From Eledone cirrhosa (lineage: Eukaryota), in NCBI GenBank assembly GCA_964016885.1, contig OZ024743.1, positions 156,178,001-156,242,000 of the forward strand: DNA of 64,000 nt. The letters run 5' to 3'. Positions 1 through 64,000 of the stretch are shown one piece after another. Position 1 is the first letter of the stretch. Every line of letters starts with the position of its first letter. A model generated the notes under the pieces. The model saw only the letters and a list, made by a program, of their open reading frames with translations, had not been told where the DNA came from and did no database searches. The position numbers were made by a program, and so were the translations under genes.

Positions 1-209
1 CATATGCGCGCACACAGCAACACTCATACATACAAACAAACACACACACACGCTACTCTACTCACTTACACGCACACACACACATATATATATATATATA
101 TTACCGTCATTACTGATACAAGATTACAAGATTATGTCAACTGTTGACTTTCAAGAGTTTGTATAGTTGAAGCCGATCGTATTACAGTCCAGTATTATTA
201 TAATTGCTA

Positions 210-340
210 TCCACGCTCTGAGCTCAAATCCCGCCGAGGTCAACCTTGCCCTTCATCCCCACGGAGTCAACAAATGAGAGTACCAGTGATGCGCTGGCCA
301 GTCGCTGGATCCGTGCCAAAAGCAGAAAAATTATTATTAA
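210..340 (+). mobile_element. tRNA-derived SINE (Deu/Nin-type central domain), partial
   Basis: B-box-like GAGCTCAAATCCCGCC, then GAGGTCAACCTTGCCCTTCATCC...GAGTACCAG and a (TTA) tail; same family as 56557-56713. Confidence 0.7.
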
Positions 341-429
341 AGTTGTTTTCTTAAGACCCGGTCGCTGGTGATGTTGATGGCGACGGCGGTGGTGGTGGTG
401 GTGGCAGTTGATGTTGTTGTGTTGTGTGA

Positions 430-430
<1 letters not shown>

Positions 431-478
<48 letters not shown>
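431..478. repeat. (TG)n microsatellite
   Basis: pure dinucleotide run. Confidence 0.95.
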
Positions 479-482
<4 letters not shown>

Positions 483-489
483 TTTATAC

Positions 490-752
490 ATGGTGGCTGC
501 CAACTCGTTTTCGAGTATGGCCACTACTCCATGTAGGAGAACCCCTACCGATGTGCTGAACGAGTGTGACTTTTTAGTCTAGCCAGCGACTTGAAAACTC
601 TGGTACAAACACTATACTTGTGACAATTATTGACACTTAGTGCTGGGCCCATGGTATCATGTGACGACAAGTGCAGGGAGATCTCCAGATATAAAGCAAT
701 GCCTGTGCCGTGAAGCTTTTATAGTGAGCAAAGGCACTGCACAAAGCCAGTC
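490..752 (-). mobile_element. 3' fragment of a non-autonomous RTE-derived element
   Basis: near-identical to 1033-1300; ends in GCCACCAT followed by microsatellite. Confidence 0.6.
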
Positions 753-1032
753 ACACATATATACACATACATATACATATATATGTACACACACATACAC
801 ATACATATGTACACACATACATATACATACACATGTACACACATATATACATATATATGTACACATATACATATATATGTACACATATATACATATCTAT
901 GTACACACACATATACACACATATGTACACATACATATACATACACATGTACACATATATATGTACACACATATACATATACATATATATGTACACACAC
1001 ACATATATGCATACATATGTACACATATATAT
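752..1032. repeat. compound (CA/TA) microsatellite with ATGTACAC motif
   Basis: direct reading. Confidence 0.9.
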
Positions 1033-1640
1033 ATGGTGGCTGCCAACTCGTTTTCGAGTACGGCCACTACTTTATATCCATGTAGGAGAACCCCTACCGA
1101 TGCGCTGAACGAGTGACTTTTTAGTCCAGCCAGCGACTTGAAAACTCTGGTACAAACACTACACTTGTGACAATTATTGACACATAGTGCTTTGCCTTTG
1201 GTACCATGTGACGACAAGTGCAGAGAGATCTCCAGATACAAAGCAATGCCTGTGCCGTGAAGCTTTTATAGTGAGCAAAGGCACTGCACAAAGCCAGTCC
1301 CACTCTCTTAACCAAGATGATATTTAACAAAAAGAAGAACAAGTCAACATCATTGGATACCATCTGGGCTGCAGGTTGTATATCAGAGTTTTCCTTCTCC
1401 TAGAATTCTGCCTTGACAAAGGCTAAGGTGTCATCTCTCCCACTGATTTTGGATGGCCATTGACTCTTAAGAGCTCCTTTGCCCTTTGACAGGTTTTGTT
1501 TTTAGTCCTGCAGGATGTCCAAAGTCACCCTCCTCACCAAGAAACCTTGGTGGGGTTGCCAGTTTAGTCGCCAACGACCCGACCATGAGACAGGTTGTAC
1601 TGGGATACATGTTACCAGTAGCACCAAGTGGTGACCTGAC
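1033..1640 (-). mobile_element. internally deleted, non-autonomous RTE-type LINE derivative (5' UTR joined to 3' end)
   Basis: minus frame HKCSVCTRVFKSLAGLKSH resembles the C-terminal zinc finger of RTE ORFs; GC-richer structured 5' part; TA tail; second partial copy at 490-752. Confidence 0.55.
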
Positions 1641-1783
1641 ATATTTATACATATTTATACATACAGACATAGATACAAACATACATTTTATACATAGATA
1701 TTCATGTATATAAATATATATGTATCTATATATACAATATAGTATATATTAATAAATGGAAACTATATTTATAAAACCATATT

Positions 1784-1843
1784 TATTTTATTTATATAAG
1801 GGCAACCAAGCCAAATTTTGGTGCGCTTTCATCAGATAAAATA
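1784..1843 (-). ncRNA. HHR remnant in the PLE-1 3' pseudo-LTR (GAAA deleted)
   Basis: TATTTTAT-CTGATGA-stem II-[no GAAA]-ATAAAATA; paralog of 6012-6077. Confidence 0.6.
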
Positions 1844-3734
1844 CAAATTTGTTTTATTAAAACTGACATACCCGCATAAAGACAACCTTAACGGTTGACA
1901 TTCGCTGGATAGTTTAAAAAATATTTTATTGAGGGTGATTCAAAGTTATGAGTAAGTATGCAAATGAGTGTCAGAAAAATTGAAAAAACAACGGTTTATA
2001 TAAACTAAACTGTTGGAAGAAAGTAGTGAAAGGGAGAGAGTAAAGGGAAAAAGAAAAATATTGCAAGGGAGAGAGAAAGACTAGTGAAAGGGAGAGAGAA
2101 AAAAAGAGAAAGAGAAAGAGTGAAGAAGAAAGAAAATTGCGAAAAAAGGGAGAAAGAAAGAGAGACAAGATTATGCAGGTGATAGTGAAGAAAATTTAAG
2201 GAAGAGCGAGCGAAGAAATTAGCTTTTCAAGGGATGGAAATATTAAACCTAATACCATATTTATAATGATAAGTTACAAATTAATTTAAGAATAAATAAA
2301 AATATTGTAAATTTAATTATAAATAAGAAGTATTTAAAATATATTAAGATGTATTAATAATATATGGAATTAGATGGGTATGTTATAGATGATACATTAT
2401 TTAAATGTATAGTATTTTACATTGGAAAAGTATTTAGAATCTAGTTTTGTTTATTTAATTAAAATAAGTTTGGCAAAATTATATTTAGGCAGAATTTGTT
2501 ATTAGGTATAAGTCAAATCTTAAACACCTAAAAAATTCCAAAGATTACGAAAAATTACGAGAGTTTACAAAGGATTAAGTACTTAATTAGAAGTATATAC
2601 TAAAACCATTCAAACATTCAGACTATAAATTAAGACTATAAAAATTGAGATTATAAAAAACAATACGTAAGTTTAAAGGAACTTTAAAAGGAATTTTTTA
2701 AAAAGCTCAAATAACTCCAAGGATACATAGAAATCTCTTAAAAAGTTATAAGTTATTAAAATTCATCTTAAAATATAATTAAAACATAAACCATACATTA
2801 TTCCAAATATATAGAAGTATTTGGAAATATATGAAAATACATAAATATTAAAAATGTTTAAAATATTGGAAGATATGAAAATAATAGTTTTTCAGTATCT
2901 TTCAAAATATATTTTCCAAAATTTAAAAAAAATAACTTTCAATAAGTCTTTCAAAGGAAATTTTAAAATTTTCAAAAATCTTTTCATAAAAGAATTTCAA
3001 GTAGTCATTTAAAAAGGTTATGATATATTTTTCGGAGGTAGAATTTATAAGTGTAATAATATAAAGTATATTTATGAAGTAGTAATATTAGAAAGTAAAG
3101 GTTTTAAGGAGTAAATTAAACATTTAATAAGTGTATTTTATATATTTACGAAGTTATTGAAATTAGAATTATATTAAATTCATGAACCATATATGGATAT
3201 AATCTGAGGAATGAGATTATAGTTGTTTGGATAGAGAAAACATTATGTAAGGAAGATTAACCACATATTACATTTTATATATATATCTAAAAGTTGAATA
3301 TAAACGATGTTTACAAGAACTAAATAGGTTATTGCGCAAATTAACAGAGTTCTTACATTTTAGTATAAATAATATTTCTTCAACGCATAGGCCTCAAAAT
3401 TTGGATAAAGCTACAGAAGTAGGCTGGTGCTTTGGAGACAATACTCCAAGATAAAGAATAGTTTATATTCTTGGATTTTAAGTTCCATAATGAGTTGGAT
3501 AGAGAGGTTGAAGATTGTTTTACCAATATTCGTAAAGGAACCTTTATGGTTATTGAAACGAGATTTGAAGTCTGTCAAAGTAGAGCCGACATAGTTAAAG
3601 GAATTATCATTGGTTTTGACATTGCAATTGTATACTACATTTTTAACTAACACAGTTTTATTTAATGGACAGTTAGGTTTAATTCTACAATTACATTTAT
3701 CAGAATTGATATTATTGGAAACAGTATCATTGGA

Positions 3735-4363
3735 ATATATTTGCCTGAACCAAGACTCCTCAGTTGGTATGCGAAATCTAAACGGCGGTATAATCAAGCA
3801 AGTTGACGACTTCAAATACCTGGGTAGATATATCGCCTCCACAGAACATGATGTTAACATCAGACTGAGAAAAGCCTGTGGAGCATTGAATGCAATGGAA
3901 AAGATATGGAAATCAAACCTGCCGGTCAAATTAAAAAGGAGTTTCTTCAGAGCTGCCTGTTTATGGCTCTATCACTTGGACGCTAACGTCGGAACTGGCG
4001 AAAAAGCTAGACGTGGCATACACACGTATGCTCCGCGCTACTTTAAACGTGTCTTGGAGGGAACTCCAACCAAATAAGTATCACTATGGCAATATACCAG
4101 CTATCAGCAGGTCAATACGTGGACAGAGACTCAGATTTGCTGGCCACTTTTGGCGCAGCAAGGAAGATATAGCAGGTGATGTGTTGTTATGGAGTTCATC
4201 TCAAGGTGCAAGAAACGCTGGTCGTCCCAAGAAGACATGCGTCAAGCAACTTGGGGACGGTACTGGATGCACTGCGGAAGAACTGGCAAACGCTATGAGA
4301 GACAGAGATGGATGGAGGAAACGTGTCGTAGAAAGCCGAGCAAGCTCGACCTGATGATGATGA
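3735..4363 (+). mobile_element. 5'-truncated RTE-clade LINE nested in PLE-1
   Basis: VDDFKYLGRYI, IWKSNL, YTRMLRATLNVSWRE, RLRFAGHFWR, GRPKKT; (GAT)n tail at about 4352-4363; splits the PLE-1 ORF upstream of GIY-YIG. Confidence 0.9.
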
Positions 4364-6011
4364 TCATTGTATTGGATATTGCTAGAGGTATTAATGCTAT
4401 TCTGGTTAAGTTTTAAGTTTCTATTATTGATTCTATTTATATTCTGTGCTAAATTCATAGTGGCAGAATATGATAGTTTAATTGTATGCCCGTTAAAGAT
4501 TGAATGATACCTAAGTGTCTTGGGAAAACAATTAGCGAGAGCTTAAACAAATAGTTTAACTAAAGGAGTGTTAATACTTAATGAAAAAGGAGGAGCGAAC
4601 CATAATACATTTGTAGTTTTATTTCTTCTTTTAATGTTAGCCTTTGTGCTAGGTTTCTTATTATAATTATGGTTAATTTGCGTTTCTTTATTGTCGATGT
4701 ATTTAATTTCATTATTATAGCCTCCTCTACTTAAAGCTTCGTTATAATATTGTGCCTTATCTTCAAATATATTTCTATTTGCTGACATCCTAGAAATACG
4801 TTGGTGTACGGAATTTACGATAGTGTTCTTAACGGATCTCAGGTGATTGGAATTAAAGTTAACATAGTTTAAATTCTCATTGATTTTATGAAATGGATAA
4901 TATAGACCAGTATTAAGATTTAATGTTACATCTAAAAAATTAACTATTTTATAATTATTCTCTACTTCTACCTTAAGATTAAAGCTATTAAAAAATTGCA
5001 CTATTGATTTTCTTTTTCTATTGATTTCACAATTATTATTATTTTCAATTAGCAATAGCATACCATCACGATATAAACCACCGGTCATCTCCGGTATTTT
5101 TCTATGTAATGTATTGTTAATAAAAGGCCCCACGAGTCCGATGACCCCATAGTAATATCTAAATTGTTATCCCTATCTGCTCTATTCCAAAGATAGTTAT
5201 TTAATTTAATTAAGGTTTTACGTGCTGTTAAGGTGATGTGCATTTCATCGCTAGATAAATCAATATATTTAGATGCGTATGTAAGGGGTATATTAAGTAA
5301 ATTAGGAGTGATAGATGAGTAATAATTTGCAATATCCAATTGAATGAATTTATTGTTATGCTTATATTAGAAGCTTCTCTATGTAGTATTTCAAGGTCAT
5401 CATTGATCGCTCTCTTGTAATGTTTCCTTAATTCCTTCAATATAAGATTATTATACTCGTCCTTTTGCATTCCATATAGATTGTTGGTTTTATCAGATTT
5501 AACAAGAAATTTTTCAGTTCTTTCAAAATGTTCTATAAATTGTTTTTTCTAAAATTTAAAGTTTTGTATCATTGAAATAATTTCATTTTCAAATTCCATT
5601 AATAATTTGTTGGTAGGTGGATATTTCTTGGATTTGAATATCCTATCGAAGTTGGATTTCTTTTCTTTTTCATCTGATTGTTTATCAAAATGAAACGCAC
5701 GCCATGTAAATATTCTTATAAACGTGTCCGATTTCTCTATAAGTTGTTTAAGATAGTCCTCATTTCTAGGTAAAGGTATGTCTTTTAGAGAAGAAGAGAT
5801 CTTTAAGAATTGCACTTTTCATTAACCAGTTATAATTTAGAATGCTCAACAATAAAGGAGCTAAATATATGCAGAGGTTATATTTATTTTATTGGGATTC
5901 AACAAGCTTAAAAATGTGTATAGCTGATATAAAGTATTCAACAGTTTAGTGGAGTAAATATTCAATATATTATATATTAATAAATGTAAACTATATTTAT
6001 AAAACCATAAT

Positions 6012-6077
6012 TATATTATTGTATATATTTCAAGGGCAACCAAGGCAAGTTTTGGTGCGCTTTCATCAGATAAAATA
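6012..6077 (-). ncRNA. type-I HHR in the PLE-1 5' pseudo-LTR (U16.1 mutated to C)
   Basis: TATTTTAT CTGATGA AAGCGCACC..GGTTGCCCTT GAAA TATATA CA ATAATATA. Confidence 0.75.
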
Positions 6078-7110
6078 CACATTCTTTTCATAAATATTGA
6101 CATACCCGCATAAAGATAACCTTACCGGTTGAGGTTCGCTGGATAGTGGAACAAATATTTTATTGAGGGTGATTCAAAGTTATGAGTAAGTATGCAGATG
6201 AGTGTCAGAAAAATTGAAACAACAACGGTTTATTTAAATTAAACTGTTGGAAGAAAGTAGTGAAAGGGAGAGAGAAAAGGGAGCGAGAGAAAATATTGAA
6301 AGGGAAAGAGAAAGAATAGTGAAAGGGAGAGAGAGAAAAAGAGAAAGAGAAAGAGAGAAGAAGAAAGAAAAAGGGTGAAAAAAGGGAGAAAGAAAGAGAG
6401 ACAAGATTATGCAGAGTGATAGTGAAGAAAATTTAAGGAAGAGCGAGCGAAGAAATTAGCTTTTCAAGGGATGGAAATATTAAACCTAATTCATATAGAT
6501 ATGATAAATAAGAGTTAGATGTAATTGAAGAGTGCTGTCTGTCCTAGTGCTGTTAAAGATTTTTTTTTATTTTCCCTTCGTCTTTAACAGCACTCTTCAA
6601 TTACATCTAACTCTTATTTATCATATCCATATGAATTAATATAAATTTATCAATATAAATATACCTATCAATTTAATTAATTTATTTTCTTTTTATAGAT
6701 GTAAATTCCCTATATTTTAAATAAAATTGATATTTTTCACTAACACATTTATCGTAAAATGTTATTCTCCTTAGATATTTACATTAGCATTATTCTTTTA
6801 TAACATCAATTCTTCGTGTACCTTTTACCGACTTGACCTATTTTCATCCCTAAAATAATCTTTTCATTCATCATACTCTTTCCATTCAAAACTGAAATCT
6901 GCTTTCCTCTACCCCTAAATTAAAGTTCTATTACTACTATTCTACCATGTTGACCACTTACTATCTTTCTATTGGTCAATTCAAAACCTGTTCCCAAACA
7001 GAACTATTATATTAAATCTTTGTTGTTTTTTTTCAATAAACAAATAACATTATTTCTGAAGACAGCATATATATGTGTAGGTATGTATATTCCCTCTGAT
7101 AGTTTGTAAA

Positions 7111-7449
7111 TTATAAAATTAACTTACTTACAAATCACTTTCCACTGATTAACCTCGATGTCAAGTGATTGATTCGTTTTGAATTTTCCACCGACGCAGT
7201 AGGGAGTGATTTTCTCAATGGCTAGGAATTCAGTCCGCACTTTGCTATATTCTATCCACTGAATTATTTTTGTATAAGTTTTCCAGAGTCCACGCTTTGC
7301 CTGGAAACTTAACTGAGAATAGACTTCCCTAACGACGAAATGATTCTCTATATCTTCTTCGGAAAATATATTTATTCCATTTCAGAAACTAATTAGTTGG
7401 GAGAGAAATTTTAGTAAGTAAGTTAATTTTATAATTTTCTTATTTTACG

Positions 7450-7458
<9 letters not shown>
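7111..7458 (+). mobile_element. partial copy of HHR tandem-repeat family A
   Basis: homologous to 16690-17020; short inverted 5' piece; ends in (TA)n. Confidence 0.8.
7324..7403 (+). ncRNA. family A HHR, G5 mutated to A
   Basis: CTTCC CTAACGA CGAAATG..CATTTCA GAAA CTAATTAG TT GGGAG. Confidence 0.7.
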
Positions 7459-7503
<45 letters not shown>

Positions 7504-7639
7504 GCATGTTCGTATGTAAGTGTATGGATGTATGGATGGATGGATATAAACGTACATTGTAGATATCGTAGACACCTTAATTTTATTGAACACTTTCATG
7601 AAACCTGTTTAAAACGAATCCCAAACATCAAATGGCAAC

Positions 7640-7709
<70 letters not shown>

Positions 7710-10050
7710 CACTTTTTTTCTCTTTTTCTTTTGCAAGATTATAGATATGAAATCGTGTGTTGAAACAGAGTATTGTTATACATTGAGAAGTTTCATTCCA
7801 CCAATACCGTTAGTGCGTTTCAAATTTGTGCGCTGTTAGTTAAGTACGTAATACATTATTTTCTTAAATAAGTTATCGGGTAATTGATTATTTGTCCTAG
7901 TTAACTTTCAAGGCTATTTCGGCCCCATCATGTCACCTCAATGACAACTATCTGCCTTCTGTCTATCTCATTTTTGGTGGGTCGTATATTTATGTGTTGC
8001 TACTTCCAAAGTGTATGAGCGTCTGTGGATGTATGCATGTTTTTATGTTGTCAACGTTTTTATGCGCATATATGTGTGTCACACAGTTATACCGTTCCTG
8101 TATTCTATCGGGATGTGCATTGATGTCTGTTTCTCCACTCTTAGATTCATTGCCTCGGGGCTTTACATGATAATCAGTCGCTAGGTTGTACGGTTGTTGT
8201 GATTTCATTCATGCTTCGTATTGAAATTATTATCTGCGATGATTGCCTCATCAGTTTGGGCAACACATCTGTTCTGTGTGTAGATACAAATCTTATTTCA
8301 ATGATTTCTCTAGTGACCCATCATTTTAAAGTGTTGCGTTTTGTTAAAGCACTGACTATTATTTTCTCGTGTTTGAGCCCTCATCAGTGACCTTTCGTAG
8401 TTTCTCCTTTACACCAAGGCGTTTCTCCTATGGCCATATTTCTACATTGTCATACTGTGCACTATATTCAATAGATTACTTTTGTAGTTTTTCTTTTCTT
8501 TTTTCGTAATTTCTGTTGACTTACATTGCAGACTCTAACATTTCTCTCGGTAAAGGGGTTTCCTTAAAATGGTAAGTTTTGCTGATTGTGTATTTTGGGG
8601 GATTTCCTAGGTTTCTTAATTAATCTATATTTCAATTCATCTAAAGTCCTTCTAAATCCATAAGTTAGTTCGTTCGGGGGTAGCATCGACGAACATGACC
8701 CTCTCATTCAATTCTTTTTTTTTGTCAGCCCACTGTCATCCTCTTTATCCTGCTCCATGATATCCTTCCATTCTCATCATTTTCAATGATAGTTTTCAGA
8801 TTTCCGCCGGCGACTATAAAGTCAAAACTTCTCTATTTCCTTGTATCATTAAACGTGCATGTAGGGGATGAAATATTGCAGGTGTCTTTCTAATTCCTTA
8901 GGATCGTTCATTATGGACACTTTTTTCATCATATTACAATGGTTGTTACATTTTTAACTTTCTGAAACTGTTGACCTCAGGTGCATCAGACACGTGGCTC
9001 TCAATTGCGAGTGTGAGTGAGCGCACACCATGACGCTCAATAAGTAATCTATAGTTACTCTAAATATCATTTTGGCCTCACTTTATATTATATAAAATTG
9101 TAAACGAGAACAGGTATACAATCTATCGATTTATATAGATTCAGCATGAATGAAGAGATGCATTTTAAAACGAAATTTCAATTAGAACGAGTGAAAATAT
9201 TAAAAGATCTTACGCCGTTTACAAGATAGTTCATTCGTCAAATTGCAAAGTATTATGCAATACAATAACATGAAAAAATAAAGAGACAAAATAACGAGCA
9301 ATAAACATAGAAATAAACATACACAACAATGCGTGATGAAGCACGTTAGATTAGGAAGTAGTGTAGGGGATAGGTTTGAGGCCCATGACTAAATTCGGAA
9401 AAGGAAATGTATATTTATTAATGAGTTAAATGTCCTTTACTTAATTAATATTCGCACTCCATATCGAATCTTCCATCGAGTATTACTCTGTATTGTGATA
9501 TTCCCAATATTCCCGTGTTAGGCACTTCATATATATATTATGATCGCCTATGCTTTTTTGTGCTACTGTCGTTGCTTGTATAAATACTATTTACCATATA
9601 TGTTAGAATGTTTTATTTTTCTACGCTATCTAAAAGAAAAGTAATTCCCTTCCGAAATATATTTCAGTGAACATGAATTAGAAACAATCCATTGATAGCT
9701 TAACCTAATATATAGACGTTATTTTTATCTGTGCTATTTGGCCTATGTATCTAATGTAATACAAAATAATAGTATGTCTGGCAAATTGCCTAATATAACT
9801 GAACACTATTTTAATGATAAATTACCAATGTCTCTGAGAACGTTTTACCATTATCGACCCGGCCTAGCAAACACATATCCCTTCAGCTATGTTATATCAC
9901 ATTAAAAAGAAGAAATAATTATTGAGTATACATTGTAATCTTAAACTGACATAGAATTGTAAAGTTATCATCGATTAGAAGGGATTCGAGCTAGATGACA
10001 GCAATACAGCAATAAAAAAGGAACAGTTCTCTACTTTATTTTATAGACTA

Positions 10051-10936
10051 CTAGCAGTGGTACCCGGCGTTGCACGGGATAAGGTGTTTTGGAACGCGCA
10101 CCGCCAACAGACCTAATCGTGGAAAAACTGCATGCGTGGACAATATGTAATGAAAATAAACCGAATACTCTGATGTTCCTCGATGAAGCAGGAAAAATGC
10201 AGGTTTTCACCTAAAGCGGACCCTAGTGAATTAAGAAAATGTATTTTTGTTTATGTGCATAATAAGCATTGAAATTTCGGGAACTGCTAGACGCAACGTC
10301 TCAAAAAAGCCCTAAAAAGCTGAAAAAATGAAGTTGTTCACCTATTGCGGCCCCTAAGCCATAAACAAATTGGATTTTCTTTGCTCACGGTATGAAAAAG
10401 AGACTGACTAATACATAGTTACAATTTCAAGGAAATCAGTCTGACGTAACGACTAAAAAAAACCCCAAAAGCCTTAAAAATGCAGTTTTTCATCTAGGGT
10501 ATTACAAAGTTGAAATTGTTTACGTGCATAACACTCCCTGCAATATAAGTAATACACATGTAAAGTTTGAAAAAAGTTAGTTGGGAACTTCTCGAGTTTT
10601 ATGGATTCAAACTCACAAACACACACACACACAGACAGACATCCTCAGGGAAGTGACGTAATGCAGACAGCCAGACAAACTGGCAGATATTAGAAGGGCG
10701 CGACGTTGTATGTATGTATCTATCTAAAAAGAGAAAGACTAAGATTTATAGAGAGAAATCGCTAAATCGTCTAATGCGGTCCCTAGGGCATTGGAAATTT
10801 GAAATTTCTTTTGCTCAGAACACTCCCTGAAACATAAGTATTACATGTGTAAAGTTTGAAAACAGTTAGTTGGGTGTTTCTCCAGTTTTAGGGATTCAAA
10901 CTCACACACCCACATCCTCAGTTTTATATTTATAGA
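10051..10936 (-). mobile_element. non-autonomous Helitron
   Basis: minus strand starts TCTATAAATATAAAAC; ends with CCCGTGCAACGCCGGG hairpin then ..CTGCTAG; internal GACA repeats. Confidence 0.75.
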
Positions 10937-11149
10937 CTAGCAGAAAACCACCCACCGGGTGGGTTTCTGCTAGTATATATATATATATTACACACACAGA
11001 AATGTATATATATTTCTTTGTGTATATATATATATATTACACACACAGAAATGTATATATATTTCTGTGGGTATATATACATATTTCTGTGTGTGTACAT
11101 ATATATATATTACACACACACAGAAATGTATATATGTTTCTGTACAATT

Positions 11150-12200
11150 CCTGAATTTCCCCTCTCTCCCTCCCGCTATCCCCCTCTTGTAGTCTGTCTC
11201 TTTCTTTCACTCTCACACTCTATCTACGCGTGCGCAAAAAACATTCGCACGCGCGCACGTGTTTAGCGTCTATTCACTCAATCTCTCTCTCCCTCTCTCC
11301 CTCCCGCTACCCCCTCTCGTAGTCTGTCTATTTCTTTCACTCTCACTCTCTCTCTACGCGTGCGCAAAAAACATTCGCACGCGCGCACGTGTTTCCACTG
11401 TCGGACAGACAGACAAGGAAATTGTTGGTTATATACTATAAGGAGATTAAATATACATAATTACCTATGTATATCATCATCATCATCCCCATTATATATA
11501 TATATAATATGGGCCGAAGCCGAAAAAAATTTTGTTTGGCAGCTCTAATTGCGCCTTAATTTTATTCGAAAAATTGTATACTAACATATTCGAATACCAG
11601 GCACTATTGGAATCAACAATAGCAGCGTCCTGAGTGTCATTACAAAACACAAATTCGCGAGAATTAGTGTTTAAATCTTGGAAGGTGGTAAAAAAATCCA
11701 CAAAATCTTCCATTCTTTTTTTTTTTTTTATTATTTTTAATAATATTTAAATAACTGGCGGTTATAAAAAAATATTCCTATAAAGTTGTAATCATACCAT
11801 TAGGTGTGAATAAGGAAATATTTTTTAATTGTCAAAACAAATGTTCAAAAGTTAAACTACAATTTTTTGAATTATTTCCAATGTTTTCATGAAATTGAAC
11901 ACTGGATATTGGCTGCTGGTGTCAAGTCAGAACCGCCTCGAACTGGTTACTTCTGGCTTGTGCAAGCTCTCTCTATAGCAGCCAGCGATTCCCTCGGCCT
12001 CAGTGACCACAGTCAGTGGAGAGGGGAAGGTAATGTTTCTATAGCACGTGTTTTAGCGTCTATTCACTCTCTCTCTCTCCCTCCCGCTATCCCCCTCTCG
12101 TAGTCTGTCTATTTCTTTCACTCTCACTCTCTCTCTACGCACGTGTTTCCACTGTCGGACAGACAGACAGAAATTTCTGGTTATATATATAAGTAGATTA
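11150..12200 (-). mobile_element. Helitron-like non-autonomous fragments with an approximately 125-bp internal duplication
   Basis: repeated CCCTCCCGCTATCCCCCTCT..GTAGTCTGTC..CACGTGTTTCCACTGTCGGACAGACAGAC units; TCTACTTATATATATAACC-type 5' end near 12197. Confidence 0.5.
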
Positions 12201-13649
12201 GCATGTATTCCCTTGATGTTTTGCAATTTCCGTTTCAGATATATAATAATTCTAATGAATTTGTTTTATTTTACTCTGGATGAAAAATTATATTCTCTTC
12301 ACAACACTTGTCTGGGAAATACATTTGATTGTTTCCTACACTCAGGTCACTATTCCACAGTTACCTTCGTAAAGTTCCCTTGAATATCAGTGCACTGCTA
12401 TCAATTTTCCTAATATGACTCATGCCGTAGAATATGGAATTGAACATTAATCACATTGATATAACTGGTTTGCTAAATCATCTAAATTTCCGTGTTTCCT
12501 TTCAGTGTCTTTTCTTTTAGAACTAATAATCAACAAACCAGTATCGTACCTAAGTTAAATTTTGTTGCTCTTGTTTACTCACAGATCAGACTTGAACAAC
12601 GAAATATATGCTAAAAGACATTCGTATCGGAAACATATCCTCGACATTCGTATCGGAAACATATCTTCCGATTTTTATAATATTTCAATTTCAACATTTC
12701 TTAACGGCAGGTTTTAATTTGAACAATATATATCTGCTCTATATTGGTTAATCTCGGGCTACTGAGATGCATCGTTTGTTGTTTGTTAATGATTAACTAA
12801 TTTATGAAGCGCAGCAAAAAGATTGCAAAACAGTAAATATATTCGATTTCGTTAAAATTTAAATAGATTGCATTGATCCAGACAAAGCAAATTCGGATAT
12901 AATCCTGGAAACCCGTGGACAAAACTATGAAACCAACAGCCTCTTGTCTTATACTCTGTCTTAATATTTCTATTAAACACAATAGCAAACCAAACTAGTC
13001 ACATAGAGCTTCTCCGCTGTTGAATAGCAAATAAACTATACAAATATTGAAACTAAACAACAAATAAACGAAACAATGATAGAGAAATCTTTATATAAGT
13101 GAGTTTAGATCAAATATTATTTGTACTCTCATAAATAGAGTTTTCCTCACTCAAATTTAATACATAATATTGCTTCTCTGAGTGACTCCACTCATTGAGT
13201 TGTTGAAATATTAGAGACTAATTAATATTTAATTAATTTTGAAATCAACGTCGAGTTGATCATTTGGATGTTATTTCTAGTGGCCTTATAAACCTGTTAC
13301 ATAGTCCTAATATGTTAAGATATTTTTGATCACGTTATATTTCTACTACACAACTTGTTTTTTTTATGCAGCATGCTGCCCCAGTATGGTACACTATGAA
13401 TAATTTCTTTGTCAATGTGCTTTTAGCTTTTGAAGAATATAAACTCTTCTGAAAAGTATTGCGGATTTTTTCAAATATTCGAGTTTCCAATAAGAATTCG
13501 TCTTCAAACTAAAGCATGATAGGGAAATCTTTATCTAAGAGAGGCTAGATAAAATATTGTTTACTTCTATATGGTTTGTACTCCCATAACTAGAGGTTTT
13601 CTCACTTAAAGTTAATATATAATACACAAACACACACACATACGCATGC

Positions 13650-13650
<1 letters not shown>

Positions 13651-13743
<93 letters not shown>

Positions 13744-13744
13744 A

Positions 13745-13823
<79 letters not shown>
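13651..13823. repeat. (TA)n microsatellite
   Basis: direct reading. Confidence 0.95.
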
Positions 13824-13828
<5 letters not shown>

Positions 13829-14037
13829 TAAGTATGTATATGTACATTCATATATGTATACAGACGTCCAGTAGTATGTATATATATATACATACATTCA
13901 CAAATATATATATATGTACGTATGGATTCACCGAACATTTATTATAATGCTCGGTGTGTTTATAAATAAAGATCCCGAATTAAGCCGTACAATGTCTAGC
14001 AACAATCGTTGCTAATTTGTTCAACACTGACAAAGGA

Positions 14038-14080
14038 ACGATGTACTAGTTTCAAGCTTATTAGCTATCGTCAGCAACGT
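14038..14080 (-). ncRNA. minimal type-I HHR (family B1)
   Basis: ACGTTG CTGACGA TAGCTAATAAGCTT GAAA CTAG TA CATCGT. Confidence 0.8.
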
Positions 14081-14759
14081 ATACCTTCCTGCCAGTTGAT
14101 TGCACGTCTGAAAGTATATACTATCCCTATGTATATTAACGGCTGAGCACCCTAGTTTGCATATCGAGTGTGTTAATCGGCCAAGCGCACCGAAAATGAT
14201 AAACGGAAAAAATGAAACGAAATTTCATTTCTCACTCTTATTACGGCTGTTACTTAAATATAAGTATGTATATGTACATACATATATGTATACAGACGTA
14301 CAGTAGTATGTATATTTATATACAGACCTGCACACATATATATATATGTACGTATGGATTCACCGAACATTTATTATAATGCTCGGTGTGTTTGTAAACA
14401 AACATCCCGAATTAAGCCGTACATTGTCTAGCAACCATCGTTGCTCATTTGTTCAACACCGACAAAGGAACGCTGTACTAGTTTCAAGACTATTAGCTAT
14501 CGTCAGCAAATATACCTTCCTGCAAGATGATTGAACATCTGAAAGTATATACTTTCCTTGTGCATATTAACGGCTGAGCACCCTAATTTACATATCGAGT
14601 GAGTAAACCGTACTAAGAGTGATAAATGACATTTCGTTTCAGTTTTTCCGTTCATCGTTTTCGGTGCGCCCGAATGATTAACTCGCTCGGTATGCAAATT
14701 AGGCTGCTCAGCCGTTAAGTATATACTTTCAGACGTTCAATCATCTGGCAGGAACGTAT

Positions 14760-14802
14760 ACGTTGCTGACGATAGCTAATAAGCTTGAAACTAGTACAGA
14801 GT
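14760..14802 (+). ncRNA. minimal type-I HHR (family B1), weak helix I
   Basis: ACGTTG CTGACGA TAGCTAATAAGCTT GAAA CTAG TA CAGAGT. Confidence 0.65.
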
Positions 14803-15066
14803 TTCTTTGTCAGTGTTAAACAAATGAGCAACGATGGTTGCTAGACACTGTACGGCTTAATTCGGGATGTTTGTTTACAAACACACCGAGCATTACAATA
14901 AATGTTCGGTGAATCCATGCGTACATATGTATATGTGTGCATATATGTATCTATATATACATACTACTGTACGTCTGTATACATATATGTATGTACATAT
15001 ACATACTTATATTTAAGTAACAGCCATTCTAAGAGTGAAAAATGAAATTTCGTTTCATGTTTTCAC

Positions 15067-15099
<33 letters not shown>

Positions 15100-15278
15100 T
15101 TAGATTTTGATTATATGTTGGTTGTATACCAACACCTCTGTATGCAGGCTGGAGCACACGACTATGATTCCAGTTCCTCAGTGAAATAACAACCCAACCA
15201 GGAACTGGGCATATCAGAGTATTGACAAAATTATACACCTCAACAACATATGTACATGTCTATACCACACTAATTTTG

Positions 15279-15333
15279 ACTGCCTGAAAAGGTCACAGCC
15301 AAAGATGGCTGTCACCGAAATATATATAGCAGT
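15279..15333 (+). ncRNA. type-I HHR with C3.A8 mismatch in a solo pLTR-like fragment (about 15100-15385)
   Basis: ACTGC CTGAAAA GGTCACAGCC-AAAGAT-GGCTGTCACC GAAA TATATA TA GCAGT, followed by AATAAA. Confidence 0.8.
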
Positions 15334-15396
15334 AATAAACGAAGCTAAATTTTAAACATCTGACTTATTTATTTTACTTTATATTATATATATATA

Positions 15397-15586
15397 ATAA
15401 TTGTTTCTACTTTAGGCACAAGGCCAGCAAATACCCAGTGCATTACTGGTACTTTATTTTATCGACCCCGTAAGGATGAAAGGCAAAGTCAACCTCGGCG
15501 GCATTTGAACTCAGATCGTAAAGGGACGTAACTATGCTGGAAAGCATGTCGTCCGACGCTCTACCGATACTGCCAACCCACTGCCC
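15397..15586 (-). mobile_element. tRNA-derived SINE (Deu/Nin-type), full length
   Basis: minus strand GGGCAGTGGGTTGGCAGTATCGGTAGAG (A box), GAGTTCAAATGCC (B box), central domain, GAAACAATTATTA tail. Confidence 0.85.
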
Positions 15587-15803
<217 letters not shown>

Positions 15804-15848
15804 CGTAAAGTAAGAAAATTATAAAATTAACTTACTTACTAAAATATC

Positions 15849-15930
15849 ACTTCCAACTAATTAGTTTCTGGAATGGAATAATTATATTTTCCGAAGAAGA
15901 TACAGAGAACCATTCCGTCGTCAGGGAGGT
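15849..15930 (-). ncRNA. type-I HHR family A, intact core
   Basis: ACCTCC CTGACGA CGGAATGG..CCATTCCA GAAA CTAATTAG TT GGAAGT. Confidence 0.85.
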
Positions 15931-16366
15931 ATATTCTCATCTAAGTATCCAGGCAAAGCGTGGACACTGGAAACTTATTAAAAAATAATTCAGTGGATAT
16001 GAAATAGCAAAGCTTGGACTGAATTCCTAGCCATTGAGAAAATCACTACCTCTGCGTCGGTGGCAAATTCAAAAAGAATCAATCACGTGACATCGAGGTC
16101 AATCAGTGGAAAGTGGTTTGCTAATAAGACAGCGGCCTGCTACCATAGCAGCAGTCATGGCCAATATTGCTCGACAAATAATTTGGAGATAATTATAAAG
16201 TATTAATATCTAGTAACATATATATACATACAGATGCATATCAATGCTAGCAAATATATAGGTGTTGTCTTAGTAACTTTGTGGTTCAATGCATGGGGTT
16301 GCAGAACAATAATATGAGAGACGTAAAATAAGAAAATTATAAAATTAACTTACTTACTAAATTATC

Positions 16367-16448
16367 ACTTCCAAATAATTAGTTTCTGGAATGGAATAAA
16401 TATATTTTCCGAAGAAGATACAGAGAGGCATTCCGTCATCAGGGAGGT
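16367..16448 (-). ncRNA. type-I HHR family A, helix III point mutation
   Basis: ACCTCC CTGATGA CGGAATG..CATTCCA GAAA CTAATTAT TT GGAAGT. Confidence 0.75.
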
Positions 16449-16884
16449 CTATTCTCATCTAAGTATCCAGGCAAAGCGTGGATACTGGAAACTTATTAAC
16501 AAATAATTCAGCAACCCCATGCATTGAACCACAAAGTTACTAAGACAAAACCTATATATTTGCTAGCATTGATATGCATCTGTATGTATATATATGTTAC
16601 TAGATATTAATTCTTTATAATTATCTCCAAATTATTTGTCGAGCAATATTGGCCATGACTGCTGCTATGGTAGCAGGCTGCTGTCTTATTAGCAAACCAC
16701 TTTCCACTGATTGACCTCGATGTCACGTGATTGATTCTTTTTGAATTTGCCACCGACGCAGAGGCAGTGATTTTGTCAATGTGGCTAGGAATTCAGTCCA
16801 AGCTCTGCTATTTCCTATCCACTGAATTATTTTTTAATAAGTTTCCAGTGTCCACGGTTTGCCTGGATACTTAGATGAGAATAT

Positions 16885-16966
16885 ATATCCCTGACGACGG
16901 AATGGTTCTCTGTATCTTCTTCGGAAAATATATTTATTCCACTCCAGAAACTAATTAGTTGGAAGT
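16885..16966 (+). ncRNA. type-I HHR family A
   Basis: TCC CTGACGA CGGAATGG..CCACTCCA GAAA CTAATTAG TT GGA. Confidence 0.8.
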
Positions 16967-17135
16967 GATATTATAGTAAGTAAGTTCATTTTATAATTTT
17001 CTAATTTTACGTCTCTCATATTATTGTTCTGCAACCCCATGCATTGAACCACAAAGTTACTAAGACAAAACCTATATATTTGGTAGCATTGATATGCATC
17101 TGTATGTATATATATGTTACTAGATATTAATTCTT

Positions 17136-17229
<94 letters not shown>

Positions 17230-17279
17230 AGTATGTATGTATACGTACATACATATATGTATACTGACGTACAGTAGCA

Positions 17280-17328
<49 letters not shown>

Positions 17329-17769
17329 GCATACAGGTACACATACATATATGCACGCATCAGTTTAGCCGACGTTTATTATAACGCAGCTTTGTTCGCT
17401 TGTTTGTCAACAAACCGAACAGCCAGAATTTATGCCATACGGTGTTAAGGCAACCACGTCACCTTTTTTTTGTTCAACACTGACACAGGAACGATGCACT
17501 AGTTTCATGCTTGTTAACTATCTTTAGCACCGTTTACCCACCTGCCAGATAGTTGAACGTTCGAAAGTATATACTTTCCTTATGAAAATTAACGGCTGAG
17601 CAGCCTAATTTGCATATTGAGTGAGTTAAATCGGTCAGGCATACCGAAAACGACAAGTTGAAAAAAAATGAAAACGAAATTTCATTTCTCACTCTTAGTA
17701 TGGCACTTACTTAAATGTAAGTATGTATGTATACGTTCATACATATATGTATACAGACGTACAGTAGCA

Positions 17770-17816
<47 letters not shown>

Positions 17817-17976
17817 GCATACAGGTACACATACATATATGCACGCATCAGTTTAGCCGACGTTTATTATAACGCAGCTTTGTTCGCTTGTTTGTCAACA
17901 AACCGAACAGCCTGAATTTATTCCATACGGTGTTAAGGCAACCACGTCACCTTTTTTTGTTCAACACTGACACAGG

Positions 17977-18021
17977 AACGATGTACTAGTTTCAAGCTCG
18001 TTAGCTATCATCAGCACCGTT
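17977..18021 (-). ncRNA. minimal type-I HHR (B2), intact
   Basis: AACGGTG CTGATGA TAGCTAACGAGCTT GAAA CTAG TA CATCGTT. Confidence 0.9.
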
Positions 18022-18255
18022 TACGCATCTGCCAGATAGTTGAACGTTCGAAAGTATATACTTTCCTTATGAAAATTAACGGCTGAGCAGCCTAATTTGC
18101 ATGTTGAGTGAGTTAAATCGGTCAGGCATACCGAAACGACAAGTTGAAAAAAAATGAAAACGAAATTTCATTTCTCACACTTAGTATGGCACTTACTTAA
18201 ATGTAAGTATGTATGTATACGTACATACATATATGTATACAGACATACAGTAGCA

Positions 18256-18364
<109 letters not shown>

Positions 18365-18523
18365 GCATACAGGTACACATACATATATGCACGCATCAGT
18401 TTAGCCGACGTTTATTATAACGCAGCTTTGTTCGCTAGTTTGTCAACAAACCGAACAGCCTGAATTTATGCCATACGGTGTTAAGGCAACCACGTCACCT
18501 TTTTTGTTCAACACTGACACAGG

Positions 18524-18568
18524 AACGATGTACTAGTTTCAAGCTTGTTAGCTATCATCAGCACCGTT
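18524..18568 (-). ncRNA. minimal type-I HHR (B2), intact
   Basis: AACGGTG CTGATGA TAGCTAACAAGCTT GAAA CTAG TA CATCGTT. Confidence 0.9.
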
Positions 18569-18803
18569 TACCCATCTGCCAGATAGTTGAACGTTCGAAA
18601 GTATATACTTTCCTTACGAAAATTAACGGCTGAGCAGCCTAATTTGCATATTGAGTGAGTTAAATCGGTCAGGCATACCGAAAACGACAAGTTGTAAAAA
18701 AATGAAAACGAAATTTCATTTCTCACTCTTAGTATTGCACTTACTTAAATGTAAGTATGTATGTATACGTACATACATATATGTGTACAGACGTACAATA
18801 GCA

Positions 18804-18856
<53 letters not shown>

Positions 18857-19015
18857 GCATACAGGTACACATACATATATGCACGCATCAGTTTAGCCGA
18901 CGTTTATTATAACGCAGCTTTGTTCGCTTGTTTCTCAACAAACCGAACAGCCTGAATTTATGTCATACGGTGTTAAGGCAACCACGTCACCTTTTTTGTT
19001 CAACACTGACACAGG

Positions 19016-19060
19016 AACGATGTACTAGTTTCAAGCTTGTTAGCTATCATCAGCACCGTT
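19016..19060 (-). ncRNA. minimal type-I HHR (B2), intact
   Basis: identical motif to 18524-18568. Confidence 0.9.
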
Positions 19061-19295
19061 TACCCATCTGCCAGATAGTTGAACGTTAGAAAGTATATAC
19101 TTTCCTTATGAAAATTAACAGCTGAGCAGCCTAATTTGCATATTGACTGAGTTAAATCGGTCAGGCATACCGAAAACGACAAGTTGAAAAAAAATGAAAA
19201 CGAAATTTCATTTCTCACTCTTAGTATGGCACTTACTTAAATGTAAGTATGTATGTATACGTACATACATATATGTATACAGGCGTACAGTAGCA

Positions 19296-19333
<38 letters not shown>

Positions 19334-19463
19334 TATATACACATATGCATACAGGTACACATACATATGTGCACGGATCAGTTAAGCCGACGTTTATTAT
19401 AACGCAGCTTTGTTCGCTTGTCTGTCAACAAACCGAACAGCCTGAATTTATGCCATACGGGTA

Positions 19464-19508
19464 AACGGTGCTGATGATAGCTAACAAGCTTGAAACTAGT
19501 TCATCGTT
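19464..19508 (+). ncRNA. minimal type-I HHR (B2), GUU cleavage triplet
   Basis: AACGGTG CTGATGA TAGCTAACAAGCTT GAAA CTAG TT CATCGTT. Confidence 0.88.
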
Positions 19509-19666
19509 CCTGTGTCAGTGTTGAACAAAAAAGGTGACGTGGTTGCCTTAACACCGTATGGCATAAATTCAGGCTGTTCGGTTTGTTGACAAACAAGCGA
19601 CAAAGCTGCGTTATAATAAACGTCGGCTAAACTGATGCGTGCATATATGTATGTGTACCTGTATGC

Positions 19667-19749
<83 letters not shown>

Positions 19750-19864
19750 TGCTACTGTACGTCTGTATACATATATGTATGTACGTATACATACATACTT
19801 ACATTTAAGTAAGTGCCATACTAAGAGTGAGAAATGAAATTTCGTTTTCATTTTTTTTTCAACT

Positions 19865-19895
<31 letters not shown>

Positions 19896-20004
19896 TCAAA
19901 AGCTAAGAGCATATATATATATCAAAGGAATTGTGGCAAGGAACGAGATGGACCATATCGCACCAGAGTACTCAATACTTAGGGTAGTTGAGTGGGAAAT
20001 ATCA

Positions 20005-20097
20005 CCCCGACGGCAGAGCTCAAGCCGTTTCGACGGCTGTTTCTGGACTATATTAGAATTTTTTGCCCGGTGGATATTAGCCGAACTTCTCAAGGGG
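20005..20097 (-). ncRNA. type-I HHR with U3-A8 core (PLE-2 3' pLTR)
   Basis: CCCC TTGAGAA GTTCGGCT..AGCCGTC GAAA CGGC-TTGAGCTCT-GCCG TC GGGG. Confidence 0.85.
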
Positions 20098-22603
20098 GTA
20101 CTTACTTATATGGGAAGATTGTAGTTGTCAAGAGGATTGGTTAAAATTTGTTGAAAACACAAATAAGTCTATCATGGCTTTTCTTGGGAGGTAGGTGTGG
20201 TTGAACTTGCCTGTAGAACAATAGGGGATTGAGTGGGGTGGTCAAGCGTTGAAAGTGATATGTATACAGCAGATTCTAAGGCTAGTGTATGGAGTGGAGG
20301 AGGGAGGTTATAGAATAGGTAAATCGATGAGAGTAGGAGACAATAAAAGATAATAGATAGAAAGAAAAAAATATATAAAATTAGATAGTGAGAAATAAAT
20401 AAAAATATCATAATGCTATCTTACAATTACAGGTTAATAATTTGAGAATAGAAAAAAGTGTAGAAATTGAGTAGTACCAGAAGTGATAAATAATTAAAGG
20501 GGTTTAACACGTCTGCTATAAGTATTTAGTAAAACGTATTCGGCCAATTCTGTCTTAAAATTACAGGGGTGGGGGAACTGACGCTACAGAGGCCCGATGG
20601 TCTGCATCAGGGTAGGCGAAGGGAAAAAGCAAAGGAGGAAGTAAATAGGGGGTGGAAAGAAACAGGCGGAAGAAAAGACAAAGAGGAAAAGAAAAGAAAA
20701 GAGATACATCTACCTAAGTCAGCTGGGACTTCCCCTAACTTATTCGGCAAGTAGTCGGGTATCAGCCCTTTTCCAACAACTCGAGTCGTTATGGGGTTTG
20801 AGGGCGAGGTATGTCCTACGCAATCTGTGTTTGCATGCGGTTACCAATTCCTCTTTCTTGTATAGGAGTTGGTCCTTCGAAAATAGCATTTGTAATGTTT
20901 CCTCTGAGCGTAAGTTACACGGACGGCTTCCTCCCGTGTAAGAGTTAGCCTTGGACAGTAAGCGCCAAGTGAGATTGTAGGTTATATTATTATCTTGGAG
21001 GTCCCAGATGTGGCCCGAAAGTGTAGTGGCATGTCGCCGGACCGGCTTTCGGAATGTATGTCGGTGTTGGTAGAGCCGGGTCCTGAAGACACACGCGGTT
21101 AATCCTATATAAGCTTTATTCGGCGTGTCCGTCCTCACGTTGCACTGGTAGATCACGTTACATTCTCAGCATTTGTTGTTGAGGGGGCACGTAGATCTCT
21201 CAGGGCTGTTACACCTCCTGGTCGGCTCACCATTGATGTCTAGGTTATTTCTTCCATAGGGGCTGAGTTTTTTGTTGTTTGAGGAGACGATAATTTCTGC
21301 GAAGTTAGGTGTGGTGCTGTAGGAGAGTGTGATGGTGTTTTTGTTGATTATGTTGTGGTAGCGGTGTTGTAGTGGGAGTGTTTTTCGAGGAGTCAAAGAA
21401 GATTTTCCCGATAGGTGTTGCCACCTCGGCATTAGGGGCGGGGGGGGGACTGAACCATGTTACGTGCGTGAGCGGCCGTGTCGCCTGCTGGATCCGGTAA
21501 AGGAAGCTGGATGAAAGGATATTTCCTCCCGAAAGCCACTCCGCTTGAGGGCCTGGTTGTAATGAGGCGCTTGTTCGTCGAATATCTGCTCATTAGCGGA
21601 CAAACGAAGTATGCGGAGGGAGATGTTTTTAACCAGGTTATTGGTGATGCTTCTAGGGTGGTTAGAGCGGCGGTGGATGTAATGCAGGTTGTCGTTTGGT
21701 TTCGTGTATGGGTAGTACAGATCATTTTCGAGGTTAAGGGTAACGTCCAGGAAATTGACTCGGGTTAGGGACGTTGTAGGATGATTTTAAATCCCCAGTC
21801 TCGGAAGAAGTTGATTAGTTGTTTACGGACCCGGTCTGTACTACTGGGGTTGTACCCTTTGAGGGTGAGGAGCCCATCATCCCGGTACAATCCACCGCCG
21901 AATGCAGGAAACATTTAGATGAGTTTAAATAGTAGCAATAGTCCTATAAAATCTGTGACCTCGGCCGAATCCGTCGCGCCCATACTGACGTCGAAGGGGG
22001 AGTCGGGAGATCTCTTTATCCACTTAGAGTTGTCGAAAAGTAAGACTGTCTTCCTGTCGTGGAGAATGATATTTCTTTCCTGCTCAGTGATGGGTGTGAG
22101 TGTTTCGGCAAAATCCAAGGCGGACGTAAAGAGCGGTAAGGTAATTTTAAGATAGAATTGGCCGAATACGTTCTACGAACTACTTACAGCAGACGTGTTA
22201 AACCCCTTTAACTCTCTATCACTTGTGGTACTACTCAATTTCTATAAGTTGTTTCTATTCTCAACTTATTAACCTGTAATTGTAAGATATCACTGTGATT
22301 TTTTTTATTCATTTCTCACTATCTAATTTTATATATTTTTTTAATTTATTTCTATTATCTTTTATTGTCTCCTACTCTCATTCGATGTACCTATTCTATA
22401 ACGTCCCTCCTCTACTTCATACACTAGCCTTAGAATCTGTTGTATACATATCACTTTCAAAGCTTGACCGCTCCACTACTCCTCTATTGTTCTACAGGCA
22501 AGTTCAGCCACTCCCACCAAATGCCATGACAGACTTATTTATGTTTACAACAAATTTTAACCTATCCTCTTGAACACTACAATCTTCCCATATAAGGAAG
22601 TAC

Positions 22604-22697
22604 CCCCTTGAAAAGTTCGGCTATTTATTCCCCAGGCTAAACATTCTAATTTAGTCCAGAAATAGCCGTCGAAACGGCTTGAGCTCTGCCGTCGGGG
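22604..22697 (+). ncRNA. type-I HHR with U3-A8 core (PLE-2 inverted pLTR)
   Basis: CCCC TTGAAAA GTTCGGCTATTT..AAATAGCCGTC GAAA CGGC-TTGAGCTCT-GCCG TC GGGG; predicted cleavage after C22693. Confidence 0.85.
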
Positions 22698-24877
22698 TCA
22701 TACTTTTTCCTATATATATATATATATATGTATAAGTATATGTATACATCTGTATATACATTCTGGTGGCTGGAACAATAATATTGATCGTACTAAGTAG
22801 GCCCGAATAAAATTAATGTCAAATTCATGTTAAGTCTCTGTGAAATCTAAGTCAATCCTACGTCAGGGCTGCCTGGCGTACCTCGAAATGCTACGTTCAT
22901 ATTTGAGTTCTATTGGCTTGATCTCAAAACCGTGACTTGAACCACAATAAATTGGCTCGAAGTTTCAACAATATATAATCCCGATTTTATAAAGTTCATT
23001 TTGTTTCAATGAAATACAGCTTTGCATGAAATTTATTATATATGCATGCACAAAATTAACTCTATCCGTCTAGCTAAGTGAAATGTTGCCGATGTAATTG
23101 TAGCCTCGAGTGAAAACGTTTTACCTAGTAGATTTGCGCATAATTGTGATCTTTGGCTGCTACACAAGTTACATTAATATAACGTATATATTTTGTATAT
23201 GCATGTATATGAGTGCGTTGGGTGCGAGTGTATGTGTTTATCTATCTATTTGTGTATATATGTTTGTGTATCTGTTTTCTATTTGTGGTGTGTATAATAT
23301 CTTATTATATCTGTGGGATTGTATGTTAATGTATATTACGGCATTTAGTTATTTAAACATATTTTAGAGGGACGGCAAACGTCGCAGTAAATTTCATCAC
23401 AATAAAGAAACATTCACATAAATGTTTGGTGTGTGTGTGAGACATTAACTGCGACTTATTATTTCGTAATTTAGTTTGAGAAAAACAGAAAATATTTCAA
23501 AAAAGTAATAAACTTATTATTATTTTTACAAATAAGTATTGCCATCTTCTGAACCTGATAAACGAACAAAAAGTTACATTTCCTCAGATATTACATTGCT
23601 TTCTTCAAAAAGACTTTCCTCACGACATGCGAACAAAGAAGATTCAAAACATTTCAGGAGTTTTAAGTACCATACACAATGATATATCAGCAATTGATTA
23701 ACGAATTGAAGTTGAAAGTCTATACCATTGGAGGTAGACAAAATCACTTAGTGTGCAATGCATGCCGAGTTATTTATGATCGTATTTATGTAACTGGATG
23801 CAAAATAAATGGAATTTCTCAAAGGCTTTGTCATGTATTTAATATTAAATGGGCATTGGGTTTACCTGAAGTGATAGAAAAATGTTTTGACCTCCTTTAA
23901 TAGAGCTAAAATGAAATTGGTTAGCCGAATCTACTATATAGCAGATGTTATAGGAGCGGAATGAAGAGGGTTACTAATGGAATCCACCATTCTCTTCAAG
24001 AGACTTTAATCCTTCAAAATCTAAAAGAGATTGACTAGGAAATAATACATACTATTGCATATTCCGTGGTAGCATGCTAGAATAAAAACACCCGTGGTGT
24101 TACATGATTCATTTAAAGATGACCACAATGAGAGAAAAAATAAAACAATAATGATGATAAAAACATTGATTATATACCTGCAATAACACTGGTTCCAAAA
24201 ATGGTGGTGATAATAATATCAATACTAGTAATAAAGATGAAGTTGCTGTTGTATTGGGTGTTATTGTTGTTGCTGATAATAAGGGTGGTGTTACCGCCAT
24301 CATCAAATAAAATCGCATCAAATAATACCTTACCAGTATTTTTACTGGTACCGGTGTACGTGGACATGGACACACAATATGTTTCTGACCAGTGGTAATG
24401 GCAATATAATGATAGCGAGGACTGCAGACGATAGTTAAGTATTTAAACTTTAATCGGAGCCTGCAAACTCAACCGCTCAAAAGACGGATACATCTAGCAC
24501 TAGAATTTACTATGAAAAGAGATTCCAAATGTCTTATGTCTGCTGGCATCACAACTAGATGGTAAAAGATGACAAACAACGAATACCCATAACTGCACAA
24601 CTACACCTATGATTTTATGAGAATCAGATGAAAGCAAATCCATAACCGTGTACCAAAAATATATATATCGTGCAAAAAAGCAAATACTGTGAATTAAACC
24701 TGTTTTAACTACTTTAATCTGATAAATAAATAGTCCGTCTTTCCTAAACACCATCTTTTAGCTGGAATAAACAACTGGCGTGAAGTGTTTTGGGATTGTT
24801 CGAATCAGTTTATTCTAACGAGCTTACTGAGTAAAAACCACGTTTATGCACGTCATCCTCTCCAATATATATATATA

Positions 24878-25830
24878 CTAGCAGTAAAGCCCGGCGTTGC
24901 TCGGGGTCGCTCAGTAGCTGTGTTAAAGTTACAATGTTAAGTTTCTTTCTTGGCTTAAAAACTGTAGTGTCTACTGTGCAGACTTGCATGTGGTGTTTTT
25001 GATTAATATTCCCTCAACCAACAATATGCCTTATGAAGTTAAGAAAACATAACGATAACCCGAATGTTATAACAAAAGAGGATGCTGGGGATAGAAACTG
25101 CACTGGTTATTTATTAACAAAGATCGAAAATGTAAACACTGCAACGCAGAGAAAAACATTAGCGTAACCAAATTATCAGTTATGTCTGTCTGCACGCCTA
25201 TATCACCTCTCTGCACGACTGTATGCACGCCTATATCACCTCTCTGCACGACTGTCTGTCTGCACGCCTATATCACCTCTTAGCACGACTGTCTGTCTGC
25301 ACGCCTATATCACCTCTCTGCACGACTGTCTGTCTGCACGCCTATATCACCTCTCTGCACGACTGTCTGTCTGCACGACTGTCTGTCTGCACGCCTAACG
25401 ACGAAATATTTGCTTGTTTTAAGTAGTCTTTAAATAGACTTGTTTTCAAGTAAAAATATTGTTTTAAAATGCTTTTAAATGGAAATGAAGCAAAACGGAA
25501 GCCTAGTGTTCGAACTGATGAATTTTGCAGGTCAATATTTTGCTATGTCATTTTAAACCCTGAGAAAGCCAGCGTAATTTTTTACGTAAGACGCTCAATG
25601 TAAACAGAACAAAGGGAAATAACTGATAACTTACGCTCAAAAATCGATACATTATATTCGAATTCGTCACATAGGGTGGGTCAATTTGAAATATTTTTGT
25701 TTCCGATGTCTTCGCTAGGGCTCAATGTACAAGTATAGCAATTTCGGTGCAATTCCGTGAGAGATTCTAAGAGGAGATGTGTGCCAAAAATCGATAGACA
25801 GACAGACAACCACAGTTTTATATATATAGA
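24878..25830 (-). mobile_element. non-autonomous Helitron
   Basis: 5' TCTATATATATAAAAC; 3' CCCGAGCAACGCCGGG hairpin plus CTGCTAG|T. Confidence 0.8.
25183..25397. repeat. about 37-bp minisatellite inside the Helitron
   Basis: about 5 copies of GTCTGTCTGCACGCCTATATCACCTCTCTGCACGACT. Confidence 0.9.
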
Positions 25831-28800
25831 TTAGCAGTTTATCTCGGCGTGGTTCGGGTTTGTTCATTTGCTATGAAAAGTTACATACAGTTAAACGTGG
25901 CTTGAAAGCGAATAAGCTTATCAATTAAGTGCATAAAACAGTTGAACCGGTTATAAAAGTTACGAACCATTTAGCATTTTGGCCAATCAATGATGGGTTA
26001 ATAATAGCGAATTCCAATAGCGAATCTAGCAGACCAAAGTTCCAAGATAGTAGCCCTGATGCCACTGGGTCTCAGATCTGTCCGCCATGGGTAACCCTAC
26101 CAGGAAATAGTTTTCCAAACGGCATAGATCCAACACCTCCAACACCTGCACCAACATCTATAGCACCTCTTTGTAGACGATATTGCGTGTCATCCCTTGA
26201 GGAGTGTAAGCACAAAGTCCATTCCTGCTCCCTACGCGGGAACAGACAACATAAAGTTGGCCATGGGGGAGCATGGCTCCCCCAAATGTATGACCGCCAC
26301 CGACAATGTTTGCTCTTGTGACTTGTTAATGGACATGGAAAAATATGGTCTCACCGGGAATAGGGATCGCCGGAAATCGAACGGGATATCTGACGCCGAG
26401 GTGAAAAGGTTCATCCTTGGAATGAAAACATTCTCCCATCTCCCGCACCCCATTACACTGGTGGCCTCAATCAAGCGGGGCGTCAGAGACTTGACGACCA
26501 TGCGAGTACCATTGCACTGCTTTGATGGACGCAAGTTCCTTATTAGCATAATGGGACAGCCGACACTAAGCTTAAGAATGCGAGGTGGGAGCCCAGGGGG
26601 CTCAAGGGAATTTAATAATTCAACCGGATAATTAACGATATCATCGGTCTGACGATAGATTTGAGGATGTGCTCTTTACCGGGAATCTTCTCAATCAGCT
26701 GCTCGTTAATACAATTAACCATGGCATATTTCGGAGCAAGGATGGCTCTCTCGCTGAGGCAATCCAGGTTTTTAAAGTTAGATGAGTCATTAGGAACAAA
26801 TGCTTCCGAAAGGTCAGAAGGCTGCTCACAATGTTGCACAGGGAGTCGATTCCTATGCCCCCTTGTTATCCGCAGGGACCTTGCACTCACCAAGTGCTAA
26901 AATGTTCATGCAAATAAGGACTCATATTTGTGCTCCGGTCCAAACTCTTCACCTGAGGCCACAACATGGCCGACTTAAGGCAGACACGCACTTCATCAGC
27001 TCTTCTCCCTTTGGGGATGACAGGCAGCGTGTGCCGACAATCACCTGATAGTAGAAAGGTTACGCCACCCATAGGAGCCGAATCATCCCTAATGTCTTTC
27101 AGGGTCATGCCCAATGCCTCAAGGGCACCCTTGTGTGCCATTGTGCACTAATCCAAAACAATGAGGCAACATTTCTTGAGAACCAGAGCTTTGCTGATAT
27201 TGCATGTATGTGTCTCAGATTTTACTAAATCCAATGGGAGTTTAAAGGTTGAATGACCCCCGGCAGCAAAGTAGCAGCGTTCCTGGATGATGCAACGGCC
27301 AACGCAATTATTTCTCCTGTCGAATCTTAGCGAGAATCAATTTCGTTACAAAAGTTTTCCCGGTACCTCCAGGAGCATCGAGAACGTAAATACCCCCAGT
27401 CTGATTTTGAACCGCGTCAGTGAAAGTTAAATAGGCCAGTATTTCGTCCGTCAGAAGTTTGTGCTCATTTTCCTCTAAGTATTGGGAAAGCGATTCGATG
27501 TCTTATGCTGTTTCCCGCAACAAATCCGTGGCCAACGTGTTAGCTTCCTCTCTGACGGTTGACGGCAAGCCATACGTCACCAACTCACTCCCACCCATGT
27601 CGAGGAAGGCGTCCTCGATATCAATGAGTGCTCTGTTGTAGATTATGTCGCTGTAACCACCTTCCAATGAATGATACTGCAGATGAGCCCAGCGCAGGAA
27701 GTCCTCAGACATGAAGTCTCTGTACTTCACCCATAAATATTTGGGATCCAACAATTCACACTTTTGAAGCAAACGTGTTCCCGGAGACTTTTAGGATATT
27801 TCAACAAAACACTCTCTGCTAAAGTGGAATCCCATTGCGAATCATCTTCCAAAAGACCACGCTTAAAGCAGGCTTCCCGGAACGTATAACATATTTCTCC
27901 ATCAACAGTTTTGAGGTCCTGAAAACTTCGTGGGCCTACAACTTCATGCAAAAGAAGACGGAGATGAAAGCACTCATGCTGACTTGCAGGCACAGTGTAA
28001 ACCCTTCCAAGACAGTGGTCAAAGTTTACACCAGCATGTATTTCAACAGCCTGACCTGACTATCTTCGCACCCAAGTGTTTTTCGACCATATAAAGTAGG
28101 ATGGAACCTGGCGGTACACAATTGTTTGCGTAAATGTATCGAACTGGCAAAGTTTGAAGAAACCCGTCAGAGTGGCCTCTTTGCAATCGGCCGCCAACTT
28201 GGCGGCGGTTTTGTACGTAAAGTAAACTCTTTGCCCATTTTCCAAATGTACCGGAAGCTGTACGATTGCGGCGTGCCGTTGGTGTATGGGTAAACCAAAT
28301 AGGTGCCAACAAGCTACATTGCTACTGATCTATCGCCCCGCCTGGTATTCTGTGACCTCGTCCCTGCTATTTTCAGCTTGAAATGCGAATTTTGCGGCAT
28401 CAGAGCTCTTATTTACATATTTGCATATGTATTTTATCGACTTGACGGAGTTGCAAAACTCAACGTTGATGTGGGCGTTGAACATCTTCAAGAGAAGCGG
28501 GCAGTAAGGGACCACCCATCTATTGTCGACCTGACCTCCCTTTACTGTTATGGTGAAGCCACCGTTCTTGGGCCGTCTCCGCCTGTACAGGGGGTACCCG
28601 CCGCCACCAGTCTGAGTATCGTCAATACATTTGTTTGTGTATCCCTTACTGCACGACCCCCCTTCAGACACGGGTGATGCTCATTTGGACCCGACGCACA
28701 TGGACCAAGTTAGCTTTGACGATGTCATTTAATTCCTGGTCAGTTGCTGGGTTAGGGATTGCAGCCGAAATGAAGCTATCTATGGCATTTGAATTGATTC

Positions 28801-28965
28801 TATCAGCTAACTAAATCAAAATGTGAGCATGAGGCAGCCCTCGTTTTTGCCATACGACGGTGAACATGTCACATTTTACAGCCCCATATACCTGACCCTT
28901 TTTGATTAAAGCCATGGATTTAGCCATTTTCAGTCGGAACACTCTGGCAATGAGGTCATACGACG
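25831..28965 (-). mobile_element. degenerate autonomous-type Helitron (Rep HUH plus PIF1 helicase), 5' truncated
   Basis: WQKRGLPHAHILI (HUH motif 2), SIKYICKYVNK (motif 3), LDAPGGTGKTF, LLSGDCRHTLPV, MLIRNLRPSKQCNGTR, SMSINKSQ; many stops/frameshifts; 3' hairpin plus CTAA. Confidence 0.93.
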
Positions 28966-28969
28966 TCAA

Positions 28970-30500
28970 ACGTTAATTCTATAAATAATACTAGGTCACT
29001 TGCTACTAACTCTGTTAATTTCTCTAATCGTAATTGTAATTGTCCTGTTAGAACTAAATGTCCTCTTAATAACCAATGTCTTGATAAAATATTAGTGTAT
29101 GAATGTAAGGTTATAAGCTGTACTAATTATTTTACCTATTACGGTTCCACTTCCACTTCTTTAAAAGCAAGATTTTATAATCACGAATCGTGTTTTAAAT
29201 ACCAACTCAAAAGAACTAACACGGCACTCTTGGAACTCATATGGTCCTTAAATGACAAAAATATTAACTATAACATATCTAGGAGGAAAGTTTGCTACGC
29301 CTTTCCTTACCTGAATTCTTCCCTATCCAGAACATGTAATCTCTGCCTAGCCGAGAAATTTACCATTATATCTAATTTTAATAAATAGACGTACGGATTT
29401 CTTCTCGCTCTGCTTGCATAAATCCCAGAGAACCTTCTATAAAGTATACAGCTAAAATTTCAATAGATAATTAGTTTAAAATATTATACAATTTACTCCT
29501 TATATATCGTTAGAGGTCCCATATCTTGTTCTTCTTTCACGCTTTTTCCTTTATTTTCTTTTTTTTCTTTTAACATTTCTAATCTTTAATCTGTAACTTT
29601 TATTTCCCAATTACTTCTCAATGCATATTATTACTCACTACAGCATTTTCCATTTTTCCATTTTTCTATTTTCCTCATATTATTGGCCATAGAAACTATA
29701 TTTTTTAATACATAATAATATTACCATTAGGAAATGTTTGTAAACATATATACTTTTTGACGTTAGATATCTTCTTCCTTAAATTTTCCTTTTTCTTCTC
29801 TCCTTCCGTATTCGTTTTAAACCTATTATTTACTTTTACATATTACAATACATAAAAACAAATTTAAACCCTAACTAATTCCTCTAAGTTCATAATTCAT
29901 TTATTATCTCCTCTCACATTATATCCTTAATATTATTAATATTTTTATTTTAATAATACATATGAATAATTATTTTCGCACATTTTATTAAACCCTTCAA
30001 TATATAAACCTTTATACTATTCTTAATTCCTTTTTCTTTAATCATAAACATCAACATCAATAATCCTCATTAACTCTTAATTTCAAAATCTTTTTAAATT
30101 ATCTATTATCATCCAACGGTTTTTTTAATTTCTCTTTGTGAGTCAATGATTTTCTCAGATGTAAAGGCTATTTCTCTCTATCACTCATTTCTCTTCCTCT
30201 CTCATCCTTCCTTCTTATACTTCTCCCACTTCATCCTTTATTTTCTTTCTTACTCTTCCTTACCATTTCCTAACCCCCCCCCCTCTTTTTTTTTTCCCAA
30301 TCTCATATATCAATCGCTTTTTATTTTTCATATTTTGATTTAAAACTTCACTGCTCAGAAGTGTTTTTTAAACTTCATATCATGTTTCCCTATTTTATCT
30401 GATGAGAACGCAAATATCATCCCATGATGATATTTGTTTTTGAAATGCGCATAATAAAATACTTGGAACTCTTTTACCCATCTGTTGATCTTATATTATA
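28970..30500 (+). mobile_element. 3' fragment of a Penelope-like element (GIY-YIG, 3' UTR, pLTR)
   Basis: CNCPVRTKCPLNNQCL..VYECKV..YYGST..KARFYNH..CNLCLAEKFTII; pyrimidine-rich UTR; HHR near the end; abuts TA. Confidence 0.85.
30391..30461 (+). ncRNA. type-I HHR, intact core, palindromic helix III
   Basis: TATTTTAT CTGATGA GAACG-CAAATATCAT..ATGATATTTG-TTTTT GAAA TGCGCA TA ATAAAATA; predicted cleavage after A30453. Confidence 0.88.
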
Positions 30501-30522
30501 TATATATATATAATATAATATA

Positions 30523-30908
<386 letters not shown>

Positions 30909-33900
30909 GATAAACTTCTAAAAGACCTGTGAAACATGTTAATCTATTACAGTGTAAGCGTGCCTTCAACTGTCCTGTATGTTTAATGCATCCAAATTTC
31001 CATGCTATTTTCCATATATTGACATTTTTGCTTCTTCTTCATCTGTTAGTTCTGATTTATTTGTTTAAATTAGAAGAATGTATTCGTGTATTTCATTGTG
31101 TGCAGTGGTGAAAATGAATGTTGTACTAAGCAGAGATGTCACGGCAACCAACATCTATATATTCTTTGTCAATTTATTTCTTGAAAATTACATTTATTAC
31201 TGATTTGTTAGCAAAAGATCATGAGGCACCTGTTATTATATAACTTAGTTTATATATAGAATAAGCTGTATGTATGATGAAAATGTACAAACTATATATT
31301 TGCCGTAGTGTAACTTTTTTTGGTTTGAATATATTTTCTAGACGTAAAAGTGAGATAAGTTCATTTTCACGAAAGACACTAAAAAGTATATCTTTCATCG
31401 TGATGTCTATGATCGGCAACCCAATTATAACCTGCCATTGGTAGAATCATTACTTAAAACCTATGCGGAACTTTTTTGGCGATGACGTTTGACACGAAGA
31501 TATCGATAACATTATGTAAATCTAAACACCTGTAAATATATCATTCTACATATATATACACACGCACCCACTCTATTTTTCACTCTCTTTCCCTCTATCA
31601 CACACAGACACACATACACAAGCATGTGACTCTTACCGAACTTATATATGTACATGTATCTTCATGTTCTCATTCAGCAACACAATACACAAGAATGATA
31701 TTCTGTTTGCTTTTCATGTAAAAAGAAGGTATAAGTATTAGAGTTACTTAGTAGCATGTGTATCGTGATATATTTATTCATAAAAGACATTCTAGTATGG
31801 GCCTGCAGCAGATGTTCCAAATGATAAAACTGTACGTTTGGAAACAAAGTGGCAATCAATAGGGTATATCAAATTGAAATAACTAAATATTACATGTATA
31901 TAAAGATTTTTAGTAGTGAACTAGTTGTAAAATTCCTTACGCTCGTTATTATTTGGAAATGTATGTGAAAATATGAATGCTCTTTTCGTAATATAATGTA
32001 GTTGTATGTTGTATGTAGATGATATTAAAGGGTGGGTGAGCTAGGCTTTATATATTTATTGAAATTTGAGCTCAGCAGTCAAAGATTCAGAGAAATCTAA
32101 ATCAATTGAATAAATTCAAGTGAAATAGAATTTACTGAAATTCCAATGTTATACGTATCAACACGATGTACATTGAAAATAAGTTAAACCGGGATTGTCA
32201 TATGAATAATATGAATAATGCTTTCTTTATTAGCCACAATGGTATGAATAATATGAATAATACAATAATAATTAGCAGTTTTTGTAAGAATGTAGTGTAG
32301 TGCAGTAAGAGTCTTCTGAGGTAATGACTGGATATTGAATGTGTCTGGCTATAAAATCACATATATACACAAATACATACATGCATACTTACATACATAC
32401 ATGTACATGCATGCATACATACATATTCATGCATGCATACATACATGCATACATACAGTCACACATACATACATGGATGCATGCATACAAACATGGAGTG
32501 TGGTTGAAATAGTGGTCAAAGACCTATTGGCCATTTTTACACTATAAACTTACAGCATCAATGATGGTACCCTTGAGACAGTGATTGGAAATCTCCAGGA
32601 TAAGAAAGCACCAAGAAGAGATTTTATCGTCTGCTTCTGTAAAGAACTTGACTTTTGTAAGCATTGAAATATATCAATCGATACTAGCAAACTCTCCAGG
32701 GAGAAATACATATATCAAGCTAGTTGGAATTAACAGAGATACTTTTGGTTCCCCAAAACAAGGAAACCCGCTTGGCAAAACTTACCGACCTGTTACATAC
32801 CAGAATCCAATATATGCCACCTCTAAGAATATATGCCTACAGGATCACTGTATCAATAACAATATAATCACACAGGATAATGTAGCTGAGACGAAAGGGT
32901 TTTGGTGATCTGCTGTGCTGCGGAATAACGTTTAATTAACAGAACCACTATGACATTGGAGGATCTTAGTTACAATCTAGCCGCTGGGTTAGAGGGAAGT
33001 ATTCGATCATGTTACCCATTTGTGTTGCAAAAGTCTGTCGATTCATTAAAGTTCTAGATACCAGAATGAAAGTGCCTCTATCCTGTATTTACATACAGAT
33101 AAAGACTACATTTTTACTTATAAAATATAATATATTGTTAATGCAAGTAAGTATCATGTACATCGCTCAATGTTTTCTATGTGTGGTGATATGCACATAT
33201 AATGGGAATTGAATATTCCTACGTGCCATAAGATTGTGGTAAATGAAGATTATGAAAATGTGAGCTAGATATTCCATTTGCTTGACAGACATTTGAGGAA
33301 AGGCATTTTACATAACTGCGTAATACTTCCCTCCTTTCACTCTCTAGCATATGCTTCTGTAGGGGTCTTGAAGGGCTTGTATCACTATTTGAAAATATGT
33401 TGCAGGAGAAGGAAGCGTGATGCAGGAAATTTGTTGATCCGATCATTACAACGAGAAATAAAATGAAACATTTTCTTGAGTGGTACGTATTACTATGTAT
33501 CATTTGCACAGAGTTCAGAACTTGCATATGTCATTGAATTATTGACAATAACGCAATCCCGATTAATATGTTTCATAATAAATTAAAACTCAGCGAGATT
33601 ATTCGTTGCTAGACATTCGCTGAATGTCTTTCGGTGAAGTCCAGTGTATGAGAAAGATGTATGCTCTCCCAATCCTCTTTCTAGATATCCACCAACTGAC
33701 CAATATTAAAATAAACTCTCCTATTTAGTAGATCAAGTTTATCCAATACATGGAGCAGCCCTTCTAAAAAGGGAAAATCTGCAGAATAATAATGATAAAC
33801 TGATCAACCATACAAAACATTCGAAGCGAGAGACGGGATATAGATGAATATGGGATTTACATCTTATGTGAGATGAAAAGAGAGAGTAAATATATATATA

Positions 33901-35004
33901 CATTTATGTAATACCTAAAGTGCACTGTCAGAACGTATATTTCCATATGTTCTAACATATGTTTTATACTTCCGTACCTTACAATGCATTCCAACAGCCC
34001 ATTTCATAGTCAAGTAACCAAAGATAACGATAAAGGAAAACAAAATTATAGGATTAACGATTAGCAGATAGTCGTTATCTAAATTAATGAATTAATTACT
34101 CTTTTCAAAATGGAAGAATTTAGGGATATACATAATGAAAATAAGAATATTAAACCAAGGAAAATGATACATCGAAAATGACAACTATATTGCTTTCATA
34201 TTTATTTCCTTTTTTAATAAGGAAATAATTTATATTTCAATGTTAGTACATGTAAAAATGAATGCATATATGTACACATAATTGTAACCTTCATATATAT
34301 ATTTATACAAAATATATTCACACAGTCGTGCAAACACTTATAGACGCTCCCCCATGTATACATATAAATACACATATATGTCTATGTGAATATACGCATA
34401 TATATATATACATATGTAAATATATACATTATGAAGAGAGAAGAAACATTTAGATATAATTAGTAATAAAATGTATCATACCTAAACTGCTCCTAGATTC
34501 CTCGACTACGTAGTTTCGTGGCATAAACAAAAACAATACATCATAATACATATATACATGTATATATATGTATATATATAATTAAAGCTATAACTCCACT
34601 ATCCGGGATCTTCCAACAGTAATGGTTGCATTCTTTAAGGGTATGTCAATATTTATTCATAAAACTGATCTGTATTATATTTTATCTGATGAAATCGATT
34701 CAGAACTAAACCGGTTCTGAATTCCTTTTCTGCATAACTTTTTCAAGTAGATGTTGATAGAATTGAATCCCGAATAAAAATCAGGTGTATACATTTTAAT
34801 AATCTGCGAATGTGTACAAGTTTAATAATCATTTTTCCACCTCAAATGACTACTATATAAAAAGATTGGCTTACCGCACTATATTTCTTAGTTCTATACG
34901 TTCAGTTCAAATCCTTTCAACATCAACTTTCACTTTTTTGCACTCAGAATTCATTCAATAATTAGTCGCGTTGTTTAACTTCAATCATTTTGAATATACT
35001 GGAG

Positions 35005-35450
35005 GCCGTGTGTTGACATTATCGGTAGAGTGTTGGGCGTATTGCTTCGCGGCATTAGGTTACCGCCCTTTTCATTCTGAGTTCAATTCCTACCGAAGTT
35101 AGCTTTGCCTTTCATTCAATAATATAAAGTATCATTCACGCGCTGGGGTCGATTTAACCGACTTTCCCCTTCCCCTAAAAAATTGATGAGCATGAGACTA
35201 AATCAGAAACCATTGTTCAAATATATTTAATGCGGTGGCTTGGCAGATTTGTTAGATCTTAGGACAAATGTTAAAGAATATTTCTTTTTGTTTTCTTTTA
35301 CGTTTTTAGTTAAATTCTCTAAGAAAGGTAACATTTCCGTCTGTTACCCTTTCAAGCTCGAGAAAATAAAGTACCTCTAATGTAGTGTCAGTATAATTGG
35401 TTTTCTCCTCAGCAAAATTTCTGGCTTTGTCCCCTCATCAGAAAACTTTA
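35005..35450 (+). mobile_element. two tandem old SINE copies
   Basis: ATCGGTAGAG..CTGAGTTCAATTCC..GCCTTTCAT; second copy GCGGTGGCTTGGCAG..AAAATAAAGTACC. Confidence 0.6.
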
Positions 35451-37017
35451 TTTTTGCATATAATTCTTCCACAGTAACCCCGGTCACATCAATATTCCTA
35501 AATCTAAGAACGAATGACAATTTCTCTCACTTTTGGAGTTCTAATAACCAAATCAAATCCACGACTATGCCATTTCGTCATCGCTCAAGCATTTTCAATA
35601 GTTTGAAGTTAAATCTAAATCACGAACATATTTATTAGCTATTATAACTATTTTCATCACTGCTATGTAATATTTTAGTGAAGGAATGTTTCAAAAGTGT
35701 TAGCTTTGTCTGGCAGTTAGAACTGAGTAATAAAAGTTGGAAATCAATACAAATTGAAGGTGAAAGATCTAAGAATGACCTATTTGATAGGAAATTGAAT
35801 CTGAATTATATGTTGAATGTGAATGATTTTAAAGCATTTCTGCATATTGGTGAAAATAAATCATATGTCGGAATAAGCATTGATAATTTAGACATAAATT
35901 GGACTGTATTGAGAAATACTCTGTTATATCTACCGTTGAAATTGGTTACATAAAAGAGCGTCCTGTGAAGATTGGAGAGATGTTATCACACTATTGACTA
36001 TATAGCAAAACGATTCCATTAATTGCACCAAGTGAGAAGTGGATACATAGTTGATTATATTGATAGTGGGAATGTAAATGACATGGCTACGTAAATAAGA
36101 TATCCGACAATGCGCCTAGAGGTTAGTAGTTCATATATATTCACAGGTAATCTGACATATCTACGATGAAGACACTTGGCTCGAAAATACATCCATAGGA
36201 TATCAAAGAATTGATTTCTTGATAGGAAAATAAATATAATACAAATATTAGCTTTAAAAAATGTACGATAGCATGTTCACTGTGTATGATAAAGTGTACT
36301 TCAACATAGAGAGCTAAATGCAATAAAACACCTCAATAAAGACACGTTCTGCGGAATAATCCTAAAATACGTATGATACAAACATACATATTTACTAGCA
36401 CGCGATACAAATACCACCCAATAAAATAGAAGAATCATCAGAGGACGTAACGTATCCAAAGCAAATAATGCAAATCACAGAAGGCTTATTAAAAATGTCA
36501 AATAAATGAAACACAAAAATTACTCTGCAAACAACTAGACAATCAGGTTTTACGGCGAATACAATTGACCTCTTCAATAATGCTCGTTCGTGATATAAAT
36601 ACCCAGAACTCTACAAAATAGGCAAATAATAGTAATTAATTATTTATTTACTACAACGGTTTCAAATGAAAAGTTTCATGATGGCACAGATTGATAGGGC
36701 AACAGTATGGGAAAATATATGAATCATTAAACTCTGAAGCCAGGAGCCTTGTCGGGCCGGTGTTAATCCAGGTTTCATGGCGTGAGGTGAGTGAGTGTAC
36801 AAGACTTCCCCCAGAAATGTTATCGCTGCACATGGCTGAATACAATAAATGAAATGTAATCTGAGTTTTTCGAATATTAATAATAATATTCGATTCGTTT
36901 GCAATTACACAAACAAGCCTTTTTAAAGCCATATCAGTAGAATGAGCTCCTCATTCTTGTTCCTGTGTTGGCATGTAGAGTGAACTGCAGACACTAATGT
37001 TGTTTTTTAGTTATATA

Positions 37018-37859
37018 CTAGCAGAATGGGCCGGTTTTTCTCGGGATTCTAAACATAGATTGGCATGTTTATCCCTCCTTTCTGAAGCAGTACAGAGAAG
37101 TAGGGAATACCTCGGCCTGGGGATGGTGTCTACATTTTGTGCTTATAAAAAGAACTCGTCGTAGATTACCAGGGGTTTAACTTAATTGGGTGCCTGAGAG
37201 TAAAATGTTCAACCCACGAAAGCCAAGATGATAGGGTTAAGTAAAAAGCATTCGACAACCCGAACATGTATTTGTTGTGGTATAGTACAATAAAAGCAAT
37301 AGTTACAGAGCAGTAAGCATCTGGGACTGCAGTGGTGGAGAGCATGAAGTAATTTAGTTGGATACTCTTATGGTTACAGGCCCTAACGCAACCAAAATGC
37401 TAAACAATGCGGTCCCCAGGCAAACATTTGAAATCTTTTACAGTCATGAAAATTGGTGTAAAATAAGTAATGCATCTGCAAAGTATAAAAATAATCGGTT
37501 GGGTACTTCTCGAGACCCTAACGCAACCAAAATCCTTTAAAAAATCGATTTTTCGTGAAATGCGGTCCCTAGGGCAAAACATGAGAAAATCCTTTTCGCT
37601 CAAAACACTTTAAGCGACATAAGTAATGTAAATTTTGAGGAAATCGCCTAGATTATTGTTCCGTCATCCTTAAAAAAGACTTTAAAGCCTAAACTATGCG
37701 GTTTTTGGCCTATTGCGGTCCCTAGGGCATTGTAAATTTGAAATATTTTTTGCTCAAAACACTCACACCGCCTTAAGTATTAAATGCGTAAAGTTTGAAA
37801 AAAACCGGTTGGGCGGTTCTTGGGATTTAGGGGGACAGACAGACAGACAATCTCTGTTT

Positions 37860-37870
<11 letters not shown>
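37018..37870 (-). mobile_element. non-autonomous Helitron related to 10051-10936
   Basis: CTAGCAG..CCGG..CGGG 3' end; shared GCGGTCCCTAGGGCATTG and GACAGACAGAC segments. Confidence 0.65.
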
Positions 37871-37894
<24 letters not shown>

Positions 37895-38067
37895 GAATGG
37901 AATTTTAATATTTTATATCTACGATATTATTACATCAATGTTCACAACAGACACACACGCACGCACACACACACACTCACACACACGTATACACACACAC
38001 GCATACACACACGCACACACACACACACATACACGCACACGCACACACATACACACACACAAATACG

Positions 38068-38131
<64 letters not shown>

Positions 38132-38321
38132 AAACGCACACACAACGATATATATATATATATATATATCGATGGTAGATCGACGTTCGTCATATCGGTC
38201 GCAGGAAACAATAATTCCTTTGACTTTCCATATGTTAATACTATCTATCGGTCGCAACTCCAGCTAGAAGGAACAACGTGAAATAAAGTGTCTTGATCAA
38301 GGACATAATGCATCACCCGGT

Positions 38322-38409
<88 letters not shown>

Positions 38410-38752
38410 CGTGTGTGTGTGTATGTGTGTGTGTATGTGTGTGTGTGTGTGTGTGTGCGTATGTGTGTGTCTGTGTCTGTGTGTCTGTGTGTGCCTATGT
38501 GTGAGTGAAGGCCGAGTTGTTAGAGATTTGGATTCTGAATCATGAGGTTGTGAGTTCGATCCGTGACCGGGTGATGCATTATGTCCTTGATCAAGACACT
38601 TTATTTCACGTTGTTCCTTCTAGCTGGAGTTGCGACCGATAGATAGTATTAACATATGGAAAGTCAAAGGAATTATTGTTTCCTGCGACCGATATGACGA
38701 ACGCCGATCTACCGTCGATATATATATATATATATATATCGTTGTGTGTGCG

Positions 38753-38849
<97 letters not shown>

Positions 38850-39030
38850 CGTGTGCGTATTTGTGTGTGTGTATGTGTGTGCGTGTGCGTGTATGTGTGT
38901 GTGTGTGTGCGTGTGTGTATGCGTGTGTGTGTATGCGTGCGTGTGAGTGTGTGTGTGTGTGCGTGCGTGTGTGTCTGTTGTGAACATTGATGTAATAATA
39001 TCGTAGATATAAAATATTAAAATTCCATTC
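37895..39030. repeat. large near-perfect inverted duplication (arms 37895-38324 and 38563-39030)
   Basis: unique sequence and CA/TG tracts are mirrored. Confidence 0.9.
38510..38635 (+). mobile_element. tRNA-derived SINE 5' part (second family)
   Basis: GGCCGAGTTGTTAG (A box), GAGTTCGATCC (B box), TGTCCTTGATCAAGACACTTTATTTCACGTTG core. Confidence 0.7.
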
Positions 39031-40896
39031 TTATTTCAGAGGACATTAAAAACTTTGGTTTTCTGCCAAGTATTTGATTCATCATAACACAAATCCCCTT
39101 TTTGAATGATTTTTAGTGTAACTCTGGGTTAGGAAACTCCCATTGGGGGATTTGTTGCTGTTTTCATATGCTCTTGGTTATCTTCTTTTCGTTTTTGGCC
39201 ATGGATTTGGTGCTGTTGCTAATGCTGTCAGTGGTGTTTGTTGTTGCAGATAGAAATTTCTCAATCTTTTGATTTCAGATGGTAGCGAGACATTTTGCAC
39301 ACAATTAAGACATGTAGGTTCTACCAATCTATTACCTGAATTACATTGATTCCATATTTTTTGGTTTGATGTGAAGAAGCACCTTTGATCTGACCCTTGA
39401 CTAGCTATTCCGCCGCGTTCTGTTTACTTTAAGATGAGTCTCGTTACTCTCCAGGACATCCGGACCAAGATCTACCAGAAACCTAGCTCTGTCGGCATTC
39501 CAGATAACGTGACCTCTACGCTTTTTATCCCTAAATAGGAGGAACATGTAACGCATTTGTTGCATCAAAAAGAGTTCACAGTGTATAATAACATGAGGGT
39601 TTCATATTTAAGAATGTTGCTATGACCCAAAGCTGCTTTGAACCTAGCTGAGAGCGGTCGTTAGGTTGCACCTTGCGGATAAAACGGCAAAAGCATTTCC
39701 GCGGACAATGGCCAGTGACACGCATTACAACAGCCCCTTTAACTCAAGAGAACTTTCTTCGTTCAGGCTGCTAGCAATCCCATTTTATGAAGGAGGTCAG
39801 CTGTCCTTGGTCAAAAGAACTCTGAGTGCTCGATTCATTCCAGCTGGACAATAACGCAGCAGAGTACTCGATATTTGGTGTAGTAGAGTGGGTAATAGGA
39901 AAAGAGGCACGACTCCGACGGCTGAGTCCCGTCCGTCATCTAAATCCAGACACACGCGTCGGAATGACATGTGTTTAGCTGTTGGGTCTCAGCTTTTTCT
40001 ATTATCATCAAATTCTACTAGCCCGAATGTCGAGTATTCTGCTGAATAATAGTCTTACTATTTTAAAACTGATTTAATACTGATAGTTCTTCACAGGGAT
40101 ATTTATATCTGTTTTATACCTTGCAGAATCCCTCTGGTGAAAAACTGGTAAACTGCTGTTAATGATGGCCATACCAATCTATTTGAATTGCTAGACTAAT
40201 TCTTCAGTTTTAAAACTGCAGTGAGGGATTTCAATGAGGCTTCCTATTTTTAGGTTACTTAAATTTGAATATGTCTCTAATGAGAGATGATTGTGAAGTG
40301 TTCTTTTTAAGAGTACTTTACTGTGATCCACAATTCAGTGAGTTTGTATAAGATGTTCTATATATATTTTCTTCTCTTTGTTTAGTTATCACTTTTATTC
40401 GGATGTTATGTATGTTCTTTACAAATTGAATTAAACATGATAATAAATTACTGCTCCCTAAACGGTGAGCTGATTGGCAGCACGTATCGACTGCTATTTC
40501 TAGTGGCATCTTAACCCTGTTTCTTTGACCTTATGTACAAATATTTACCTTGTTAGTAGATCGAAGCATGCGTGCAATATTGTCATTTTTTTTATTACAC
40601 CATTCAGGGTCGATGAGAGACAATTTGTCCCAAGAGGTATATATATATATATATATATTATGTTTATACGTTACACGATCGCATTGATGAAACATTGCTC
40701 TGTTATTGATGGCCATATGCATCGATTAGAAAGGTTAGACATATTATTCAGTGTTGATACTGCAGTCAGTGGATTGAGTGAGGGTTCCTATTTTTAGGTT
40801 CCTCAAGTGTAAATGAGTCCCTGGGGGGAAGATGCTTGTGAAGTGTTCTTTTTCAGAGTGCTTTATTGGAATATATCATTCAGTGATTGTGTATAT

Positions 40897-40897
<1 letters not shown>

Positions 40898-40964
<67 letters not shown>

Positions 40965-40968
40965 TCTC

Positions 40969-41046
<78 letters not shown>
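40898..41046. repeat. (CT)n(TA)n microsatellite
   Basis: direct reading. Confidence 0.95.
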
Positions 41047-41050
<4 letters not shown>

Positions 41051-41683
41051 TATATTCACTATATAGCAATAATCAAAACAATCCTATTTCTTAATTCCTA
41101 TCCTCCTTACCCACTCTAGCCTACTCTTAATCTCTACCTTATCTTTCTCTAACCCCGTATATGGTAAACATCAAAACCTTCACCTATAATAATTGTTTCA
41201 CATCAGAGCACATGGATTGATTGTGTAAAACTATTTAGTCCCATAACCCTCCCCACACTACTATCACACTGTATATCCATCTATTTTTAACTTATTTACA
41301 TTTTCTCAAACGAAAATCTTATTACTGAATTTTACATCGTAGTGAAGAAATGAATTCCAATACTATAGGCTTTCTGATGAAGTGTAATAAATAATTGTTT
41401 CTACATTTGATACAAAGCCAGCAATTACCCAGTGTAATCCTTGTAAAGTATTGCATATGATTGAAAAATACATATGGTAGTCAGCATATGTAGACAATTT
41501 GTAATAGACACAGAAACATATTTCAAAGCAAATAAATTCACAATCTCTTCACGCCGACGATTATCTATTTTTCTTGGCACAATGTATATATATATATATA
41601 TTCAATATTTATATTCAATATATATATATTCAATTTTACAATAGATTAGAAACACTCGACATCATTTTTATCTGCAGTACTTA

Positions 41684-42026
41684 ATATTATTCAAAATATT
41701 AATAAATGAAAAATATTCTCATAACCAAAATATATATGTTTATTATACATATTTCAAAGGGGGTACAATGGTGTTTCAGTACGTTTTCATCATATAAAAT
41801 ATATGCGAAATCGGATATGCGACATACCGCTATGGTTTTGATGATTCAATTCTTGTAGTGGAATTGAATAATCAAAACCTTAGCGCTGTGTCGCATATCC
41901 AATCTCTCATATATTTTATCTGATCAAAACGTACTGAAACACCATTGTACCTTTGAAATATGTATAATAAAAATATATATTTTGGTTATGAGAATATTTT
42001 TCATTTATTAATATTTTGAATAATAT
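41684..42026. mobile_element. foldback of two PLE pseudo-LTR ends, each with a degenerate HHR (41736-41801 minus; 41912-41975 plus)
   Basis: about 170-bp arms, 8-nt loop; cores ATGATGA and CTGATCA; GAAA TATGTA TA; helix I TATTTTAT. Confidence 0.8.
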
Positions 42027-42037
42027 ATCTATATCTA

Positions 42038-42096
<59 letters not shown>

Positions 42097-42147
42097 ATGA
42101 AATCGAAAATGCAATTGTAGTATTATTTAAAAAAGAAATATATATAA

Positions 42148-42250
42148 ACGGAAAAAATGAAACGAGATTTCATTTCTGACTCTTAGTACGGCTGTTACTT
42201 AAATATAAGTATGTATACGTACATTCATATATGTATACAGACGTACAGTA

Positions 42251-42319
<69 letters not shown>

Positions 42320-42800
42320 CATGCACACATATATATATATATATATATATATGCGTATGGGTTCACCGAACAATTATTATAATGCTCGGTGTATATGTAA
42401 ACAAACATCCCGAATTAAGCCGTACAGTGTCTAGCAACCATCGTTGCTCAATTGTTCAACACTGACAAAGGAACACTCTACTAGTTTCAAGCTTATTAGC
42501 TATTGTCAGCAACGTAGACCTTCCTGCCAGATGGTTGAACGTGTGAAAGTATATACTTTCTTTATGCATATTAACGGCTGAGTAGCGTAATTTGCATATC
42601 GAGTGAATTAATCAGTCGGGGTCCCGAAAACGATAAACGGAAAAAATGAAATGAAATTTCATTTCTCACTCTTTGTACGGCTGTTACTTAAATATAAGTA
42701 TGTATATGTACGGCTTAATTCGGATTGTTTGTTTACAAACACACCGAGCATTATAATAAATGTTCGGTGAATCCATACGTACATATATATATATATATGT
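42148..42800 (-). mobile_element. dispersed copy of family B1 with short 5' inversion; HHR 42473-42515 degenerate (CTGACAA)
   Basis: aligns to 13824-14610; inverted piece from about 42706. Confidence 0.85.
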
Positions 42801-43246
42801 GTGCATGTATGTATATATATATATTGTTCTGGTTCAGTGAATATGGTTAGTTCGCTGGGGTGTCAGAATTCAGATTTTCTATTGAATAAAGAAAGTAAAG
42901 ATATGTATGTTTATTTGTGTGCTTTTGTGTGTGTGCGTGTGTGTGTGTTGTGTGTGTGTGTGTGTGTGTTTGAATTTCTTTACTTTAAAAAAAGGTGGCT
43001 CACGAAGGCTTTTTTTTCTTTAAACTTTCACTCGTGTAGGACACCTCGGTTATTTTTCAATTTGTAAAAAAAACCTCACTTTCTAATATATATATATATA
43101 TATAAATGCAATCTGAGTTTAATATCATTCGATCTGAATATTAATAACGTTCAATTCGTTTGAAATTATGCAAACAAACCTCAATGTTATAGCCATGTCA
43201 GTAGGATGAACACTTCATTCTTGCTCTTGTGTTGGCATGTGAACAG

Positions 43247-43294
43247 AACTGCAGACACTAATGTTTCTGGGTATCACCCTTCATCAGTACTGCT
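43247..43294 (-). ncRNA. type-I HHR, intact core, imperfect helix I
   Basis: AGCAGTA CTGATGA AGGGT-GAT-ACCCA GAAA CATTAGTG TC TGCAGTT; truncated paralog at about 36860-37000. Confidence 0.75.
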
Positions 43295-43393
43295 CACTAT
43301 TCACCTGTCAAACTGTCAGAGCTAGTGAGTGAATTGTGACAGATGATAATACATAGTATCTTCCTCAATATGAGGCTACGTCTTGAATATCTG

Positions 43394-43446
<53 letters not shown>

Positions 43447-44454
43447 TATATATCCAGAGATTCAAGGCGTAGCGTCATATCTGAGGATGATACTATGTAT
43501 TATCATTTGTTACAATTTTCGTAATTGTTTTTACGTATTCTTTCCACGTTGAGCATAGGTTTTCTATACTGGCCTTTCAATCTAGTCTTCGTTACCCCGA
43601 AGTAGTATGTACTTTTTTCTGTTCTCTTTATTTATTTATTATATATATATTTTTTGGCATTTTGAAACAATTACCACTTAATGCATACTATCCGTATGTG
43701 TAAGTGTGAGGTTTCATTTGAGTGTTTATTTGTATGTATGTATGCATTGTGTTCGTTGTCACTTAAGCTCCTGTTGAATAGTTTGAATAGTGACAAGCAG
43801 CTCAGGGTTGCCGGGGAATAAAGCCGAGAGCGTATCCCATTAATCGGATGATCGAGTTGAGTTTACGACACGTAGGCGTTTGAAGTAGTATGAAACACGA
43901 GGCGGATGCAATATCAGTGGTTTGACGAGGAAAGACATGTATCCCTGGACTGCTTAATTAGTAATGGCAGGAAATTAATCATCTACTCTCATAAAAGTGA
44001 AGAATACATTGGATATCTTGGCCATGAAGCATATCTCCTGAAGAAGGAAAGAATACTCACAGCTTCAACGCCTTTGAATAGTTGTTTGCTCTATTAGGAT
44101 TGTCCTGGAGCTAGAAGCACAATGGATATATCCGGAAATAATACATTACAAACAATGATGACTTCTCTCCAATCAGATGATTTATGTTTGTAAATTGCAG
44201 TACATATATTAATATGCAGGCAAACAAATATATTCCAGGTCAAATTGAGCAGAATAATTGTATTATTAATGCTGCTACTGCCATTCATATTATTGTTTTA
44301 CCGTGGTTGCTACTAGTGCTGCTATTGTTTTGGATTTGTATATTCTATTAGCATTGAAGGAAAGTTTCGATCCGTATTCTCTATCGATTTTAGTATAAAA
44401 GCGAGATACTATTTTGAGGAAAAACTATTTAATATCATTATTATTGTTGTATAA

Positions 44455-44570
44455 TACTAGGGGGTAGATTGGCAGTATCGGTAAAATAAAGTACCATCAA
44501 TTTACTTGGTCCGATTTAATCGACCTTCCCCTCCCACAAAATATATGGCCTTGTTCCTAAAGTAGAAGGC
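44455..44570 (+). mobile_element. internally deleted SINE
   Basis: GATTGGCAGTATCGGTA joined to AAATAAAGTACC..GGCCTTGTTCCTAAAGTAGAA. Confidence 0.6.
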
Positions 44571-44999
44571 TTATTAGGCTGATTCTATCAGCCAGATATA
44601 TGGTCAAATTTATTCCACTCATAACCATGCCATCCATTTTGTTTTGTTAAACAAGTGTATCCTCCGTTTATAAGACAGAAAAATATAATTTGAAACACAT
44701 CCTGCTTTTAACTCTAGCTGTTGGGAAAGTTACGTTGCCCCCCCCCCCCCCCCCCCCTAACATTTAAAAATCTTATTCTAATTAATAGAATTGTGTTCGT
44801 ATATTTGCGTATATATATTCTCAAATAATTCAGGCTGCAGTATGTCTTGCATAAAAATCTGAAATAAATATATATGTAAATTAATCCGTAAAGTCACTTA
44901 TGCATCTGATATTCGAACCATGTAGCGTAATTAAATACAAGATAGTTCAGTACATATGTGACCTATAATTAGTAAACATTTATATAATGTTGATTTGTC

Positions 45000-46550
45000 C
45001 TCTAATTCTGACTTTCTTAAGGAGAACAACCTAATTTGCCACAATCTGTGCAACATGGGACTGAAATACTTTCTTTGGTCGAAACCTTTCGGCTATCCTT
45101 GGTTTCTTAGTGCCATCCTCTTGCCACGCAGTGTGGAAAAATTCATCAAATTTTCGCAACTTTATAAACGTCAGGTTGTGATCAGAACAATATTCTAATA
45201 AGAAGCATTTGATGTTGCTGTGTCAAGTGGTTATGTTGGGATCCAGCCAATCAAATATTCTGACATATACCACTGCATTTAACGTCACCACGCCGTGAAG
45301 CTTGATAACATTTTAACTGGCTGGCAAATATTTCTTTGGTTACTCTCGGAAACTTTGTGATCTCTAACGTGGATCTTGTTCTTTGCTCTCAACATATTTT
45401 GATTGATTTGCAGAAAACCCAATCTTTCTCTCTCAATTTTCGAATACATGTCCACCATCCTTTCAATCGCAAAACTTGGTTGAAGTTATCCTATCATTAC
45501 ATGATAATCATAGAATGATTTGCAATTGATCAGCCAGTATTTTGTCCCGTTTCTGAGTTGATCTTTCATAGCTGAACATTCCAGAAAAATGAGTGGGTAT
45601 TGGAGTCAACCATATGACTTTCACATATTTTCTCCCAATATCCACCTTGTGTTTGCAAAACAACGTCACACCGTTCGTGCTGTCTATCAACCATTCTGAT
45701 TGCAACTTTATCTGTTACAGATGCATTGATCTTGCGTTCGTTGTCTGAACCTTGGCTTTTGTTTGATCTGATGATAATGTTGTGGTCTCTGCTTTTGTTC
45801 AGGTGCTCCAGAGCATATTTAAATATACAGGCATGCATGTGATGTTAGTGAAACATTTATTGTAACTCCAATACTGTGTAGAACTGCCTACCACCAATGG
45901 GCATTAGACATGCATACATGCTGTGCCTCCTTTTAATATTTGAGACTCCTCTAGAATTGAAAGGTCACTCATTAAGTGGTAATACTGTCCTTTAAATGTA
46001 TACGTTGCGCATGATCGGAATGATGTTTGGTTCCTGTCATTCACAAAAATGTCCTTTAAAATTGTATTTTGGTATGTTTCTATTGAATGGTGTATCCTGG
46101 AAAAGCTGATTTGTCTGAATTTCAAGATGTTCATGTATTGTTTTGATGCTTGCTTTGCTTTTGGGTCACAATAGACTCGGTGTTTCAGCTGCCCTCTGAT
46201 TCGCACCACAATGCAGGCAGCATTTATTCATTTTCCAATATTGATTTGTACCTTGCTGCTGTTGTCCTGAGGAAAGGGCAACTTCGCATTGCTTGTGGGT
46301 TGTGCTCCTGCCCGGAGAGTAGAATAATATGCTTGATCAGCATTTCTTCTAATTCGTCTCTGTCCCTCAATTTTTTTTCTCCTTTAGCATTAATCCTGTG
46401 TCTCATTTCGTACAAAAAATATTCTATGTCCGCTACTAATGGTTGTTCTCGTGCTAAACTGTTTGGGTCCTGTTAGAAGCTACACTGACCTCTATCAAGC
46501 TCCTTCACTGATCGCTTAGCTTTCTTTCTCTTCACAACTCAAGACTATCT
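45000..46550 (-). mobile_element. very degraded coding remnant, possibly the APE-endonuclease region of a LINE
   Basis: higher-complexity tract with fragmented minus ORFs; frameshifted VMIG(D)FN-like motif near 45480-45500. Confidence 0.3.
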
Positions 46551-46560
46551 TCCAAATAAT

Positions 46561-46721
46561 TGTTTCTACTTTTTTGGCATAAGGCCGGCAATTAACCAGT
46601 GCATTACTGGTACTTTATTTTATCGACCCCATAAGGATGAAAGGCAAGGTTAACATCGGCGGGATTTGAACTCAGAATGGCAGGGCCGTAACTCTATGCG
46701 TCAAAGAAAGGCGTCTCACCC
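46561..46721 (-). mobile_element. SINE (Deu/Nin-type) with TSD TCCAAATAAT
   Basis: family consensus; TSD at 46551-46560 and 46722-46731. Confidence 0.8.
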
Positions 46722-47440
46722 TCCAAATAATGATCTTGAACGTTTTCGAAGTATTTAATGTTACACACAACACGCCATCCGAATTAGAAACAATTATAAA
46801 ATATATTGCAAATTCATTCATTAATGTTCTTATAATTTACTGTATACTTTAATGTGTATGAGTTGTAGTTAGTTTTAGACATATGTAGACAATGTTACGA
46901 TTTCAGAATGTACTGCGGAGTGAGATATATTCATTGTATTTTTGTTTTCAATAACTGTAAATAATTACAATAAAAATATTATTTGTCTTAATACAAATAC
47001 ATTGGAAAAATGTAATGAACGAATTCATCTGCCACATGCTATATATTATATGGATACTTTGTTTTTACCTGTGGAGACGAACAGTGCTTCTAACTCTTGT
47101 TAAATCAGCATAAAGCTGATTGAAATAAAATAGATGTTGTCTGTTTTTTTAACTTGATAACTTGAAAGAAAGAGAATAAGAGAAACAGGACGCACACACG
47201 CCACACATATACACACACGATCATTATACATATATATATATATATATATACATACATATATATATACATACATATATATATATAGATAATTATATATATA
47301 TATATAAAAGAATAGAGGTGTAACACACAAGTTATGATATATTGGTAAACGGAAAAGAAAATGCTGACAAATTGTTCACAGTGAAAAATAGTTTAATTAG
47401 GAATAAGTGAGAATTAGTAATAGTATTGTTTAGTATGCAA

Positions 47441-47611
47441 TTTTGGTTTTAAGTTTTACCGGTTGCGCATATCTAATGCTTTTCAAAAGTAATTTTGAGA
47501 TAGAGCGTCCGTGATGTTTGCTCTGATCTGAGCAAACATCACGGACGCTCTATCTCAAAATTACTTTTGAAAAGCATTAGAAATGTGCAAACGGTAAAAC
47601 TTAAAACCAAA
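47441..47611. repeat. near-perfect hairpin (about 82-bp arms, 6-nt loop)
   Basis: ..GAGCGTCCGTGATGTTTGCTC TGATCT GAGCAAACATCACGGACGCTC.. Confidence 0.9.
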
Positions 47612-47636
47612 ACTTAAAACCAAAACTTTTCCGTTT

Positions 47637-47674
<38 letters not shown>

Positions 47675-47712
47675 GTATATTCTCCTTGGTTGTTTCAAAA
47701 TTAATATCATTG

Positions 47713-47917
<205 letters not shown>

Positions 47918-48367
47918 ATATTAATTTTGAAATAACCAAGGAGAATATACGTTAACGGTTCACGTTTTCCTTGGATATCAATAGAAAACGTGAAACGTTA
48001 AGATATATTCTAGTTAAGGTATATATATAAAGTATATATAAGGTATATAAAACAAAGAATATGTGTAGTTAAATACGTTGAAATGTTAATGCAAGGAAAG
48101 TTAAAATTGTATTGTTTAAAAGGATTTATATGAACCCACGTAGCAAAAGTAATAGCAAATGTCGGATTGCAAAATAAATAACGTTAGAGATTGCAAAATA
48201 CATAACATTAAAATAAGAAGCAAAGACTCCGAAACAATTGCCGATTTTTCTCTCAGCTACCGCAGGAACAAAAGGATGATGTTCGGTCACCTAATACATG
48301 ATGTTTATAAGACTGTTTGCTTGCAAACAAAACGAATATTCCTAATATTCTTATATTGTCAAGGGCT

Positions 48368-48558
48368 TTGGATCGGCAGTATCGGTAGAGGGTCGGACGC
48401 CATGCTTTGCGACAAAGGGTTACGGCACTTTATGGTTTGAGTTCAAATCCCGCCGAGGTTAACATTGCCTTTCATACTTACGGGGTTGATAAAATAAAGT
48501 ACCAATACCCTGGGATAATTGCTGGCTTGTGCCCAAAGTAGAAACAATTATATTATTA
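48368..48558 (+). mobile_element. SINE (Deu/Nin-type), near full length
   Basis: GGCAGTATCGGTAGAG, GAGTTCAAATCCCGCC, central domain, GAAACAATTA tail. Confidence 0.85.
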
Positions 48559-48610
48559 TTATACATTAATGAATACATTTGGGTATGCGCCATGATAAGC
48601 ACGAAAACAA

Positions 48611-48672
<62 letters not shown>

Positions 48673-48685
48673 ATATATAAGTGTA

Positions 48686-48758
<73 letters not shown>

Positions 48759-48809
48759 TTTCTGAATTTGTTTAGCAAGATTCTTTATCTGAAAACGTGT
48801 GTTGAAACC

Positions 48810-51245
48810 GATATTGTTATGCTTTGGGAGAGTCATGTTGCCAATAAGAAACACACGCACCAATATTTTCACTCCAATTTATTATAAGTTAAATTTATAA
48901 ATTTAAGAATCTATAAATTTCCTGTTGGTTGGTTGGTTGGTTCCTCAACCGGACGGTTGTTCATATATTGTCAAAGTTATTTCGTCACACATTCTGTGAC
49001 CTCTTCAGTGACTGGGGATTCTTTTCTTTGTTTTTGTGCCTCTTCTTTGTTCTGTCCTATGCCATCTTGTTTTTGTGTGTTTTGAGTGTTTTTAGTTTGT
49101 GCATGTGTTACATACGGGTGTCTGTGTGTGTTTAAATGTGTTTATTTATTTGTTTATTTACATGTTACTGGTTGGTTGTTTGTTCTATGTGTTTGTGTGT
49201 TTTCATTTTGTCCTCAATTGTAAGTTGTGATGTTGCTATTCAATTTATGTTTTCCATTTAATTTTGGTTGGAGTTCATTTATGTTTATTGCCTGTGATTT
49301 GTGAAAGCATTGCGTCTTTTCTGTGTGTAGATTCTATTTTTATTTCTATGTTCTCTAATTTACCCTTATGTTCTATTTTAGCATGTTGGTGGAGTACAGA
49401 TGATTCTTTTCTATCTTGAAGTTCTCGCCAGTGTTCATTTATCCGTTTTCCTATACTATGAGCTGTCTCACCTATGTACATTATATTCATATCTCTACAT
49501 TGTCCTTCCGTACATCTTATGCTATATACTACATTTCTAGTTTTACAGTTAATATGGGGGCTTAGTTTACAGATTATGCATTTCTTATCTATAGAGGGAG
49601 GTCTTTGAAAAAGGGTATGCATTGTTAATAAGTGTTTTTATGGAGGTACCTGGTCTTTCTACTATCTTAACTTTGAGTTTATGTTTATCTAGGGCCCTTC
49701 TAAATGTGTAAGCTAATTCACTTCTAGGGGTTGTATTGATGAATATTACACTCTGATATTTATTTTTATCATACCATGAGTTTATTATATTAACCTTATT
49801 CCTAGTTCTTTCTATTATATTCCAAAATGTGCTCCTATACAAGGGACAGGTCCCATTTCTATCATTATTTACCATGTTTTCCCATTTGGTTCTGGCTCCT
49901 CTATATACTCTGCTTTTATCTCTCTGATTGTAACCAGAGAACTGCATACGGTGGATAAAATGTTGTATGTGTCTCTCTAGTTCTTTGGGGTTGCACATGC
50001 GGGACACGTTTCTCATCACCCGTACCAAATCCGCAATCAGTATTGTGATTTTGGTGTGGTCCGAAACAGTTGAGTTTCGGTGGATCAGATATTTGGAAGT
50101 CATATGTGGAAGTTTTGCATAATGGGAATGGAGGATATGTTTTTGTTATTAATGGTTTTTAACCGGAGATCTGTGTCTAGTACAGGAAATTGATTGTTAG
50201 GGTGTTTGCTTGAGTAGTCTATAGTAACTCTAGTACTCTGGTGGATGGAGTCAGCTATTTGCTGGATGCTTTCCATGGTGTTTTTCTCTACTGTACTTTA
50301 GTAGGGCTGTTTTTACTACGATGTTTATATCATGAACGTAGCGGGAGTATATTATCAGGGTTAAGTGTTTGCTGTCTTCTAATTGTTTTTTTAAGTTTAA
50401 GTTTAAGTATATTGTCCCACCATACCATGAATAGGTTAGCTATGTCACCTGCAATGCTAACACAAATTGATGCTCCCTCCTCCTGGGCAACTAAGCCTCC
50501 ATATTAATTGTAACACTAGACATGTTATATATAGCATAAGATGTACTGAAGGAAAATCTAGAGATAAGAATATAGTGTATATAGGTGAGCAGCTCGTAGT
50601 ATAGTGGAACGGATAAATGAACACTGGCGAGAACTTCAAGATAGAAAAGAATCACCTGTACTCCACCAACATGCTAAAATAGAACATAAGGGTAACTTAG
50701 AGAACATAGAAATAAAAATAGAATCTACACACAGAAAAGACGCAATGTTTAGACAAATCACAGAAGCAATAAACATAAATGAACTCCAACTAAAATTAAA
50801 TAGAAAACATGAATGGAATAGCAACATCACAACTTACAATTAAAGACAAAATGAAAACACACACACTCATAGAACAAACAACCAACCAGTAACAAGTAAA
50901 TAAACAAATAAATAAACACATATAAACACACAAATACACCCGGATGTAACACATGCGCAAACTAAGCACACAACACAGACAAACACAAGATGGCGTAGGA
51001 CAGAACAAAGGAGAGGCACACAAACAAGGAAAAGAATCCCCAGTCACTGAAAAGGTCACATAATGTGTGAAGAAAGAACTTTGACAATATATGAACAACC
51101 ATCCGGTTGTGGAACCAACCAACCAACCAACCAGATATTTATATCATCTTAAATTTATGAATTTAATTCATAATAAATTGGAGTGAAAGCACTGGTGCGC
51201 GTGTTTCTTAATGGCAACATGACCCTCCCAAAGCATAACAATTTA
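48810..51245 (-). mobile_element. 5'-truncated Penelope-like element PLE-3 (CCHH GIY-YIG; Nematis-like) with inverted 3' segment at 50489-51245
   Basis: QEEGASI..ANLFMVWWD, RYVHD, FPVLD, MQFSGY, CPLYRS, VERPGTSI, NVVYSIRC..C..YIGET..RINEH..HQHAKIEH, LNRKHEW; TA flanks. Confidence 0.92.
48970..49012 (-). ncRNA. minimal HHR of the PLE-3 pLTR (inverted paralog at 51043-51085, plus strand)
   Basis: GTCA CTGAAGA GGTCACA-GAATG-TGTGAC GAAA TAAC TT TGAC; paralog has CTGAAAA and GAAA GAAC TT. Confidence 0.7.
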
Positions 51246-51390
51246 TATATATATATATATATATATATAATAAAATACCACCTTTAATACATGATTGAGC
51301 AGTATTTTCCTTTTTCGCTTTCATGAATTTGTTTCTATAGACACATACACGCATACACAAACACAAAACACATACACCACCACACACACG

Positions 51391-51424
<34 letters not shown>

Positions 51425-51459
51425 CATGTGAATATATATATATAAATACATATATATAA

Positions 51460-51549
<90 letters not shown>

Positions 51550-51589
51550 GTATATATATATACATAAATATATATATATATATACATAA

Positions 51590-51683
<94 letters not shown>

Positions 51684-52532
51684 AAAATAATGAATAAAAC
51701 AATGAAACAGTTCCTTATATTAAACAAAAAAAGTTCATTATTTAACGATCGTTTCTAGGATATATATGTGTTAGAATTGGACACTACCGTAAACTCTTGG
51801 TAGATTTATCTACATATATATATATATGTATATGTATATATATATTTATATGTGTGTGTGTGTGTGGTGGTGTATGTATGTGTGTTTGTGTATGCGTGCA
51901 TGTGTCTATAGAAAAAAATTCATGAATGCCAAAAAATAAAATAGTGCTCAATCATGTATTAAAGGTGGTATTTCATTATTTATTTTGGTCCATACATGGA
52001 ACAATGTCCAATAATGACCATCTCGTTATAAAAACGGGAAATCATTGTATTGTTTCAGAATATCAATCTAGTATTTTTGTCAAATAATTTTTGAGTAACT
52101 ATTTTCAACAGATTTTTTTCATAATTTGTTTATTGCAAATTTAAGTTCTTAACGCATGCGCATATACTGCTTTAAATTTAGGCGCTGGTCATCTGAAACA
52201 TCCCTAAAATATTTGCAATCAGTTGCAGAAGATACATTTTCGTAGCTCTAATGGAGTCCATTTCCTGTTAAATACACATCTTAGAGTTATATATACGTAC
52301 AAACTTCACATATCTCACACGTTTATATATCACACCAATCTAATAGTTTAGATCGATTGTTACACTCACACGCATTCATAAGTATAGACATACATACACC
52401 ATTGCACTGACACATGCCAGCAGCCATATACTCAGACACATAAGCAGAGATGTATATATGTATATATAATCTATGTATATATGTGTGTGTATATATATAT
52501 ATGTGTGTGTATATATATATATACATATATAT

Positions 52533-52590
<58 letters not shown>

Positions 52591-52592
<2 letters not shown>

Positions 52593-52678
52593 CGAAGGAA
52601 ATGTGGTAAGGAACCAGGTGGACCATAACGCACCAAAGTACTCAATACTTAGGGTAGTAGAGTGGGTAATACTCGTTC

Positions 52679-52680
<2 letters not shown>
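52591..52680 (-). mobile_element. terminal fragment of the PLE-2 family pLTR inside (TA)n
   Basis: matches 19922-20002 (GGACCATAACGCACCAAAGTACTCAATACTTAGGGTAGTAGAGTGGG); diverged copy at 39846-39900. Confidence 0.75.
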
Positions 52681-52714
<34 letters not shown>

Positions 52715-52720
52715 TTATAC

Positions 52721-52908
<188 letters not shown>

Positions 52909-53897
52909 TATATGTAAATATAAGTATATATAAGTGCATCACCATACCCTGGTGGCTGTTTTGTCTGCGTGTATGAATGTGTGGTAGACTAATCATGTGT
53001 GCACTTATCATTTTACACTATATGTAAATTAACTTTCCTTCACCTAAAATATTTCAATATCGAAAAAATCATTGAAATCGTCGACTTAACATTAATGTGT
53101 TGCGCAGTGTATGTGTTTGTGCAATTGGAAAAGCAAATATGAATATATGGCAAATCTATTTCTACTCACTTCAACTTAGCTGTAAACAAATTTCTAATAT
53201 GGTACTTTTGTAATGGGTTTGTTGGTAGTTTGGGTTGTGAGTACGTGTGCTGATATTTACAAACTTCATTAGTTATTTTTATTCATATTCAGCAGATGTT
53301 GCATTAAGATATAGTGGCAAATATCGTACAGATGGTCCATTAAAGATGAGTTTGCATTTTAGGTAGCTTTAGTTTATTTATATATTTGTTCGTAGCGAAT
53401 GTGTTTTATGTTGATGTTATTAATATTTTATTTTTGCATTTTCTTTTTTTAAGATGTTATAAATTTACCATCCTAATCACCATCACAATCATCGGCATCG
53501 TATTCATCACCGTTAACACCGAATATCAATATCAGCATTATTATCACTATCATTATAACATTCAACATCATTTCCCAATCATCACATAATCATTATTATT
53601 ATTATCAACAAGAAAAGAATCAATATTATCACCATCTCCATTATCATTATTAACAGCTATACTAGCATGCTCTCTCTCTATTTATCAGTTCCTTTGGTTG
53701 CGTTTAAACTAGTTTCTATCACTGATATAATTAGAAATGTTTGTTGGTGCTCTGAAATAGCGATGTCTATATGAATGTACGTATTGTATATGTTATAATA
53801 TGCAGTATGTCTGTTTAAAAACATGTTAAGTCCTTTCGCTATGAATTTAAGGTAGTGACTATAGTCACATACCAAGCCTGATCAAAAACAAAGGGAA

Positions 53898-53942
53898 ATA
53901 GCGAACGATCGTTTCTCACTGTTTAGTGGTTATCAAGTCTAT
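53898..53942 (-). ncRNA. HHR with U3-A8 core, second family (inverted paralog at 54239-54283, plus strand)
   Basis: ATAGAC TTGATAA CCACT-AAAC-AGTGA GAAA CGATCG TT CGCTAT; paralog ATAGCC TTGATAC..GAAA TGATCA TT AGTTAT. Confidence 0.65.
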
Positions 53943-54429
53943 ATATCCCTTGTTTTTGCTGTGAACTGTAGCAGCTGGAATCTTGTAGAATCACAATTAC
54001 GTTTATGAGCTGTTTAAACTCATTGACATACAGAGCGGTTGCCGGCCCAGCAATAATTAGAAATTTGTGTTGGTGCTTTGAAATAGCGATGAATATATGA
54101 ATGTAGATCTTGTATATTTAATAATATACTGTATGTTTATTTAACATTAAATCCAAGCAAAAGGCCGTCAACATGTTAACATAATTGGAATTCTATAAGA
54201 ACCCAGCTTCTATAGCTCACAGCAAACACAAGGGATATATAGCCTTGATACCTACTAAAACGTGAGAAATGATCATTAGTTATTTCCCATTGTTTTTGCT
54301 GAGGCCTTCAAAATGTTTTTTTTTAATAGACACACAGTATATTGTTAAATATACAATACGTACGTTTCTAATTGTTGCTGGCCGGCTCAGTTATTGATGT
54401 CATTCAACCAAAGCATTTGCCCACATTTA

Positions 54430-57400
54430 CATCAAACGGCAACTCGCAGCTAATCACGACGTATCCAAGAGTACCTGCTGCTCCCAGTAGGCATGCCTTC
54501 AGAAATGTTCCTAGGGCTATAGGTATTCAGCCAGTGATAGATACTCTTGGAGACACTACCTGGTGTTCCTATTATAGTAGGGAGGACCTTGGTCTCATGG
54601 TAGTCCGAAATCCTTTTCATCACCAACATTAAATTCTAGTAGCAAATAATATACTCATTTTGTTGCATTCTTATGTCAATTGGGAAGCTACTTCTACAAT
54701 CAAGCAAGACAGTTTTCTACAATCAAACAAGACAGATTTTCCTTGTAAAAGACCAATTTTCATCTAATTTTTATCTGTTTCTTATCTTGAAATCCTACAA
54801 CAAACTCACCCGATCGTTATTTATCCCCGATTTTCGCTTATGCTCATACCACTTCTGAGTGTGATAAATCATTTAGTTTGCATAAATGCCAGTGGGTCAC
54901 TTTTCCTATGATATCATTAACTACATCCCTGATAATTAGATTGGGCTAGGCGTTTACACTCGGATAAAATGGGAACCATAATGTTTCTCCTCTTTCTCTC
55001 TCTCCACAGATCTTTCGGTGTGCACTAGCCTCACACTAGTGATTATGATGTTTCATCCACTTCCTTCCAAGGAATTACTTGTCTGCAGCCAGTAGCATTC
55101 CATCTGTAGCGTTCTTAAGGTCCGCCTTCTTTAACCAGTTCCATATCTACGAATCTCTGAGTTATGTTTTCTGGAAGAAGACGTTATAAATAGCTATTCA
55201 TTCAGATTATTCTCCCTCTTTGTCGGTACGTTTTTTTTTGTGTTATCTCCTCCTGCAATACAGCCTTTAGCATAGGTTCGTTACTCTCGGGCACATATGT
55301 ATTTAAACTGCTCCTCTCTATCATCAAAACACAGTCCTCCAGCCTGGTAAGACCTATCCCCCCTTCAATTCTCTATAAGTAAAGATCACATTATTTATGA
55401 AACATTCTATGTAGCCATTGATTTACTTGTCTTTCTAACTAGTTGTTCATGCTCGCTTACCTTCCATTTAAGAATTCCAACACAATACTTATAGCATGCT
55501 TGCTATTCAGATGTGATCTTTAATATTTTTTTTCTTACTGTCTTTGTGTATTCTAATCCCATCATCTCCTTTATTCTATTGACTTTGATGTTATCTGCTT
55601 CCGAAATACCCAAATACATATATCTGTTTTCGGTGTCGATCTCTTTCTTGTAGAGTTACACACGGGAGATCAGATATATCCCCTCTGCCGTTCGTGTCTT
55701 GATTCCTTTACTTCTACACAATTGCCCCTCCCCATCACCAGTAGACCACGCGTATTAATACAACATTCCATACACATATCATTATTGAATATGCGAACAG
55801 TATTAACAAGTACATCCAACTACTTGTTCTTCCGGAAAAGTCTTAGGTCTTGCAGAGGATTGATTGTAAGCTCTCTTCTTCCACTCTTCGCATTACGAGG
55901 GACAAGTGTATGAAGGTAAAGAGTGAAACATACTATATTATTGGAAGATACCATCTTGATGTTTGCTCCTCCCAAGAATTTTCACCTCGACGTTACTCAT
56001 GCTATTATTTGATAGCAGTCTGATGTGGGGGCTACCTTGGATATGTCTAGGATCTTGGTTCTCCAAGAATGAGGAAACAAGTCGAATACACACATGTAGT
56101 CTATCCATCCTATGGCAACACAAGTAAGCTTTCTCTTGCAGTTGCCTATTATCATCTCATCAATAACTCACTGGTCTTTGTACCACTGGCCTTCTTTTGG
56201 CATCCTTTTTGTTTCTATCCGAATAAGTTGTTTATGACAAAGTCATTGTAGATTTTCTCATCAATTTCCACATCCAGCACAAACATATGATAGGCCTATA
56301 GCTGGTAATGCCGTTTCCCTTAGCTTAATCTCCCGTTATTAGAACTGTGGTACTTTTTGTCAAACACTGCAGTACTTCACCCGACATCATGTAATCATTG
56401 AACCTGGTTGCCAGTATCAGGTGGATGGACGTTATATTCTTAGTCTTATATCTTTGTACACCATCAAGGTTTTCTATTCCCAGTTGGCTATGTTATTTGT
56501 CTGTTTTGTGGTTTTCAACCGAGATACTTGTGCTTGTTCCTTAATCTCATTATAATGCGGTGGATTGGCAGTATCGGTAGAGTTACGGCCCTTGCCATTC
56601 TGAGTTCAAATCCCGCCGAGTTTAACTTTGCCTTTCATCCTTATGGAGTTGATAAAATAAAGTACCAGTAATACACTGGGTAATTGCTGGCCTTGTGCCA
56701 AACGTAGAAACAATTAATCTCATTATAATACTCAACATCCTGCACCCAAATCCCTCTCCAAAATGTGTTGGTTTCTTCAGTCGCAGGGAAAGCCTAGTTG
56801 ATTACTTCTCTCCCTTCTAGCTGTTCAAATAACATATTTTGTCTGTTAGCAAACATGTGGTTTTCTATACTGGTTAATTCAACTTTCATATTTTTTTTTA
56901 TTTTTGCACTTTTTGTCGATAAGAAGTTACATTACATCATCTAATAAAATATTGTGCCGTTTTGTATCCTTCTCCCTTCATCTTCAGTATCTTCATTTGC
57001 TATGCCCCTTTTAATAAGGACTCGAATTCCCGACGTCCTTTCTTATTTCCTTGATTTGACGATACAACAGGTTCTTTCACGATGGTTCTGTCATTTCACG
57101 CCTCTTTTCGTCTTGATACCAGTAATATTTAATCTCTATTCGTGGTTGCTTTGTGGATGTTATTTCATTGGTAAACATTTCTCACCTCAAGATATTTAAT
57201 GAATTTGTTTACCTTAGCTATCGATTCATTTAACTTTCTTCTGTCTACTAAATATAGATTCATTCGTTTTCCTCTATCATTATTTCATCCACATTACGTT
57301 TCAATGGACAAATCTTTACCCCACATGTAGATTATTCTCTCCTCAATTACTTCAGGTCTTCCAGTCACTTCAATCTCATTTGTTATAGGTTTAATTTATT
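54430..57400 (-). mobile_element. degraded R4/Dong-like (RLE-type) non-LTR retrotransposon
   Basis: minus fragments YMYLGISEAD, GGIGLTRLEDCV, WLKKADLKNATDGMLLAA, LKACLLGAAGTL. Confidence 0.7.
56557..56713 (+). mobile_element. SINE (Deu/Nin-type) with 16-bp TSD, nested in the LINE
   Basis: TTAATCTCATTATAAT at 56541-56556 and 56714-56729; A and B boxes. Confidence 0.9.
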
Positions 57401-59949
57401 TGATTTGCTCCGGTTTTTACAGGCTCATTTGCCTTTATTAATGGTATGACTTTCCAGATAACTTGTCATTGCAATTTTATTCAGCTCCTTCGTTAACTTC
57501 GTTCGTGACTGATTCCTTCTTCTTCCTGCTGTCCGGCAACAGCAATAGTATGATGGCGGCTGGGTTCCCACAGCTAGGTCAATGAATACTTGCTGGGTGA
57601 AAGCCCTTCAAATGAAGTTCCTGTCTCCTTTACACCGTTATTTGAACTATGGAGGTTCGACATTTGATGACGCATAACGTAGATTAGTGAGATCAAGTTT
57701 GCACTGCCTTTAGTATTTTTGCCATGACACCATCACTAGAGTGAGGTAGGTTATACTGCACTGGACATATTAATTATTATCAATATCACCAGTGATGTTT
57801 AGTTATTTTTATCATTACTACCACCATTACTATTATTTTAGCAGTGGTAGTGCTGGTGGTGGTATTTTTAGAAATCTTTCCTATTTCAAATGCTTCTAAG
57901 TTAGTGAGGGTTGGTTCATATGTTAGTATTTTGGGCGTGGGAGTCATTTTGATTGTGTCAGCAAAGATGTTGAAAGGTGTTTGTTTTATGTTCCTGGCTG
58001 ATTATTTCATTTTTACGGGTTAAAGTTCAGCAACATCAGTCTGCAAATATGTAGATGTCTCCTCTTCTTATGGAATTACTGATGCTGCTGTTCAAAGATG
58101 CACTCAGGGTACTACATCTCCACCTTTACCTGGTCAGTGAACAGAAGTGGTCACCGTTTGCTAGAAGCAGTTCTTTTCAGCTTCTCTCATTGTCAGAGCT
58201 ACAGTTTTGGATCAAGCCGACACTAAGTATTAGCGCTTGGTAACTGGAATATCTTCAAATTCTCTCAGCCCTAAGCCAATCCGTCAGTGCGGCTCGGTGG
58301 AAGTTCCACCTTGAATTTCTTTCGAGGTTGACGAAAATCAACAAGCTACTCATTTCCAGAATACTTTACCTCCTGGTTTCATGGATAACTTCCAGAAATT
58401 CTCGGCCTGGCAATGCAGCCCAGATGATATGACAATACAAGAAAAACTCTGCAAACTTGGTAATGACATCAGCCAGGCCTGCTGACGTGTATTGCTGACT
58501 TGCGGATTTAAGTCGAACAACTAATGTCCGAATATAAACTGACACCATTTTGAACGTCACCCCGCTGTCCTGCTCTAGAGTGGAAGGACTTGCAGATTGT
58601 ATCTGTTGTGTTAGGGACACTGTAATGATTTTTCGTTATTCTGTCGACGCGGGGTTTTATTTGTAAAAATAACATTTGGGGGAACAAATATAGAATATAG
58701 AACTTAAATATATGAGCCAAAAGACCAAATATTATGGAGTCTCACTGCTGGATGCCAAAAGCTGATGACAGTTCCTGTGCGGACTATTTAATATATATTT
58801 AAACCACCCTCCAACATAGACCCTACCATTCAATGAATTACTTCAGCTCTTCATAATTTCTACAATAATGCACTGGGTAATTGCTGGCCTTGTGCCAAAA
58901 GTAGAAACAATAATTACTACTATATTTTACAAGTTTTTATAATGCTTACATTTTTTTGTGGCTGTTGAATGTGCATATTCGATAAACAGACGCAAAATAG
59001 GATCAGACATCTATTTAGTATATTCTTCAACTCTTCACTTCACAGAGAAATCCATAATGCTGATATGTTTACATGACTATGAAGTTAATGTGTTAAGTTG
59101 TATAAACATTTTACTATGCACAATCTATATACAAATGTATGTGTATTGCCTTCAGTGACGTCAAATATTTTTCTGTGATATTTTTTTCACACTATATTTC
59201 CTTCTTTTCCATTTTCCTTTTCCCTCTTTGCCATTCTCTAATTTCCTCTCTCACTCACATTCACACAAATATTCTTATTCCTGTGCTTTGTATGTTTGTT
59301 TACAAACACATTATTAACGCATATTTAAGAATTTTGGCTCACAATATCAGTACGTGTTCGATCCTTCTGCGTGACATCTTAATCTATTTCCTCAGGAGGA
59401 TCAAGTCTTAATGACTGAAATTTGTCAGACGGTTTGTAAGCTCGTTGAATTAGCTGCAACACTAATGTATATGCCAATCTTTGCACACGCTGTGTCATGC
59501 TGAATCTCCCCGAGAATTCCCTTCAATGTATATATGTCTATAAAAAGTTCATGTACGTGCAGCATTTTGATTTCACGACCATAAATAAATATACATGTCT
59601 AATCTTACTAACACTACTAATTTACTAACTAAACACACTAACATAAATTTACTATCTAAACACACTAACATGAACTGTACTACACGGCCAACTTATCTAA
59701 TATCAGTACACGCACACACACAAACACAAATGCTACCAAAACTACACACAAAAGCTGACCCTGACACTGATACTTCTAAGTACCTTCCTTCCCTGTCTGT
59801 GTAATCAAACTTTCCTTTCTTACCATCCCAGCATGACTCCGGCAACGTCCTCTAATAGCCTAGCATTGATTCTTATACACCATTCCTGCTACATGCTTGG
59901 ATTCTAGCCCTGTATTATAGAACGTGAAGTTACCGAATGACATACAATC

Positions 59950-60133
<184 letters not shown>

Positions 60134-60718
60134 ACACCACACTCAAACATAAACATACTCACCTGCACAAACTAATAACCGCATAAAATCACCCAAACGC
60201 CCAAACACATACACATGTACACACATGCACGCACAAAAGTACATGAATTATTCACAGACACACACGTACAAGCTCACACACAAATCTTTATGCATACGAA
60301 GACAGATATACACAAATATTCCCAGATACACTCGTGAATATATACACACAAATTCATTGACAAACATACATAAAAAAGCTTCATAAAACTCTCCCTAAAA
60401 CACTGTGATACCCACAGATAAACAACTCAATCAACGATACACAATTGCACGGAGCAGCCCCAACACCTGGACTACCACCCCAGCCATTTCCATCCCGCAC
60501 ACCCAACTACTCGTCCATGCCCTCTACAGCCCTCTTAAATATCGTTCGCAGCCTCAGACTTCTGTTGTTGCAACTATCTTCCTCTTTCTCTCTAAACCCT
60601 CATTTTTGCATCGCTGTGTATTCTCTTGTGTTTCTCTTCTTGAACCACACGCACATACACACACACACACACACAAGCATACATACACACGCACACACTC
60701 TCACATACACACATACAT

Positions 60719-60768
<50 letters not shown>

Positions 60769-60828
60769 GGGGACACTGGAAGGTAATATCCGTAGTGGTT
60801 AAGCACTCAGTCCAAGGGACGAGTTAGG

Positions 60829-60965
60829 TAGAAGTGGTTACACAACATTTAGTTCACCATACCGAGAACAATTGTTTTACATTAGCAGATCTTCAGCTCG
60901 GGATGAAGATCCTCTAAGGTGAAACAATTGTTCTCGGTATGGTGAAGTAATTGTTGTGTAACCAC

Positions 60966-60970
<5 letters not shown>
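60829..60970. mobile_element. foldback of two pLTR-like ends, each with a damaged HHR (60862-60901 minus; 60903-60937 plus)
   Basis: minus CCGAG CTGAAGA..AAAA CAATTG TT CTCGG; plus ATGAAGA TCCT-CTA-AGGT GAAA CAATTG TT CTCGG. Confidence 0.75.
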
Positions 60971-61019
<49 letters not shown>

Positions 61020-64000
61020 TAAATTTCTATTGAAATATACATATGATTTAAACTTTTATATATAAACATGCAAATATATGTTTATTTAAAGTAACGTATA
61101 ATATATACAAAACAGAATATTTATCTTAATGAGAAAATATTTACAAAATATATATCCCACTTAATAAACTATTTTTTTTCATTCATATTTATTTCATTTG
61201 TCTTCATTTATTTTCAAAACTTGTGTAAAATATTAACAAATTTTCCGAAAATTGTAAAAGTTGTTATTTAATATTATTTTCCCAATGGTATTGCAGCAGA
61301 GCTAAGTGGCACCATTGCAGACTGTTGAAATACCATTATAGCTTCAGTTACAACTTAATCAAATCATACATTGTAAGATTTCATGATTTTGTTCATGTTT
61401 TGTTTCCTACACAAACATGTTTCACTGAAAAAAATTGTAATAAAAATATCAGTAAATACTTTCAATATTTATTGCTTTTCATATTCATTTATTTTTTCAT
61501 TCGTTAATGTTCCGTTGTTTGCTGCAGTTATTGTATCGATTTTTGTTACTTTTATTTTATTATTACTGTAGTTAGTATTAATTTTTAATATTATTATTTC
61601 GAATATCATTGAAATTGACTATATCTTTTCATATGTTTGTTTTCGAATATGGTCTAAGATGACGACAATAAAAGATTAAAAAAACAGTTTAAAGAGAAAA
61701 ACATGTCCTGAAGACGTTGCAGATAGCTGGCAATAATAATAACGCTTTAATTAATATCCGAATCATAAGAATATCTTAATTGTTTGCAAATAATTTATAC
61801 TATGATGTTTTGCTTGGTATAAACTGTTGTATATTTCCATCTTTCAATGCTTTATAGTCAAAACGTTTGTTCCCCAATGGATCCACACCACAATGCTAGT
61901 TGGAAAATGTGATCACAAAAGTGGTCTACTAAATAATATAACGTAGAATCGCTTCTTGGCGATAACGTTCTTTCGCTGTCAATCAGTATTGACTAAATAC
62001 ACATATGACTAAAGCCATTCCAACTCATCGTATTCCATATTTAGAGATTGCTACATCATGTTTTACATTATCAAATTTGACCTTCATTTCATATAATTTA
62101 TTGTGATAAGTTCAAAATTGACAGCTATTTCAAGCAGTTACAATTACCATATCAAATACCTTTCATTCTATATACCGTGATAGGGGAGCAACGAGAGCGC
62201 CCATGATACATGCAGCTTCTTAAGGTCTGGCGGAAGGAAATGTATCGTCAGACCATATAACAGACTCGAATATCGTGACTGAAGTTTACAGAACTACTTA
62301 TTTTAATATCATTCAACAACGAAGCCTCATTAGAATCATTCCTCAAATATGCCTCAAATGACCGTGAAGAATAAAGAACAAAGTAGGTTTTCTAACATTT
62401 GGAACGTGTTTGATCCAGAGAGTCCTTCGGCAAACTACACCTCATATGAAAATATGTATTCTTTATATAATATCCAATAATGCATATCTATATTAACATC
62501 TGCTGAAGCCACACAAAGTATAATGTTTAAATATTATTTATTTGTTTTCTTTTTCCTTTTAGTTGTCATATTCACAACAGAATGGTAAATTAGATTTTAT
62601 TGCTAAAATATAATTCATGAAGATGAAGCCTTTTAATTCTTCTAAGGTTGTATCATGATCAATTGTTTCTCAGTAACATTATGGGATAAACTTATATTAA
62701 TCCACTACCGTTAAATGAGAAATTGTTTCAAAAGATTTTCGTTGCCCCGTTAGCAAACCATGTTATGACGTGATTCATGCAGCTATTTTATTCTAATATT
62801 ATTTAGAAATAAGCGACGATTATTATGGATTCACATTTCTCTCTTCAACCCTCGTGCGAGAAAAATAATCCCCTCCAAAATAAAGTTTCAATTCTCTTTC
62901 GGAAATGCATTTACTAGTCTTGGTTATATTTTCAAACAATGTTATTTGTATTATATACTTTTGCATTTTTGCAGAGGTGGGAGTGAACAGAATAACTAGT
63001 TACATTCTGCGGGAACTCTGAAAAATACAAAGAGATTTATTCTGTATTAAACAGTATCACATAAACTAGTAACATGAATTATATTAGATTACAACAATGA
63101 GACTATGAAAAGTATGGATGTCATTATATATCTACCTAATATGAGGAAACAGCTGTTATGTTACATATTCAAACATCATTGATGAATTTATACACAAAAC
63201 GCAAAACCATCCATATTTTGAAAAACAAACTTTGTTGACAGAGTCTGTTGTTCGTTCTCACGTAATAGCATAATTGCATTTAAAGGGTCGGTAATTCAGA
63301 AGCATCATATGTCACTGAACTTTAGATAATCGTTTGCGTGAAATGGTATAATTCTAGAGTTAACAATATGATAATGAATAAATACTTATTTAAAGAAAAG
63401 CATTTCTGGTAATCGTTATTAATTTGAAGTAATTCTTCATGAAATGAGGTTAAAACTCATGGATGACTCATTTGCAATGTGGTTTAAATTCAAAGGTTAT
63501 TATTCTATTCCAGATTATATCAGCCCGAGTACTCCAGTGAATTTGCAGAAAAGTTGGCGTTGCTGAATCTTCATGCCGAGAAATCTCTAGAGTTCGGTAT
63601 GCGCATAAAGGCACAGCACAGTTCTGTCTGCAAATGTTCATTACCAGCGCATTGCCTGGTTGTGGAGACATGTCAAAGAGCTCTCATAACCTTTCCAGTA
63701 TTGCACACCGTGAAACAGACGTTCACCTCTGAAGCCGTAATGTTAACATAGAATAAATGCGTGTAGTCGCTTGCATGAAAAGGATTGTAAGAAGGACATT
63801 ATTCTTACAATTAAGTACAATACTTAATCATATTTCTTTATTGTTTCAAGTATTACATTTAACATGTTCTAATATGCATGTAGAGATTATTTCCAGATAT
63901 TTCAGTCTCTTACACGTCACAAATATGATGTTATTTTCATCGTTGATTTACCCCCAGATACTTGGGTTTCTATATTTTTTTAAATGTCTTCTAATGTGTC

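Follow-up and report, generated by a model that had tools for sequence, protein, structure and literature searches.

In a window of 64,000 nucleotides from the Eledone cirrhosa genome (assembly GCA_964016885.1, contig OZ024743.1, positions 156,178,001 to 156,242,000), a Penelope-like element (PLE) of the Hydra clade carries in its pLTRs a type I hammerhead with a U3-A8 pair, which probably cleaves, in vivo and after C17, a small part of the RNAs made from the element. This reading builds on the fold, the motifs of the clade, 3' ends at two places (about +17 and +95 from the site) and two sharp 5' boundaries of insertions (-40 and +1). The most likely picture, as far as genomic copies can tell, is that of a ribozyme that is active but leaky and gives ligatable products. 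U3-A8 as such was already known, and the value of the finding rests on the footprint at the cut site, not on U3-A8.

The element and the fold of its two arms

The PLE spans approximately positions 19923-22710 of the window and is flanked by (TA)n tracts (Table 1). Its two pLTR arms are 88.5% identical across 573 nt, and its RT/GIY-YIG ORF is interrupted by stops plus a frameshift near 21774. P0001, a near-intact ORF of 710 residues from another family copy (L153), contains DKT, an RWK-like motif, the CxCX5C linker, CxxC and CxH near conserved E and N, and a C-terminal EN, without CCHH. These are all the Hydra-clade motifs in the list of Craig et al. 2021, which gives DKT, RWx, the CxCX5C linker, CxxC plus CxH, a C-terminal GIY-YIG and no CCHH (PMC8557442). 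The (TA)n targets, the pLTR, the inverted 5'-truncated copy and the tail at one end are also traits of that clade (PMC8557442), so that the window element is placed in it by motifs. The tail measures about 75 nt, compared with 30-40 nt in Hydra-clade PLEs (PMC8557442), and in a direct tandem copy it runs on into the 5' UTR and ORF; in such a tandem at L150 the unit is 3,096 nt, with hammerhead and tail preceding the ORF. A search of Pfam with P0001 returned 0 families, and 402 homologues were retrieved.

An origin of the two window arms from two templates is unsupported, both being about 90% identical to subfamily A copies, and the hammerhead pairs of each locus listed are mostly concordant. 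Two loci (L129 and L336) have opposed hammerheads of different subfamilies, from separate insertions or from two templates. The pLTR may also contain an intron at 22280-22497 (+), with GTAAGA near 22280 and pyrimidine-rich TTGTTCTACAG/G near 22497.

Table 1. Positions of the element, its hammerhead parts and the main boundary of short copies within the window.
Feature	Position	Strand	Remark
Inverted 5' pLTR copy	22141..22710	+	stops at (TA)n tract 17 nt past C17 (short end)
RT + GIY-YIG ORF, broken, 5'-truncated	20785..22157	-	residues 250-706 of P0001
Sense 3' pLTR carrying second hammerhead	19997..20564	-	core TTGAGAA 20093-20087; C17 at 20009
Tail, about 75 nt, to (TA)n (long end)	19923..19996	-	
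Type I hammerhead fold, right arm	22604..22697	+	
Helix I, right arm	22604-22607/22694-22697	+	CCCC/GGGG
Core UUGAAAA, right arm	22608-22614	+	DNA TTGAAAA
G10.1-C11.1, right arm	22615/22670	+	
Helix II, right arm	22618-22626/22660-22668	+	inner hairpin 22635-22656
GAA, right arm	22671-22673	+	GAAA 22671-22674
Helix III, right arm	22674-22678/22688-22692	+	
Loop 3, right arm, TTGAGCTCT	22679..22687	+	9 nt: 2 nt + GAGCUC palindrome + 1 nt
Predicted cleavage site C17/G1.1, right arm	22693..22694	+	GUC triplet
TTAGT inside helix II	22651..22655	+	A = 22653, -40 from C17; main 5' boundary of short copies

Both arms share the layout CCCC-UUGA(A/G)AA-G...C-GAAA-CGGC-UUGAGCUCU-GCCG-UC-GGGG. A first-pass annotation of this DNA had read TTGA(G/A)AA in both pLTR copies as the core of a PLE hammerhead with U3-A8 in place of C3-G8, with a helix III of 5 bp, a loop with a GAGCTC palindrome, a GUC site and a long helix II with an inner hairpin, and the sequences of the arms bear this out. 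U4 G5 A6, A9, G12 A13 A14, A15.1-U16.1, G10.1-C11.1 and H17 are all present, N7 is free, and the 3-8 pair is Watson-Crick (U3-A8) in both copies. By its modelled structure, the motif is a type I hammerhead with U3-A8 in a PLE pLTR. Folded without constraints, the right arm forms helices I, II (9 bp plus an inner hairpin of 7 bp) and III around an open core; this three-helix fold, which ends in helix I, is both the minimum free energy structure and the centroid (-32.7 kcal/mol, z -2.06, with 7 of 200 shuffles equally good). The left arm misfolds, preferring a hairpin that buries GAAA (z 0.11), because its private changes in helix II favour that hairpin. Its nearest genomic relatives are 92-93% identical, it clusters with the A7/C7 subfamily, and its G7 looks like a private change as well. 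Of the copies folded, which came from all but two subfamilies, most are predicted to adopt the active fold only in a minority of molecules (P of 0.00-0.33).

The metazoan PLE minimal hammerhead (min-HHR) has a helix III that is absent or of 1-2 bp, which makes dimers obligatory, and an extra base between 9 and 10.1. We do not file the present motif there, because its helix III has 5 bp and no extra base lies between 9 and 10.1; the palindrome that is also typical of the min-HHR is present, as GAGCUC in loop 3. Self-pairing through GAGCUC is predicted to give a duplex of -26.9 kcal/mol versus -13.0 kcal/mol for two hairpins. Searches with CUGANGA miss the UUGANAA motif, as had been pointed out from the start, and an Rfam scan of the window had no hammerhead family among the 150 of 270 matches listed.

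Several further features were observed in the window. At 3419-5776 (-) lies what is left of another, more distantly related PLE ORF (28-40% identity to P0001), with a canonical CUGAUGA core upstream at 6069 (-) and a TATATA palindrome after its GAAA. A PLE endonuclease remnant occupies 29008-29437 (+); the minimal hammerhead that follows it at 30399 (+) has a canonical CUGAUGA core and a TGCGCA palindrome. The hammerhead-like motif at 15276-15332 (+), with core CUGAAAA (C3·A8), long helix II and TATATA palindrome, belongs to another family or is a mutated copy. There are also a near-perfect inverted repeat of 100 nt at 47477-47576, whose miRNA matches are below the gathering score, and a repeat with a spacing of about 490 nt at 13777-19545 and 42212-42614, whose copies, some in tandem and some inverted, lie between (TA)n tracts.

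The fold and the 3-8 pair across the family

The family is very large: in the 3.0 Gb genome, the 30-nt 3' half of the motif has 39,347 exact matches and the tail 25,025, and 4,589 sites fit the 5' core pattern. All family samples come from the places that were listed first, on one or two contigs. Because the pattern used to pick the aligned rows already specifies some bases of the 5' core, invariance there is partly built in. In 32 natural copies picked across subfamilies, 88% of the cells are paired, versus 29-49% in slid controls, and the figure for helices I and III is 94-96%. Helix II has three compensatory columns (G-C to A-U, U-A to G-C and U-A to A-U), which represent few events because they split only the old from the young lineage; at one of them, the B subfamilies have a U·U mismatch. 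N7 is A, C, G or U depending on the subfamily. The GAGCUC palindrome of loop 3 is constant, and its flanks vary by subfamily (UU, CG or AG on one side, U or A on the other). The predicted hammerhead fold is supported by the compensation in helix II and the variation of N7.

The 3-8 pair is neither kept nor cleanly covarying family-wide. C3·A8 accounts for 1,550 of the 4,589 cores, and G8 is found in 41 (32 U3·G8, 8 C3-G8 and 1 A3); in the first 100 cores listed, 93 of which were fetched, there are 71 U3-A8, 27 C3·A8 and 2 U3·G8. The first-pass annotation had regarded a lack of 3-8 covariation among other family copies as a refutation of its reading, and a clean covariation is indeed missing from these numbers. 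This weakens the ribozyme claim for the subfamilies concerned, not for the window copies. C3·A8 is the hallmark of whole subfamilies and U3·G8 of a single one (L050, L103, L343); the latter looks recombinant, with an old-type 5' strand and a young-type 3' strand of helix II. The old lineage is mostly U3-A8 and includes a small G8 group that contains C3-G8 (5/32). A shifted register, CUGA-GA-A with N7 missing, would suit the G7 C3 subfamilies alone and would fail for those with U3. From these counts, U3-A8 is a long-lived majority state and, since whole subfamilies are C3·A8, not obligatory for amplification.

Two other claims of that annotation have to be revised. It had taken as conservation that only N7 differs between the two window cores, but at the given identity of the arms this occurs with a chance of 0.18-0.25, and therefore the two-core identity carries no weight. 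The novelty of U3-A8 was overstated, as the variant was published for PLE hammerheads in 2014 (PMC4209133). What stands is the motif, the fold and the U3-A8 pair as observed; novelty, clean 3-8 covariation and two-copy conservation do not, and the insertion boundaries that hint at real cleavage at C22693 had been overlooked.

Insertion boundaries at -40 and at the predicted cut site

Short copies of the family have two sharp 5' boundaries. Among the first 90 tail-bearing copies listed, 57 have their 5' end between -47 and -32 relative to C17 (mode -40, 13 copies), 10 extend beyond the core, 5 begin at 0 to +2 and none begins at -58 to -111. The copies bounded at -40 mostly lie in (TA)n as fold-back pairs, in which one 3' end is short and the other long, and the old lineage has the same boundary, at TTAGTT. 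T(T/C)AGT resembles the initiator (Inr) consensus, and a transcription start inside helix II is therefore the likely cause of this boundary; RNAs that start there would lack the UUGANAA box. A 3' splice site is ruled out because many copies retain the AG, and an RT stall at the weak inner hairpin is less likely because stronger stems are passed with no boundary at -58 to -111.

The second boundary is at the position equal to 22694 (+1), the base after the predicted cut, where 5' ends of family insertions pile up. The first hint of it was weak, two of the five copies at 0 to +2 being microhomology joins, and it led to a targeted test of +1. An unbiased pattern search for short fold-backs gave 1,023 loci, the first 50 of which, as listed, were examined: 23 are joined by untemplated bases, 3 are blunt and 24 are joined by overlap, the last group being excluded from the histogram of ends because such ends are ambiguous. 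The 23 insert-joined fold-backs have 31 of their 46 arm ends exactly at +1, another 7 at +2 or +3 (38 in total) and 0 of 46 at 0 to -2; their typical form is CCCC-(A/T)-GGGG. A junction pattern that selects tail copies with two non-family bases before GGGGUC has 774 matches in the genome. Of 67 examined, 49 are true +1 junctions, which suggests a few hundred in the genome; the other 18 were classed as G-run insertions or point changes, although one of them, L395, proved to be a true junction. The 67 are those of the first 100 that remain after setting aside 33 CG-prefixed matches, a class in which 11/11 examined were artefacts.

Some of these junctions are fusions. At L374, the last 35-40 nt of U6 snRNA are fused to G1.1 in both arms (Rfam U6 matches with E of 1.3e-4 and 5.9e-4, below the gathering score; a single U6 locus). 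At L395, L367 and L411, respectively, positions +180, +651 and +946 of the unit are joined to +1, and the sequence at L395 can be read as more than one full turn of a 180-nt circle. A hammerhead cut produces a 5'-OH end (PMC3884650), and U6 has a terminal cyclic phosphate, to which RtcB joins 5'-OH RNAs (PMC6789731). As in the U6/LINE-1 chimeras made by RtcB, the 3' end of U6 is fused here to the 5' end of a retroelement RNA that is then retrotransposed; unlike in them, the junction is the predicted ribozyme site and not a variable break, at one locus (PMC6789731). RT template jumping could yield the same U6 and internal junctions, and it also needs a physical 5' end. In our opinion, the copies that start at the predicted cut site likely record RNA cleavage in the living germ line and possibly RNA re-joining as well.

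Footprints are unevenly distributed among the subfamilies. Tail type B3 makes up 21/49 junctions versus 7/90 unselected copies (Fisher p 3e-6), the window's tail type A is under-represented with 5/49 versus 30/90 (p 0.002), and the mixed B1/B2 type has 12/49 versus 24/90. As the footprint-rich B3 has U3-A8 in 11/11 cores, a U3-A8 core likely cleaves; type A is U3-A8 too, yet under-represented, and therefore the 3-8 pair alone does not set the rate. Footprints of type A do exist (the CCCC-T-GGGG copies L401 and L404), far fewer than those of B3, and one or two have a tail whose cores are mostly C3·A8 (L477, L424). The core of footprint copies is inferred from the tail type, because these copies are without the 5' half, and cleavage in trans would blur the link between tail and core.

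Mechanism, alternatives and significance

The lizard PLE PAc gives a useful template. In PAc, two internal RT starts bound the tail and both DNA strands are extended (Frangieh 2024, PMC11167929). This Poseidon element of Anolis resembles ours in its two fixed 3' ends bounding the tail, its AT-rich targets and a hammerhead upstream of the RT start sites (PMC11167929). We think that RT would likewise start here at two internal sites bounding the tail and that both cDNAs would extend to a fixed RNA 5' end. Most RNAs would start at -40, giving the bulk of the short fold-back copies, whereas those with the whole motif would be cut after C17, by a leaky and perhaps protein-assisted self-cleavage, to leave a 5'-OH at G1.1 and, once copied, insertions that begin with GGGGUC. 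This 5'-OH end could be joined to the 3' end of U6 or of an RNA of the element itself, with RtcB as the likely agent and RT template jumping as the other candidate, and such joining would also turn unit RNAs into circles; with cleavage at both pLTRs, unit circles would be possible, as Cervera and de la Pena proposed. Against cleavage speak the 3-8 pair, broken in a third of the cores, and the loss of cleavage in PAc upon single changes at 3 or 8 (C3G or G8C; PMC11167929). Efficient cleavage is probably not needed for spread, because C3·A8 subfamilies reached at least 1,550 copies.

An unlikely alternative is that RT stalls at +1, at the base of the GC-rich helix III hairpin; the hammerhead would then be a relic, for the most part dead, with its 3' half maintained as a promoter or RT signal. 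The broken pair of the 1,550 C3·A8 cores, the excess of exact 3' halves over exact 5' cores, the ability of the short RNA to form helix III and the finding that PAc insertion in vitro was unaffected by hammerhead mutants (PMC11167929) are all in line with it. A stall, however, does not readily explain why the ends share a single base and avoid both the unpaired C17 and the interior of the stem, nor why they carry untemplated bases of the kind typical of run-off, and the fusion to the exact 3' end of U6 requires a physical 5' end. Moreover, helix III is nearly identical in types A and B3, whose footprint shares differ about 18-fold, and helix II and N7 behave like those of a selected ribozyme.

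We consider it very unlikely that strict use of a compensatory U3-A8 pair is the notable feature of the family: the pair is the majority state, it also occurs in the old lineage and C3-G8 is found in an old minor group, but entire subfamilies with C3·A8 and one with U3·G8 contradict a strict rule, and the variant was already published. Slightly less probable still is a genuine RNA end at +1 that a protein nuclease or transcription from a second start would produce, since, while the data reveal an end and not its chemistry and PAc cleavage required protein (PMC11167929), the end coincides with the exact hammerhead site, a capped end is not ligatable to U6 by RtcB (though template jumping could join it), and endonuclease mutants of PAc did not abolish RNA cleavage (PMC11167929).

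The U3-A8 pair has been described before. Cervera and de la Pena 2014 reported U3-A8 in Cercyon PLE hammerheads of Schistosoma mansoni, with about 1,300 matches (PMC4209133), and Perreault 2011 reported natural U3-A8 hammerheads and cited in vitro activity (PMC3088659). The present motif shares with the Cercyon ones the PLE pLTR site, type I, the U3-A8 core, the short helix I and larger helix II, the palindromic helix III region and the occurrence in inverted pairs. It differs from them in its stable 5-bp helix III with a 9-nt loop, in the missing extra base between 9 and 10.1, in a helix II that spans 56 nt with an inner hairpin and in the abundance of C3·A8 subfamilies (PMC4209133). The Hydra hammerheads in File S2 of Craig et al., unlike those described here, all have CUGANGA, a loop 3 of 1-3 nt and a short helix II, and the motif of Hydra-1_oBim has a different sequence (PMC8557442). 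In the accessible literature, which mostly excluded subscription papers and included a 2026 preprint (10.64898/2026.07.22.740005), we found no record of this large-helix Hydra variant, of the family's mixed 3-8 states or of insertion boundaries at the cut site.

A split hammerhead that drives circularisation of PLE RNA is a more speculative extension, which we hold to be doubtful. A transcript starting at -40 would bear only the substrate half at its 5' end, and the UUGANAA half in the 3' pLTR would capture that end over 3 kb by means of the long covarying helix II; alternatively, two RNAs would meet through a 2+6+1 kissing loop. The 2+6+1 layout of loop 3 is that of the HIV-1 dimerisation loop. 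When co-folded, the two hammerhead halves are predicted to form the same three helices (-30.9 kcal/mol). Cleavage would give 5'-OH and cyclic-phosphate ends, which RtcB would close into circles serving as templates for tandem copies. If this were true, cleavage and ligation by a PLE ribozyme would be on record in vivo for the first time, in this genome.

What PLE hammerheads do in vivo has been a matter of doubt: the accessible text of the 2014 paper holds no in vivo evidence (PMC4209133), Craig 2021 calls their function unclear (PMC8557442), and in PAc no reads end at the ribozyme site and cleavage is not needed in vitro, unlike the pile-up of genomic insertions at that site here (PMC11167929). 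Insertion boundaries are a record kept by the germ line, and they can be counted wherever a genome is rich in PLEs. As natural U3-A8, C3·A8, U3·G8 and C3-G8 subfamilies with differing footprint rates exist side by side, it becomes testable whether cleavage is of benefit, of harm or neutral for transposition.
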